Program-made: the position numbers and the translations under genes | Shown: in pieces, positions 1 to 39,044 of the stretch | Layout: every line of letters begins with the position of its first letter | Position numbering within the stretch: the stretch's first letter is position 1 | Virus record (IMG/VR): IMGVR_UViG_3300034069_000599 | Span: 1 to 39,044 of that record | From: a virus | Length of the DNA: 39,044 nt | Direction: 5' to 3' (one strand) | Notes under the pieces: generated by a model | Database searches by the model: none | The model's input: the letters and a program-made list of their open reading frames with translations, nothing else | Told to the model about the DNA's origin: nothing

Positions 1-134
1 CGCGCCGGGGGAGGCCGCGCAAGGCCGAAGGCGCGACCGACGATAACCCGCTTGCACCGCAGGACGGATCGGAGTAAGCACTCGTCTCAAGCCATCAGTT
101 TCCGGGGTGCTGTGAACTCCGCGTATCGGCGAGC
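1..134. repeat. Terminal direct repeat, left copy. Assembly-type overlap of a circular or circularly permuted genome.
   Basis: Read directly: all 134 bases of 1-134 equal 38911-39044. Bases 1-77 repeat the 3' end of CDS 38544-38987. Confidence 0.95.
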
Positions 135-159
135 AAGTGTTCAACCGATACGCGGAGTT
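115..159 (+). promoter_or_regulatory. Perfect 15-bp stem, 15-nt loop hairpin directly upstream of the coat gene. It covers the coat SD and is followed by TTTT.
   Basis: AACTCCGCGTATCGG (115-129) is the exact reverse complement of CCGATACGCGGAGTT (145-159). The GGAG at 154-157 is the only SD for ATG 164. T-run at 158-161. Confidence 0.6.
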
Positions 160-163
160 TTCC

Positions 164-1426
164 ATGTCTGCATTTCTGAAATCCGAAGAAATCACGTTCG
201 ACAAGGTTGTCCAGGGGTTCACGGACGGCTTGGTCATGACCGAAACCGTTGCGCGCGCGCCTTCTCTCGGCAACGAGCAGATGGAGCGGCAGGCGGACAC
301 CATCTGGCGTCCGATGCCGTACATCTCCACCGTCTATAACGGGCTCGACCAGACCGGCAATTTCGGCAGCAAGACTCAGCTTGCCGTTCCCGCCACGGTT
401 GGTTTCAAAAACTCGGTGCCGATCCAGGTCTCGGCGACCGAGCTTCGCGATCCGCTGCAGCTCACGCGCATCGGCGAAAGCGCAGCACAGGGACTCGCCT
501 CCAAGCTCAACTACAACATCTTCAACGTCGCGGCGCTGCTGGGATCGGTCTACATCAAGCGCAGCGGTGCGCCGACCGGTTTTGATGACGTTGCCGAAGC
601 GGATGCGACCTTTACCGAGCAGGGTATTGGGCCGAGCGCCGGTCAGCGCACGTTCGTGGCCGCGCCTCGGGCGATGAACGGCATCGCGTCCAATATGGCG
701 GCGCGCGGCACCGTGGGCGACATGGTGTCCAAGGCGTATCGCGAAGCCTATGTCGACAAGATCAGCAATTTCGATGTGGTGCGCGGCGAATACAGCTACC
801 AGCTTGCGGCATCTGCCGGTGGCAATATCACCATCGCGGGTGCCAACCAGTATTACGTTCCCAAGGCCATGTCGACGGCGACGACCGGCGAGCAGTCGCC
901 GGTCGACAACCGCTTCCAGACGATCGCGGTGTCCGCGAATGCTGGCGTGAAGGCGGGCGACGCCTTCAACATTGCCGGCGTATTCTCCACCCATCACATC
1001 ACGAAGCAGCCCACGGCGGCGCTCAAGACGTTCCGCGTCGTGGCGCTTGGCGCGGTCGCGAACACCCTGATCATCACGCCTCCGATCATCTCGGGCGGTG
1101 GCGGCACGCTGGCCGAGCTGGATTACAAGAACGTGTCGGCGGCTCCGGCGGCGGGTGCGGCCATCACGTGGCTGAATACCACCACCGCGAACGTGTCGCC
1201 CTTCTTCTGCAAGGGCGCGCTCGAACTGATGCCGGCCGATATCGCGCCGAACCCCGCCGATGGCTGGAACATCATGAAGGCGACGACACCGCAGGGCGTG
1301 ACGATCACCTATGCGCGACAGGGTGACATCAACACCTACAACACCAAAATCCGGTGGGACACGTCCTACGGCGTTACGATGCTGAACCCGGAGATGGCCG
1401 GCGCAATGCAGTTCAACCAGGCGTAA
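164..1426 (+). CDS. Major capsid (coat) protein, P22 gp5-like
   Basis: Matches recalled P22 coat blocks: RQADTIWRPMP vs RSSNTIWMPVE, VDNRFQTIAVSANAGVKAGDAFNIAGV vs [27 protein letters not shown], and QGDINT...YGV vs QGDIST...YGV. ATG 164 has GGAG 6 nt upstream. In-frame GTG 137 is an alternative start. Confidence 0.93.
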   Translation: MSAFLKSEEITFDKVVQGFTDGLVMTETVARAPSLGNEQMERQADTIWRPMPYISTVYNGLDQTGNFGSKTQLAVPATVGFKNSVPIQVSATELRDPLQLTRIGESAAQGLASKLNYNIFNVAALLGSVYIKRSGAPTGFDDVAEADATFTEQGIGPSAGQRTFVAAPRAMNGIASNMAARGTVGDMVSKAYREAYVDKISNFDVVRGEYSYQLAASAGGNITIAGANQYYVPKAMSTATTGEQSPVDNRFQTIAVSANAGVKAGDAFNIAGVFSTHHITKQPTAALKTFRVVALGAVANTLIITPPIISGGGGTLAELDYKNVSAAPAAGAAITWLNTTTANVSPFFCKGALELMPADIAPNPADGWNIMKATTPQGVTITYARQGDINTYNTKIRWDTSYGVTMLNPEMAGAMQFNQA

Positions 1427-1438
1427 GGAGCCAACAGC

Positions 1439-1786
1439 ATGACGACGCAGTTGCAGAAAGACATGCTTGAGGCTTCCCGGCGTCGGCTGGGACTCTCGCC
1501 CGCATACACGCCTGAGCATTCGGGCCTGTCGGACGACGGCCGTGTGCTGTCTATTCAGGAAGCCATGCCGGGTGGTGGACGGGTGGTGGACGCCGACAGC
1601 CTCAAGGCACAGGCCGAACCCGAGGTGGAGCCTATCTCGGTATTCGCCGTGGATCGCGACATCGCCGAGGCTCAGCGGCTTGCCAATACCCAGGTGGCGA
1701 AGGAAACTCAGCGATCTGCGGAAAAGCAGGCCAGGAAGGAGCCCGATAGCGGCCAGCCGGACGCCGACTCCGGCAACGGGGTCTAA
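1439..1786 (+). CDS. Hypothetical protein (115 aa) downstream of coat
   Basis: AAGGAG lies 8 nt upstream of the ATG. High GC3. Sits within the late operon. Confidence 0.65.
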   Translation: MTTQLQKDMLEASRRRLGLSPAYTPEHSGLSDDGRVLSIQEAMPGGGRVVDADSLKAQAEPEVEPISVFAVDRDIAEAQRLANTQVAKETQRSAEKQARKEPDSGQPDADSGNGV

Positions 1787-1789
1787 TCC

Positions 1790-2599
1790 ATGCCCGGCAC
1801 CCAGCCCGCAAGTCAGCGGCCGTCCGCTGGCGTCCTGATCCCGAGCCGAACGGAAGATGGGCAGGTCGCGAAGGGCTGGGTGCCGTTCGTCCAGTCGGTT
1901 GACGCCAATGGGGCAGCTATTGGCCCCTCGGGACAGCAGCCAAGCGCGAATAGCCAATCGGTAACGCCTGCCAGCGACACCCCTCCGTTTCCTATCGCGG
2001 GGCGCTACTCGTCCACGGTTCCGACCTACGCCGACAATCAAAACGGCACGGTATTGATCGACAATCGCGGCGGCGTCCGCATGATCCTTGCCGGCGGTGG
2101 CGACACGGTTTCAGGTTCGTCCCCGGCCGTCATCAGCAGCGCGATCAATTCGTCGCAGAACACCGGCTATAAGCTAGCCGTTGCGAATTATCTGTACGAC
2201 TCGGTCGGCAACACGATGAACGTTGCGCGCGGCGACTTTAGCGGGGCCTTTAACGCGGGTGCCGCATTCTATACCGAAAACACGACTGCTGTTCCAGCTG
2301 GTGCAACGATTCCTGGCGTAGGCCGAGCCAATGGAGGTGCGGCAGGAATCGTCGCGACCCGCTTCAACATGTTTGTGGCCGAGGCGCATACGGACGTGAC
2401 GGGTGGCACGCTCTATATTGACAGGTCAGTGGACGGTGGCACGACGTGGCGGCAGACCGCTTCCGTCTCGTCAACGGTTGCAGGCACGACGGCAACGGTC
2501 AGCGTCAGGATCACGGCCGGCATGTACCGGGCGCGGTACGTCAATGGCGCGACTGCCGTCGCCAACTTCCTTCTCACCACAGCTTACACGGTGGCATGA
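1790..2599 (+). CDS. Hypothetical virion-associated protein (269 aa). Possible decoration or fibre protein.
   Basis: Starts 3 nt after the previous stop. The S/T/G/A-rich C-terminal part looks beta-rich. Position is between coat and the gp4 adaptor. No motif recognised. Confidence 0.65.
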   Translation: MPGTQPASQRPSAGVLIPSRTEDGQVAKGWVPFVQSVDANGAAIGPSGQQPSANSQSVTPASDTPPFPIAGRYSSTVPTYADNQNGTVLIDNRGGVRMILAGGGDTVSGSSPAVISSAINSSQNTGYKLAVANYLYDSVGNTMNVARGDFSGAFNAGAAFYTENTTAVPAGATIPGVGRANGGAAGIVATRFNMFVAEAHTDVTGGTLYIDRSVDGGTTWRQTASVSSTVAGTTATVSVRITAGMYRARYVNGATAVANFLLTTAYTVA

Positions 2600-3300
2600 T
2601 GGCAGACGTGGGCGCAGCGGTTGATGGCAAGCCGGCCGGGGTGGCGACCGAAGAAGGATTGCTGGGAAGGTATCGCGATATCCGGGCCAACCCCGCCGCT
2701 ACCGCCGATGACATGTATTCCGCCGTCATGGCAGCTAATACGCCACAGAGCGTGTTTGACATGTTTCGCGCGGGCTATAACAAGATCACCGATGCGACCG
2801 ACGCCGCGCTGGCAGCCGTCTTGCAGCGCTTGGGCGCGCTTGAGGGTTCCAGTGCCTTCGTCACCAACCAAGTGCTGAGTACGGCGAATCTACTCAGCAC
2901 CTATCCGCCATCCGCCGCCTACGTTGGTAAGTACGCGCGTGTCTTCGACCTGTACGGCTCGGTAGACGACGTTCTGCGCTGTCGCTGGGACGGGGCGAAC
3001 TACCGGTGGGTTCCACAGCGCGCCGACTTCAATATGACTACGTCGGCTGCCGGCTCCGTTCAGCTTGTCCCGCTTGTCACGCCGCCGACCGTGAGAACGC
3101 CGGCAACGCTGACCGGCGCGATCACGTTCACGCCTAGCACGACCAACGCTATCATAGGCCAGCGGTATAGAGTTGTGGTAACGGGCGGGCTCGGTATCTA
3201 CACCGCTACGATTTCCGGGCTGATCGGCTCCAACCTTTCGTTGCTCGGTAACAGCTTCAAAGACATCGAATACGCCGCGTCCGGCTGGTTTGGAGTGTAA
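2596..3300 (+). CDS. Hypothetical structural-module protein (234 aa)
   Basis: ATGA overlap with the upstream stop (ATG 2596, TGA 2597-2599). The longer ORF from 2446 overlaps the previous gene and was rejected. Confidence 0.65.
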   Translation: MMADVGAAVDGKPAGVATEEGLLGRYRDIRANPAATADDMYSAVMAANTPQSVFDMFRAGYNKITDATDAALAAVLQRLGALEGSSAFVTNQVLSTANLLSTYPPSAAYVGKYARVFDLYGSVDDVLRCRWDGANYRWVPQRADFNMTTSAAGSVQLVPLVTPPTVRTPATLTGAITFTPSTTNAIIGQRYRVVVTGGLGIYTATISGLIGSNLSLLGNSFKDIEYAASGWFGV

Positions 3301-3302
3301 CC

Positions 3303-3461
3303 ATGGATGTTATCGAGACACAGTGCGTCTATGAAACCGATCCGCCTTCGGTCATCGTGCGCATCAATGGCTGGGCACTAGGGCAGTTTCCGATCGGGGA
3401 CTACAACCGTATCAAGGGCGCGCTCGGCTTGCCCGATGTTGTTTGCGACGGTCCTAAGTAA
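3303..3461 (+). CDS. Small hypothetical protein (52 aa), below the ORF-track cutoff
   Basis: ATG 3303 lies 2 nt after the previous TAA. Its own stop forms a TAATG junction with the next start at 3461. Translation: MDVIETQCVYETDPPSVIVRINGWALGQFPIGDYNRIKGALGLPDVVCDGPK. Confidence 0.4.
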   Translation: MDVIETQCVYETDPPSVIVRINGWALGQFPIGDYNRIKGALGLPDVVCDGPK

Positions 3462-3949
3462 TGCCGGCCGTTCGTCTTCTCGTCGCGACCAAGGGGCAGG
3501 CACCGAACACCATCTATCTCGGCGATGATGGCGAAACGCTAGTCGCAAAAGGCGCGGCCGATAAGCAGCTCGCCTTTTCGTCCGACTATAGCGGGTTCAC
3601 GACGGACGCCAGCGTATCCGATGCCTCTCGGTCGATCCACACCACTGCCGAAACGGGTTGGGTCGTCGTTCCGGCGGATCGGTTGCGTGAGGTCCGCTTC
3701 ACGTCAGCCAACGCGATCACGGTTCGGGTGCCGTCGCAGTTGCAGGTGGACTTGCCGATTGGTGTCATCGGCACGTATCGGCAAGATGGTGCTGGTGCGA
3801 TCACCTTTGTCGGCGACAGCGGCGTAACGGTGGCAAACGCGCCTGGTGCCAGTGTCGCCAAGACGGGCGGTGCGGGTTCGGTAGCCATTCTTGAAAAGGT
3901 AGGTGCACAACAGGTCCGGCTTACAGGTTTCGGCCTGGCGGCAGCCTAG
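3461..3949 (+). CDS. Hypothetical structural-module protein (162 aa)
   Basis: TAATG coupling to the upstream small ORF. High GC3. No motif recognised. Confidence 0.65.
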   Translation: MPAVRLLVATKGQAPNTIYLGDDGETLVAKGAADKQLAFSSDYSGFTTDASVSDASRSIHTTAETGWVVVPADRLREVRFTSANAITVRVPSQLQVDLPIGVIGTYRQDGAGAITFVGDSGVTVANAPGASVAKTGGAGSVAILEKVGAQQVRLTGFGLAAA

Positions 3950-3959
3950 CCTCGCGCGA

Positions 3960-4364
3960 ATGACGACCCGAGCCTCCATCCTATCTCAGGCTTTCGCCAA
4001 AATTGGCATCGCCGACTATACGTACAGCGTTGATCCGGATCAGCGAGCAGACGCCCGGCGGACGCTCAACGGCATGCTGGCCGAGTGGGCGGCGCAGGGT
4101 GCCGTGCTGGGCTATGTGCCGAGCGACGACGCGGATAACGACGGCGAGGACATGGGCACGCCACTATGGGCGGATGAAGCCATCGCCAGCAACCTAGGCC
4201 TGCGTATAGCGCCAGAATACGGCAAGATGCCGGGCGCGGGGCTCTCGCGCGCAGCGCGGCGTGGGTATGATCTGGTTGTGTCGCAAACTGTGGCCATCCC
4301 CGCCGTGCAGCGCGCGAAGTCGCCTATCCGGGGCGCTGGATACTACCGGCGGTGGAGCTTCTAA
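3960..4364 (+). CDS. Head-to-tail adaptor (head completion protein), P22 gp4-like
   Basis: LNGMLAEWAAQGAVLGYVPSDD...NLGLRIAPEYG...QRAKSPIRGAG parallels recalled P22 gp4 [24 protein letters not shown]...NLACRIAPDYA...SRAKRAPYPSRMPTGSG. Start taken at in-frame ATG 3960, after the upstream stop. Confidence 0.85.
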   Translation: MTTRASILSQAFAKIGIADYTYSVDPDQRADARRTLNGMLAEWAAQGAVLGYVPSDDADNDGEDMGTPLWADEAIASNLGLRIAPEYGKMPGAGLSRAARRGYDLVVSQTVAIPAVQRAKSPIRGAGYYRRWSF

Positions 4365-5761
4365 TGGTCCAGGTGCCCATCCTGTCCGGCATCTACGCAT
4401 CCACAACCGCTGACTTGGAACGCTCGCTACCCGTTAACCTCACGCCGATCGCTGAATCGGGTGACGGCAATGGTTCGGGCGTCTCAAAAGGGTATCTCCG
4501 TCTCATCAACGGGGTGCGCACCGTTCATGTGACGGACGGCGCTGATCGTGGTGGCTATGTATGGAATGGGACCCATCTGCGGGTGATCGGCCCGAGCCTT
4601 TGCGAGGTAACGGAAACAGCGGTCAAGCAACTCGGCGATCTTGGGAGCGATGGCAAGCCGGTTCAGTTCGCAGAGGGGTTTGGGCGCGTAGCTATCGCGA
4701 CCGGAGGCGACCTATATTACTGGGATGGAAGCGTACTCGCCAAGGTGGCCGATCCCGATCTTGGAAAGGCATTGTCGGTTACGTGGTCGGACGGATATTT
4801 TCTGACCACGGACGGCAGCTACATCGTAGCCACCGAGTTGAACGACCCGACTAGTGTGGACCCGCTTAAATACGGGTCAAGCGAGGCCGACCCGGACCCG
4901 GTGATAGCCATGCTGGCATTGCGCGGCGAGGTGTACGCGCTCAATCGGTACACGATCGAAAAGTTTCTAAACGCAGGCACGACAGGCTTCCCTTTTCAAC
5001 GGTCGCGGGGGTCGCAAATACCCAAGGGCGTCGTTGGGCGAGACGCCTACGCGCCGTTCGTTGAGTCGTTCGCGTTCTGTGGATCGGCGCGGGACGAAGG
5101 CTTGGGTATTTACCTGGCCGGCGCGGGCCAAGCGGTGAAAATCAGTCCCCGCGTTGTCGATGCCGCGCTGGGCGAGCTATCGTCGGATGACGCCGGATTG
5201 GTGCAGCTTGAGGCGGTTACGACAAGCGGACTGCAACAGCTTCTGGTGCATTTATCCACGGGCACATGGGTCTATCACTGGACGGCCTCGCAAGCTCTCG
5301 ACACGCCCGTGTGGAGCCAATTGCGCGGGGACGGAAATGGAGCCTATCCTGCCCGTCACCACACGCTGGTCGGCAACGATTTGTGGTGCGGCAGCGACGG
5401 CAAGCTGGGTGTTTCGGACGCCGCGATCGCAACGCTGTTCGATGCGCCGATCGGCTTCAGTTTCGACACGCCGATGCTTTACAATGCCGGCATGGGTGGA
5501 TTCGTGCACAGCTTGGAACTCGTTACGCTGGGCGGGCGGGGTACGGAAAATCAGATCAGCGTTTCCTATAGCGACGATGGCGTGACGTGGAGCAACGAGC
5601 GCTTTGTTGGAACGGGTAGTGTAGGCGCGAGGCTGGTTCGTGCCTTGTGGCGACGACTCGGCAGGTTCGGCAACTGGCGCATCTTCCGATTTCGTGGCGT
5701 TGCTCGCAGTCAAGTTGGATTCCTGCGCCTAGAAGCCGAGATAGAGCCGCTAAATGCGTAA
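4364..5761 (+). CDS. Tail hub (packaged-DNA stabilisation protein), P22 gp10-like
   Basis: About 465 aa, against 472 aa for P22 gp10. LPVNLTP near the N-terminus. C-terminus RALWRRLGRFGNWRIFRFRG...LRLEAE matches recalled RVLWKRVGRIRRLIGFKLRV...CQIRLE. TAATG junction with gp4. GTG 4352 is an alternative start. Confidence 0.8.
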   Translation: MVQVPILSGIYASTTADLERSLPVNLTPIAESGDGNGSGVSKGYLRLINGVRTVHVTDGADRGGYVWNGTHLRVIGPSLCEVTETAVKQLGDLGSDGKPVQFAEGFGRVAIATGGDLYYWDGSVLAKVADPDLGKALSVTWSDGYFLTTDGSYIVATELNDPTSVDPLKYGSSEADPDPVIAMLALRGEVYALNRYTIEKFLNAGTTGFPFQRSRGSQIPKGVVGRDAYAPFVESFAFCGSARDEGLGIYLAGAGQAVKISPRVVDAALGELSSDDAGLVQLEAVTTSGLQQLLVHLSTGTWVYHWTASQALDTPVWSQLRGDGNGAYPARHHTLVGNDLWCGSDGKLGVSDAAIATLFDAPIGFSFDTPMLYNAGMGGFVHSLELVTLGGRGTENQISVSYSDDGVTWSNERFVGTGSVGARLVRALWRRLGRFGNWRIFRFRGVARSQVGFLRLEAEIEPLNA

Positions 5762-6239
5762 CGACTACACGGTCATCAACGAGCGCACAATTGCGGGCTC
5801 CGGGCTGGGAGCATCGCCGGAGTTGATCGCCGGCTTGCTGGATCAGCAGCGCGCTACTTATGTCGATGGCCCTGCCGATACGTCTCAAGCCCAAGCCACG
5901 GCCGAGCAAGGTGTCGCCAGTGCCGCCATGGCGCAATCCAGCGCGGATGGAGCCCAAGCATCGGCGGATCAGGCCGGGACGAGGGCGGACGCAGCTCAAA
6001 TCCGAGCGGATGCGGCCTATGCCTTGGCAAACGCAAAGGTGGCGAAGGATGCAGGCCCGACATGGCAAGCTCCGACAGCCACGTCGAGCCGCGCCGCTTT
6101 TGCCGATTATACGGCCACCGCCACCGCCACCTATACGCAGGCCGATGTTCAAGCGTTGATGGATCGCGTCTCGCTGTTGACGAAACTGGTCGCGGCGCTG
6201 GTGACGGATGGGCGTAATAATCACAGTTTGACGAATTGA
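5754..6239 (+). CDS. Tail needle (plug protein), short gp26-like
   Basis: Syntenic with P22 gene 26. The Ala/Gln-rich central part is predicted coiled coil. C-terminus GPTWQAPTATSSRAAFADYTATATATYTQADVQALMDRV matches recalled gp26 ARQTGWTAATGTANKGVFDADLTFAVSDTYTQSEIQAIANAL. Confidence 0.6.
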   Translation: MRNDYTVINERTIAGSGLGASPELIAGLLDQQRATYVDGPADTSQAQATAEQGVASAAMAQSSADGAQASADQAGTRADAAQIRADAAYALANAKVAKDAGPTWQAPTATSSRAAFADYTATATATYTQADVQALMDRVSLLTKLVAALVTDGRNNHSLTN

Positions 6240-6364
6240 CTATGCCGGCGGCTTGGGCGCATGATGGATACATCGGTGGGGTGTAACCGGCCGGTGACGA
6301 GGCCACACTGGTAATCAATCCGATCTCTCTACCGCGACAGTCCGCAGCTTCATCGCTTTCGCGC

Positions 6365-6859
6365 ATGGGAAAACCGTACACCCGTAAAAAACTAGCGGTA
6401 AGATCGGAAGGCCTCACTTTACACCGCAACCCTAGCCGGGAAGTGGTCAACGCCGTGCTTTCCGATCCTTGGGTTGCCGCGAGACTTTCTCAGGACGGTC
6501 GCCAGCCCGGCTATATAGACCATCCCTTGGTTTCCTATGCAGCCGCATACGCCAACGGTGAATTGTTGGGTGTATTCACCGCGATCCAGTTCACTTGCTG
6601 GGAGGTGGAGGTGCATGTAGCGCTATTGCGGCATGCGATCCACCACGGGCGTGTCGCTGGGCGGGAATTCCTGGCACAGGTGTTCTCCGACCCGGACGTA
6701 TTGCGCGTCACGGCTTATGTCCTGGCCACCCTACCCAGCGCCGTAAACTATTGTCGACGGCTCGGGTTCGTGGACGAAGGGTGCCGCCGCCATGCCTGTA
6801 TGGTGAATGCCGCGCCGACCGATGTGCTGGTGTTGGGGATGCTGCGCCCGGCAAAGTAG
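6365..6859 (+). CDS. GNAT-like (acetyltransferase-fold) protein in the P22 gene-14 position
   Basis: 164 aa. The C-terminal CRRLGFVDEG...VLVLGM resembles the GNAT acetyl-CoA-site/beta-bulge region. Lies between needle and ejection genes. Preceded by a 125-nt gap and has no strong SD. Confidence 0.5.
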   Translation: MGKPYTRKKLAVRSEGLTLHRNPSREVVNAVLSDPWVAARLSQDGRQPGYIDHPLVSYAAAYANGELLGVFTAIQFTCWEVEVHVALLRHAIHHGRVAGREFLAQVFSDPDVLRVTAYVLATLPSAVNYCRRLGFVDEGCRRHACMVNAAPTDVLVLGMLRPAK

Positions 6860-6884
6860 TGGGCGTCTTGCGTATTGAGACGTT

Positions 6885-7571
6885 TTGCGCTACGCAGGCG
6901 GCAACCGCGTAGTGGGCAGTCCGGTAGCCCGCCTGAAAAGGAACGCGGCCCTGTCTTTTATCGGCGATGCAATTGGCTCAATTACCGGGGGCATCCTCGG
7001 GACCAAGCAGGCTGCCAAGGGCGCGCAACAGGCAGCGCAGACCCAATCCACCGCCGCCGAGAAAGCGATTGCCGAACAGCGATCGGCGCGGCTCAATGCT
7101 CAGGCGTTGGAGCAGCCTTTCATTGACGCTGGCGGAAAGTCGCTGGCGCAGCAGATGTCGCTTCTCGGGCTGAACGGCACGGCGGACCAGCAGACGGCGA
7201 TCAGCGCCTTGCTCTCCTCTCCGCAATACACCTCGGCGACCCAACAGGGCGAAGAGGCAATCCTGCAAAATGCGGCGGCTACGGGCGGCTTGCGAGGCGG
7301 CAACACGCAAAACAGCCTCGCGCGGTTCAGGTCAGACCTCCTTGGCAGCACGATCAACGATCAGCTCGCCCGGCTAAATACAGTCACATCCATCGGTCAG
7401 AACGCGGCGGCGGGAACCGGCAACAACGCGCTGGCGTCGGCTAACAGTGTAAGCAGTCTGTTGAACCAGCAGGGCGCGGCGCTGGCGGGCGGTCAGTTGG
7501 CGAAGGGGAACCAGGTGACAAGCGCGCTCAACGCAGGACTTCAACTCGCTGGCGCCGTGGCGGCGTTCTGA
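6885..7571 (+). CDS. Internal virion (ejection) protein, gp7-sized
   Basis: 228 aa, Ala/Gln/Gly-rich and low complexity, with a hydrophobic C-terminal end. Position matches P22 gene 7 (229 aa). Start is uncertain: TTG 6885 or GTG 6912. Confidence 0.5.
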   Translation: MRYAGGNRVVGSPVARLKRNAALSFIGDAIGSITGGILGTKQAAKGAQQAAQTQSTAAEKAIAEQRSARLNAQALEQPFIDAGGKSLAQQMSLLGLNGTADQQTAISALLSSPQYTSATQQGEEAILQNAAATGGLRGGNTQNSLARFRSDLLGSTINDQLARLNTVTSIGQNAAAGTGNNALASANSVSSLLNQQGAALAGGQLAKGNQVTSALNAGLQLAGAVAAF

Positions 7572-8344
7572 TGGCTAGCGCTCCCCCCATCAACTACACG
7601 GCCGGTCTGGCACAGTTGGATGCATCGCCACTTGTTCAGGCGCTCGGTATCCGTCGGCAGAACCAGGCTCAGAAAGCGGAGTCGCAAGCACGGGCTCAGC
7701 AAGCGCAGCTCGCTCGCGACAAGTTCGTGTACGATCAGCAGAAAGACGCCGATTACCAGGAAGCGGTCAAGGCGTATCAGGCGAACCCGACGCCGCAAGC
7801 TCTTCGCGACCTCGGCATGCAGTTTCCGGAACAGTCGGAGAGGCTGGTTAAGGCCGGCGATAGCTATACGACGGCGGCGAAGCAGGACCTTGTGGGAGCC
7901 GGATTCTCGGCGTTGGGCGCGATAGCGGCTGGCAATACGCCACTCGCCATTGACACGCTGCAAAGGCGGCGTGACGGACTCGCGAACAGCGGCGTCGACA
8001 CGTCGCATACCGACGCCGCGATTCAGATGCTCAAGGATGGCAAGTCGAAAGAGGCCACCGCCTATCTGAGTTATGCCATGAGCGGCCTCGTCGGTGCGGA
8101 TCATGCCGCCAGCATTCTTGATCAACTCGGCTACGGTGCGAAGGCCGAGGATCGACGCGCCGATAATGAGCGGCAGGCGGCAGGTCAGGCCGAAACCGCG
8201 CGTCACAATCGTGTCGAGGAAGGGCAGGGCGCGGCGCGTGTGCAGTTGTCACGTGAGGCTGGCGCGCGTGCTGCTAAAAACGGCGGGGGGAGGAGCAAGA
8301 AAGCGCCATACTCCGACGCCCAGCTAGACGCGTTGATTCAGTAA
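7571..8344 (+). CDS. Internal virion (ejection) protein
   Basis: TGATG junction. 257 aa, charged and helical. Position matches the P22 ejection genes. Confidence 0.5.
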   Translation: MASAPPINYTAGLAQLDASPLVQALGIRRQNQAQKAESQARAQQAQLARDKFVYDQQKDADYQEAVKAYQANPTPQALRDLGMQFPEQSERLVKAGDSYTTAAKQDLVGAGFSALGAIAAGNTPLAIDTLQRRRDGLANSGVDTSHTDAAIQMLKDGKSKEATAYLSYAMSGLVGADHAASILDQLGYGAKAEDRRADNERQAAGQAETARHNRVEEGQGAARVQLSREAGARAAKNGGGRSKKAPYSDAQLDALIQ

Positions 8345-11300
8345 TGGCGGCGAGTGGAGAGCTTAAGGAGCGTATCCAGCTTTTACAGGCGGCAAAGGCG
8401 CGCGCCGACGCTGTAGGCAAGTCGTTAAGGCCGGATGCGCAGCGAGAGCTTGACAGCTATCGCGACCAAGGGCTGCTTGGCGCGAACACCGGGGGACACA
8501 ACGGCTCTGGTGCCAAGCCAACCGAAGGACAGGCCAAGGCGGTTGGCTTTTTGACGCGTGCGCTCGGCGCTAACGAGCAGTTCGAGAAAGGCAATGTTGC
8601 GCCGCGTGGCGTGGTTGCGCAGGGCGTCGTGGACGTGCTGCCCACCAGCGTTGCGAACAGCATGACCAGCGACGAGCGACAGGTATCGGAAAACGCTCAA
8701 CGCGATTTCGTGACTGCCACGCTCCGTCAAGAATCCGGCGCGGCGATCAGCGCGGGTGAGTATGATAATCAGCGGCAGACGTTCTTCCCTCAGCCGGGAG
8801 ACGGCCAAGCTGTTATCAAGGCAAAGGCAGCTGCACGCAGGCGTGCCGTTCAAGGGCTGATTGCTGCCGCCGGCCCCGTCGTGGGCGACGACCTGAAATC
8901 GCAATATGCCGATTACTTTCCACAGTCCCACGCGAAAGGAGGTGATCCAACATCTGGTGCGCCGGGGGCAGGCGATGGAAGCGTCCCGCCCCCGGACGGC
9001 CCCGGCCGCGCACCTCCCGGCACTGAACTCAAGTTCAACGACGAGCTGCCCGACCAGGTGCATAACGCGGTCACGTTCACCGACCAGCAGAAAGCGTCGA
9101 TTGCGGCGCTGGTGCAGTCGGGAGCAAGCGCCGATCAGTTGAACGCCCTGTATCGCAGCTATGGCACGAAAGGCCTTAGCGACGAGCAATGGGCTCCGAT
9201 CATCAAGTTCTACAGCGACCCCAAGAACCGCGACAAGGCTCCGGTGGTCGGCGACGTGGACAACGCGGTCAAGCCGGTCGACGCAGGTGACGGTGCGGCG
9301 GGCGCGTTCGCGCGTGGTGTCGGCAATGCAGGAACGCTGGGCTTTCTGGACGAGGCCGGCGCGGTTGCCGATACGGTGTTGCGCGGTGGGACCTATGCGG
9401 AGAATCTGGACACCCGCCGAGGTCAGGAACTGTTCGACCAACAGCAGCATGGGGTTGCTCGTTTTGGTGGACAAGTCCTAGGCGGATTGCCGGCAGGCGG
9501 GATTGAGTTCGCAGGTGCCAGGGCGGCGGCGCGAACCGCTGGTGTTGCGGCGTTGCGAGGCGGCTTGTCGCGCGAAGTAGCGTTGATGCAGGCCAATCGC
9601 GCCTTTGCCATGCGCTCGGCGCTTGAGGGTGCGGGACTAGGCGCTGCCTACGGCTTCGGTAACGCCGAAGGGGGGCTTGGGGATCGGGTTGCCGGCGGGC
9701 TTGAGGGTGGTGCGTTCGGCGGCGTTGTCGGTGGCGCCTTGCCTCTGGCGGGCGGGGCCGTCGCTAACAAGCGGGCGCTTGCGGCAATCGCCGCCAGAAC
9801 GGCCGAGCCAAGCGAAAGCGCGCAACTCGCGCAAGCGGCGGAAGAGCAGGGTATCCGGCTGCTTCCTCAAGATGTGGCGAACGGTCCCGGCATCGGCCGC
9901 GCGACCGCCGGTGCGGCACAGACGCCATTCGGAACAAATACGGTCCGCGCTCGGGCGAACGAAGCGTATGACAGCTTTCGTGATCGGGTAAGCCAGCTTG
10001 CCGGCGGTCCACGGCAGTCACTGGCGGAAGTGGGTGGTCCGATTCGGGATGCATCCGCAAAGCAGGCCAGCCGCAACCTCGACAGGGCATCGCGGGATAG
10101 TCAGGTAGTTGTGGACCAGCTCGGTCCATCTCCCGATATTACGGGAGCTGGGCAGTTGATCCAGCGCGGGGCAAGCAAGTGGTTGCGCGATTCGAGCGAA
10201 AAGGCGACCAAGCTTTACGATCGCATCGACATACCGAGCAACTTTGATGCCAAGCTGGATAACACACGTTCGGCGCTCAAGGAAATCACAACCGGGTTTG
10301 AAAGCAACAAGGCATTGTCGGGCTTGTGGGTTGAGAACCCGCGCCTCAAGGCCACGTTGGAGGCACTGACACCTTCGCAGAACGAAGAAGGGCAGCAGGT
10401 CGGCGGCAACCTCGCATGGGCAGACCTGAAGCGCTTCCGGTCGATTATCGGCGAAATCGTGGGTCGCCCTGGGCTAGAGGCGGATGGCAACCAGATCGCG
10501 GCACTTCGCAAGCTGTATGGCGGTGTAAGCGAGGACATGCGGCAAACCGCTCAGGCGGCAGGTGGCAACGCATATAACCAGTTCACCCGCGCCAACGGCT
10601 ATTTCGCGGCGCGTGCGAATCGCGTTCGGGACACTGTGTCTAAAATTCTTGGCGATGACACGAACGCCACGGCCGGCGAGGCATATGGTGCGGTAGAAAG
10701 CGCCCTGAAGGATAGCGCGAGCGGTGATCCTGGTTTCGCGCGTCGGGCATTGGCACAGCTTCCCGAGGAGGATGCCAACGCCGTGCGATCAGCGATCGTC
10801 ACCCGGGCGCGTGGTGGCGCTGCGTTCGATCCAAAGAGGCTCGCGTCATCTTGGGCGGGCATTTCCGAACGCGGCAAGTCCATTCTACTGCCTAAGTCCG
10901 GTCTGCGCAGCATCATGGATGATGCCGCCGAGCGGGCCGCCTCATCTGCGCATGATCCGCTTGAAGGGAAAAGCAGCGAACAGGTGTATCTTGCGCTTGA
11001 GCGGGCTGCCGAAACGAAGGGCAATAGTGCCTCGCTGGCGAAGACCCTCAACGGCCTGTCTCCCGAAGAAGCGCAGGCCGTGAGAACCTTGTTCGTGCAT
11101 AGGCTGGGACTGTCGGCGGCGGGAGCGCAGAACGCGGAGGGTGACGCGTTTTCTGCCGCCCGATTCCTGACACGATGGAACACGATGACGCCCGAAAGCC
11201 GTGCGACCCTGTTCGGTAACGGCAAGTTGCGCGACGACCTCACAACCGTCGCCAAACTTGCCGAACGCGTCAAGGCGTCGGAGAGGCTGGCGGGGCACAG

Positions 11301-11709
11301 CAACACGGGTGCCGTGAACAGCTTCAACGCGACGACGGGAGGCCTCGGCGGGGCCGCGATTGCTTTCCTCACGGGACACCCCGTCGTTGCGGCAGGGCTG
11401 GCCCTTCCCGCCGCTTACCAGCGGGTCAGCGCCGAGGTGCTGACCTCGCCTCGCTTGCTGAATTGGCTGGCACGCGCGCCGAAAAAGCCCAACCTCGCGG
11501 CTCAACGAGCGCATATTCGCGTCCTGTCGTCCATCGCGAAGTCCGAACCGGCTATCGCGCAAGACGTGCTAAGCCTACAGCGTCGACTATCCGATGCGTT
11601 CGCCGCCGCACCCGCCCGGCTAGCCGCGCAAGAACGCGACAACAGCGGCGGTGTAGCTAATGGGCAGGCAGGCCAAGACCAGCCCCCAAGCAAGCAGTTT
11701 CAGCCATGA
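8344..11709 (+). CDS. Large internal virion (DNA-ejection) protein, 1121 aa
   Basis: TAATG junction. It is the largest gene in the window and sits immediately before the tailspike, like P22 gene 16 and 20. Gly-rich hydrophobic segments are present (GAGLGAAYGFGN...GGAFGGVVGGALPLAGG and GGLGGAAIAFLTGHPVVAAGLALPAAY). No lysozyme or transglycosylase motif recognised. Confidence 0.55.
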   Translation: MAASGELKERIQLLQAAKARADAVGKSLRPDAQRELDSYRDQGLLGANTGGHNGSGAKPTEGQAKAVGFLTRALGANEQFEKGNVAPRGVVAQGVVDVLPTSVANSMTSDERQVSENAQRDFVTATLRQESGAAISAGEYDNQRQTFFPQPGDGQAVIKAKAAARRRAVQGLIAAAGPVVGDDLKSQYADYFPQSHAKGGDPTSGAPGAGDGSVPPPDGPGRAPPGTELKFNDELPDQVHNAVTFTDQQKASIAALVQSGASADQLNALYRSYGTKGLSDEQWAPIIKFYSDPKNRDKAPVVGDVDNAVKPVDAGDGAAGAFARGVGNAGTLGFLDEAGAVADTVLRGGTYAENLDTRRGQELFDQQQHGVARFGGQVLGGLPAGGIEFAGARAAARTAGVAALRGGLSREVALMQANRAFAMRSALEGAGLGAAYGFGNAEGGLGDRVAGGLEGGAFGGVVGGALPLAGGAVANKRALAAIAARTAEPSESAQLAQAAEEQGIRLLPQDVANGPGIGRATAGAAQTPFGTNTVRARANEAYDSFRDRVSQLAGGPRQSLAEVGGPIRDASAKQASRNLDRASRDSQVVVDQLGPSPDITGAGQLIQRGASKWLRDSSEKATKLYDRIDIPSNFDAKLDNTRSALKEITTGFESNKALSGLWVENPRLKATLEALTPSQNEEGQQVGGNLAWADLKRFRSIIGEIVGRPGLEADGNQIAALRKLYGGVSEDMRQTAQAAGGNAYNQFTRANGYFAARANRVRDTVSKILGDDTNATAGEAYGAVESALKDSASGDPGFARRALAQLPEEDANAVRSAIVTRARGGAAFDPKRLASSWAGISERGKSILLPKSGLRSIMDDAAERAASSAHDPLEGKSSEQVYLALERAAETKGNSASLAKTLNGLSPEEAQAVRTLFVHRLGLSAAGAQNAEGDAFSAARFLTRWNTMTPESRATLFGNGKLRDDLTTVAKLAERVKASERLAGHSNTGAVNSFNATTGGLGGAAIAFLTGHPVVAAGLALPAAYQRVSAEVLTSPRLLNWLARAPKKPNLAAQRAHIRVLSSIAKSEPAIAQDVLSLQRRLSDAFAAAPARLAAQERDNSGGVANGQAGQDQPPSKQFQP

Positions 11710-11733
11710 GCGCATTTGGAGGTCATAGCCGCA

Positions 11734-14001
11734 ATGGCTGATATGCACTATCAGGTTTTCGTCAACACGGACGCGACCGCCCTTGAGGGTGGCCAAGTGT
11801 ATCTGGGTGCGGCGAACACCGATCCCGAAAGCAATCCCATTCCCGTGTTCTGGGATGTGGCGCTGACCATCCCGGCCGCTCAACCGCTGCGAACCTCGGG
11901 CGGCGTGATCGTTCGCGATGGAACACCATCTGACGTGTTCGCCGGCACGCAGGCCTATTCCATTCGGGTTCGCGATCGTGCCGGCCGTGTCGTCTGGTAT
12001 AAGCCGGTGACCGGTGGCACGTCGAATACCACGCGGCTGACCTTCCCTATTCCGACCGGACCCGCGAGCGATGTTCCCGGCCCGGCAGACAACACCTATT
12101 CGGACCTTACGTCATTCAAGGCGTCCGATGTGCAGCGCAAGACGGCAACGCTGGTCGGTGTCAGTGGCGTGGCGGACGGACGATTCAACTGGACGCTGGG
12201 AGATTATACGGCCCTGGTAGACGACCAGAACGTCATTAAGGCGAACAGCACGTCCGCTGGCGTGGGCGCGTGGATTCGCCAAGCGGCGAAAGGGCTGACG
12301 TATGGCCGAAACAGTCTGCCACGACCTCTGGACGCGTCGTTGCCGGTCACGCTGTCTTATCTCGGCGTGCCGAACAGCACCGGCGACGTCTCGGCCAAGC
12401 TGTTCCAAGCGCTGGCCGATGCGAACGGCGACCCGGCTATCAAGGGCGTCGTGGCGGATGCGAACGCGCTGTATCGTAAGGATGGGCCGCTCGCCCTGAA
12501 CGGCATACAGTTCGACGGACAGGGCTGCACGTTCACGCAGCTGTCGACCGGCGACTGCGCGATTCGGCTGTTCGGTGACGGCGCGGCACTGCGCAACGTG
12601 CGGCACCTGGGCGGGGGCACCGGGCGGGCGAACGGCGAGCCGGCATTGCAGGGCGTGTATGTCGATTTCGCCACCAGGTTCGCGATCGAGAACGTTTCCC
12701 TTGATGGTGCCGACGCGACCAAGAACTTTCCCAGCGGCGGCTTCCAGCTGGCCGGCGCCATGGACGGCTCCATGCGCAACCTGTCCGTGAAGGGAGCGTT
12801 CGCCGACGCTTTTCACTTCACGCGCGGAAGCCGGCGTGTTCGTGGCTACAATCTGTCGGCGGTCGCCTGCGGTGACGACGTGCTGGGCTTTGCCGGCTAT
12901 GTGGCCGACAACACCATCCCCCGCGACATCACCATCTTTGGCGTCGAGGGGCGTGACTGCCGCGCGCGCGGTGTGGCGATGTTCGGGAGCAAGAATATCG
13001 CGGTGTACAGTCCGCGCTTCTATGGCACGACGGGCCCGGCCGTGTTGATCGGCACCGAGGTCGGACAGTTCGCCAGCAACGGCAACGAAAACTGCCACGT
13101 TTACGACCTTTACGCCGAAAACTGCGTCACGGGCACCGGCCAGGACTCCAACTACACCGCAGCCGTTGTCACCATGTTCGGTCAATCCGGCGATGCACAG
13201 GTTGATGGAGTGACGTTCTCCAAAAGCATTGTCGATTGCGGCGTGACCGGTCGCGTAGAAGGTGCCGGCGTTCGCGCGATCAGCGGGCTCGACTATAACA
13301 ACGAGTTCGTGAACAGGCCGCAATTCAACTTGACGTTCAAAAATCTGCTCAATTCGACGTTCAAGATGAACGCGGTGTTGGCCGGGGGCACCAACGGTTG
13401 CGGCTACTTCAGCGGTGACAACATCGGCGGTTTGCTGTTCAGCGGTTTGGCGGGGATGCGCGGGACACACAGCTATGACCTGTATGGCAACGGCATCCGT
13501 GTGCAGAACCCTGCCAACTCCTCAGCGATTAAGTTCGAGGGCTCTGACCAGATGGAGGGCTGCACCATTCGCGGCGCCATCCAGAACACGCAGGGCGACT
13601 TCATCGCCACGTTCACTTCGAAGGCCGATCAGGTCCGATACAGAAACTTCGCTTTCAACGGCGCGCTGAAGTCCCACGATTTCGCGGCAACCGTGCTGAC
13701 GCTGCAGAACGGATGGACGGGCGGGCCGGAATTTTCTGGGAACCTGGCACTTGCCCTACGCAAGGGAAACAATTTCGTCTCGGTTCAGGCTCACGTGCTG
13801 GGTGGAACGATAACGGCGGGCACAGTGATTACCAACCTGCCGGCAGGTATTCGTCCGGCTGGCCGGATTCGGGTGCTCGTCGCGACCAACAGCGGCGTCG
13901 GCACCGTCGACATCAACACGGACGGGAACGTCGCGATCGCGGCTGTCCCGGCCGGCACCACCGACATTTATCTCACGAACATCGAGTTCGTGGCGAGCTA
14001 G
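11734..14001 (+). CDS. Tailspike: P22 gp9-like head-binding N-domain plus a right-handed beta-helix receptor-binding/depolymerase body
   Basis: GGQVYLGAANTDPESNPIPVFWD...QPLRTSGG matches recalled P22 gp9 [25 protein letters not shown]...QPLIINAAG. The central part has repetitive N/G/V-rich coils typical of pectate-lyase-fold spikes. GGAGG lies 11 nt before ATG 11734. Confidence 0.85.
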   Translation: MADMHYQVFVNTDATALEGGQVYLGAANTDPESNPIPVFWDVALTIPAAQPLRTSGGVIVRDGTPSDVFAGTQAYSIRVRDRAGRVVWYKPVTGGTSNTTRLTFPIPTGPASDVPGPADNTYSDLTSFKASDVQRKTATLVGVSGVADGRFNWTLGDYTALVDDQNVIKANSTSAGVGAWIRQAAKGLTYGRNSLPRPLDASLPVTLSYLGVPNSTGDVSAKLFQALADANGDPAIKGVVADANALYRKDGPLALNGIQFDGQGCTFTQLSTGDCAIRLFGDGAALRNVRHLGGGTGRANGEPALQGVYVDFATRFAIENVSLDGADATKNFPSGGFQLAGAMDGSMRNLSVKGAFADAFHFTRGSRRVRGYNLSAVACGDDVLGFAGYVADNTIPRDITIFGVEGRDCRARGVAMFGSKNIAVYSPRFYGTTGPAVLIGTEVGQFASNGNENCHVYDLYAENCVTGTGQDSNYTAAVVTMFGQSGDAQVDGVTFSKSIVDCGVTGRVEGAGVRAISGLDYNNEFVNRPQFNLTFKNLLNSTFKMNAVLAGGTNGCGYFSGDNIGGLLFSGLAGMRGTHSYDLYGNGIRVQNPANSSAIKFEGSDQMEGCTIRGAIQNTQGDFIATFTSKADQVRYRNFAFNGALKSHDFAATVLTLQNGWTGGPEFSGNLALALRKGNNFVSVQAHVLGGTITAGTVITNLPAGIRPAGRIRVLVATNSGVGTVDINTDGNVAIAAVPAGTTDIYLTNIEFVAS

Positions 14002-14014
14002 CGGGAGCGATCGG

Positions 14015-14248
14015 ATGAACGACACGTCCGGATGGATCGATCACGACGGCGGGGTATGTCCCGTTGCCAGCGATACGACAGTCAATATTCGCATGCGGAA
14101 CGGGCAGGAGTTGACGCAAGTACCAGCCGGCGCTTTCGCGTGGGATTGGGCACCAAGTGGAGACCGCACGGACCCCGCGCTTGACGTGGTTCAGTATGCG
14201 AAGTGGCAGGCGCCTAGTTCGGCGGCTCAGGCGTGGCAAACTCGGTGA
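14015..14248 (+). CDS. Hypothetical protein (77 aa)
   Basis: GGGAG lies upstream of ATG 14015. High GC3. Confidence 0.55.
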   Translation: MNDTSGWIDHDGGVCPVASDTTVNIRMRNGQELTQVPAGAFAWDWAPSGDRTDPALDVVQYAKWQAPSSAAQAWQTR

Positions 14249-14311
14249 CGCGGGCTGTGCGGCTTGATATGAAGACTTGCGACCCGGCGCTTTCCGGGGA
14301 TGGAGAATGAC

Positions 14312-14458
14312 ATGCAGGATCACGAAAAGAAGCCGCCTGAGGATGATGCGCTGATCGGCGACGTGCCGATGCAGACTAACGACCTCGGCGACACGAACGA
14401 CGAGGATGATAGCGGCGGGCACGGCCCCAGCGAACCCCCGCCTCCGCCTCGTAAGTAA
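14312..14458 (+). CDS. Small acidic hypothetical protein (48 aa), below the ORF-track cutoff
   Basis: GGAG lies 6 nt upstream of ATG 14312. The stop TAA is followed directly by the next ATG at 14459. Translation: MQDHEKKPPEDDALIGDVPMQTNDLGDTNDEDDSGGHGPSEPPPPPRK. Confidence 0.4.
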   Translation: MQDHEKKPPEDDALIGDVPMQTNDLGDTNDEDDSGGHGPSEPPPPPRK

Positions 14459-14977
14459 ATGTCGGGAGAGCAGCTTCTATATTTTGGTCTGTGCGTGGCG
14501 AGCCTGTTGTTCGCCGCGCACGTTCCCGCAATGCAGCGCGCGCCAGCTATCGCGTCGGCAACTGCAATTCTGACTAATTGGGCGTTCGGTCAATGGACCT
14601 ACGCCCCCGCTGCACCGCAGAACCTTATCTTTTACAGCACGGGTTTCTACCTTCAGCCTTATCAGATGTGGGCGGCAGTTGATTGTGCGGCAACAATGGT
14701 TGCGATCATCGCTGGCCGGCGTTGGTGGTGGGGATGGGCGCTGTTATGGCTCGGCATGGCTTGGCAGGTGCTTCACACGCTTAGGGATTATGGGTTGCTT
14801 TCGGGCGCTCCCTATCTCGCTTGGCTTGATGCCGTTCTGCTGGGTCATATTGCCGTGTTCGTTGTCATAGGCGAGAAAGGGATGCGTGATGCCGTTAGGG
14901 TGCATGCTAGCGTTGGTGTTCGTGGGGTGGTGTCTCGCCGCGCCCTATCTAAAGTGCCGCAAGAAGTAACGCCGTGA
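14459..14977 (+). CDS. Polytopic membrane protein (172 aa, about 5-6 TM segments)
   Basis: Hydrophobic stretches LLYFGLCVASLLFAA, AIASATAILTNWAF, MWAAVDCAATMVAIIAG, WWWGWALLWLGMAW and YLAWLDAVLLGHIAVFVVIG. Sits between tailspike and lysis genes. Confidence 0.65.
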   Translation: MSGEQLLYFGLCVASLLFAAHVPAMQRAPAIASATAILTNWAFGQWTYAPAAPQNLIFYSTGFYLQPYQMWAAVDCAATMVAIIAGRRWWWGWALLWLGMAWQVLHTLRDYGLLSGAPYLAWLDAVLLGHIAVFVVIGEKGMRDAVRVHASVGVRGVVSRRALSKVPQEVTP

Positions 14978-15291
14978 ACGAGAGTCAAGCGTCGCGCTGG
15001 GCATGGATCGCGATGGCGGCAGTGGCAGGCGCAATCACCGCTCTCTCTCTCATGGATTGGCAGAAAATGTCATGGCAATTACGAGCCATGACGGTTTTTG
15101 TCGGAACTGCGTTTGCTATCTTTGCGGTGCCTTTGCTGGTGTCCAGCATAGCGCCTTTTGACAACATGAAGCTCAAAATCGCGTGTGGTGCCACATATTT
15201 CGGGGGCACGTTTTCAAACTTAGCAATTCCGGCAATCTGGAAGTGGATAACAAAAAAGTACGGCCTAGAAAGCGGCGAGGTGAAGGGATGA
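14974..15291 (+). CDS. Membrane protein (105 aa, about 3 TM segments). Holin candidate.
   Basis: GTGA overlap. TM segments WAWIAMAAVAGAITALSL, AMTVFVGTAFAIFAVPLLVSSI and ATYFGGTFSNLAIPAIW, with a basic C-terminus. Lies two genes upstream of the endolysin. Confidence 0.5.
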   Translation: MNESQASRWAWIAMAAVAGAITALSLMDWQKMSWQLRAMTVFVGTAFAIFAVPLLVSSIAPFDNMKLKIACGATYFGGTFSNLAIPAIWKWITKKYGLESGEVKG

Positions 15292-15644
15292 CCTTCTTGC
15301 AGATTATGGCGGTCCTCAACGCTGCCGCCTGTATTTCGCTAACCGTCCTTGTGACCGGCACAATGATGGCGTTTCGCGACCAGTTTATTTGGGTTGAGCG
15401 ACTAGGCATAGGTTTGATGGGAGGATCGTCTTTTCTGACGATCGCTCCGCTTGTTGATCTGAGTCGTGATGGAACGCCGTTCGATGCATGGCCGTCCTTT
15501 CTGCTGAAAATAGGATGCATTATGTTGTTCTCGGGCAGGCTGTATCGCTTGCTGCGGCATGAACAGGCAAATATTTTGCAAAAAAGGTTCGCCGCCGAGC
15601 ATTTGGCGGCGCGCGGCAAAGCTCCAATAAAGGAGGTCGAATGA
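15288..15644 (+). CDS. Membrane protein (118 aa, about 3-4 TM segments). Holin or antiholin candidate.
   Basis: ATGA overlaps at both ends (ATG 15288/TGA 15289-91 and ATG 15641/TGA 15642-44). TM segments are followed by a charged C-terminal tail. Lies immediately upstream of the endolysin. Confidence 0.5.
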   Translation: MTFLQIMAVLNAAACISLTVLVTGTMMAFRDQFIWVERLGIGLMGGSSFLTIAPLVDLSRDGTPFDAWPSFLLKIGCIMLFSGRLYRLLRHEQANILQKRFAAEHLAARGKAPIKEVE

Positions 15645-16165
15645 ACATCGACGAAATTCTTACCAACGTTCTCACCAACGAGGGCGGTTACGTCAACGAC
15701 CCCCGCGATTCTGGTGGGGAGACGAACTACGGCATCACGAAAGCTGTAGCGCGAGCGGCCGGGTACACGGGCGCGATGCATGACCTACCCAAGGCGACTG
15801 CGCTGGAAATCTACCGTGGGCAGTACGTCATCAAGCCGGGGTTCGGGCTAGTCGGCAACGTGTCGGGGCCCGTCGCGGCCGAACTGGTTGACACGGGCGT
15901 CAACATGGGCCCGGCGGTCGCGACCGGGTTCCTGCAACGCGCGCTCAACCTGCTTACCGACGTGCACCTTGTCGTGGATGGCCAATGCGGCCCCACGACG
16001 ATCGGGGCGCTTAAGGGGTTCATGACGGCACGTGGCAAGGAAGGCGAGCGACGACTGCTATCGTTGCTCAACGCGTTTCAGGGCGAGCGCTATGCTTCGC
16101 TGGCGGAAGGGCGGTCGGCGAACCGGGCGTTCATCTATGGGTGGCTGGCGAGGATCGCAGCGTGA
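15641..16165 (+). CDS. Endolysin, GH108 muramidase domain plus C-terminal peptidoglycan-binding (PG_binding_3-type) domain
   Basis: The N-terminal EGGYVNDPRDSGGETNYGIT is the GH108 signature with the catalytic Glu. VDGQCGPTTIGAL is typical of the associated PG-binding domain. AGGAGG lies upstream. No signal or SAR segment. Confidence 0.9.
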   Translation: MNIDEILTNVLTNEGGYVNDPRDSGGETNYGITKAVARAAGYTGAMHDLPKATALEIYRGQYVIKPGFGLVGNVSGPVAAELVDTGVNMGPAVATGFLQRALNLLTDVHLVVDGQCGPTTIGALKGFMTARGKEGERRLLSLLNAFQGERYASLAEGRSANRAFIYGWLARIAA

Positions 16166-16389
16166 ACGACGAGCGCCACAACCTGATCGCGTTCTGCACC
16201 CTGGTCGCCGCCATCTGCTACCTCGCGACAGTCGCGGCTCTGCTAGCCGCGCGAGGCAAGTATGCTGAGGCGCTGGGCTTCGGAGGGCTCACGACCGGCC
16301 TTGTCGGCGTGCTGGGAACGTTCAAGCCGAAGTCCGCCACGGCGACCGTTCAGAACGCCGATACCGTCAACCAAGGAACCCCGTCATGA
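16162..16389 (+). CDS. Small membrane protein (75 aa, 2 TM segments). Class II holin-like or lysis accessory protein.
   Basis: GTGA overlap with the endolysin stop. TM segments LIAFCTLVAAICYLATVAALLAA and LGFGGLTTGLVGVLGTF. Confidence 0.5.
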   Translation: MNDERHNLIAFCTLVAAICYLATVAALLAARGKYAEALGFGGLTTGLVGVLGTFKPKSATATVQNADTVNQGTPS

Positions 16390-16691
16390 CCGCAGAACAG
16401 TTCGCCTATTGGATGCAGGGATTTGCTGAACTGACGGGTGAAGAGGTGCCGACGTCGGGGCAGTGGAGGTCTATTCGGGAGCACCTGCAAACTGTATTCA
16501 TGAAGGTCACGCCGCCATTGCAGAATTCTCAACCCGCCGTGAACGACCCGAGCACGGTGCCGCCACTCCGGCCAAATTATCCGCCGTATGATTGGCAGCG
16601 TCCGGCAATATATGATGGTCGACCGCTGATCGCAACATGCATCGCCTCTCCCAACCAGTCTCAAACCACCTGTCAGGAACCCACCGCATGA
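16386..16691 (+). CDS. Hypothetical soluble protein (101 aa)
   Basis: ATGA overlaps on both sides. No TM segment or lipobox at the N-terminus. Confidence 0.6.
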   Translation: MTAEQFAYWMQGFAELTGEEVPTSGQWRSIREHLQTVFMKVTPPLQNSQPAVNDPSTVPPLRPNYPPYDWQRPAIYDGRPLIATCIASPNQSQTTCQEPTA

Positions 16692-16855
16692 ACCTCCGGC
16701 CTATCCTCCGCATCCTCGCTCCTGTCGCGAAACAGGTCGCCGTTACCGTCGCAACCGGCGTGGTGGTGAACGCCGCTGCCCATGCGGCCGGCAAGGGCGG
16801 GATTAAGGGTGTGATTGCTGGCGCGCTGGCGGAAGAGTTGGGGAAGAGGGGCTAG
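16688..16855 (+). CDS. Small cationic hydrophobic peptide (55 aa), last gene of the late operon
   Basis: ATGA overlap (ATG 16688). Translation: MNLRPILRILAPVAKQVAVTVATGVVVNAAAHAAGKGGIKGVIAGALAEELGKRG. Net positive charge, no Cys. Confidence 0.5.
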   Translation: MNLRPILRILAPVAKQVAVTVATGVVVNAAAHAAGKGGIKGVIAGALAEELGKRG

Positions 16856-17309
16856 GGCCGGGCTTGATACCGGCTGGGTTCGTCGGCGCCTCGCGGTGTT
16901 TTCACCCGCTCCGTGTCCCGCCAATCCACTGATTGCTCAGCGTCAGGAGTTGTCTCCTGCCCGACCCATGTTCGACTTACTGCGTGTCCATCCACGCCGC
17001 CTAGCAAGTCGGGGCTAGCATGACGACTCGGCTTGTGGCAAAGCAAATCGCCGCTGCCTACCCGAGAAGAACGGCCATGTAGCAATTTGGCCGGGCCGGT
17101 GAAACTCCGGACATGGCGCGGTATATTCGAGGCCGCTGTGATCCGTGCTGGCCCTCGTCTTAGATTCGCGCGGTTCGGATGGTGTGACGTCACGGCAAAG
17201 TTCGCGGGCCTCGGCCTAGAAGCAGCGTTCGGCTACCGCATCTGACAGTCGGGAAAGACCGGCACCCCCTCAACCCGGCGCTGCATAATGGCGGTGGAGC
17301 GGTTCTGGG
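16856..17309. other. 454-bp non-coding convergent region between the late (+) and early-left (-) operons
   Basis: Only junk-like ORFs with no coupling and no SD. It contrasts with near-zero spacers elsewhere. Contains the small palindromes CAGGAGttgtCTCCTG (16944-16959) and GTGACGTCAC (17185-17194). Confidence 0.6.
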
Positions 17310-17651
17310 TCATGTGTCCGTCCCCTTGTTCGCCAGTTCCAGCAGCACGTCGGCGTGGCAAGGCTGATCGAGCGGGCACCAGCAGGCGAGGTTCTTGCCC
17401 GCGAGCTTGTCGCGCGTGACCTCAAGGCGCTGCGGAGTGCTTATCAGCCAGCGATAGGCTTCCACGCACTCCCGCACGCTCGCAGGCTGGATCACGATCT
17501 TGTCTGTCGGGTCGTGGTCGTTGACGAAAAAGCGCATCTCGCCGACTTTGAATGGATTGCCCCAAAAGCCGGGCCTCGCCACGCTCACCGTGTTCTCCGG
17601 CATCTTCCAACCCTTTTTCCGAGATAGCTGGACGCGGATGGGGGCGGTCAT
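17310..17651 (-). CDS. DUF4326 domain protein (113 aa)
   Basis: ARPGFWGNPF...YRWL...LAGKNLACWCPLDQPCHADVLLELAN matches the recalled DUF4326 pattern (WGNPF ... GK.L.CWC ... CHADVL). ATGA overlap with the upstream methyltransferase. The longer 159-aa ORF was rejected. Confidence 0.7.
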   Translation of the reverse strand: MTAPIRVQLSRKKGWKMPENTVSVARPGFWGNPFKVGEMRFFVNDHDPTDKIVIQPASVRECVEAYRWLISTPQRLEVTRDKLAGKNLACWCPLDQPCHADVLLELANKGTDT

Positions 17652-18352
17652 GTGGCAAGTCTCTCGACATAAGCCATTTCGGTCGCCCGACCTTTTGTGC
17701 TTTTGAATGAGCCCAGCGGCTGGAACGGGAGCCATGAAGCGCCCTCGCCTTCGCACGCGATTAGCAGCCCAGATCGCGACCGGCACCATCGGCCGAGCCC
17801 GTCGAAATCGTGGAAGGGCACGCGATAGAAACGACCTTTGTCGCCATACGGCGGATCAACGAACCAAGTTGCGGCGACGTTCGGCGCCGCCTCGTAGCTG
17901 CCTTCGATCACGCGCCAGTCCGCAATTCGATCAAGTTGAGACGCGATGCGCTCCTTTGCGCGTGGTCCCCAGTTAAGCTGTCCGCGATCAGATCGAGCGG
18001 AGTACGCCGTTCGCGACTTTTTCGGCGTCGCGCTGCCGCGGTTGAGCCAAAAGCCGATTAGCCACTTGGCTTCTTGGCAGATGGCGTAATGATCAACACT
18101 GTCTCCGACTTCCGGCATCTCGGGCAACGCCATGATGTCGCTCGAGCTGGCGTCAATCAGGTAGCGCCACAGCCCGGCGATGATGGGGTCCCTGTCGACC
18201 AGCACCGCTTGGCTCACGCCGTAGAAACACGCGTACCCAGCCGCGCCCGCGAAAGGCTCCACAACAGATCCGCGGTCAGGCTCCGGGTAGTGCCGGGCGA
18301 TGTTCCACTTCGACCCGTAATACGGAAACAGCGGCTTGATTGGCCCCTTCAC
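17648..18352 (-). CDS. DNA N6-adenine methyltransferase, Dam (D12) class
   Basis: The N-terminal YYGSK, the EPFAGAAG (FxGxG AdoMet motif) and the catalytic FVDPPY, in alpha-class order. GTGA overlap with the upstream gene. Confidence 0.85.
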   Translation of the reverse strand: MKGPIKPLFPYYGSKWNIARHYPEPDRGSVVEPFAGAAGYACFYGVSQAVLVDRDPIIAGLWRYLIDASSSDIMALPEMPEVGDSVDHYAICQEAKWLIGFWLNRGSATPKKSRTAYSARSDRGQLNWGPRAKERIASQLDRIADWRVIEGSYEAAPNVAATWFVDPPYGDKGRFYRVPFHDFDGLGRWCRSRSGLLIACEGEGASWLPFQPLGSFKSTKGRATEMAYVERLAT

Positions 18353-18618
18353 TCCCCCGCCTCCATCGCGATCGGGGCGGGAGCGGCGGGGAGAGGCATC
18401 CAGTGGGTGGGGTCAAATGGAAGTCGACAACCCACTGCCGCATTGTCCGCCCACCAATTGCCAGTTTGGCCCAAGATGGTACTAGTTCCCCACTGACCCG
18501 AGCATATCCACGCACCACCGTGGTACTCGTCGCTGAACACGGCCAATAGGATATCAATCCCATCCCTCGGAGCCGCCTCAATCGGCTGCCATCCCTGAAG
18601 CGCGCTGTTCTCAGCCAC
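18349..18618 (-). CDS. DUF551 domain protein (89 aa)
   Basis: GWQPIEAAP...ILLAV...PTHWMPLPAAP matches the common phage DUF551 pattern (W.pi...P ... thWmPLP.pP). Confidence 0.7.
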   Translation of the reverse strand: MAENSALQGWQPIEAAPRDGIDILLAVFSDEYHGGAWICSGQWGTSTILGQTGNWWADNAAVGCRLPFDPTHWMPLPAAPAPIAMEAGE

Positions 18619-18796
18619 GCCCCTGCCCTCCCGTAAACGAGGCGGCAGGCAAAGCGCTCACCGCCCGCTGCATGTCGTTAAGCACCTTCTGATACTGAAC
18701 CGACGTCAGCGAAGCCCGAAACCCGCGAATGTGGGCGTGCAGGTCGGGTGGAATAGCGGCAGGTTGGGTGTACATAGCTTTTAGCCAAGGGGTCAT
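18611..18796 (-). CDS. Hypothetical protein (61 aa)
   Basis: ATGA overlap with the upstream small ORF (ATG 18796). The 108-aa extension in the ORF track has poor coding character. Confidence 0.5.
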   Translation of the reverse strand: MTPWLKAMYTQPAAIPPDLHAHIRGFRASLTSVQYQKVLNDMQRAVSALPAASFTGGQGRG

Positions 18797-18894
18797 GCAT
18801 CGGACTCCCCGTTCAGATCGCGGCGCATCCGTTCCCTGTCGTCGGGTGACATGGCGGCAAGCCGGGCGTGCATGGCGTTGAGGGTGGGAATCAT
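18793..18894 (-). CDS. Small hypothetical protein (33 aa)
   Basis: Translation: MIPTLNAMHARLAAMSPDDRERMRRDLNGESDA. Bracketed by ATGA overlaps at both ends. Confidence 0.4.
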   Translation of the reverse strand: MIPTLNAMHARLAAMSPDDRERMRRDLNGESDA

Positions 18895-18946
18895 GCGGCG
18901 ATCTCTCGTTTACGCTGGAGCGTAGCGAGGGTGGCAAACAAAACCA

Positions 18947-19633
18947 TCACCAGCCCTCCATTGGAAATTCGAGATAAACCTGCACCTGCCGGCGGATTTC
19001 ATTAGTGATGTTTGCCGCTCGATCGGTGTTCCGACTGACCCTGCCAAACCACCTCCAGCCGCTGCTGACAGCCCGCGTGCCCGTGTGAAAGCTATCGCAA
19101 TCAAAATATACTAGCGTACGGTCAGGTGTCTCGACGGCTTGCATATCGCCGGCTTCTAACAGGCGTTCAACTTCGGCGTGCCATCGGCGATAAATCAGTT
19201 CGCCATTGGGAACTTCAGGCATGACGCACGATCCAACCGCAAAACTGGTCGGCGCAACTGGCGCGTTGACCAATCCCAGAATGTGCTCACTGCGGTATTT
19301 AGGTGTGTCGTAATCCGGCTGACCAGCCGTGATAAAATGCCTGCCTGGCTGGATTGGAGGGCGGGGCACGTCGTCATGATGATAACCTGGTATGGCCGGA
19401 TACCAGCCCGGCATGAGCATATGCACGCGGCTATCAAACACCGCAGGCTCATCAAACCATTCGTCGGGAAGAGCGCCGACAAACTCTCGCGTAATCGGTC
19501 CACCCTTCTCGCGTGCGAACCGCAAGTCGCTATTGAAGAACATTGGCTCATCTTTGATTGCTTGATTGTTGATCCCAAGAGCGAAGGGCACCAGCGCGCT
19601 AAAACGACTGTCGAATCGCTTGTTGCCGTTCAC
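18947..19633 (-). CDS. Conserved phage protein with an HxD...H...RxS signature. Possible Fe(II)/2-oxoglutarate dioxygenase or cupin fold.
   Basis: PGWYPAIPGYHHDDVPR and DSFHTGTRAVSSGWRWFGRVS are spaced as in double-stranded beta-helix oxygenases. GTG 19633 forms a GTGA overlap with the upstream 39-aa ORF. Alternative starts are GTG 19657 and ATG 19543. It has visibly more A/T-ending codons than its neighbours. Confidence 0.6.
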   Translation of the reverse strand: MNGNKRFDSRFSALVPFALGINNQAIKDEPMFFNSDLRFAREKGGPITREFVGALPDEWFDEPAVFDSRVHMLMPGWYPAIPGYHHDDVPRPPIQPGRHFITAGQPDYDTPKYRSEHILGLVNAPVAPTSFAVGSCVMPEVPNGELIYRRWHAEVERLLEAGDMQAVETPDRTLVYFDCDSFHTGTRAVSSGWRWFGRVSRNTDRAANITNEIRRQVQVYLEFPMEGW

Positions 19634-19749
19634 GACCGCCCTCCCGTCGCAATCCACTGCCGCGAACCCGGCCAGCCGACGACGCGGCGACCATCGGGAT
19701 AGTAAAAGACGGGAACCGCCTCACCCATTTTTTCTTTTCGCGTCATCAT
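19630..19749 (-). CDS. Small hypothetical protein (39 aa)
   Basis: GGAGGC lies immediately upstream of the tandem ATG ATG. Translation: MMTRKEKMGEAVPVFYYPDGRRVVGWPGSRQWIATGGRS. The stop overlaps the next start (GTGA). Confidence 0.4.
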   Translation of the reverse strand: MMTRKEKMGEAVPVFYYPDGRRVVGWPGSRQWIATGGRS

Positions 19750-19826
19750 AGCCTCCATATGGTTGCCGTACGCGGTCTGATCGGATAGCCACCCAATCGT
19801 GGCGTAGCGTTCACCCCGCTATGTCC

Positions 19827-19856
19827 GCCGGGGCGCTCTCGACAAGCGACCCCGGC
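19827..19856 (-). other. GC-rich hairpin in the 122-nt spacer ahead of the low-GC3 gene pair
   Basis: GCCGGGGCGCT (19827-19837) pairs with AGCG-a-CCCCGGC (19845-19856). There is no U-tract, so it is not a canonical intrinsic terminator. Confidence 0.3.
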
Positions 19857-19871
19857 CCCACCTTCATGCGC

Positions 19872-20069
19872 TTACCTGGCACTCAGGTCAACCACCACAT
19901 CGCCGTCCTCTGCTACAGGCAGAACCTGCCAAACTGCATCGGCCATCCTCTCGCGCATTGCCTCGTCTAGCGTGACGGCGGCGCTTGTGTGGATCGTCAC
20001 GGCCAAATGGAAGGTATGCAGCTCGACCGGCGGCTGTTCGTGGGCGGTCATTCCATTATGGGTTGCCAT
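19872..20069 (-). CDS. Hypothetical protein (65 aa)
   Basis: GGAGGTG lies 5 nt upstream of ATG 20069. The 113-aa ORF-track version overlaps the upstream gene. Confidence 0.5.
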   Translation of the reverse strand: MATHNGMTAHEQPPVELHTFHLAVTIHTSAAVTLDEAMRERMADAVWQVLPVAEDGDVVVDLSAR

Positions 20070-20244
20070 GCGCCACCTCCCGCTCCAACCGCGCCAACTC
20101 GTCGCGAACCAGCGCTCCCCTGTCCCAATGCCCGCCAATGATCGCCACGGCCGGCACACTGCGATGCTCGCGGCCCATGGTGTCGACCAGCGGACTGTAC
20201 CGTGCCGCAACATTGGCGCGGGCGGTGGTGAGGTGGTTGGTCAT
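20056..20244 (-). CDS. Hypothetical protein (62 aa)
   Basis: ATGA overlap with the upstream stop (ATG 20244). Confidence 0.5.
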   Translation of the reverse strand: MTNHLTTARANVAARYSPLVDTMGREHRSVPAVAIIGGHWDRGALVRDELARLEREVAHGNP

Positions 20245-20642
20245 GGGCGGGGTTCCGGCTGGACCGGGAACGTCACCTCTTCATGTCGCCGGAAAATCAT
20301 GAACCCGACAAAGAAGCTGCTGTTCAAGGTCAGACCCGCCCAGAATCGAACTCGATGCAAACTGAACCGCCGGGTTCCCTTCAACGCGCCCAATTCGGTC
20401 GAAAGCGCCAGCGGTTGCCGTGGCGAGCGCGCCACGATGCGCGGCCGAACTTCTTCGACAATCACAACATAGGTGAACGCCAGCAGGATTAATGTTGCAG
20501 CCACCCCGACGACCAGCAGCACGCCACTGACCGCGACGAGCGCCCTTGGTGCATCTTGGCTTAGGATCAGGTACGCCCCGCCCAGCCCCAAAGCCGCCGA
20601 GCCCATGACGGCGGCAAGTCTTGCCCATGCGGTGTCAGCCAT
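20241..20642 (-). CDS. Membrane protein (133 aa, 2 N-terminal TM segments)
   Basis: AAVMGSAALGLGGAYLIL and ALVAVSGVLLVVGVAATLILLAFTYVVIV. ATG 20642 overlaps the upstream stop by 8 nt. Confidence 0.6.
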   Translation of the reverse strand: MADTAWARLAAVMGSAALGLGGAYLILSQDAPRALVAVSGVLLVVGVAATLILLAFTYVVIVEEVRPRIVARSPRQPLALSTELGALKGTRRFSLHRVRFWAGLTLNSSFFVGFMIFRRHEEVTFPVQPEPRP

Positions 20643-20904
20643 CGCTCTTCTCCGATGCGAGGATATGGGTGCGGACGGCGAGGCCGAGCGGGGTGAGGCG
20701 GTAGTGAGTCCGCTTAGGTTGGCCCGGCTGCCAGCCACGTTCGCAGATGTCCGGGTGCCAAAGGACGAAATTGGCCGGCGTTTGTGCGGGGAGTTGAGGG
20801 GGTGCCGTTTGCCAATCAGCGTTCAGCGCGCACACAAGTATCCGCTGCGCCTTCGTCAGCCCCTTCGCCACGCTCTCCACCAGCTTGGGATCGGGGGCGG
20901 TCAT
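20635..20904 (-). CDS. Hypothetical protein (89 aa). Possible winged-helix DNA binder.
   Basis: ATGA overlap with the methyltransferase stop. The C-terminal HYRLTPLGLAVRTHI resembles a wHTH wing. Weak evidence. Confidence 0.55.
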   Translation of the reverse strand: MTAPDPKLVESVAKGLTKAQRILVCALNADWQTAPPQLPAQTPANFVLWHPDICERGWQPGQPKRTHYRLTPLGLAVRTHILASEKSDG

Positions 20905-22001
20905 GCGGCTGCCCTCACGTCACCATAGACGGCGGACAGCGCGGCCTCGGTGCGTAATATGGCTCGCCCGATCGCCTCGGGTATCTGCGGGATCACCGCG
21001 TCACCGAACGCCTCGACGGCAAGGCTGGCAGCAGACTGCCCCTTGCCATCGCCGACCTGAACGCGAGTGCCAGCCAGCCGGGCGGATAGCCCATCATCCA
21101 GCCGTAGGTGATCGGCAAGGTGCGCGAGGGACCAGTCATGCCGGCCTCGGTCAGCATCGCCGCGATCTGGCGCGCGTAGGCCCATTTGTCCGGTGCCCGC
21201 CCCGTCATAACACCGTCCAATACCGCGTCCATCGTCGGCGATTTCCGCTTGTCGTAAGCCGGGCTCCATGCATCCATGCGCTTGTCGCGCTTGGTCGGCG
21301 TCGGGAGCTTTTCCTGCGCCACCTGCATGATATGGCGCACCGTCCCCATTCTCTCGATGTCGCCGTGTCCGCCTGCCTTCATGTCCGACGCTCGCGGCGT
21401 CGCGAGTATCTGCCGGAACGGGTACGTCGAACCCGCCCCACCCCCGGCTCCATCCCGCATCCCGTCCGACGCCATCGGGGTTGGCAACCTGTGCAAGGTC
21501 GCATCCGATGACCCAAGCGCGGGGACGTTCGTGATTGGCACCGACGTCTTCAGCACGAACCACGAACGGCCAGCAGGCGTAGCCGAGCGCTTCCAGTGCA
21601 GCGAGAACGGCGTCAGCCCCCCGAGTTCGGAGATTAGCGCTGTTCTCAAGAGCGAACCAACGAGGTCGGACTTCTCCGATGATACGGGTGGCTTCGAAGT
21701 AGAGACCCGACCGCTCGCCCTCGACGCCTTTGCCTTTGGTGTTGGCGGAGCTGATATCTTGGCAGGGAGGGGAGCCGACGACGACGGACGGAAGCCGTCC
21801 AAGATCAGCGCGAAGTCGGTCTGCCGTAAGGGTGCGGACATCATCGTATAGCCTGACATGAGGATTGTTCTCGGCATAGACGGCCCGGCGCCATGCCTCG
21901 ACTTCGCACGCCGCGACCGTCGTGAAGCCGGCGCGGTGCATCCCGAGCGACCAGCCTCCCGCCGCGGCGCTAAACAGGTCGAGCACTTCCATCCGGTTCA
22001 C
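20901..22001 (-). CDS. DNA (cytosine-5)-methyltransferase. The ORF is open, but the conserved motifs are split between two reading frames (see findings).
   Basis: In this frame: motif I DLFSAAGG, motif IV GSPPCQDIS, motif VI ENS, motif VIII ERPRAWVIG and motif X FGDAVIPQIPEAIGRAI. The TRD/motif IX-like blocks (LPTPMASDG, LATPRASDMKAGG, LPTPTKRDKR, MMGYPPGW) are in the neighbouring frame (ORF 20993-21877). AGGAGG lies 7 nt before GTG 22001. ATG 21992 is an alternative start. Confidence 0.8.
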   Translation of the reverse strand: MNRMEVLDLFSAAAGGWSLGMHRAGFTTVAACEVEAWRRAVYAENNPHVRLYDDVRTLTADRLRADLGRLPSVVVGSPPCQDISSANTKGKGVEGERSGLYFEATRIIGEVRPRWFALENSANLRTRGADAVLAALEALGYACWPFVVRAEDVGANHERPRAWVIGCDLAQVANPDGVGRDAGWSRGWGGFDVPVPADTRDAASVGHEGRRTRRHRENGDGAPYHAGGAGKAPDADQARQAHGCMEPGLRQAEIADDGRGIGRCYDGAGTGQMGLRAPDRGDADRGRHDWSLAHLADHLRLDDGLSARLAGTRVQVGDGKGQSAASLAVEAFGDAVIPQIPEAIGRAILRTEAALSAVYGDVRAAA

Positions 22002-22363
22002 GCGCCCACCTCCTGCGCTGCGAGGGCGCGTAGGGCGGCGGCGGTCAGGGCGAGCGCGGGGGTGGCGGCGAAACGACACCTCGGCTTGTCACCTGTTACC
22101 GGTTCCAGTTTGCCATCGGGATAGAGCCAAGCTGTCCAGTCGCCCTTCGCGCGCAGGGTGGGGTGATCGTGCTGCGACAGGTCGCCGATCCGCCACCCCT
22201 CCGGCACCAGCGTTATCGCGGCGTCGAGAGAAGCGGTGTAGGCGGGAATGCGAACTTGCGGATCGTACCCAACCGCGACGGCGATTAGGCGTTCCAACAG
22301 AAAGGACGACCTCTTCGCCTGTTCGCAGCGCTCCGCCAGCGCCGGCAGGTCGTCACGCTTCAT
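21998..22363 (-). CDS. Hypothetical protein (121 aa). Possibly a phage ABA-sandwich-like domain.
   Basis: GGAG lies upstream of ATG 22363. IPAYTASLDAAITLVPEGW resembles the recalled Phage_ABA_S pattern. Weak evidence. Confidence 0.6.
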   Translation of the reverse strand: MKRDDLPALAERCEQAKRSSFLLERLIAVAVGYDPQVRIPAYTASLDAAITLVPEGWRIGDLSQHDHPTLRAKGDWTAWLYPDGKLEPVTGDKPRCRFAATPALALTAAALRALAAQEVGA

Positions 22364-22721
22364 AGGGCGTCTCCGATGTGGTGGGAGCGTTCGGTACGAT
22401 TCGGAAAGCAGCGCGGCGCTTTTGTACCTTCACGGCCCGAAACATGCGCAGGTCGTCGTCAACTGCTCTTTGGCCGCGATCGTCACGAAAGCTGACCGGA
22501 TGGCCGTTGATGGCTACGATATTCCAAGCGCTCAGGTCATCTTTAGACCGCGACGAAAACGCCCTGCCTTCCGGGTCTGGAAGCCCCCAGGCTCCGCTCC
22601 AATACGCAAAGGTGACCGTTGCACCATCGACACGAACACGATCGCCGGCTTTGAGAACTGCTTTCGCTCGTTCGGTCGCTCGGTCGAAAGCGGCGCGCGC
22701 ATTTGGCCCAAAGACGCTCAC
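22353..22721 (-). CDS. Hypothetical protein (122 aa)
   Basis: GTGA overlap with the upstream stop (GTG 22721). The longer 149-aa ORF overlaps the previous gene. Confidence 0.6.
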   Translation of the reverse strand: MSVFGPNARAAFDRATERAKAVLKAGDRVRVDGATVTFAYWSGAWGLPDPEGRAFSSRSKDDLSAWNIVAINGHPVSFRDDRGQRAVDDDLRMFRAVKVQKRRAAFRIVPNAPTTSETPYEA

Positions 22722-23575
22722 GACCGCTCTCCCGTCTCTGCTACGGGCTGGTGGGGATGCAGGGCGGTGAGGCGGCGGGCGAGCGTCGCGCGGATCGTGC
22801 AAAGCTTGGCGTGCAGTGACTGATCAATACCGTAGAAAGCACGTGATTTGGCTCGCTCGTTGATCTCGTCGATCAGCACGATCGCCTCACGCGCCGCTAG
22901 CTCCACCTCCCCCACGCCATCCGAAGCGGCAGGGGCGGCTATGGGCTGGGTGGGGGTGTAGGCGATGATGTCGACATCGGCTTGGCCATCAGGATCGCCT
23001 TCGGGTTCATGCTTCCAAACGTAATCTGGCCCCGGCCATGGGCACCCATCGCGAAGCAGAACGGTCCCACCATTCCAGTCTCTAGGCTCGTTCGGATAGT
23101 CGGGATGTTCCAGGCCATAGGGCACCATGCCGGCGAAGATATTGTTCCTGGCGTCAGGCATATGATTCTCCCCTACCGTCGCAGCCTGTTCTTCTGCCGA
23201 GGGGGTGGCGAGGTTGAGGATCGCATCAGCAAGATCGAAGCACCGATCCACAACGTGCGTCGGGATGATATCCATGATGCGCGCAGCGAACTCGTCTGAC
23301 TGCCATTCTCCATGCGGTCGGCGCGGTTCGCCTGTAGTCGTGCCCAGACCCGCCAGCGCAATCAGACCGGCAACCTGGTCCCGCAACGCTTCCACCCCAC
23401 CGCTCGCAACGCGGGCTTCGGGCTGGGGCGTGGCGCGGGTGTTTCCGGCAACGAAAGCAGCAACGAGCCGGTCGGCACCATGCGTGTCGGCCGCGCTAGG
23501 ATGGTTCTGCGCGACCCACTCCCTCGCCCGCTGCTCTAGCCGCTCATCCGATACGGGGGGCGTGTTATCCGGCAT
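22718..23575 (-). CDS. Hypothetical protein (285 aa)
   Basis: ATG 23575 overlaps the upstream stop by 11 nt. High GC3. No motif recognised. Confidence 0.7.
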   Translation of the reverse strand: MPDNTPPVSDERLEQRAREWVAQNHPSAADTHGADRLVAAFVAGNTRATPQPEARVASGGVEALRDQVAGLIALAGLGTTTGEPRRPHGEWQSDEFAARIMDIIPTHVVDRCFDLADAILNLATPSAEEQAATVGENHMPDARNNIFAGMVPYGLEHPDYPNEPRDWNGGTVLLRDGCPWPGPDYVWKHEPEGDPDGQADVDIIAYTPTQPIAAPAASDGVGEVELAAREAIVLIDEINERAKSRAFYGIDQSLHAKLCTIRATLARRLTALHPHQPVAETGERS

Positions 23576-24398
23576 GGGGAGTGTCCTTCAGGGCAGCGCG
23601 GTCCAAGCGCTCAATCTCGGCGACGATCAGCGCGCCAGCTTTGACGAGGCTGCGGCGAGCATCAGACGGCTTGAACCACTTCGGTTCCCACGGCCAAAAG
23701 CCGATGGGATCAGCAGCAAAGTAGCTTCCTTCCGTCGCAGCCGCGAAAGCATAGGCGCCCGCAGCGGCGGCAATCTCCCCGTTGCCGTGCTGGTCGTCGT
23801 GATCTGGTATCCAGCCCTCATCACTGATTTGACGCTGCCGTTCATGCGCGATGTCACAAATTGCCCGCCCCTCATCCGCTAGGGGAGCGGCTTGGGTGAT
23901 CGGGAGGGCGCGGATGCGATCAGCCACGGTCTGGCAAGCATCAATCCACATCGGTTCTGCGGCTTCGTCACGGCAAGCCTCTCCTTCCGCCACCTTCGCA
24001 GCCGCCTCCCGCATAGCTGCTGCGTCTGTGGGGGCTTGGGTCGCGGGGGCGGCGGTGTTGATTGCGTGAACGATTGCCTCCACAATGGCTTCGTCCTCGT
24101 CCGACGAAACGAACATGTCGAGCGCTTCACAGGCTGCGGCCATCTGTTTGGGAGACAACCCGCGCGGCACGACCACCGTCTCCCCTGCCGCTTCGGTAGC
24201 GCGCTCGGTGGTGAGGCGGTGGCGGGCGAAGGCTTGAGCCGTAGGGCCTGCGTCCCACTCGCCGCTTCTCAGTTCGGCTATGCGTTGCCGCTCGAATGGG
24301 GTCAGACTATCACCGCTAAGAAGTAGAAAGTCAGCTGCCGCATCACGATCCGCCTGCGTCACTACGGCAGCTTCACGGTTCTGGGTGGGGTCGGTCAT
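23565..24398 (-). CDS. Hypothetical protein (277 aa) with a conserved phage C-terminal domain
   Basis: ATGA overlap. The C-terminal block HDDQHGNGEIAAAAGAYA...WPWEPKWFKPSDARRSLVKAGALIVAEIERLDR looks like a recurrent phage domain that I cannot name. Confidence 0.7.
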   Translation of the reverse strand: MTDPTQNREAAVVTQADRDAAADFLLLSGDSLTPFERQRIAELRSGEWDAGPTAQAFARHRLTTERATEAAGETVVVPRGLSPKQMAAACEALDMFVSSDEDEAIVEAIVHAINTAAPATQAPTDAAAMREAAAKVAEGEACRDEAAEPMWIDACQTVADRIRALPITQAAPLADEGRAICDIAHERQRQISDEGWIPDHDDQHGNGEIAAAAGAYAFAAATEGSYFAADPIGFWPWEPKWFKPSDARRSLVKAGALIVAEIERLDRAALKDTPHAG

Positions 24399-25102
24399 GA
24401 CCGCACCTCCGCATCCGCTGCCAACACCGCTTCCGGATCAGCAGACCCGAACAGCGGCAGGAAGAAAAACGGCTGCCCGCGTTCGCGCATCACTCGCGCG
24501 CCCATGATTTCAGCCGTTGCACCCCCGGCGGCGTCCCTGGCGGCGTTCCAGGCGGCGTTCCAGGCGGCGTCCCTGGCGGCGTCCCTGGCGGCGTCCCTGG
24601 CGGCGTCCCAGGCGGCGTCCCTGGCGGCGTCCCAGGCGGCGTTCCAGGCGGCGTCCCAGGCGGCGTTCCAGGCGGCGTCCCTGGCGGCGTTCCAAGCGGC
24701 GTTCCACTGCTCTACAGTCATTCGGTCAAGGTGACGCCAGAACGCCAGAATGACCGCAGCCTGATCGCCGATCACCTGTTCGGGGTTGGTCAGGACGATT
24801 GCCGGCGCTCCCTCGGTGCTGTCGTTGACATTTCGCAGCAGGATCGCGTGAGCCCTGCTGATACCGAGCAAGTCAGCAACGGCGCGATCGGCCTTGCTCT
24901 GATCGGCAGCGTTAAGCTGTTTCGCCGTCCATCCGCCTAGAAGATGCAGCGCTTGGCCTTGAGCGCACATACAGCCGATGTTGCCCGGGTCGGCCTCATA
25001 AGCCGGCAGGTCGACAAGCTTTCCCTTATAGGGATGGCCTTCCGGCGATTGCCAGCGGGCGATCAGGTCGTCAATTGTCGTGATTTGTTGAGTAGCGGTC
25101 AT
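24395..25102 (-). CDS. Protein (235 aa) with a C-terminal array of 15 tetrapeptide repeats (AAW[ND]/AARD)
   Basis: GGAGG lies upstream of ATG 25102 (MTATQQITT...), with an ATGA overlap with the upstream gene. The repeats are encoded by 24527-24706. The ORF-track 303-aa version has a junk N-terminus. Confidence 0.7.
   Translation of the reverse strand: MTATQQITTIDDLIARWQSPEGHPYKGKLVDLPAYEADPGNIGCMCAQGQALHLLGGWTAKQLNAADQSKADRAVADLLGISRAHAILLRNVNDSTEGAPAIVLTNPEQVIGDQAAVILAFWRHLDRMTVEQWNAAWNAARDAAWNAAWDAAWNAAWDAARDAAWDAARDAARDAARDAAWNAAWNAARDAAGGATAEIMGARVMRERGQPFFFLPLFGSADPEAVLAADAEVRS
24527..24706. repeat. 15 tandem copies of a 12-bp unit (GGCGGCGTYCCW), in frame within CDS 24395-25102
   Basis: Counted directly. 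Units differ only at 2-3 positions, giving codon sets for W/R and D/N. Confidence 0.95.
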
Positions 25103-25299
25103 GCAGGCCTCCGTAGATCGGCGAGGGCGCGGGTAAGGTCCATGCTGGCGCGGCGGATGGCACCCTGCTCTCGGGGGAAATTGTCGTGCGTGAAATTGTG
25201 CCCGCCAGACACATACGGGCTCGGCTCGGGCAGCTTTTTCACGCGCATAATAAATCGCTCGGCCTCCGCCACGGCGACGGCAAGTTTGTCGCGGTTCAT
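25099..25299 (-). CDS. Hypothetical protein (66 aa)
   Basis: GAGGTG lies upstream of ATG 25299. ATGA overlap with the downstream gene. Confidence 0.55.
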   Translation of the reverse strand: MNRDKLAVAVAEAERFIMRVKKLPEPSPYVSGGHNFTHDNFPREQGAIRRASMDLTRALADLRRPA

Positions 25300-25360
25300 G
25301 CTTCACCTCGGGCTTGGCTGGCGCGCAGGGCGACAGGCGGATTGAATGATTGAGTAGCGG

Positions 25361-25540
25361 TCATGCGAGCCTCGCTTCGATCTCGGGGTTCATAGGGAGC
25401 AGGGGCGCGGCGTCGGGCGTAGGAAAACGCCGCACTGGCAACACCAGCCCTGAGCCGGACGACAAGCCCAGCCGTTCGCGCTCGGCCATCACACGCGCAA
25501 CGTGATCGTGGCGTGGCTGCTTGTGGATACGAGCGGTCAT
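25361..25540 (-). CDS. Small hypothetical protein (59 aa), below the ORF-track cutoff
   Basis: ATGA overlaps at both ends. Translation: MTARIHKQPRHDHVARVMAERERLGLSSGSGLVLPVRRFPTPDAAPLLPMNPEIEARLA. Confidence 0.45.
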   Translation of the reverse strand: MTARIHKQPRHDHVARVMAERERLGLSSGSGLVLPVRRFPTPDAAPLLPMNPEIEARLA

Positions 25541-26616
25541 ACTTCGGCTCCGTCGTGCTGGTTGCCGTGGTCGGCGTCGGTGCGGCCTTCGGGCTCGAAC
25601 GGCACGTCATCGGACATGGTAGCGACTTCATCGGCCACGCGGCACAGCATCTGGATTTCGTCCATGATCGGCTTGACAACCGCGCGATGTGGTTTGCCGT
25701 CATCGCTTTGCCACCATGCGGTGAATGCGGCCGTCCCATCCCGCGCCTTATCGCGGACAAGGTCCATGACCTGCTTCTGCTTCTGTGCCTCGCCTTGGCT
25801 GTTCGCCCACTCGGCCATGGCGGCACCGGTCGCCTCGCTCATGGGCTTCTTCGGGTCAAACAGACCCTTGAACTGGTCGGCAACCTTGATCTGGTGAACG
25901 GGGCAGCCGGGCGCGGACGGATCAAGAATGACCATCGCCGTCATCTCGAACATCAGGTCCGCATCGCTGGCGGGGTCCCATGGCACGTCCGACCGGCGGG
26001 TTTTCGTATCGCGCGCGTTGACCGAGGCACGGCCGTCTTTTTTCTGCATCACCGGCTTGGCGCGGGTGCAGATAATGATGTTGGTTTTCGCGCGAACGAT
26101 ACGATCAATCAGCCGCCGGTAGCGCGGCTTGACTTCCGCCCATGCGAGCTGACTGAACTTGGCCGGGTCAATTTCCCAACGGCCGTTCGCGCGGGCCTGA
26201 GCCTGTTGCACCAGCCGGTCCAGGACCTGAGCGTGTAGGTCAAGAACGCCGCCGACGCCCTCCCAAGCGTGGCTGAAACTGTCCATCACCAGCACCGGCA
26301 GCTTGGCAGCTTCGGCAGCGTTGATGACCTCAATCCACCGCTCAGGGCCGAAGCCGACCAAATCACCGCTTGCGTCGATGGCGGTGAAGTCGAAGTGCAT
26401 CATCTCCGGGAAAGCCGCTTTGTAATGCAAGGCGCGGTTGTTCTCGGTGTCGACGTAGCCGATCGGTGCGTCGTTGCGACCGGTAGCGCGCTGCGCCATC
26501 CCGCGCGCGACCCGGAGGGCGGTAAACGTCTTGCCGGTGCTGCTACCGCCCGATAGGCCAAGGGCGATCGTCAGCGGCGTTGTAATTTCCGTGACGGGAA
26601 CGAAGCGGATGCTCAC
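25537..26616 (-). CDS. RecA-fold P-loop ATPase, Sak4/AAA_24-like putative recombination protein
   Basis: Walker A GLSGGSSTGKT, and a Walker B-like LPVLVMDSFSH. GTGA-coupled directly downstream of the YqaJ exonuclease. At 359 aa it is longer than typical Sak4 proteins. Confidence 0.65.
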   Translation of the reverse strand: MSIRFVPVTEITTPLTIALGLSGGSSTGKTFTALRVARGMAQRATGRNDAPIGYVDTENNRALHYKAAFPEMMHFDFTAIDASGDLVGFGPERWIEVINAAEAAKLPVLVMDSFSHAWEGVGGVLDLHAQVLDRLVQQAQARANGRWEIDPAKFSQLAWAEVKPRYRRLIDRIVRAKTNIIICTRAKPVMQKKDGRASVNARDTKTRRSDVPWDPASDADLMFEMTAMVILDPSAPGCPVHQIKVADQFKGLFDPKKPMSEATGAAMAEWANSQGEAQKQKQVMDLVRDKARDGTAAFTAWWQSDDGKPHRAVVKPIMDEIQMLCRVADEVATMSDDVPFEPEGRTDADHGNQHDGAEV

Positions 26617-27353
26617 TGGAATGTCTCCCGAAAAGTGGTGAGTATGGCGGCGATCTTCGCTTCCGCAGCTTCGGACGCTTCTCGGATCGCCGCCTGAATT
26701 TGATCGTCGGGGTGAACTCGGATTACTGCCATCGGCAGACCAGCCGAAAAGCTGACGAAATCAATCCATTGCCGCTCGGTCACCAGTAGCCCCGTCTGGT
26801 GCTGCATTAGATACTCGGGCGGAATGGTGCCGTTCAGCAGGTGCTCGATCAGGGTTTCGACCTGAAATTTCTGCCGGCGTGATTTGCATTCGATCGCGCC
26901 ATCATGGCCGACAAGCCCGTCCGGTGAGTAGCCAAGCGTGTAGCCCCACCGATTGTTCGTGACGAAACCGCATTCGATTACCGGGGCGTAGCGCTCGGCA
27001 TAAATCGCCCGCGCCTCCACCTCGTCGTTCTGGCCACGAAGCATGTCGTTGGTGACGAACATTGGCTCGACGTTTTTTGTCAGCCGCTGCGCCGCCAGCT
27101 CGTAGATGTGTTTGCGGCAAGCGTCGTCGTCCGCGACGACCACCCACTCGCGTTGCTTGTAGGGCTCGCCGTTTTTCTTGACGCGGGTTTCCTCCTTGGG
27201 AGGCGGCGATATGATGAGGCGCATCTCGCTAGCCGTCAGCAGCCCACACCGGGCTTGCAACCATTGCTCCGACCCTTGGTCGAAATTGGCGTGGTACGTG
27301 ACATACGGCTTGTCGGCCGGGCTGTACGCGGTGAAGGGGGCTGCCTGGTTCAC
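26613..27353 (-). CDS. YqaJ-like (lambda Exo-type, PD-(D/E)xK) recombination exonuclease
   Basis: QGSEQWLQARCGLLTASEM (YqaJ N-motif) and SPDGLVGHDGAIECKS (D...E.K active site). GTG 27353 forms a GTGA overlap with the upstream 70-aa ORF. The 365-aa ORF-track version was rejected. Confidence 0.8.
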   Translation of the reverse strand: MNQAAPFTAYSPADKPYVTYHANFDQGSEQWLQARCGLLTASEMRLIISPPPKEETRVKKNGEPYKQREWVVVADDDACRKHIYELAAQRLTKNVEPMFVTNDMLRGQNDEVEARAIYAERYAPVIECGFVTNNRWGYTLGYSPDGLVGHDGAIECKSRRQKFQVETLIEHLLNGTIPPEYLMQHQTGLLVTERQWIDFVSFSAGLPMAVIRVHPDDQIQAAIREASEAAEAKIAAILTTFRETFQ

Positions 27354-27562
27354 CGACTCACCCCCGCCCAAAGCCGACCCACCGCGTCCCAAGCCGAGAA
27401 TGTGATGCGTGTCGCTACATTCCAAACCACGTCTGCAGCCCGGGTTACAGCGTCCCAAGCCGAAACCGCAGCGCGCGTCACCACGTCGGTCGGCTCGCGC
27501 CACCAGCCGTGGAGCAGGACGAGGCCGATGAAGCCGGCGGTTATGAGGAGGGGGCCGGTCAT
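27350..27562 (-). CDS. Small membrane-anchored protein (70 aa)
   Basis: ATGA overlap at ATG 27562. N-terminal TM segment GPLLITAGFIGLVLL. Contains an internal near-repeat, SAWDAVTRAADVVWNVATRITFSAWDAVGR. Confidence 0.5.
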   Translation of the reverse strand: MTGPLLITAGFIGLVLLHGWWREPTDVVTRAAVSAWDAVTRAADVVWNVATRITFSAWDAVGRLWAGVSR

Positions 27563-28044
27563 GCCGCTTTCTCCAAAAACGAGGCGTTGTGCTCGTCGGT
27601 GACGATCTGAACCGCCGCGTCGACGCTGATGGTGCTTTCACCCAACCAGTCGTTGAAGTCGTCCGCTTCCGCCGTCTCGTCGTCGTTGTTGCCAATGCCG
27701 GCGCGTTCATCGGCGATGAAGTTGTCGCGGATGCCGTCGAGCATGTCGAACAGGGCGTTGCGGGCTTTGGCGACCTGGACCCGAGCCTCGCGATAGTCGC
27801 GTTCCTGCCACGTCGCAGGATGGCTGGTTAGGCCCCTGCCAGCTGCAACCAGTGCAGTGAGCAACGGCGCATCGGCCGCATCCTCCAACACGAACATCGC
27901 CTTGATGATCGGCCGAGCGTGATCCACCCACTTGTTGCAGGCGAGCAGCTTGGCCGGGTCGTTGGCATAGCCGGGCATCGCACCGCCGCGGTCGGCAATC
28001 AGGGTTGCGGCGTCGGCCTGGTGGATGGGGCTGTGCAGGTTCAC
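27559..28044 (-). CDS. Hypothetical protein (161 aa) with an acidic C-terminal segment
   Basis: GTGA overlap at GTG 28044. Contains NNDDETAEADDFNDW. No motif recognised. Confidence 0.65.
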   Translation of the reverse strand: MNLHSPIHQADAATLIADRGGAMPGYANDPAKLLACNKWVDHARPIIKAMFVLEDAADAPLLTALVAAGRGLTSHPATWQERDYREARVQVAKARNALFDMLDGIRDNFIADERAGIGNNDDETAEADDFNDWLGESTISVDAAVQIVTDEHNASFLEKAA

Positions 28045-28247
28045 TTGCCCGCCTCCCCGTCGATCAGAAACCGCTCAACCACCGCCGGGCGATGAAACGC
28101 CGACGCAATGGCGGCATAGGCGTTACGGGTGCCGGCTTGGTTGGCCTCGCTGACCTTGAAACGCATGCCCTCCGCTTGTGCGCGGGCTTCGGCGTAGCTC
28201 GGGTCCGGCTTGCGGGCGTGAAAGGCGGTGATGGGCTGGTGTGGCAT
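28041..28247 (-). CDS. Hypothetical protein (68 aa)
   Basis: ATG 28247 shares its A with the upstream TGA. GTG 28250 is an alternative start. Confidence 0.55.
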   Translation of the reverse strand: MPHQPITAFHARKPDPSYAEARAQAEGMRFKVSEANQAGTRNAYAAIASAFHRPAVVERFLIDGEAGK

Positions 28248-29221
28248 CACGCGGCTTCCACCAGCTTGCCGGCGTTAGCCACATACCAAGTGCTGGCCTG
28301 CACACCGTCACGCCCGACGATGCCAGCGGCAACCGAGATGATGTTGTGGTCGTCATCGCGCTCAACAGCGAACAGCGCATTGCCATCGGCGCCCATGACC
28401 TTGCCGGCATAGCCGGACGACATGGCCGCGCCTTGCCGGCCCGTGGCCGATGCCGCGCCTTGCCGGCCCGTGGCCGATGCCGCGCCTTGCTCGCCCGTGG
28501 CCGATGCCGCGCCCCGCGTGCCCGTGGCCAATGCCGCGCCCCGCGTGCCCGTGGCCGATGCCGCGCCTTGCGTACCCGTGGCCGATGCCGCGCCTTGCCA
28601 GCCCGTGGCCAATGCCGCGCCTTGCCAGCCCGTGGCCAATGCCGCGCCTTGCCAGCCCGTGGCCAATGCCGCGCCTCGCTCGCCCGTGGCCAATGCCGCG
28701 CCTTGCTCGCCCGTGGCCGATGCCGCGCCCCGCGTGCCCGTGGCCGATGCCGCGCCCCGCGTGCCCGTGGCCGATGCCGCGCCTTGCCAGCCCGTGGCCG
28801 ATGCCGCGCCTTGATCAATCGTTACGTGCGCGTCATCCGACTTGGTTGCGCGCGACCAAACATAGTCCCACGCGCGCTTGACCAGCTCGCCGAGCGAGAC
28901 CTCAAGCTCAATCGTGATGGTAGCCGACGCGATCTTGATGTCGTCGTCGCTGTCAGTCGCGCCCGCCTGAACCACGTCGTGAAACCGTGAACCCGCCGGC
29001 GCGTAATAGCCAAACACCGACAACGGATGCGCGTCGCGCGTGCATGCGTGAAAGCCGCTGCGGCAAGCCTTGACCGGACCGTCCAGAGTGTAGGTCTGGC
29101 CCGCCGCGAACTGATAGCCCCGACACGTCAGGTCCGAGTTGAAGCCTTTAATGCTATGGACGATTGCCGGGGCTGAGCCCGCCTCCCCCGCCCGTTTACT
29201 CGCTTCCGCCGCTGTCACCAC
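28247..29221 (-). CDS. First gene of the early-left operon. The N-domain resembles DUF7666, followed by about 15 nonapeptide repeats (xxGAA[SL]ATG) and a C-terminal domain.
   Basis: GGAG lies 7 nt before GTG 29221. N-terminal [20 protein letters not shown]...CRSGFHAC. The repeats are encoded by 28425-28812. The C-terminus ends ...[22 protein letters not shown]. Confidence 0.75.
28425..28812. repeat. About 14.4 tandem copies of a 27-bp unit (GCCGCGCCTTGCCGGCCCGTGGCCGAT and variants), in frame within CDS 28247-29221
   Basis: Counted directly: 14 full units over 28425-28802 plus a partial unit. Variation is concentrated in the two codons preceding GAA[SL]ATG and in the S/L codon. Confidence 0.95.
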
Positions 29222-29389
29222 TTCGTATCTCCATGCCGGGGTGTCCGGCTATGCAGCTCATATGTACCCAGCCAAGGTAAGCGTCAACGGGAAAATGCAC
29301 GTCCTCAAAATGAGGCCATGAATGCCGGGCGCGCGTCGAACCCACATAAGCCGCTTGCATTGCGTTCCCCGCAAGGGTACGGAGAGTAA
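29222..29389. promoter_or_regulatory. Divergent early control region between the leftward and rightward early operons
   Basis: 168-bp spacer between divergent first genes. Contains TTGCAT (-35-like) and the CTTGC...GCAAG inverted repeat upstream of the cro-like gene. No confident -10 element. Confidence 0.4.
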
Positions 29390-29626
29390 ATGCACGAAAC
29401 CCCCCTCCGCATTTACCTCCGCGAGACTAATCGCAGCGCCGAGCAATTCGCGCAAGCGCACGATTTCAGCCCATGGAGTGTCAGGCATTGGGCGCGGGGT
29501 GACAAGATGCCCAAGCCGAGGTTTCAACGCCGGCTTGCGATCGCAACCAGTGGTATCGTCACTCCGGTGGCGTGGGCGGCTTGGGTGACTGCGCGGCCGG
29601 TTTCTTTGGATGGGGAGATTGCATAA
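29390..29626 (+). CDS. Cro/YdaS-like HTH transcriptional regulator (78 aa)
   Basis: GGAGAG SD. SAEQFAQAHDFSPWSVRHWARGDKMPKPRFQRRLAIATSGIVTP follows the YdaS/Cro pattern (HTH ... W.rG.r.P ... aI..aTgG.Vt). It is the first gene of the rightward operon. Confidence 0.6.
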   Translation: MHETPLRIYLRETNRSAEQFAQAHDFSPWSVRHWARGDKMPKPRFQRRLAIATSGIVTPVAWAAWVTARPVSLDGEIA

Positions 29627-29788
29627 ATGCGCGGGCTGGCCACATTCGCAGCCGTTGTGGCCCTTGGGGGGTCGCTGGCAAAGATCGCGTCCGACGCCAG
29701 CGTTGCCTCGTTCAACGCTTTTCTTCTCGGCATGACATACATGATCGGCGCTGCGCTGGTCGTGAACGGGCGGAAGGCAGCGGCGTGA
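29627..29788 (+). CDS. Small membrane protein (53 aa), below the ORF-track cutoff
   Basis: The ATG follows the cro TAA directly. Translation: MRGLATFAAVVALGGSLAKIASDASVASFNAFLLGMTYMIGAALVVNGRKAAA. GTGA overlap with the next ORF. Confidence 0.45.
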   Translation: MRGLATFAAVVALGGSLAKIASDASVASFNAFLLGMTYMIGAALVVNGRKAAA

Positions 29789-29955
29789 TTTTCACCGATC
29801 CGTCCGCTCGTCAGCACGCCGAAGCAGCAGCTCAATCGTGCGCCAATGCGCTTCAGACAGATCATATGGGGGAGTCCGTATGGTGGCTGAGCATCGCTCG
29901 CCAACACGCCCGCGAGGCGGAGCAATGCCAGCAGGATTCGGAGGGCGGTCAGTGA
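29785..29955 (+). CDS. Small hypothetical protein (56 aa)
   Basis: GTGA overlaps at both ends. It is the 3' part of ORF-track ORF 29572-29955. Confidence 0.4.
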   Translation: MIFTDPSARQHAEAAAQSCANALQTDHMGESVWWLSIARQHAREAEQCQQDSEGGQ

Positions 29956-30077
29956 TCGCCGGCACCCTTGTCAGCGCAGCGGCAGCGCTGGTGATCGTCA
30001 ATGCATTGCGTTTCGGTGGTCACGAGGTCGGTGCGTGTGCACTCGCGTCGCAAGATAAATGGGACAAGCGTAGATGA
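29952..30077 (+). CDS. Small membrane protein (41 aa)
   Basis: GTGA start overlap and ATGA stop overlap. Contains VIAGTLVSAAAALVIVNALRF. Confidence 0.4.
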   Translation: MIAGTLVSAAAALVIVNALRFGGHEVGACALASQDKWDKRR

Positions 30078-30688
30078 ACCGGACTTGCACCACCTGCCCG
30101 CGCGAACTGGGTCCGAGGAATAAAAGCGGCCTCTGCCGGTCCTGCATCGCCAAGCGTAACAACGCCTCGCCCGAACTTCAGCAGCGTCGCAAGGACGCAA
30201 TCACCGCCTTTCACGCCGATCCGACCGTCAAGGCCGGCTATCGGGAGCGCATGCGGGTCCGGAACCGCGACCTGTCCGACGCCGAGCGCGAGAAGCGCCG
30301 GGAACATGGTCGCCGGCAGTATCGCGACGTCCTGAGCCGCCCTGACATACAGTCGCGCACACAGTCGGCGGAGGCACGGGCCAAGCGCGGTGCGGCTGTC
30401 AGTGCCGCGGCCTATCGCGACATTCCGGAAGGCCAGCGCGACGAGGTGAGGCGGCTTGTTCGCGGTGGCATGGCAACGGCTGCCGAGGCTCGCGCTATAG
30501 TCGCGGAGGCTGTTGCACTTGAGAAGCGCCGGGCTCTAACGGCTGAGCGCGAGCGTCTAGCCGCGCTGCCGCTGGTGGAACGCCAGCTCGAACGCGTTCG
30601 CAATGGTGCCACGGTTAGTGACAAGCCCGACCTGCGTCCGGCGGGGCATGCCTACACCTTGGGCGGTGTCGCTTCGGGGCAGTTGTGA
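30074..30688 (+). CDS. Hypothetical protein (204 aa) with an N-terminal CxxC...CxxC zinc-ribbon-like motif
   Basis: MNRTCTTCPRELGPRNKSGLCRSC, followed by a highly charged Arg/Glu-rich helical region. Confidence 0.7.
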   Translation: MNRTCTTCPRELGPRNKSGLCRSCIAKRNNASPELQQRRKDAITAFHADPTVKAGYRERMRVRNRDLSDAEREKRREHGRRQYRDVLSRPDIQSRTQSAEARAKRGAAVSAAAYRDIPEGQRDEVRRLVRGGMATAAEARAIVAEAVALEKRRALTAERERLAALPLVERQLERVRNGATVSDKPDLRPAGHAYTLGGVASGQL

Positions 30689-30903
30689 CGCGCGGTTCCA
30701 TGTACGGCGCCCGTGCCCGGACGCAGCAGGACAGGATGAACGACGCTGTTTTGTTCATCTGCAATGCTCGCCCGGCTGCGTTGCTCGCGATGACGGCTGA
30801 AAGGCTTTGCGCGGACAAGGGCGTGTCGGGTCGCGAGAACATTCGGCAGATTGAGACGCGCTTGCTGGCGGCGCAGGATCGTGAGCGGAGGCGGAAGGTA
30901 TGA
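30685..30903 (+). CDS. Hypothetical protein (72 aa)
   Basis: GTGA and ATGA overlaps. Confidence 0.55.
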   Translation: MTRGSMYGARARTQQDRMNDAVLFICNARPAALLAMTAERLCADKGVSGRENIRQIETRLLAAQDRERRRKV

Positions 30904-31337
30904 CCGACGCAATCTTCGCCGCGCTGGACGAGTCGCTGGTCGAAACACTGGACCCGGCAATCTACGTCGAACCCAAGGACAAGCTGCCGGGCAATGAGGA
31001 CAGCCGGCAGGCCCCACTTGTGGCGTACATTCGCAAATACGAGCGGGCGTGCCGCATCGTCGCTATCGTAAATGGCGCGAAACGCACTCGCTGGGAAGCC
31101 GCCAAGGCCAAGCGCGAGGGCATGCTTTCGGGTGAGCCGGACCTGAGTATCACATGGGCCGATAATCCGACCGCGCGTATCGAAATGAAAGATGGGCAGT
31201 CGATGCCGACGCCCAACCAGATCGCGGCGCTCAACTGGTATCACCGGCGCGGGCATCCTGTTGCCGTGTGCCGGACCATGGAGGGGGCACTTGCGTGGCT
31301 TGCAAGTATAGGCGCGCCGGTGAGGTGTGCGCGGTGA
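30900..31337 (+). CDS. VRR-NUC domain nuclease
   Basis: GMLSGEPDLSITW...ARIEMKDGQSMPTPNQIAALNWYHRRGHPVAVCRTMEGALAWL follows the VRR-NUC pattern (G.PD ... iE.K ... Q ... G ... v.s.eea). Confidence 0.7.
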   Translation: MTDAIFAALDESLVETLDPAIYVEPKDKLPGNEDSRQAPLVAYIRKYERACRIVAIVNGAKRTRWEAAKAKREGMLSGEPDLSITWADNPTARIEMKDGQSMPTPNQIAALNWYHRRGHPVAVCRTMEGALAWLASIGAPVRCAR

Positions 31338-31498
31338 TCCGGCTACTCGCGCTGCTTTGGTCGGGATGTTGGCACAAATGGGTGATCCATCGCGAGGGCG
31401 TGTATAACTCGACGCGAGGAGGCATAATCGTTGAAAAGAAATACTTTTATGACCTTCGGTGCCAACGTTGCGGGAGAATGAAAGGTAAGGTGCTATGA
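31334..31498 (+). CDS. Small Cys-rich protein (54 aa)
   Basis: GTGA and ATGA overlaps. Contains ...GCWHKW...CQRCGRM. Confidence 0.5.
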   Translation: MIRLLALLWSGCWHKWVIHREGVYNSTRGGIIVEKKYFYDLRCQRCGRMKGKVL

Positions 31499-31830
31499 AC
31501 GCTCCCGCTCACCTCCCCCGTCCAATCGCAATGGACGAAAGCTCGCATGAAGCCGCGCACCGCCACGCGATCAGCATCCATTGTCCGAACCAGGACGAGA
31601 TGCAGATGGCTGCGCGAGTGGACATCGCGATCATGCGAGATGCGGCCAGCGTTGGGCTTGCAAGGGTTTGTGAAGCTGCAGCACCGTTGCTTCAACAGGT
31701 GTCAACGGTCGCTGCGAAGGTGGTGTATGCGCAGGTCAGCGCGCGCGACCTGATGCTGGCCCGATCGGCCCTCGCTATCACCATGGAAGCGGCGCGCGCG
31801 ATGGAGCGGGCATTTCGAGATGAGCGATGA
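31495..31830 (+). CDS. Hypothetical protein (111 aa)
   Basis: ATGA overlap. High GC3. Confidence 0.6.
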   Translation: MNAPAHLPRPIAMDESSHEAAHRHAISIHCPNQDEMQMAARVDIAIMRDAASVGLARVCEAAAPLLQQVSTVAAKVVYAQVSARDLMLARSALAITMEAARAMERAFRDER

Positions 31831-33466
31831 CATGAATGATGCTGGCGAGGTCCCCGCTTATCTGAACGAGGACCCTGGTTGGACGGAGGAGGAGGCGGCA
31901 AACGTCATTCCGTTTCGTCAAGCCAAAGGTGCCGAGGGCAAGGCAGCCGCACGCCCGGACCTTCCAGTCATTACGTTGGAAGCCGGTGAACTGCACAACA
32001 TTGCCACGGCCGGCGAGAATGCGTTGATCGGCTCCGATACGCCATTCTACGTACGCGGCGGGCGTCTGATGCGGCCGGTAGTCGATGACATGCCTGCATC
32101 GCACGGCCGGCGTACAAAGGTTGCGAGGTTGGAAGAAGTTACGGGCGCTGTCATGGTCGACCGGCTCTCGCGATCAGCGCTGTGGTTGAAATGGGATGGT
32201 CGCGCAAAGAAGCATGTGCCCGCCGATCCTAAGCCGGAAGTTGCGTCCACGATCCTATCCCGCGACGGCGAATGGCGTTTCCCGAGACTGTCCGGAGTCA
32301 TAACGACGCCCACGCTCCGTCCGGATGGCACGGTGCTGATCGAGCCGGGTTACGACCCTGCTACGCAGCTTTTGTTGCTTGACCCCCCGGCGATGCATCC
32401 GATCACCCCACGACCCGGCAAGAAACAGGCATTGTCCGCGCTCGCGTTTTTGGATGGGTTGCTAGACGAGTTTCCGTTTGTCGACGATGCAAGCCGGTCG
32501 GTTGCCTTATCGGCGCTTATCACCCCGGTTGTTCGTGGTGCCATTTCAGTAGCGCCAATGCACGTCACGAAAGCGCCGGTTGCCGGATCGGGGAAAAGCT
32601 ACATCATCGAACTCGCGTCCGCGATCAACAGCGGCGAGCGCGCCCCCGTTCTGAGCGCCGGCAAAAGCGAAGAGGAAATGGAAAAGCGGCTCGTTGGCGC
32701 GCTTTTATCCGGTCAGACGTTCATCTCGCTCGACAACGTGAATGGCGAGCTAGGTGGTGACTTCCTTTGCCAGGTGATTGAACGCCCTGTTGTGGCGGCG
32801 CGCCCTTTGGGGCAGTCGGCATTTGTCAAGATAGAGAGCCGCGCGACCTGCTTCGCTACCGGCAACAACATTCGCCTCGTCGGCGACATGACGCGCCGCG
32901 TCATCGTCTGCTCCTTAGACCCGGATATGGAACGACCTGAGCTTCGCGAGTTCAAGGGCGATCCGTTCGACACGGTAATGCAGGATCGCGGCAAATACGT
33001 ATCGGCAGCGCTGACGATCGTGCGCGCATATGTCGTCGCCGGCTTCCCCGACCAGTTGCCGCCGCTCGCGTCATTCGAGGAGTGGAGCAAGTTCGTCCGG
33101 TCGGCTCTCGTATGGCTAGGACGGCCCGACCCGATCGAAACGATGGAAAAGGCACGTGCCGACGATCCCATCAAAACGGCGCTCAGCAACCTCTACGCCG
33201 CCTGGTACGCGGCCGTGCAGAGCCAAGCGCAGACCACCGGCGAAATCGCCACTGTTGCGGCATCGCGCATGTTCGAAAGCCTCGCGCATCCGGCCCTCAA
33301 CGACGCCCTAATGGACATTGCTGAGGATCGTCGCGGAGGTATTTCGACCAAAACCCTAGGCCGCTACCTTGCCACGCACAAAGACCGAGTGGTCGATGGT
33401 CTCAAGATGGTCGAAGCCGGAAAAGACCGCACAAAGAAAGCCTTGTGGAAGGTTGTTTGTATATGA
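31820..33466 (+). CDS. P-loop NTPase, phage/plasmid primase-helicase-like replication protein
   Basis: Walker A KAPVAGSGKS, and a Walker B-like TFISLDNV. At 548 aa its size and layout resemble P4/D5-type (SF3) primase C-terminal helicases. It is the last early-right gene and lies next to the iteron region. Confidence 0.6.
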   Translation: MSDDMNDAGEVPAYLNEDPGWTEEEAANVIPFRQAKGAEGKAAARPDLPVITLEAGELHNIATAGENALIGSDTPFYVRGGRLMRPVVDDMPASHGRRTKVARLEEVTGAVMVDRLSRSALWLKWDGRAKKHVPADPKPEVASTILSRDGEWRFPRLSGVITTPTLRPDGTVLIEPGYDPATQLLLLDPPAMHPITPRPGKKQALSALAFLDGLLDEFPFVDDASRSVALSALITPVVRGAISVAPMHVTKAPVAGSGKSYIIELASAINSGERAPVLSAGKSEEEMEKRLVGALLSGQTFISLDNVNGELGGDFLCQVIERPVVAARPLGQSAFVKIESRATCFATGNNIRLVGDMTRRVIVCSLDPDMERPELREFKGDPFDTVMQDRGKYVSAALTIVRAYVVAGFPDQLPPLASFEEWSKFVRSALVWLGRPDPIETMEKARADDPIKTALSNLYAAWYAAVQSQAQTTGEIATVAASRMFESLAHPALNDALMDIAEDRRGGISTKTLGRYLATHKDRVVDGLKMVEAGKDRTKKALWKVVCI

Positions 33467-33479
33467 CCTTTGGTCTTTA

Positions 33480-33506
33480 TGCAGGATTTGCAGGATTTGC
33501 AGGATT
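33480..33506. repeat. Three perfect tandem 9-bp iterons (TGCAGGATT x3), forming the left arm of an inverted iteron array
   Basis: Read directly. 33480-33504 is the exact reverse complement of 33568-33592. Confidence 0.95.
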
Positions 33507-33565
33507 AGTTTCAGCCACGTGTGTGAAAATGCCACGTGCATAATTGGGAGGTACGAGGTGAAAGC

Positions 33566-33592
33566 CTTCCTGCAAATCCTGCAAATCCTGCA
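33566..33592. repeat. Inverted iterons (cTTCCTGCA, AATCCTGCA, AATCCTGCA), forming the right arm
   Basis: 25 of 25 bases complementary to the left arm. The 63-bp spacer carries GCCACGTG twice (33514-33521 and 33531-33538) and a CATAAT -10-like hexamer (33539-33544). Confidence 0.95.
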
Positions 33593-33619
33593 CGCGGCCT
33601 CACCCCTTTCATCGTCGCC

Positions 33620-33742
33620 ATGATCCGCACCCCGGCCGATGCGCTTGTCAAGGCGGACCCGGTGAAGCTGGCGGCGAAGTATGCGATTCCGGTAGAGTGG
33701 GCTCGGTTCTACATTTCGAGCTGGATTAGGAGCGGGTGTTGA
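33620..33742 (+). CDS. Small hypothetical protein (40 aa) just upstream of terS
   Basis: GC3 rises from about 33595. Translation: MIRTPADALVKADPVKLAAKYAIPVEWARFYISSWIRSGC. Start uncertain: the ORF track begins the same frame at GTG 33536, inside the iteron spacer. Confidence 0.35.
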   Translation: MIRTPADALVKADPVKLAAKYAIPVEWARFYISSWIRSGC

Positions 33743-34218
33743 AGATGGCCGGTGAGCAATGTATGGGTGACGGCATGGGGCGTCACTCTACCTTTACTAA
33801 GGAAATTGCAGACGAAATCTGCGATCGTATAAGCTCGGGTGAGCCATTGGCGCAGATCTGTCGCGACGAGTATATGCCGGCGCTTCGGACGGTTTATGAC
33901 TGGCAAGTGGCTGACGAAGAGTTTTCCGCTGGGATCGCGCGCGCGAGGGAAGCCGGATTTGATCAAATCGCGATGGACGCTCTGCACATTGCCGACGACA
34001 ATGGCCGTGATACCAGGCTGATCGGGCCCGAGGGTGCTGAGCGAGAGGCTCCCGATCATGAGTGGATTAGCCGTTCAAAGCTGCGTGTTGAAACTAGGCT
34101 GAAGCTTCTCGCGAAGTGGGACCCCAAGCGGTACGGCGAGCGTCAACTTGTCGGCTCTGATCCCGACAATCCGCTTCCGGCCGGGGTGCATGTTACCTTC
34201 GGGCGCGTGAAGACGTGA
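33736..34218 (+). CDS. terS: Terminase small subunit
   Basis: GRHSTFTKEIADEICDRISSGEPLAQICRDEYMPALRTVYDWQVADEEFSAGIARAREAGFD...SKLRVETRLKLLAKWDPKRYGE matches the widespread HTH-type TerS pattern (GRPskyt.e.a..Ic..i.eG.sl..iC ... R ... f ... AR ... r ... KW.l.k..PkkYG). Start is ambiguous among GTG 33736, ATG 33745 and ATG 33775. Confidence 0.8.
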   Translation: MLKMAGEQCMGDGMGRHSTFTKEIADEICDRISSGEPLAQICRDEYMPALRTVYDWQVADEEFSAGIARAREAGFDQIAMDALHIADDNGRDTRLIGPEGAEREAPDHEWISRSKLRVETRLKLLAKWDPKRYGERQLVGSDPDNPLPAGVHVTFGRVKT

Positions 34219-35441
34219 TCGTCAACACCGAACTCGGGCCATGGGCTGAGGCGCTATTCGAGCCGAGCCGGTTCAAGGCGATATGGGGCGGGCGAGGCGG
34301 CGGGAAGTCACGATCGGTCGCCAAAGCGCTTGTTCTGAAAGCGCTGCAAGGCCCGGAGAGGGTTCTATGCGCGCGTGAGGTGCAGAAAAGCATCAAGGAT
34401 AGTTCGAAGCGTCTGCTGGATGATGAAATCCGGCGAATGGGGGTCGAGTCGTTTTTCGACAGCACCGAAACCGAGATACGCGGCCGCAATGGATCGTTGT
34501 TCATCTTCGCCGGTTTGCGAGGCAACGCCAACCAGATCAAATCACTTGAGGGCGTGACACTCGCTTGGGTGGACGAAGCGCAGGTTATTACTCAGGCTTC
34601 CTTGGATACCCTGATACCGACTATCCGCGCGCCTAGTTCGGAAGTCTGGTTGACCTGGAATCCGCTCAAAGCCGACGATCCCGTGGACGCGCTCTTTCGT
34701 GGCGTTTCGCCCCCGCCGGGCTCGCGAGTGATTGAAGTTCAGCATGACGATAATCCATGGTTCCCGGACGAGTTGCGGGTGCAAATGGAATGGCAACGCG
34801 AACGGGATTACGACAAGTACCTGCACATTTGGCGAGGTGCGTACTGGCGGAACAGTGAAGCGCAGGTGTTCAGGAACTGGCGCATTGGCGCTGAGGTGGA
34901 TTTCGAGGGGGCGGCAGTCGCGGAGTATCGCTTCGGTGCGGATTTCGGCTACAGCATCGATCCGTCCTGCCTGATTCGCTGCTACCTGCGAGGCCAGACC
35001 CTGTACGTCGATTATGAGGCATACATGGTTGGGTGCGAAATTGAGCAACTCCCGCAACTCTTTGGTCGTGTTCCTGGGTCGTCCGATTGGCCCTTGACCT
35101 GCGATAGCAGCCGCCCGGAAACGATTAGCTACCTACGCCGAAACGGCTTTTCCAAGGTCCGGCCGAGCGTGAAGGGTGCGGGTTCGGTTGAAGAGGGCGT
35201 AGCCTTTTTGCAGGCGTATGACATCGTTGTTCATCCGCGATGCACGCATGTTGCGGACGAGCTGGCGACCTACAGCTATAAGCTCGACAAGCTTACCGGG
35301 GAGCCGACGCCGGTTTTGGAAGACAAGAATAACCATTTGATGGATGCTTTGCGCTACGCCTTGGAAGGTGTAAGGCGGGTGAAGGCAAAGCCCACATCGG
35401 TAAGTGTCGTCGTGCCGAGGATGGTTGGAGGATTCCGGTAA
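34215..35441 (+). CDS. terL: Terminase large subunit (ATPase plus nuclease)
   Basis: Walker A WGGRGGGKS near the N-terminus. Walker B-like LAWVDEAQ. GTGA overlap with terS. Followed by the portal gene. Confidence 0.9.
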   Translation: MIVNTELGPWAEALFEPSRFKAIWGGRGGGKSRSVAKALVLKALQGPERVLCAREVQKSIKDSSKRLLDDEIRRMGVESFFDSTETEIRGRNGSLFIFAGLRGNANQIKSLEGVTLAWVDEAQVITQASLDTLIPTIRAPSSEVWLTWNPLKADDPVDALFRGVSPPPGSRVIEVQHDDNPWFPDELRVQMEWQRERDYDKYLHIWRGAYWRNSEAQVFRNWRIGAEVDFEGAAVAEYRFGADFGYSIDPSCLIRCYLRGQTLYVDYEAYMVGCEIEQLPQLFGRVPGSSDWPLTCDSSRPETISYLRRNGFSKVRPSVKGAGSVEEGVAFLQAYDIVVHPRCTHVADELATYSYKLDKLTGEPTPVLEDKNNHLMDALRYALEGVRRVKAKPTSVSVVVPRMVGGFR

Positions 35442-35457
35442 TGAGCGTGGGATCGGC

Positions 35458-37743
35458 ATGAACGACGGTATCGCGGAATCCGGCACTAGCCGCAAGAGCA
35501 AGGCGGATCGCAACGCCAAGGTTCATGAAGACGCGATGCGCCTGTTCGATGCGATCTGGGCTGTCGAGGCTCCGCAGCGAGAGCAGAACATCCGCGATCG
35601 GCGCTTGGCCCGCATACGTGGCGCATGGTGGGAAGGCCAACTCGCGTTCGGCGAAGCCGTCGATGAATACGGCAACCCCGTCGACACCGGTGCGCCGCGC
35701 TTGGAAATCCCGAAGTTTCTTCGCGCTTCCCGGCGCATCAAGGGTGAATACCGATCCAGTCGCAAGATGGTCGACTTCAAACCCAAGGGTGAGGACAGCG
35801 ACAAGGCCAGCGCGAACAATCTCGACGGACTGTATCGCGCTGACCTCAACGACAGTCCAGGCGGATTCGGCGCGGCGCAGGACAACGCTTTTGACGAGGG
35901 CATTGACGGCGGTATCGGTGGCTGGCGTTTGCGCGCTCGGTACGACGACGAGACGGACGAGAAAAACGAACAGCAGCGCATTGAGTTCGTACCGGTCCAT
36001 GATGCGGACATGTCCATGTTCTTTGATCTTGGCGCGCGGCGACAGGATAAGAGCGATGCGCGCCACGGATTCTTGCTGTTTCGCATGAGCCGCGAGGCAT
36101 TCGAAGCAGAGTATCCGGAAGCCTCCGCTTCCACATTCGACAAGGCCGCGCTCCCTTGGTCCTATGACTGGACACGGCAGGACGACATTACGCTGGCGGA
36201 ATATTTCCGTGTTGATGAACGATCAATTCTGCGACGCACGTTCCGGCAGACGGCGCTTGATGCTGCTGAGCTGCCGGAGGGCATAGAGGCGGACGAGCAG
36301 ACGCACGATGACGCCGACTTACGCGCCAATGACGGCAAACTGGAAAGCGACCTTCACGACAAGGGTTACGTCCAGGTTCGGTCGCGACGCATCAAGCGCC
36401 CCCGCGTGGTCAAGTATGTGCTGAGCGGGACGGAATGCCTAGAAGGTCCGGAAACACTGCCGGGTCGGTATGTTCCACTGATCCCCTATTATGCCGAACG
36501 CACGGTGATTGAGGGCATTGAACGAACGCAGGGGATCATCCGACCAGGTATCGACGCGGGCCGGCTGTATAACCTGATGGCGAGCAATCTTGCCGAGACG
36601 GCTGCGGCACCTGCGGACGAAACGCCCATTGTCTCGCCTGATCAGGTCGATGGCCCGATCCTGTTGTCATGGGCTCGTCGTAAGGTCGACCGCCCGGCGG
36701 TGCTGGTGTTGAAGGATGTGTACGCAGAGGACGGGTCCATACTGCGGTCTGGCCTCGCCGGCGTGGTTAACGTCCCTCAGGTCGCCCCCGCCACCGCTGC
36801 ACTTATCCAGATGGCAGGCACCGACATTCCCGACATCATGGGGCTGAACGAGCAGCCTGCTACGGTGCCCGCGAACACATCGGCGGCGGCGATCCAGCTT
36901 GTCAACGACCGTGGCGACGTGGCCGATTTCGTGTGGCGCGACAATTTCGAACAAGCCTTGGCGCACGATGGCCGGGTGTGGTTGAGCATGGCGCAGGATC
37001 TCTATGTCGAGGAGGGCCGCAAGATGACGACGGTAAGCCCGGAGGGTAAGCAATCCACGATTACGCTTGCCGAGCGCCAAGCCGATGACGAGGGCTCGCG
37101 AATCGCAAACGATCTGACGACGGGTCGGTACGATGTGATCGTGGATGTTGGCCCGGCAACGAAAACTCGGCGGGACGCGACGGTGAAGAACTGCCTCGCC
37201 ATCGGCCAGGTAGCGCAAGGGTCGGCTGATCCGTCCATGGCCCCGATTGCCGCCGCCATGCTGGGCACGGCCATTCTGAACATGGAAGGCGAGGGTATTG
37301 AGGGCCCGCAAGCGTTGGTGCGCAAGGTGGGCTTGCAACAAGGGTGGGTGGAGCCGACCGAGGAAGAGGCTGCGCAACTCGCGGCACAACAGGCGGCTCA
37401 GGGCGAGCAGCAGGACCCGAACCTGATCGCGGCCAATGCGCAGATGCTGCTAGCGCAAGCCGAAGAAATGAAGGCGCGTACCGGCTTGATCGCCGAGGAG
37501 ACGCGGCGGATCACGGCGGAAGCCAACGCCGAGAAAGCCCGCGCGGAGACGGCCGCGGCACTGGCGGGGATTGACCGAAAGGATCGTGAACAGGTGCTTG
37601 ACGAGGTTAAGCAGGCGGTGGAGCAGGGCCGGGCGGACGAGCGCGACGACCACGGCCAGCGGATGGATGTGATTGACCGAACGATGAGCGCGGAAAGGCA
37701 TGATGCCGATATGACGGGAGGCGCCTATGGCAACGCAGTTTGA
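35458..37743 (+). CDS. Portal protein, P22 gp1-like with a long C-terminal helical barrel region
   Basis: GIGGWRLRARYDDE vs recalled P22 GVGAWRLVTDYEDQ, DKSDARHGFLLF vs DKSDARHCTVIH, RRIKRPRVVKYVLSG vs RQIKRRRVYKSIITC, and GRYDVIVDVGP vs GRYECYTDVGP. The C-terminus is Ala/Gln/Glu-rich. In-frame upstream alternative start at 35404. Confidence 0.93.
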   Translation: MNDGIAESGTSRKSKADRNAKVHEDAMRLFDAIWAVEAPQREQNIRDRRLARIRGAWWEGQLAFGEAVDEYGNPVDTGAPRLEIPKFLRASRRIKGEYRSSRKMVDFKPKGEDSDKASANNLDGLYRADLNDSPGGFGAAQDNAFDEGIDGGIGGWRLRARYDDETDEKNEQQRIEFVPVHDADMSMFFDLGARRQDKSDARHGFLLFRMSREAFEAEYPEASASTFDKAALPWSYDWTRQDDITLAEYFRVDERSILRRTFRQTALDAAELPEGIEADEQTHDDADLRANDGKLESDLHDKGYVQVRSRRIKRPRVVKYVLSGTECLEGPETLPGRYVPLIPYYAERTVIEGIERTQGIIRPGIDAGRLYNLMASNLAETAAAPADETPIVSPDQVDGPILLSWARRKVDRPAVLVLKDVYAEDGSILRSGLAGVVNVPQVAPATAALIQMAGTDIPDIMGLNEQPATVPANTSAAAIQLVNDRGDVADFVWRDNFEQALAHDGRVWLSMAQDLYVEEGRKMTTVSPEGKQSTITLAERQADDEGSRIANDLTTGRYDVIVDVGPATKTRRDATVKNCLAIGQVAQGSADPSMAPIAAAMLGTAILNMEGEGIEGPQALVRKVGLQQGWVEPTEEEAAQLAAQQAAQGEQQDPNLIAANAQMLLAQAEEMKARTGLIAEETRRITAEANAEKARAETAAALAGIDRKDREQVLDEVKQAVEQGRADERDDHGQRMDVIDRTMSAERHDADMTGGAYGNAV

Positions 37744-38542
37744 GGACTTGACCGACTCGCCGGAGGATGAAGCAACCGAAAGCGAACAGCCGGAAAATGA
37801 GCAGTTCGACGGCGGCGAGGGCGAGCATGTTGAGATCAGCTTCGGTGATACGCCGGTAGCAGGCGACGACGAAAGCGAAGGTGTTCGCAACCTCCGTCGA
37901 CGTTTGCGCGAGCGTGAGGACGAGTTGCGCGCGCTACGCGGGCAAGCACAGCCGGACACCGTTGGCGACAAGCCGACGATGGATGACTATTGGGACAGGC
38001 CAGACGAATATGAGCGCGACCTGCTGGCATGGAGCGAGCGCAAGCGCAAAAGCGATGACGCCCAGCGCGAACAGCAGCAGCAGGCCGAGGTCGAGCAACG
38101 CAAGTTTGCCGACGCGTCTAGTAGCTATGACCGACAGCGCGCCAGCCTCCCCGTGGCCAATTTCGATGCGGCGCATGACCGACTGGTTGAAAAGCTTGGC
38201 GAACCCGGATTGCGTGTGCTGAACGTCGTGGCCGGCGACAAAAGCGCGGCGCTGGTCTATGCGCTTGGCAACACGCCGGATCGCCTTGAGGCGCTCGGCA
38301 AGCACAATCTTAGGAGCCTGCCCGATCTGCTGCAATTCGCGGCGGAGGTAGGCAGCATGGCAAAGGCGGTGAACGTGAACGATCGCAGAAAGCCGGCGAC
38401 CCAGCCGGAATCGGTACATCGTGGGTCCGGCGGTGGAAGTGGTAGGGGCGATGCCAAGTTGGAGCGCCTTGAGCGGGAGGCGCGCACGTCTGGCAACCGA
38501 ACCGATCTGATCAATTACAAGCGGGAGAAGGGCATTGACTGA
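37727..38542 (+). CDS. Scaffolding protein
   Basis: Lies between portal and coat as in P22 gene 8. 271 aa, highly charged and helical (acidic N-terminus, ERKRKSDDAQREQQQQAEVEQRK). GGGAGG SD. Confidence 0.65.
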   Translation: MATQFEDLTDSPEDEATESEQPENEQFDGGEGEHVEISFGDTPVAGDDESEGVRNLRRRLREREDELRALRGQAQPDTVGDKPTMDDYWDRPDEYERDLLAWSERKRKSDDAQREQQQQAEVEQRKFADASSSYDRQRASLPVANFDAAHDRLVEKLGEPGLRVLNVVAGDKSAALVYALGNTPDRLEALGKHNLRSLPDLLQFAAEVGSMAKAVNVNDRRKPATQPESVHRGSGGGSGRGDAKLERLEREARTSGNRTDLINYKREKGID

Positions 38543-38543
38543 G

Positions 38544-38987
38544 ATGGTGAAACGGCATCGCAGCCCGGATGATTTGACCGACGTGTTCTACACGGACGGT
38601 ACGGTCGACTATTCGCGCGTTCAGGGCAACAACCCCCTGTCCGGCGGTGAGTATCCTCGCATGATGTACCGGGCGGGGGGCAGCGAAATCGTGCACGGTG
38701 TCAAGGTCGATACTCTGACTGTCGGCGATCAGTCCGAAGAGGACGGCGCCAACGAGCAAGGATATCGACGCACTCCGCGTGAAGCCGAGCGTTTCGGGCA
38801 GACCTTGTTGACCCCGCCTGCGCTTCCCGCCGCCTCAACACCTGACCCTCGCGATGAAGAAATCGCTCGGCTCAAGGCGGCGTTAGAGGCCAGCTTGGAT
38901 CGGGAAGCGCCGCGCCGGGGGAGGCCGCGCAAGGCCGAAGGCGCGACCGACGATAACCCGCTTGCACCGCAGGACGGATCGGAGTAA
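38544..38987 (+). CDS. Hypothetical head-module protein (147 aa) with a C-terminal AT-hook-like RRGRPRK
   Basis: Lies between scaffold and coat. In-frame TTG 38535 is an alternative start. The C-terminal 26 codons lie in the terminal repeat, so the gene spans the circular junction. Confidence 0.6.
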   Translation: MVKRHRSPDDLTDVFYTDGTVDYSRVQGNNPLSGGEYPRMMYRAGGSEIVHGVKVDTLTVGDQSEEDGANEQGYRRTPREAERFGQTLLTPPALPAASTPDPRDEEIARLKAALEASLDREAPRRGRPRKAEGATDDNPLAPQDGSE

Positions 38988-39044
38988 GCACTCGTCTCAA
39001 GCCATCAGTTTCCGGGGTGCTGTGAACTCCGCGTATCGGCGAGC
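38911..39044. repeat. Terminal direct repeat, right copy
   Basis: Identical to 1-134, which gives a unit genome of 38,910 bp. Confidence 0.95.

Follow-up and report, generated by a model that had tools for sequence, protein, structure and literature searches.

A nested second reading frame in an orphan phage C5-cytosine methyltransferase gene, next to a predicted stand-alone oxygenase in a probable mosaic of accessory genes

The distal 4.7 kb of the early operon in the window, the 39,044-nucleotide stretch at positions 1-39,044 of IMG/VR virus record IMGVR_UViG_3300034069_000599, bring together two DNA methyltransferase genes and a gene for an oxygenase-like protein, raising the question of whether these genes form a single DNA-modification pathway. 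The genes named in a first-pass annotation were largely confirmed, all of them lying on the minus strand at or near the positions assigned to them within 17310-21992. Both methyltransferases are orphans, as had been claimed, with no restriction partner detected nearby and no restriction-enzyme or other PADLOC match in the ten small neighboring ORFs tested. The region is most likely a mosaic accessory tail of the phage early operon, with no single pathway. The joint reading of mosaic accessory genes comprising a two-polypeptide C5 methyltransferase, a stand-alone PhyH-like oxygenase and a DUF4326 counter-defence protein is regarded as probable.

The C5-cytosine methyltransferase gene (20901-21992, frame A, 363 aa) contains all three of the motifs by which it had been recognized (PCQ, ENS and GDAV). 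Motifs I (FSAAAGG), IV (PPCQ), VI (ENS) and VIII are followed by a G/A/D/R-rich linker of 130 aa and by HLRLDDG...GDAVIPQ (motif X), with no motif IX in this frame. Translation is likely to start at the ATG at 21992 (MEVLDLF), rather than at 22001 or 22079. The Pfam profile PF00145 matches frame A (E 3.4e-30) over motifs I-VIII only, corresponding to profile positions 1-164 of 324, and the PDB methyltransferases HaeIII, HhaI and 3g7u align to residues 2-165 only. The phrog_363 match (E 1.3e-50) spans residues 26-381 of the 392-aa ORF translation queried.

Judged by the conservation of open frames and the pattern of codon variation, this gene is dual-coding, frame A being accompanied by a nested +1 frame, B, at 20993-21844 (283 aa). 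A and B are open together in about 120 related loci. Across the overlap, neither frame is interrupted in about 70 of 75 IMG/VR loci, in three Rhizobium phages and in most of 46 genome loci, while the third frame holds a mean of 13.5 stops (range 6-17). The null for the openness of frame A was obtained by shuffling B through synonymous-codon permutation, under which A would be expected to gain 3.8 stops per locus, with a mean P(open) of 0.026; A nevertheless stays free of stops along the B-coded region in 61 of 62 loci. Over the catalytic region of A, frame B is open in 62/62 loci, where 0.61 stops per locus would be expected. Under the overlap, A shows a suppression of synonymous variation (p 5.7e-6 and 4e-7), with third-position entropies of 0.80 and 0.70 where A stands alone, of 0.50 and 0.39 under B, and near zero beneath the invariant blocks of B. 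Frame B takes over the GC3 signature in the middle region, where GC at the third codon position of B is 0.83 and where frame-B translations reach 110 bits versus 57 bits for frame-A translations. The start codon of B is formed by the alpha codons for Y-D-D-V and is retained in 64 of 66 loci; three different synonymous choices can each provide it, and TAT use at this site is 76%, compared with 41% elsewhere. A GGAG element lies about 9 nt upstream of the ATG in most loci, the Shine-Dalgarno-like element of the window itself being weak (AGG only); alternative starts for B lie at 21841 and 21877. The same layout recurs in Edwardsiella phage eiAU and in Bacteroides phage BKO1-TP3, whose gene has a GC content of 46% and for which 0/500 shuffles kept either frame open. 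With its GC content of 60-65% and its many spurious long ORFs, the window would suit a second frame arising as an artefact of off-frame ORFs in GC-rich DNA or of sequencing frameshifts, but this explanation, now of almost no probability, is effectively refuted by the open-frame permutation, the synonymous-site suppression in A and the shuffles of the 46% GC phage, and is further opposed by the 6-17 stops of the third frame in the same DNA and by conservation of the layout in more than 100 independent assemblies. This second conserved frame (20993-21844) had been overlooked in the first-pass annotation, and GenBank records of related phages likewise annotate frame A and not frame B.

The B product comprises an S/P/A-rich leader followed by a conserved LVGSLLRTALISEL...HWKRSATPAGRSWFVL block, three xTP-x-A-x-D modules (LPTPMASD, LATPRASD and LPTPTKRD) and a motif-IX-like LPITYGWMMGYPPGWL (WMMGYPPGW). 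It matches phrog_1008, labelled 'DNA methyltransferase' (E 1.9e-21), and has 345 homologs, mostly without any Pfam domain; the window protein has no match in PDB or Pfam, and AlphaFold2 modeling of B alone is of low confidence (pLDDT 48.8). By analogy with M.EcoHK31I, two polypeptides most likely make up the C5 methyltransferase. Catalytic motifs I-VIII and motif X would come from the alpha chain (frame A), separated by a low-complexity linker under little constraint. From motif resemblance, the PHROG label and the architectural analogy, we infer a heterodimer in which the candidate beta chain (B) would supply the variable target-recognition region, with its LPTPxAxD modules, and motif IX.

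Such an architecture is rare. [quoted passage not shown] When the architectures are compared as described, the beta chain of the window is longer (283 aa; median of its family, 323 aa) and appears to carry the whole variable region, whereas the target-recognition domain of M.EcoHK31I resides on alpha; the analogy is therefore inexact. In the window enzyme, motifs VIII and X of alpha are joined by a linker under weak constraint; this enzyme is also a phage orphan, unlike M.EcoHK31I, which is part of a restriction-modification system. M.AquI is likewise naturally split within the variable region into two chains (PMC3404938), but its alpha ends after motif VIII and its beta holds motifs IX and X, whereas motif X of the window enzyme lies in the alpha frame. 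An M.AquI-like form of the window C5 family is found in Mycobacterium phage Sassafras, in which the same +1 ORF bears the variable region together with motifs IX and X.

Two other readings of frame B were weighed against the two-polypeptide enzyme. In the first, which is unlikely, B is a real overprinted protein that is not a methyltransferase subunit, such as a regulator or an anti-defence factor, and alpha works alone, its W...HLRxDDG segment, short but conserved, serving as a minimal target-recognition region. This would accommodate both the absence of a Pfam or PDB match or a confident fold for B and the retention of motifs I-VIII and X in alpha, along with the broad extent of its phrog_363 match. 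It does not sit well with an alpha chain that has no motif IX and that solved methyltransferases cover only in its N-terminal part, nor with a B product that ends in a motif-IX-like WMMG(F/Y)PxGW, matches PHROGs labelled DNA methyltransferase and, in Sassafras, continues into motif X. Furthermore, B-like ORFs were found inside C5 methyltransferase genes only. In the second reading, which is very unlikely, a one-chain enzyme is produced through two programmed frameshifts, from A to B (+1) after motif VIII and from B back to A (-1) after motif IX. The composite A-B-A product does present the canonical order (motifs I-VIII, variable region, IX, X), and A is fused to B in the database proteins P0164, P0225 and P0285, but the junction differs among these fusions and PCQ or ENS is missing from two. 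The X_XXY_YYZ heptamer is absent from both frames, and the sole homopolymer run, G6 at 21622, is not conserved. A frameshifted enzyme would need neither the opening of A through the B-coded region nor that of B through the catalytic region of A, yet both are maintained; B has its own conserved ATG with GGAG upstream, and frame B is already under purifying selection far upstream of the point where the shift would occur.

The HxD...H...RxS protein encoded at 18947-19633 (228 aa) had been proposed as an oxygenase, and its predicted structure is indeed that of an Fe(II)/2OG oxygenase with a double-stranded beta-helix (AlphaFold2, pLDDT 87.2; Foldseek). It matches phrog_1843 (E 2.6e-68) and belongs to a family of 1,259 homologs, the best 120 of which share 64-79% identity. 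Residues H85, H86, D87, D88, H183, R194, R198 and S200 are invariant in 34 homologs; H85/H86-x-D87/D88 and H183 are candidate metal ligands, and R194 and R198-x-S200 candidate 2OG-binding residues. Foldseek searches against PDB returned proline hydroxylase H11, HygX, SnoK, AviO1, GriE and KanJ with probability of about 0.99 and modest TM-scores of about 0.35. PhyH-like oxygenases acting on amino acids and antibiotics make up most of the 50 best PDB matches, with no TET, JBP or AlkB among them, and no Tet_JBP or other 2OG Pfam domain was matched in 34 family members, even at an E-value of 10. The window protein shares with the PhyH-like enzymes the HxD...H triad and an Arg 11 residues past the distal His, but differs from them in lacking detectable sequence similarity, in its low TM-score, in a long invariant insert (residues 74-115, modeled with lower confidence than the rest) and in belonging to a phage-specific family of unusually strong conservation. 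This family is present in 473 phage records, chiefly of Escherichia and Aeromonas phages about 160-175 kb long; these are mostly T4-like phages, the one record checked being a Mosigvirus. This stand-alone oxygenase would act on an evidently conserved substrate, probably a small molecule or a host component, and would be unrelated to both methyltransferases.

The first-pass annotation had instead tentatively linked the C5 methyltransferase and the oxygenase in a TET/JBP-like module converting 5mC to 5hmC for hypermodification, a link that the present analysis does not support and that is extremely unlikely. Phage TET and C5 methyltransferase modules are known (Burke et al. 2021, PMC8256090), and the window resembles them in placing an oxygenase, with its HxD...H...RxS pattern and DSBH fold, 1.3 kb from a C5 methyltransferase. 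Unlike in those modules, the oxygenase falls outside TET/JBP by sequence and by nearest folds, which are mainly small-molecule hydroxylases, no glycosyltransferase or kinase tailoring gene is present nearby, and there is no conserved co-occurrence. A C5 methyltransferase was found in 0/80 IMG/VR loci of oxygenase homologs (1.39 Mb, with flanks scanned for C5 motifs and with the window and L209 as positive controls), and the oxygenase, commonest in T4-like phages, in 0/75 loci bearing the window-type C5 methyltransferase. A Dam-like gene was also found in 0/75 of the latter. In the closest relative, L209, the oxygenase is 79% identical, and a C5 methyltransferase and a Dam lie two genes upstream. 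Both belong to families other than those of the window, the C5 methyltransferase being non-orthologous (35% identity), and hence a shared accessory-gene slot fits better than an enzymatic partnership, although the renewed presence of both enzyme types close to the oxygenase leaves formal room for a functional link.

The N6-adenine methyltransferase (17648-18352, 234 aa) carries the DPPY motif noted for it, with EPFAGAAG (motif I) N-terminal and DPPY (motif IV) C-terminal, the alpha-class order. It matches PADLOC MTase_II PDLC03340 over its full length (residues 8-224, E 3.3e-35) and phrog_56, while Pfam D12 falls just under its cut-off (20.2 versus 22; E 5.4e-4) and a PDB sequence search gave no match. 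The enzyme is like orphan phage Dam-type N6-adenine methyltransferases in its alpha-class order (FxGxG ... DPPY), small size and lack of a cognate endonuclease, but differs in its marginal D12 match and in its membership of the compact type II methyltransferase family PDLC03340. Orphan phage methyltransferases are usually taken to protect the phage from host restriction; both the N6-adenine and the C5-cytosine enzymes would most likely methylate phage DNA, evading host restriction.

The assignment of DUF4326 to the 113-aa product of 17310-17651, which has GNP and CHA motifs, was upheld by Pfam PF14216 (81.8 bits versus a cut-off of 25, E 5.8e-23) and phrog_464 (E 4.2e-33); the ATG of this gene overlaps the stop codon of the upstream gene (ATGA). 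DUF4326 has been proposed as a rhodanese-phosphatase clade processing ADP-ribose phosphates, not DNA (PMC9503650), and the window protein would probably serve NAD/ADP-ribose counter-defence. At 18349-18618, a small protein of 89 aa was found as annotated, but its DUF551 assignment is marginal (PF04448, 21.5 bits versus a cut-off of 22; phrog_60, E 1e-6). The adjacent ORF at 18611-18937 (at most 108 aa, start codon uncertain) has no match in Pfam, PHROGs, NCBIfam or PADLOC. The same four collections gave no family match for a run of small ORFs (19630-20904) between the oxygenase and C5 genes that had also been overlooked, given in the ORF list as 19630-19758, 19872-20213 or 20056-20244, 20241-20642 and 20635-20904. 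The product of 20241-20642 is hydrophobic and possibly a membrane protein, and the 20635-20904 ORF begins with an ATG (20902-20904) that shares nucleotides with the stop codon of the C5 methyltransferase gene.

The window derives from a phage, either as a free genome or as a prophage. Tail genes lie upstream of an endolysin gene on the plus strand (15641-16165), and a long minus-strand operon encodes a YqaJ-type exonuclease (26613-27710) and an AAA_24-like ATPase. The genes analyzed here (17310-21992) form the distal end of that operon, and their open reading frames (ORFs) are closely packed; at several stop-start junctions, neighboring ORFs share 4-8 bases. Family searches of the ORFs in this region identified, all on the minus strand, a DUF4326 gene (17310-17651; Pfam E-value 5.8e-23, 81.8 bits against a cut-off of 25), a compact N6-adenine methyltransferase gene with EPFAGAAG and DPPY motifs (17648-18352; full-length PADLOC MTase_II match, E-value 3.3e-35), a marginal DUF551 gene (18349-18618; Pfam score of 21.5 bits against a cut-off of 22, with the C-terminal half alone aligning), a candidate oxygenase gene belonging to phrog_1843 (18947-19633; E-value 2.6e-68) and a C5-cytosine methyltransferase gene (20901-21992; PF00145, E-value 3.4e-30) that is dual-coding. 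The N6-adenine methyltransferase carries its FxGxG-type motif N-terminally and DPPY C-terminally, as in the D12/alpha class, with a Pfam D12 score slightly below the cut-off. The small ORFs between these genes had no family match, and PADLOC, Pfam and PHROG searches detected no restriction endonuclease in the ORFs flanking either methyltransferase, although divergent endonucleases could escape such searches. The gene set and the lack of an adjacent endonuclease reported by the first-pass annotation are therefore confirmed. Two further genes were noted upstream on the same strand: one for a predicted protein (24395-25306) in which AAWNAAWDAARDAA-type units are repeated in a long tandem array, and whose PHROG matches are all of unknown function, and one for an early-operon protein (28247-29221) joining DUF7666 to collagen triple-helix repeats.

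The product of 18947-19633 (228 aa) had been put forward, on the basis of an HxD...H arrangement, as an Fe(II)/2OG oxygenase. Across 34 members of its family, residues H85, H86, D87, D88, H183, R194, R198 and S200 are invariant, providing candidates for the HxD/E...H metal triad and the 2OG-binding arginine. An AlphaFold2 model based on the 34-sequence alignment (pLDDT 87.2, pTM 0.85) places H183 and R194 on consecutive predicted strands, and a Foldseek search of this model against the PDB returned many 2OG oxygenases with probabilities of 0.94-1.0 (typically about 0.99), at a TM score of only about 0.35. Since these neighbors are consistently Fe(II)/2OG oxygenases, the protein does model as the proposed double-stranded beta-helix. 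They include proline hydroxylase H11, HygX, SnoK, AviO1, EvdMO1, GriE, KanJ and HalB, and the top 50 matches are mainly PhyH-like oxygenases acting on small molecules such as amino acids and antibiotic scaffolds; no TET, JBP or AlkB structure is among them. Matches in BFVD were limited to uncharacterized viral proteins and weak "phytanoyl-CoA dioxygenase" entries. At the sequence level, none of the 34 family members matched Tet_JBP or any other 2OG-oxygenase Pfam family, even at an E-value of 10, and searches of the PDB (with the single sequence and with a profile) and of NCBIfam returned nothing relevant. The family is thus not TET/JBP, and its nearest structural relatives act on non-DNA substrates.

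A total of 1,259 homologs of the oxygenase were identified, the best 120 of which share 64-79% identity with it and lack a Pfam domain or name. The family occurs in 473 phage records, mostly Escherichia and Aeromonas phages of ~160-175 kb (61-67% identity), with more distant homologs (~30% identity) in Mycobacterium and Gordonia phages; the relatives of the window phage itself are prophages of Alphaproteobacteria. In the one T4-like phage examined, a Mosigvirus, the gene adjoins nudE, e and denV, and no obvious homolog of 228 aa was seen in the e.1-e.8 region of T4. Within the family, residues 74-115 (PGWYPAIPGxHHDDVPRP...TAGQPDY) form an invariant stretch that is modeled with lower confidence than the rest of the protein, although only residues 99-104 drop below 50. 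Such invariance suggests a conserved partner or substrate. The oxygenase is an uncharacterized, strongly conserved, stand-alone enzyme of predicted PhyH-like type. We found no paper on this family. It is conserved at 64% identity or more between the phage studied here and both T4-like coliphages and Aeromonas phages and, being uncharacterized, makes a worthwhile biochemical target in itself.

The first-pass annotation had further linked this oxygenase to the C5 methyltransferase as a TET/JBP-like module for the oxidation of 5mC, and the association between the two genes was assessed in both directions. A motif scan of the 80 IMG/VR oxygenase loci (1.39 Mb in total, each flank extending up to 10 kb) detected no C5 methyltransferase, either with an FxGxG pattern or with a relaxed pattern that also covers the enzyme type of L209, a prophage contig; the relaxed pattern detected both positive controls, the window and L209. 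The Dam-like N6-adenine methyltransferase, DUF4326 and DUF551 genes of the window were likewise absent from all 80 loci (tblastn). Conversely, both the oxygenase and the Dam-like gene are absent from all 75 loci carrying this C5 methyltransferase, two of which encode DUF4326. Clustering of the genes neighboring the oxygenase at 74 loci yielded no universal partner, the sole recurrent neighborhood being a T4-like-specific synteny (nudE, lysozyme e, denV), and family searches of 17310-25306 found no glycosyltransferase or kinase tailoring genes. A single counter-example speaks for the module: L209, which harbors the closest relative of the oxygenase (79% identical), encodes a C5 methyltransferase and a PF05869 Dam two genes upstream of it. 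Both belong to families other than those of the window, the C5 enzymes being non-orthologous and 35% identical over the N-terminal domain, and we read this arrangement as a shared slot for accessory genes. Phage TET modules (PMC8256090) are defined by TET/JBP membership, by tailoring enzymes and by co-evolution with a C5 methyltransferase; every one of these defining features that could be tested here is missing from the window. With family membership, structural neighbors (TET, JBP or AlkB), conserved co-occurrence and tailoring genes all lacking, the oxidation module is not supported, and nothing leads us to expect that this phage hypermodifies its cytosines. For DUF4326, a role in processing ADP-ribose phosphates, as a rhodanese-phosphatase clade, has been proposed (PMC9503650), and the gene probably belongs to a different conflict system. 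The island consists of ordinary orphan methyltransferases and unrelated accessory genes.

The C5 methyltransferase gene itself has an unusual coding structure. Its annotated frame (frame A, 20901-21992) encodes FSAAAGG (motif I), PPCQ (IV), ENS (VI), HERPRAWVIG (VIII) and, at the C-terminus, motif X (GDAVIPQ, within GDAVIPQIPEAIGRAI). All matches of frame A in Pfam, NCBIfam, PADLOC and solved PDB methyltransferases are confined to residues 2-165, corresponding to motifs I-VIII, and motifs VIII and X are separated by a linker of 130 residues, 59% of which are G, A, D or R; the chain that holds motifs I-VIII is hence devoid of a recognizable target-recognition region and motif IX. A second ORF in the +1 frame (frame B, 20993-21877; gene 20993-21844, 283 aa) lies entirely inside frame A and matches phrog_1008, annotated as "DNA methyltransferase", with an E-value of 1.9e-21. 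Its product comprises an S/P/A-rich leader followed by LVGSLLRTALISEL...HWKRSATPAGRSWFVL, the repeated units LPTPMASD, LATPRASD and LPTPTKRD, and LPITYGWMMGYPPGWL. This last segment bears a motif-level resemblance to motif IX (WMMGYPPGW; family pattern LPxTYGWMMG[FY]PPGW), and frame B gave no Pfam profile match or PDB alignment to canonical motif IX. An AlphaFold2 model of the frame B product alone was of low confidence (pLDDT 48.8). Within the dual-coding stretch, a G6 run (21617-21622, minus strand) that is absent from homologs may be especially prone to frameshift errors or to phase variation.

Several comparative signals indicate that both frames are coding. The same two-open-frame layout is present in the Rhizobium phages RHph_N2, RHEph18 and RHph_X2_25, and it is retained by almost all of the 75 loci from IMG/VR and of the 46 (out of 49) examined from bacterial genomes, mostly Alphaproteobacteria (such as Sphingomonas, Brevundimonas, Paracoccus and Rhizobium): frame A, bearing motifs I, IV, VI and X, is uninterrupted, as is frame B, bearing LPTP modules and WMMG[FY]P, and the third frame holds a mean of 13.5 stops. 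When the synonymous codons of B were permuted, 3.8 stops per locus were expected in A over the region conserved in B (mean probability of remaining open, 0.026), where A was observed open in 61 of 62 loci; B is open over the catalytic region of A in all 62, against an expected 0.61 stops per locus. The start codon of B is also preserved. Its ATG arises within the conserved Y-D-D-V codons of A, in 64 of 66 non-identical loci, by any of three synonymous routes, with TAT usage in A reaching 76% at this site versus 41% elsewhere, and it is usually preceded by a GGAG about 9 nt upstream, made by a GGA glycine codon of A. Synonymous variation in A, measured as the normalized third-position entropy at its conserved residues, is 0.80 and 0.70 where A stands alone (N-terminal and C-terminal, respectively) and 0.50 and 0.39 where B overlaps its catalytic and C-terminal regions (Mann-Whitney p = 5.7e-6 and 4e-7), falling to approximately zero beneath the invariant blocks of B. 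The GC3 signature, which marks frame A at the N-terminus (0.80), moves to frame B in the middle region (0.83 versus 0.56), where translations of B are about twice as conserved as those of A (110 versus 57 bits). The pattern holds irrespective of GC content: in Bacteroides phage BKO1-TP3, whose gene has a GC content of 46%, A (389 aa) encloses B (320 aa), stops number 23 in the third frame, and none of 500 shuffles left either frame open.

Natural two-chain C5 methyltransferases have been termed rare exceptions, with two named (PMC3404938). In published accounts (PMC2836561; PMC3404938), the beta subunit of M.EcoHK31I, one of these two, is encoded wholly within the alpha gene in another frame, with alpha carrying motifs I-VIII and X plus the target-recognition domain, and beta carrying motif IX. 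Compared by description, the window layout is alike, with motifs I-VIII and X in the putative alpha and a beta gene nested in another frame, and we therefore propose, by analogy, that the enzyme is a two-chain heterodimer. Alpha would be the catalytic large domain, with motif X tethered via a disordered linker, and beta would supply the variable region and the candidate motif IX. Unlike in M.EcoHK31I, the window alpha has no conserved target-recognition segment, its VIII-X stretch being G/A/D/R-rich with an off-frame codon signature, and beta proteins of this family are large and modular (2-9 xTP units per protein, median 323 aa). The alternative that a double programmed frameshift yields a single chain is unlikely, given that both frames stay open where such a model has no need of it, that B has its own start signals and comes under selection far upstream of the junction, and that slippery-site and homopolymer scans found no slippery site. 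The database proteins P0164, P0225 and P0285, from some assemblies, are A-to-B fusions whose junctions differ in position (ahead of PCQ, at ENS and late in the linker). Frameshift mutation or sequencing error presumably explains them, and two would lack catalytic motifs. The heterodimer proposed here has a sister layout in Mycobacterium phage Sassafras, where, as in M.AquI, alpha ends after motif VIII and the variable region, motif IX and motif X are all encoded by a +1 ORF. Between the M.AquI-like and M.EcoHK31I-like layouts, a single frameshift would convert one into the other. At this locus (960-2049 of the collected sequence, gp71/gp72), gp71 stops past motif VIII and the +1 ORF carries FPEWMMGWPAGW; since this ORF is already open from an earlier MDLFSG, gp72 seems to have been annotated with a start (1657) that lies too far downstream.

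The window enzyme is probably a variation on this rare two-chain design with a nested gene, and it probably belongs to a large family that has gone unannotated. A profile of B retrieved 1,057 cluster representatives (50% identity clusters, E-value up to 1e-3), most of which are 180-420 aa long and align from their own N-terminus; nine of ten sampled lack a Pfam domain. The PARTS/PAKTS motif that they share at the N-terminus corresponds to motif IV, PCQD(F/I)S, read in the +1 frame. A tblastn search of the phage collection with P0353, a distant B-like protein, returned no match. The nested layout occurs in phages of Proteobacteria, including Edwardsiella phage eiAU, Bacteroidota and Actinobacteria. 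The chances appear evenly balanced that nested +1-frame beta genes are a general, largely unannotated trait across one large clade of C5 methyltransferases from phages and prophages, and not peculiar to M.EcoHK31I; under this clade-wide reading, beta would carry an expandable LPTPxAxD array (2-9 per protein) that sets target specificity. We found no paper on nested genes in phage C5 methyltransferases. GenBank records of the three Rhizobium phages, BKO1-TP3 and eiAU annotate the alpha frame alone, and metagenome gene callers choose one frame or the other. Codon-optimized cloning of the annotated ORF would destroy beta, probably giving an inactive or non-specific enzyme. If widespread in phages, the nested layout would provide a collection of naturally split methyltransferases, as well as a clear case in dsDNA phages of extended dual coding on a single strand. 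Two minor observations concern other loci. The C5 methyltransferase of L209 (5390-6640, GCA_942647055.1) is a different, single-chain enzyme in which the +1 frame over motifs IV-VIII reads as a long, protein-like ORF (...FWTLSTSEFHSDAVACSLSDVLETGDVPERYFLSATACRGILRRAAK...), so that other families of C5 methyltransferases may also have conserved ORFs in the +1 frame. In eiAU (1225-2643 of the collected locus), no stop codon separates the nested B frame from gp15 (2098-2643), the N6-adenine methyltransferase gene that follows in the same frame, so that a beta-Dam read-through fusion is possible.

What the first reader, a model, noticed from the sequence alone, without database searches (positions are those of the whole stretch)
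33480..33592. Perfect 25-bp inverted array of 9-bp iterons flanking a CACGTG-containing spacer, between the helicase gene and terS
TGCAGGATT is repeated three times in tandem (33480-33506). An inverted array lies at 33566-33592, with two perfect copies and one 7-of-9 copy. Together they give a 25 of 25 inverted repeat around a 63-bp spacer. The spacer holds GCCACGTG twice, 17 bp apart, an A-rich patch (GTGAAAAT) and a CATAAT -10-like hexamer with no -35. GGGAGG and a GTG follow. This is the most ordered non-coding element in the genome. It sits exactly at the early-to-late boundary, 14 bp after the primase/helicase-like gene. The candidate roles are:
- an iteron-type replication origin served by the adjacent helicase;
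- an activator- or repressor-controlled late promoter whose operators can loop or form a cruciform;
- a packaging (pac) recognition site for the adjacent TerS.

The binding protein is unknown.
Basis: partly seen in the sequence, partly recalled or inferred. Interest (0 to 1): 0.7.

Follow-up and report, generated by a model that had tools for sequence, protein, structure and literature searches.

The report
Phage replication origin beside its helicase
The repeat element is most likely the phage's replication origin, where the C-terminal domain of the helicase encoded just upstream binds two opposed sets of 9-bp repeats; this design is already known from staphylococcal pathogenicity islands, here found in an uncharacterised helicase family.

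Summary
TGCAGGATT occurs three times at 33480-33506. Three inverted copies lie at 33566-33592, giving a 25/25 inverted repeat. It starts 13 nt after the stop codon of a 548-aa gene, in the lowest-GC 160-bp stretch of the window.

The same architecture follows homologues of that gene in many uncultured phages and prophage-like elements. A strict detector found it in 51 of 69 loci and in 0 of 547 control segments. The repeat unit differs between lineages.

In close relatives the unit tracks only the last ~100 residues of the upstream protein. It does not track the protein's core, any other phage protein, or the terminase. The downstream gene varies: TerS, SSB or small unknown ORFs.

The protein has Walker motifs and a predicted fold closest to D5/SF3-type primase-helicases.

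Best reading: an origin for a self-loading initiator helicase, working like the SaPI rep-ori module. The pac-site reading is contradicted. A late promoter is unsupported but not excluded. The CATAAT, the GGGAGG-GTG and the second GCCACGTG are not conserved; CAGCCACGTG is. This is a new member of a known kind and rests on computation only.

The parts
31820..33466 (+). Gene for the 548-aa putative initiator helicase. It has a P-loop (Walker A VAGSGKS, Walker B FISLDNV) and a D5/SF3-like predicted fold.
   Evidence: Translation. No Pfam, NCBIfam or PDB sequence hit. phrog_29234 and phrog_19930 'DNA polymerase/primase' match. More than 5000 homologues; longer ones carry N-terminal Prim-Pol, PriCT_2 or RepB-primase domains. 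The AF2 model's best PDB fold hits are ASFV PrimPol, phage NrS-1 C-terminal region and vaccinia D5 (E 1.4e-4 to 3e-3); SaPI5 Pri-Rep is weak at E 0.07.
33170..33463 (+). Coding region for the C-terminal domain (aa ~451-548), the predicted iteron-recognition module.
   Evidence: The AF2 CTD model has pLDDT 92 and shows helices followed by a beta-hairpin 'wing'. This is the only part of any window protein whose identity tracks the iteron type: 76-79% in three same-iteron relatives, 40-52% in six others. Residues 1-450 are 72-87% identical in all nine. There is a mosaic breakpoint against L118 near 33150-33200. Foldseek found no significant PDB match for the isolated domain.
33480..33506 (+). Left iteron array: 3 x TGCAGGATT, head to tail, 9-bp period.
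   Evidence: The same position (0-21 nt after the stop codon) and three-fold phasing are seen in relatives with other units.
33507..33565 (.). 59-bp spacer, 49% GC in a 62% GC genome. It is the presumed melting and loading region.
   Evidence: Spacer length is conserved at 57-59 bp in seven of eight near relatives (66 bp in L125), with GC 0.34-0.53.
33512..33521 (+). Box A, CAGCCACGTG. It is a spacer motif conserved across lineages whose iterons differ.
   Evidence: CAGCSACGTG is present in 37 of 63 origin regions, at 2.80 per kb against 0.005 per kb elsewhere in the same loci. It is shared between the near clade and the Rhodobacteraceae clade, whose helicases are about 41% identical.
33531..33557 (+). 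Second GCCACGTG, then CATAATTGGGAGGTACGAGG. This is the window's diverged counterpart of the relatives' TGTCAG-GTGACAGTTT-GGGAGGTCAGGGG ('box B') region.
   Evidence: In alignment A2, the window's TGCATAATTGGGAGG aligns with GTGACAGTTTGGGAGG of L001, L122 and L123. GACAGTT is found in 38 of 63 origin regions. From the positions it lies about 29 nt before the right array in both clades. The second GCCACGTG, the CATAAT and the GTG are specific to the window.
33566..33592 (-). Right iteron array, inverted: TGCAGGATT, TGCAGGATT, TGCAGGAAG when read on the minus strand.
   Evidence: In the same-iteron relatives the right array is more degenerate (for example TGCAGGAAG / AGCAGGATT / TGAAGGATG in L001) while the left array stays near perfect.
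33536..33742 (+). Neighbour, not part of the origin: a small conserved ORF of unknown function. It reads ..LTPFIVAMIRTP..ADPVKLAAKY.. and its start is uncertain (GTG 33536 or ATG 33620).
   Evidence: Homologous ORFs start at an ATG just after the right array in L001/L117, L118 and L125. It is 42-59% identical whatever the iteron type and is absent from other relatives. It has no family match.

Best explanation
The element is the phage's replication origin, and the 548-aa helicase encoded immediately upstream is its initiator.

**Shown**
- Two opposed triplets of a 9-bp repeat flank a ~59-bp spacer that lies in the lowest-GC part of the genome. The element starts 13 nt after the helicase stop codon.
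- This architecture is conserved after homologous helicase genes in many lineages.
- The repeat unit differs between lineages. In close relatives it changes together with the last ~100 residues of the helicase and with nothing else.

**Inferred**
- The C-terminal domain of each helicase subunit binds one iteron.
- The two inverted arrays each nucleate one ring, and the rings face opposite ways.
- The spacer melts between them, and the helicase loads itself without a separate loader.
- Replication then proceeds in both directions. Priming would be by a primase not identified in this window, or by the host primase.
- Exchange of the CTD-plus-iteron cassette by recombination creates new replicon specificities.
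- The conserved spacer boxes (CAGCSACGTG, GACAGTTT) are common to lineages with different iterons. They are therefore more likely read by a conserved part of the machinery than by the variable domain.
For: 1. **Position.** The left array begins within 0-21 nt of the helicase stop codon in essentially every lineage that has the element.
2. **Conserved architecture.** A strict detector looked for a forward phased run followed by an inverted phased run. It was positive in 51 of 69 loci and in 0 of 547 random control segments from the same loci.
3. **Variable units.** TGCAGGATT (window, L001, L122, L123), TGCCGGGTT (L118), TGCGGGGTT (L120), TGCAGGGGT/A (L002, L124), TGCATACCC (L125), GCGGGTATA (L073), GTGGTTA (Myxococcus), TGGTGGGTT and GGTTAGGTT (Rhodobacteraceae), and more.
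4. **Natural swap.** The L118 protein is 95-100% identical to the window protein over aa 211-430 but 35-45% over aa 451-548, and it has a different iteron.
5. **Prediction test.** P0002 and P0004 were picked only because their CTD matched the window's. Both contigs carry TGCAGGATT. P0030, whose CTD matches L002's, carries TGCAGGGGA.
6. **Specificity of the covariation.** Among window proteins, only helicase aa 451-548 tracks the iteron type. Among 39 locus pairs with core identity >=0.78, 12 of 13 pairs with CTD identity >=0.70 share the unit, against 3 of 25 pairs with CTD identity <0.60.
7. **Protein type.** Walker A and B motifs; fusion to Prim-Pol and PriCT_2 in homologues; fold matches to D5, ASFV PrimPol and NrS-1 helicases.
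8. **Lowest-GC stretch of the window**.
9. **No other recognisable initiator** among the window ORFs that were scanned.
10. **Match to a published description.** The SaPI origin has iterons immediately downstream of rep, an AT-rich centre, at least two iterons on each side pointing in opposite directions, and a Rep C-terminal winged helix that binds them (PMC9371898).
Against: - Nothing here is experimental. No binding, melting or replication data exist.
- The isolated C-terminal domain has no significant structural match in the PDB (best E 0.07). 'Winged helix' therefore rests on secondary-structure topology alone.
- Across all 45 non-redundant loci, the partial correlation of iteron similarity with CTD identity, given core identity, is weak: r = 0.11, reached by 101 of 2000 permutations. 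Many diverged CTDs go with similar GCGGGTA-type units. The covariation is clear only among close relatives, and those pairs are not independent.
- No primase was recognised among the window ORFs scanned.
- The spacer is only relatively AT-rich, at 49% GC.
- In the window, and in the Rhodobacteraceae elements, the element also sits just upstream of the packaging genes. A second role there is not excluded.
Confidence: 0.75

Rival explanations
1. Operator-flanked late promoter. The iteron arrays are operators for a regulator, possibly the helicase itself. They control a promoter in the spacer that drives the small ORF, terS, terL and portal operon, either instead of or in addition to origin function.
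For: The element lies at the junction between the replication genes and the packaging genes in the window, in L120 and in the Rhodobacteraceae elements. The spacer holds conserved boxes of unknown role. Origins often overlap promoters (general knowledge).
Against: No sigma-70-like promoter was found in 33000-34200. The CATAAT hexamer and the GGGAGG-GTG are not conserved in relatives. In several relatives the next gene is not a late gene: SSB in L002, small unknown ORFs in L117, L118 and L123. No DNA-binding protein other than the helicase CTD covaries with the iterons.
Confidence: 0.1
2. Packaging recognition site (pac, or a cosB-like site). TerS binds the repeated units to start headful packaging.
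For: It lies 144 bp upstream of an Sf6-type terS. Repeat-containing TerS sites upstream of terS are known from lambda cosB and SPP1 pac (my own knowledge, not checked here).
Against: Three relatives with the same TGCAGGATT iterons (L117, L122, L123) showed no homologue of the window's TerS or TerL in the 2.5-4 kb of downstream DNA fetched. L122 has a Terminase_6-type large subunit instead. L125 has an 82%-identical TerL and a related TerS but TGCATACCC iterons. L118 and L119 use Terminase_2 / Terminase_6 several genes downstream. L002 has SSB next. The element is fixed to the helicase stop codon, not to terS.
Confidence: 0.03
3. Structural hairpin or cruciform. The 25-bp inverted repeat acts as a nucleic-acid structure, not as protein-binding repeats. 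It could be an RNA stem that ends or processes the early transcript, or a DNA cruciform.
For: There is strong predicted stem potential: -37.6 kcal/mol, z = -7.2. Both arms change together between lineages. The arms remain 21-25 of 27 complementary in near relatives.
Against: A stem does not need three tandem 9-bp units in each arm, yet that phasing is what is conserved. It does not explain covariation with a protein domain. Complementarity decays in relatives while the unit cores persist. Arm separation ranges from ~58 to ~130 bp between clades. No terminator-like site was found on the + strand. Rfam gives only sub-threshold miRNA-hairpin hits.
Confidence: 0.05
4. Helicase-binding array with a role other than replication, for example autoregulation of the early operon, or a copy-control or incompatibility site. 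The true origin would lie elsewhere.
For: Iteron arrays in plasmids also serve autoregulation and handcuffing (my own knowledge, not checked here). The covariation shows that the CTD and the iterons are linked, not what the binding achieves.
Against: No other iteron cluster and no comparable low-GC repeat element exists in the window. The opposed arrays around the lowest-GC stretch match an experimentally studied origin type (PMC9371898).
Confidence: 0.07

Closest known systems
SaPI (Staphylococcus aureus pathogenicity island) pri-rep-ori replicon, with Rep as a self-loading helicase
   Same: Iterons begin immediately downstream of the helicase/initiator ORF. Two sets point in opposite directions around a central, relatively AT-rich region. 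The initiator is an SF3/AAA+-type helicase whose C-terminal domain determines origin specificity. Homologues occur as separate or primase-fused proteins (PMC9371898 as read).
   Different: No detectable sequence homology to SaPI Rep, and only a weak fold hit to SaPI5 Pri-Rep (E 0.07). The units are 9 bp, contiguous and exactly three per side, not 5-6 bp in variable numbers. The spacer is 49% GC and carries deeply conserved boxes. No pri gene was recognised among the window ORFs scanned. The host is a complete P22-like-portal phage of a high-GC genome, not a satellite.
Satellite phage P4 alpha protein (primase-helicase) with ori and crr
   Same: A D5/SF3-type primase-helicase whose C-terminal DNA-binding domain recognises short repeated units at its own origin (my own knowledge, not checked here).
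   Different: From my own knowledge, P4 needs a second cis element (crr) carrying the same repeats some distance from ori. The window has no second cluster. The opposed 3+3 arrangement next to the gene is not the arrangement I recall for P4 ori.
SV40 large T antigen and papillomavirus E1 origins
   Same: SF3 helicase initiators that bind short repeats arranged in inverted orientation around a core. They assemble two oppositely oriented hexamers and melt flanking or central DNA themselves (my own knowledge, not checked here).
   Different: These are eukaryotic viruses. The origin-binding domain lies N-terminal to the helicase rather than C-terminal. There is no sequence relationship.
Lambda/P22-type phage origins and iteron plasmid origins (O protein, RepA, pi, TrfA)
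   Same: Repeated initiator-binding units lie next to a region of easier melting, and specificity is exchanged between relatives (my own knowledge, not checked here).
   Different: In lambda the iterons lie inside the initiator gene. The initiator is not a helicase and recruits the host DnaB through a loader. Plasmid iterons are mostly direct repeats of 17-22 bp. No O/P-, DnaB- or DnaC-like gene was found among the window ORFs scanned.

Membership tests
SaPI-type rep-ori module (self-loading initiator helicase with adjacent iteron origin) | Iterons immediately downstream of the initiator/helicase ORF | tested here: met
   First unit 13 nt after the stop codon in the window, and 0-21 nt in relatives that have the element.
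SaPI-type rep-ori module (self-loading initiator helicase with adjacent iteron origin) | At least two iterons on each side of a central AT-rich region, the two sides pointing in opposite directions | tested here: met
   3 + 3 inverted units. The spacer is 49% GC and the element is the lowest-GC 160 bp of a 62% GC window. It is AT-rich only in relative terms.
SaPI-type rep-ori module (self-loading initiator helicase with adjacent iteron origin) | Initiator is an SF3/AAA+ hexameric helicase | tested here: met
   Walker A and B motifs. AF2 model fold hits to ASFV PrimPol, NrS-1 C-terminal region and vaccinia D5 at E 1.4e-4 to 3e-3. The model's mean pLDDT is only 74 and the ATPase core is modelled poorly. 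Hexamer formation and helicase activity were not tested.
SaPI-type rep-ori module (self-loading initiator helicase with adjacent iteron origin) | C-terminal winged-helix domain that recognises the iterons | tested here: inconclusive
   A confident model (pLDDT 92) shows helices plus a beta-hairpin, but there is no significant PDB fold match. In close relatives the domain covaries with the iteron type. The family-wide correlation is weak.
SaPI-type rep-ori module (self-loading initiator helicase with adjacent iteron origin) | Homology to SaPI Rep proteins | tested here: not met
   No PDB sequence hit. SaPI5 Pri-Rep (7ola) appears only at Foldseek E 0.07. The resemblance is therefore one of mechanism and architecture, not demonstrated common family.
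SaPI-type rep-ori module (self-loading initiator helicase with adjacent iteron origin) | Cognate primase (a pri gene or a fused primase domain) | tested here: not met
   No primase domain in the 548-aa protein or among the window ORFs scanned. Homologues elsewhere carry fused Prim-Pol and PriCT_2.
SaPI-type rep-ori module (self-loading initiator helicase with adjacent iteron origin) | ATP-independent specific origin binding and melting; autonomous replication of rep + ori | not testable with these tools
   Needs EMSA or footprinting, permanganate probing and a plasmid replication assay.
P4 alpha / ori-crr replicon | A second cis-acting repeat cluster (crr) carrying the same units at a distance from ori | tested here: not met
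   The only other exact unit in the window is a single copy at 7259-7267 on the minus strand. There is no second cluster.
Terminase recognition site (pac / cosB) | Co-inheritance of the site with its TerS/terminase type | tested here: not met
   The same iterons occur with different or absent TerS/TerL homologues in the flank fetched. A similar TerL (82%) occurs with different iterons.
Intrinsic terminator or known structured RNA | G+C-rich short stem followed by a T run, or a match to an Rfam family at its gathering score | tested here: not met
   No + strand terminator-like site. Rfam gives only sub-threshold miRNA-precursor hits at 25-27 bits, against gathering scores of 50-80.

The most novel reading that the evidence does not exclude
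The window may exemplify a large, unnamed replicon family: more than 5000 homologues, no Pfam or NCBIfam model, and no cultured phage above 31% identity. It spans phages and ~16-20 kb integrase-bearing elements of Alphaproteobacteria, Myxococcota and Planctomycetota. In this reading, origin recognition has two tiers. First, a fast-evolving cassette of C-terminal domain plus 3+3 iterons can be exchanged by recombination and sets replicon specificity. Second, a deeply conserved spacer core is read by the conserved part of the machinery; it comprises CAGCSACGTG and a GACAGTTT box about 29 nt before the right array. The palindromic CACGTG presents GTG on both strands and might be a start signal for the Prim-Pol primase fused to many homologues, which would give symmetric bidirectional priming. 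That last step is speculation.
Probability: 0.35. Interest if true: 0.55.

Novelty: new member of a known kind. Interest (0 to 1): 0.4.

Why it matters
**A testable origin and initiator.** The finding gives a specific prediction for a phage whose replication genes have no family annotation.

**An annotation rule for the family.** The same rule applies to many uncultured relatives: look 0-21 nt after the stop codon of this helicase family for three phased units, then for three inverted units about 60-130 bp further on. That would let origins be annotated in many alphaproteobacterial, myxobacterial and planctomycete prophages and small integrative elements.

**A natural specificity series.** The CTD-iteron cassettes form a ready-made set of matched protein-DNA specificities. 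They could be used to study how such initiators read DNA, or to build compatible replicons for high-GC hosts.

**Limits.** The principle is not new. It repeats the SaPI, P4 and viral SF3 initiator designs.

Tried and rejected
- **Near-identity DNA search** of GenBank phages with 31800-35500 found nothing.
- **Protein search of GenBank phages** with the helicase gave only hits of 31% identity or less, all annotated 'hypothetical'.
- **Family and sequence searches on the 548-aa protein:** Pfam (even at E 10), NCBIfam and PDB sequence searches gave nothing.
- **Fold search with the isolated C-terminal domain** gave no significant match, so I do not claim a proven winged helix.
- **Literature search** for the repeat sequences, and for iteron origins in alphaproteobacterial prophages, found no description of this element.
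- **Family-wide correlation** of iteron similarity with CTD identity was weak: partial r = 0.11, reached by 101 of 2000 permutations. Many diverged CTDs share GCGGGTA-like units, and my similarity measure is crude. I therefore rest the covariation claim on close relatives and on the prediction test only.
- **Promoter scan** found no sigma-70-type site.
- **Rfam** gave only hairpin-shaped sub-threshold hits, which I treat as artefacts of the inverted repeat.
- **The 111-aa upstream ORF and the small downstream ORF** were considered as iteron binders. I rejected both because their identity to relatives does not follow the iteron type.
I rejected it because relatives keep GGGAGG or CAGGGG but have no start codon there.
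Full report
**1. The observation**

Reading 33300-33800 and running repeat finder confirm the description.
- TGCAGGATT occurs three times head to tail at 33480-33506.
- CTTCCTGCA, AATCCTGCA and AATCCTGCA lie at 33566-33592.
- Together they give a perfect 25-nt inverted repeat, 33480-33504 against 33568-33592.
- GCCACGTG lies at 33514 and 33531.

The element is more than chance would give.
- Five of the six exact copies of the unit in the 39-kb window lie here.
- It is the strongest inverted repeat in the window.
- Its two arrays are the only perfect non-coding tandem arrays of this size.
- It coincides with the lowest-GC 160 bp of the window: 44.4% against 62.1%, rank 1 of 38885.

Three details need correcting.
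- The gap after the upstream stop codon (33464-33466) is 13 nt.
- A small ORF (33536 or 33620 to 33742) lies between the element and terS.
- GCCACGTG as an 8-mer is not enriched in the window.

**2. Context**

Downstream lie an Sf6-type TerS (33736-34218), a Terminase_3 TerL (34215-35441) and a P22-type portal (35404-37743).

The upstream 548-aa ORF (31820-33466) has no Pfam, NCBIfam or PDB sequence match. It does have the following:
- Walker A (VAGSGKS) and Walker B (FISLDNV) motifs;
- matches to the C-terminal two thirds of PHROGs that include 'DNA polymerase/primase';
- more than 5000 homologues, mostly unnamed or called 'putative DNA primase/helicase' by JGI. The longer ones carry N-terminal Prim-Pol, PriCT_2 or RepB-primase domains. 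A Rhodobacteraceae homologue of 893 aa confirms this fusion.

An AlphaFold2 model (mean pLDDT 74) finds as best PDB folds the ASFV PrimPol, the phage NrS-1 helicase region and vaccinia D5 (E 1.4e-4 to 3e-3). SaPI5 Pri-Rep appears weakly at E 0.07. I therefore treat the protein as a D5/SF3-like helicase, on fold and motif evidence only.

The leftward operon holds YqaJ-type and AAA_24 recombination genes and a C5 methylase. No other initiator, DnaB/DnaC-like protein or primase was recognised among the ORFs I scanned.

**3. The element in relatives**

I fetched loci encoding relatives of the helicase from IMG/VR, GTDB genomes, metagenomes and individual contigs.

In the close clade (66-86% protein identity), the helicase stop codon is followed within 0-14 nt by three phased units. 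A spacer of 57-66 bp follows (measured in eight near-clade loci), then three inverted units. The unit differs:
- TGCAGGATT in the window, L001/L117, L122 and L123;
- TGCCGGGTT in L118 and L119;
- TGCGGGGTT in L120;
- TGCAGGGGT/A in L002 and L124;
- TGCATACCC in L125;
- a 10-bp AGCGGGTATA in Sphingomonas echinoides (L073).

More distant relatives show the same plan.
- At 47-50% identity, Myxococcus (L074) and Archangium (L075) have it with GTGGTTA-type and GCGGGG-type units.
- At ~41% identity, about sixty Rhodobacteraceae loci have TGGTGGGTT-type or GGTTAGGTT-type triplets, a longer spacer and inverted triplets.
- Pirellula loci (30%) carry several clusters of GCGAGGTTA in both orientations.
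- Two outliers showed nothing comparable: L114 (Nealsonbacteria) and L115 (Acidimicrobiia).

I applied a strict detector to the 260 bp after each stop codon. It was positive in 51 of 69 loci and in 0 of 547 random control segments of the same loci. Several of its misses, such as the mixed GGTTAGGTT/GGGTGGGTT arrays, are visible by eye.

**4. What the element travels with**

The gene after the element varies:
- Sf6-type TerS directly (L120);
- the small ORF and then TerS (window);
- the small ORF and then five or more small genes before a Terminase_2 / Terminase_6 pair (L118, L119);
- unrelated small genes (L117, L123);
- SSB and then an HNH nuclease (L002);
- an unknown gene and a lambda-type gpA terminase in the Rhodobacteraceae elements.

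I ran tblastn with every window protein of the region against nine close relatives.
- TerS and TerL homologues were not found in the downstream DNA fetched for the three relatives that share the window's iteron.
- L125 has an 82%-identical TerL but a different iteron.
- The 111-aa upstream ORF is 40-58% identical whatever the iteron.
- Helicase residues 1-450 are 72-87% identical in all nine.
- Only helicase residues 451-548 separate the two groups: 76-79% in the three same-iteron relatives, 40-52% in the other six.

The sharpest case is L118. It is 95-100% identical to the window protein over residues 211-430 but 35-45% over 451-548. The DNA identity drops from ~82% to 40-55% beginning near 33150-33200.

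I then made a prediction from protein sequence alone. P0002 and P0004 share the window's C-terminal sequence, P0030 shares L002's, and P0010 has a new one. Their contigs carry TGCAGGATT, TGCAGGATT, TGCAGGGGA and a new unit TGCATACCC respectively.

With the metagenome loci added, 39 locus pairs have core identity >=0.78. Of these, 12 of 13 pairs with CTD identity >=0.70 share the unit, against 3 of 25 pairs with CTD identity <0.60. These pairs are not independent.

Over all 45 non-redundant loci the partial correlation is weak: r = 0.11, reached by 101 of 2000 permutations. Many diverged C-terminal domains accompany similar GCGGGTA-type units, and my similarity measure is crude. The covariation is therefore solid among close relatives and unproven family-wide.

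**5. The C-terminal domain**

In both models the last ~80 residues form three helices followed by a two-stranded beta-hairpin, at pLDDT ~90. This is the order expected of a winged helix.

The positions that differ between specificity types cluster at three places (alignments):
- the start of the third helix (STKT, SSRS, NSRR, TPTK, SPTR);
- the end of that helix;
- the tip of the hairpin (GKDRTKKA, GKDRKDKT, GHDRDGKT, GKSRTDIV, GAARSGAK).

Foldseek found no significant PDB match for the isolated domain (best E 0.07). I therefore call the fold assignment inconclusive.

**6. Hairpin or binding sites**

The window's arms would form a strong stem as single-stranded DNA (z = -7.2). In relatives the arms are 21-25 of 27 complementary, so a structure is not excluded by complementarity alone.

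Three things point to protein-binding units instead.
- What is conserved is three-fold 9-bp (or 10-bp) phasing on each side.
- The left array is near perfect and the right array is degenerate in unit-wise fashion. In L001 the right array reads TGCAGGAAG, AGCAGGATT, TGAAGGATG.
- The unit covaries with a protein domain.

No + strand terminator-like site was found. Rfam gives only sub-threshold miRNA-hairpin hits.

**7. The spacer**

- Relatives read TGTCAG(G)TGACAGTTT..GGGAGGTCAGGGG there, with no start codon.
- No sigma-70-like promoter is found.

Two motifs are conserved.
- CAGCSACGTG, at 33512-33521 in the window, occurs in 37 of 63 origin regions. Its density is 2.80 per kb there against 0.005 per kb elsewhere in those loci.
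- GACAGTT occurs in 38 of 63. From the positions it lies about 29 nt before the right array in both the close clade and the Rhodobacteraceae clade.
- The window's CATAATT aligns to this second box and is a diverged copy.

These boxes persist across lineages whose iterons differ. I infer that they are read by something conserved, such as the helicase core, a primase or a host factor. Their role is unknown.

**8. Mechanism proposed**

Shown: the anatomy, its conservation, its linkage to the helicase gene, and its covariation with the helicase C-terminal domain in close relatives.

Inferred, by analogy with the SaPI Rep system as described in PMC9371898:
- C-terminal domains of the helicase bind the iterons;
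- the two inverted arrays each position one ring, and the rings face opposite ways;
- the low-GC spacer melts, and the helicase loads itself;
- replication starts bidirectionally.

The source of primers in this phage is unknown.

**9. Comparison and novelty**

The architecture matches the published SaPI origin feature for feature. It resembles, from my own knowledge, P4 alpha-ori and the SV40 and papillomavirus SF3 initiator origins.

It is not shown to be homologous to SaPI Rep. It lacks a recognised primase in the window, and it lacks the second cis element I recall for P4.

No paper in the searchable library describes it. No cultured phage in GenBank has a homologue above 31% identity, and all hits are annotated as hypothetical.

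I rate it a new member of a known kind.

**10. Verdict**

- Confidence 0.75 that this is the replication origin served by the adjacent helicase.
- pac site 0.03.
- Promoter or operator as the main role 0.10.
- Pure structural hairpin 0.05.
- Non-replicative helicase-binding array 0.07.
- Interest 0.4. This is a clean and widely applicable annotation rule with a natural specificity series, but the principle is established and all the evidence is computational.

Noticed in passing
window 28425-28813 (minus-strand ORF 28247-29221): A 27-bp unit repeated 14.4 times inside a 324-aa ORF that matches DUF7666 and collagen triple-helix repeats. It is a long coding tandem repeat, possibly a fibre-like protein, encoded in the leftward early region.
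   Followed up: partly
window 24523-24706 (minus-strand ORF 24395-25306): A 12-bp unit (CCCAGGCGGCGT) repeated 15.3 times at 90% match inside a 303-aa ORF with no Pfam family, which would encode a tetrapeptide repeat.
   Followed up: no
L092 1621-9243 and about 60 similar loci (L004-L038, L076-L104): Rhodobacteraceae carry conserved elements; the IMG/VR contigs that carry them are mostly about 15-20 kb. Their order is tyrosine integrase, small genes, an 893-aa Prim-Pol/PriCT_2/helicase fusion, the 3+3 iteron element, a 169-aa gene and a lambda-type gpA terminase. They look like small prophages or capsid-forming satellite-like islands. In them the origin-like element again sits just before the packaging genes, where a cos site might also be expected.
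   Followed up: partly
L028 around 4858: One relative appears to have lost the helicase C-terminus and the whole iteron element by a deletion between short repeats. The helicase reading frame runs straight into the sequence that normally follows the right array. This may be a replication-dead copy.
   Followed up: no
window 33536-33742; L117 5772-5957; L118 5705-5854; L125 4251-4400: A small conserved ORF (..LTPFIVAM..ADPxKLAAKY..) starts at an ATG right after the right array in relatives. In the window that ATG is missing. The ORF must start either at GTG 33536, reading through the right iteron array as LPANPANPA, or at the internal ATG 33620. Its function is unknown and it does not covary with the iterons.
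   Followed up: partly
L109, L110, L112 (Pirellula), 0-520 bp after the helicase stop: The planctomycete relatives do not have a simple 3+3 layout. They carry four or more clusters of GCGAGGTTA, in both orientations, spread over about 500 bp. This is a more complex version of the element.
   Followed up: no
window 31820-33466 and homologues P0001-P0120: This helicase family has more than 5000 detectable homologues but no Pfam or NCBIfam model. Every GenBank phage hit is annotated 'hypothetical protein' or, wrongly, 'PE-PGRS family protein' (Caulobacter jumbo phages).
   Followed up: partly
window 30074-30688 and 31495-31830: Two ORFs conserved in position, just upstream of the helicase, have no family match. 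The 111-aa ORF abuts the helicase start. One of them might supply the missing primase or a loader function.
   Followed up: no
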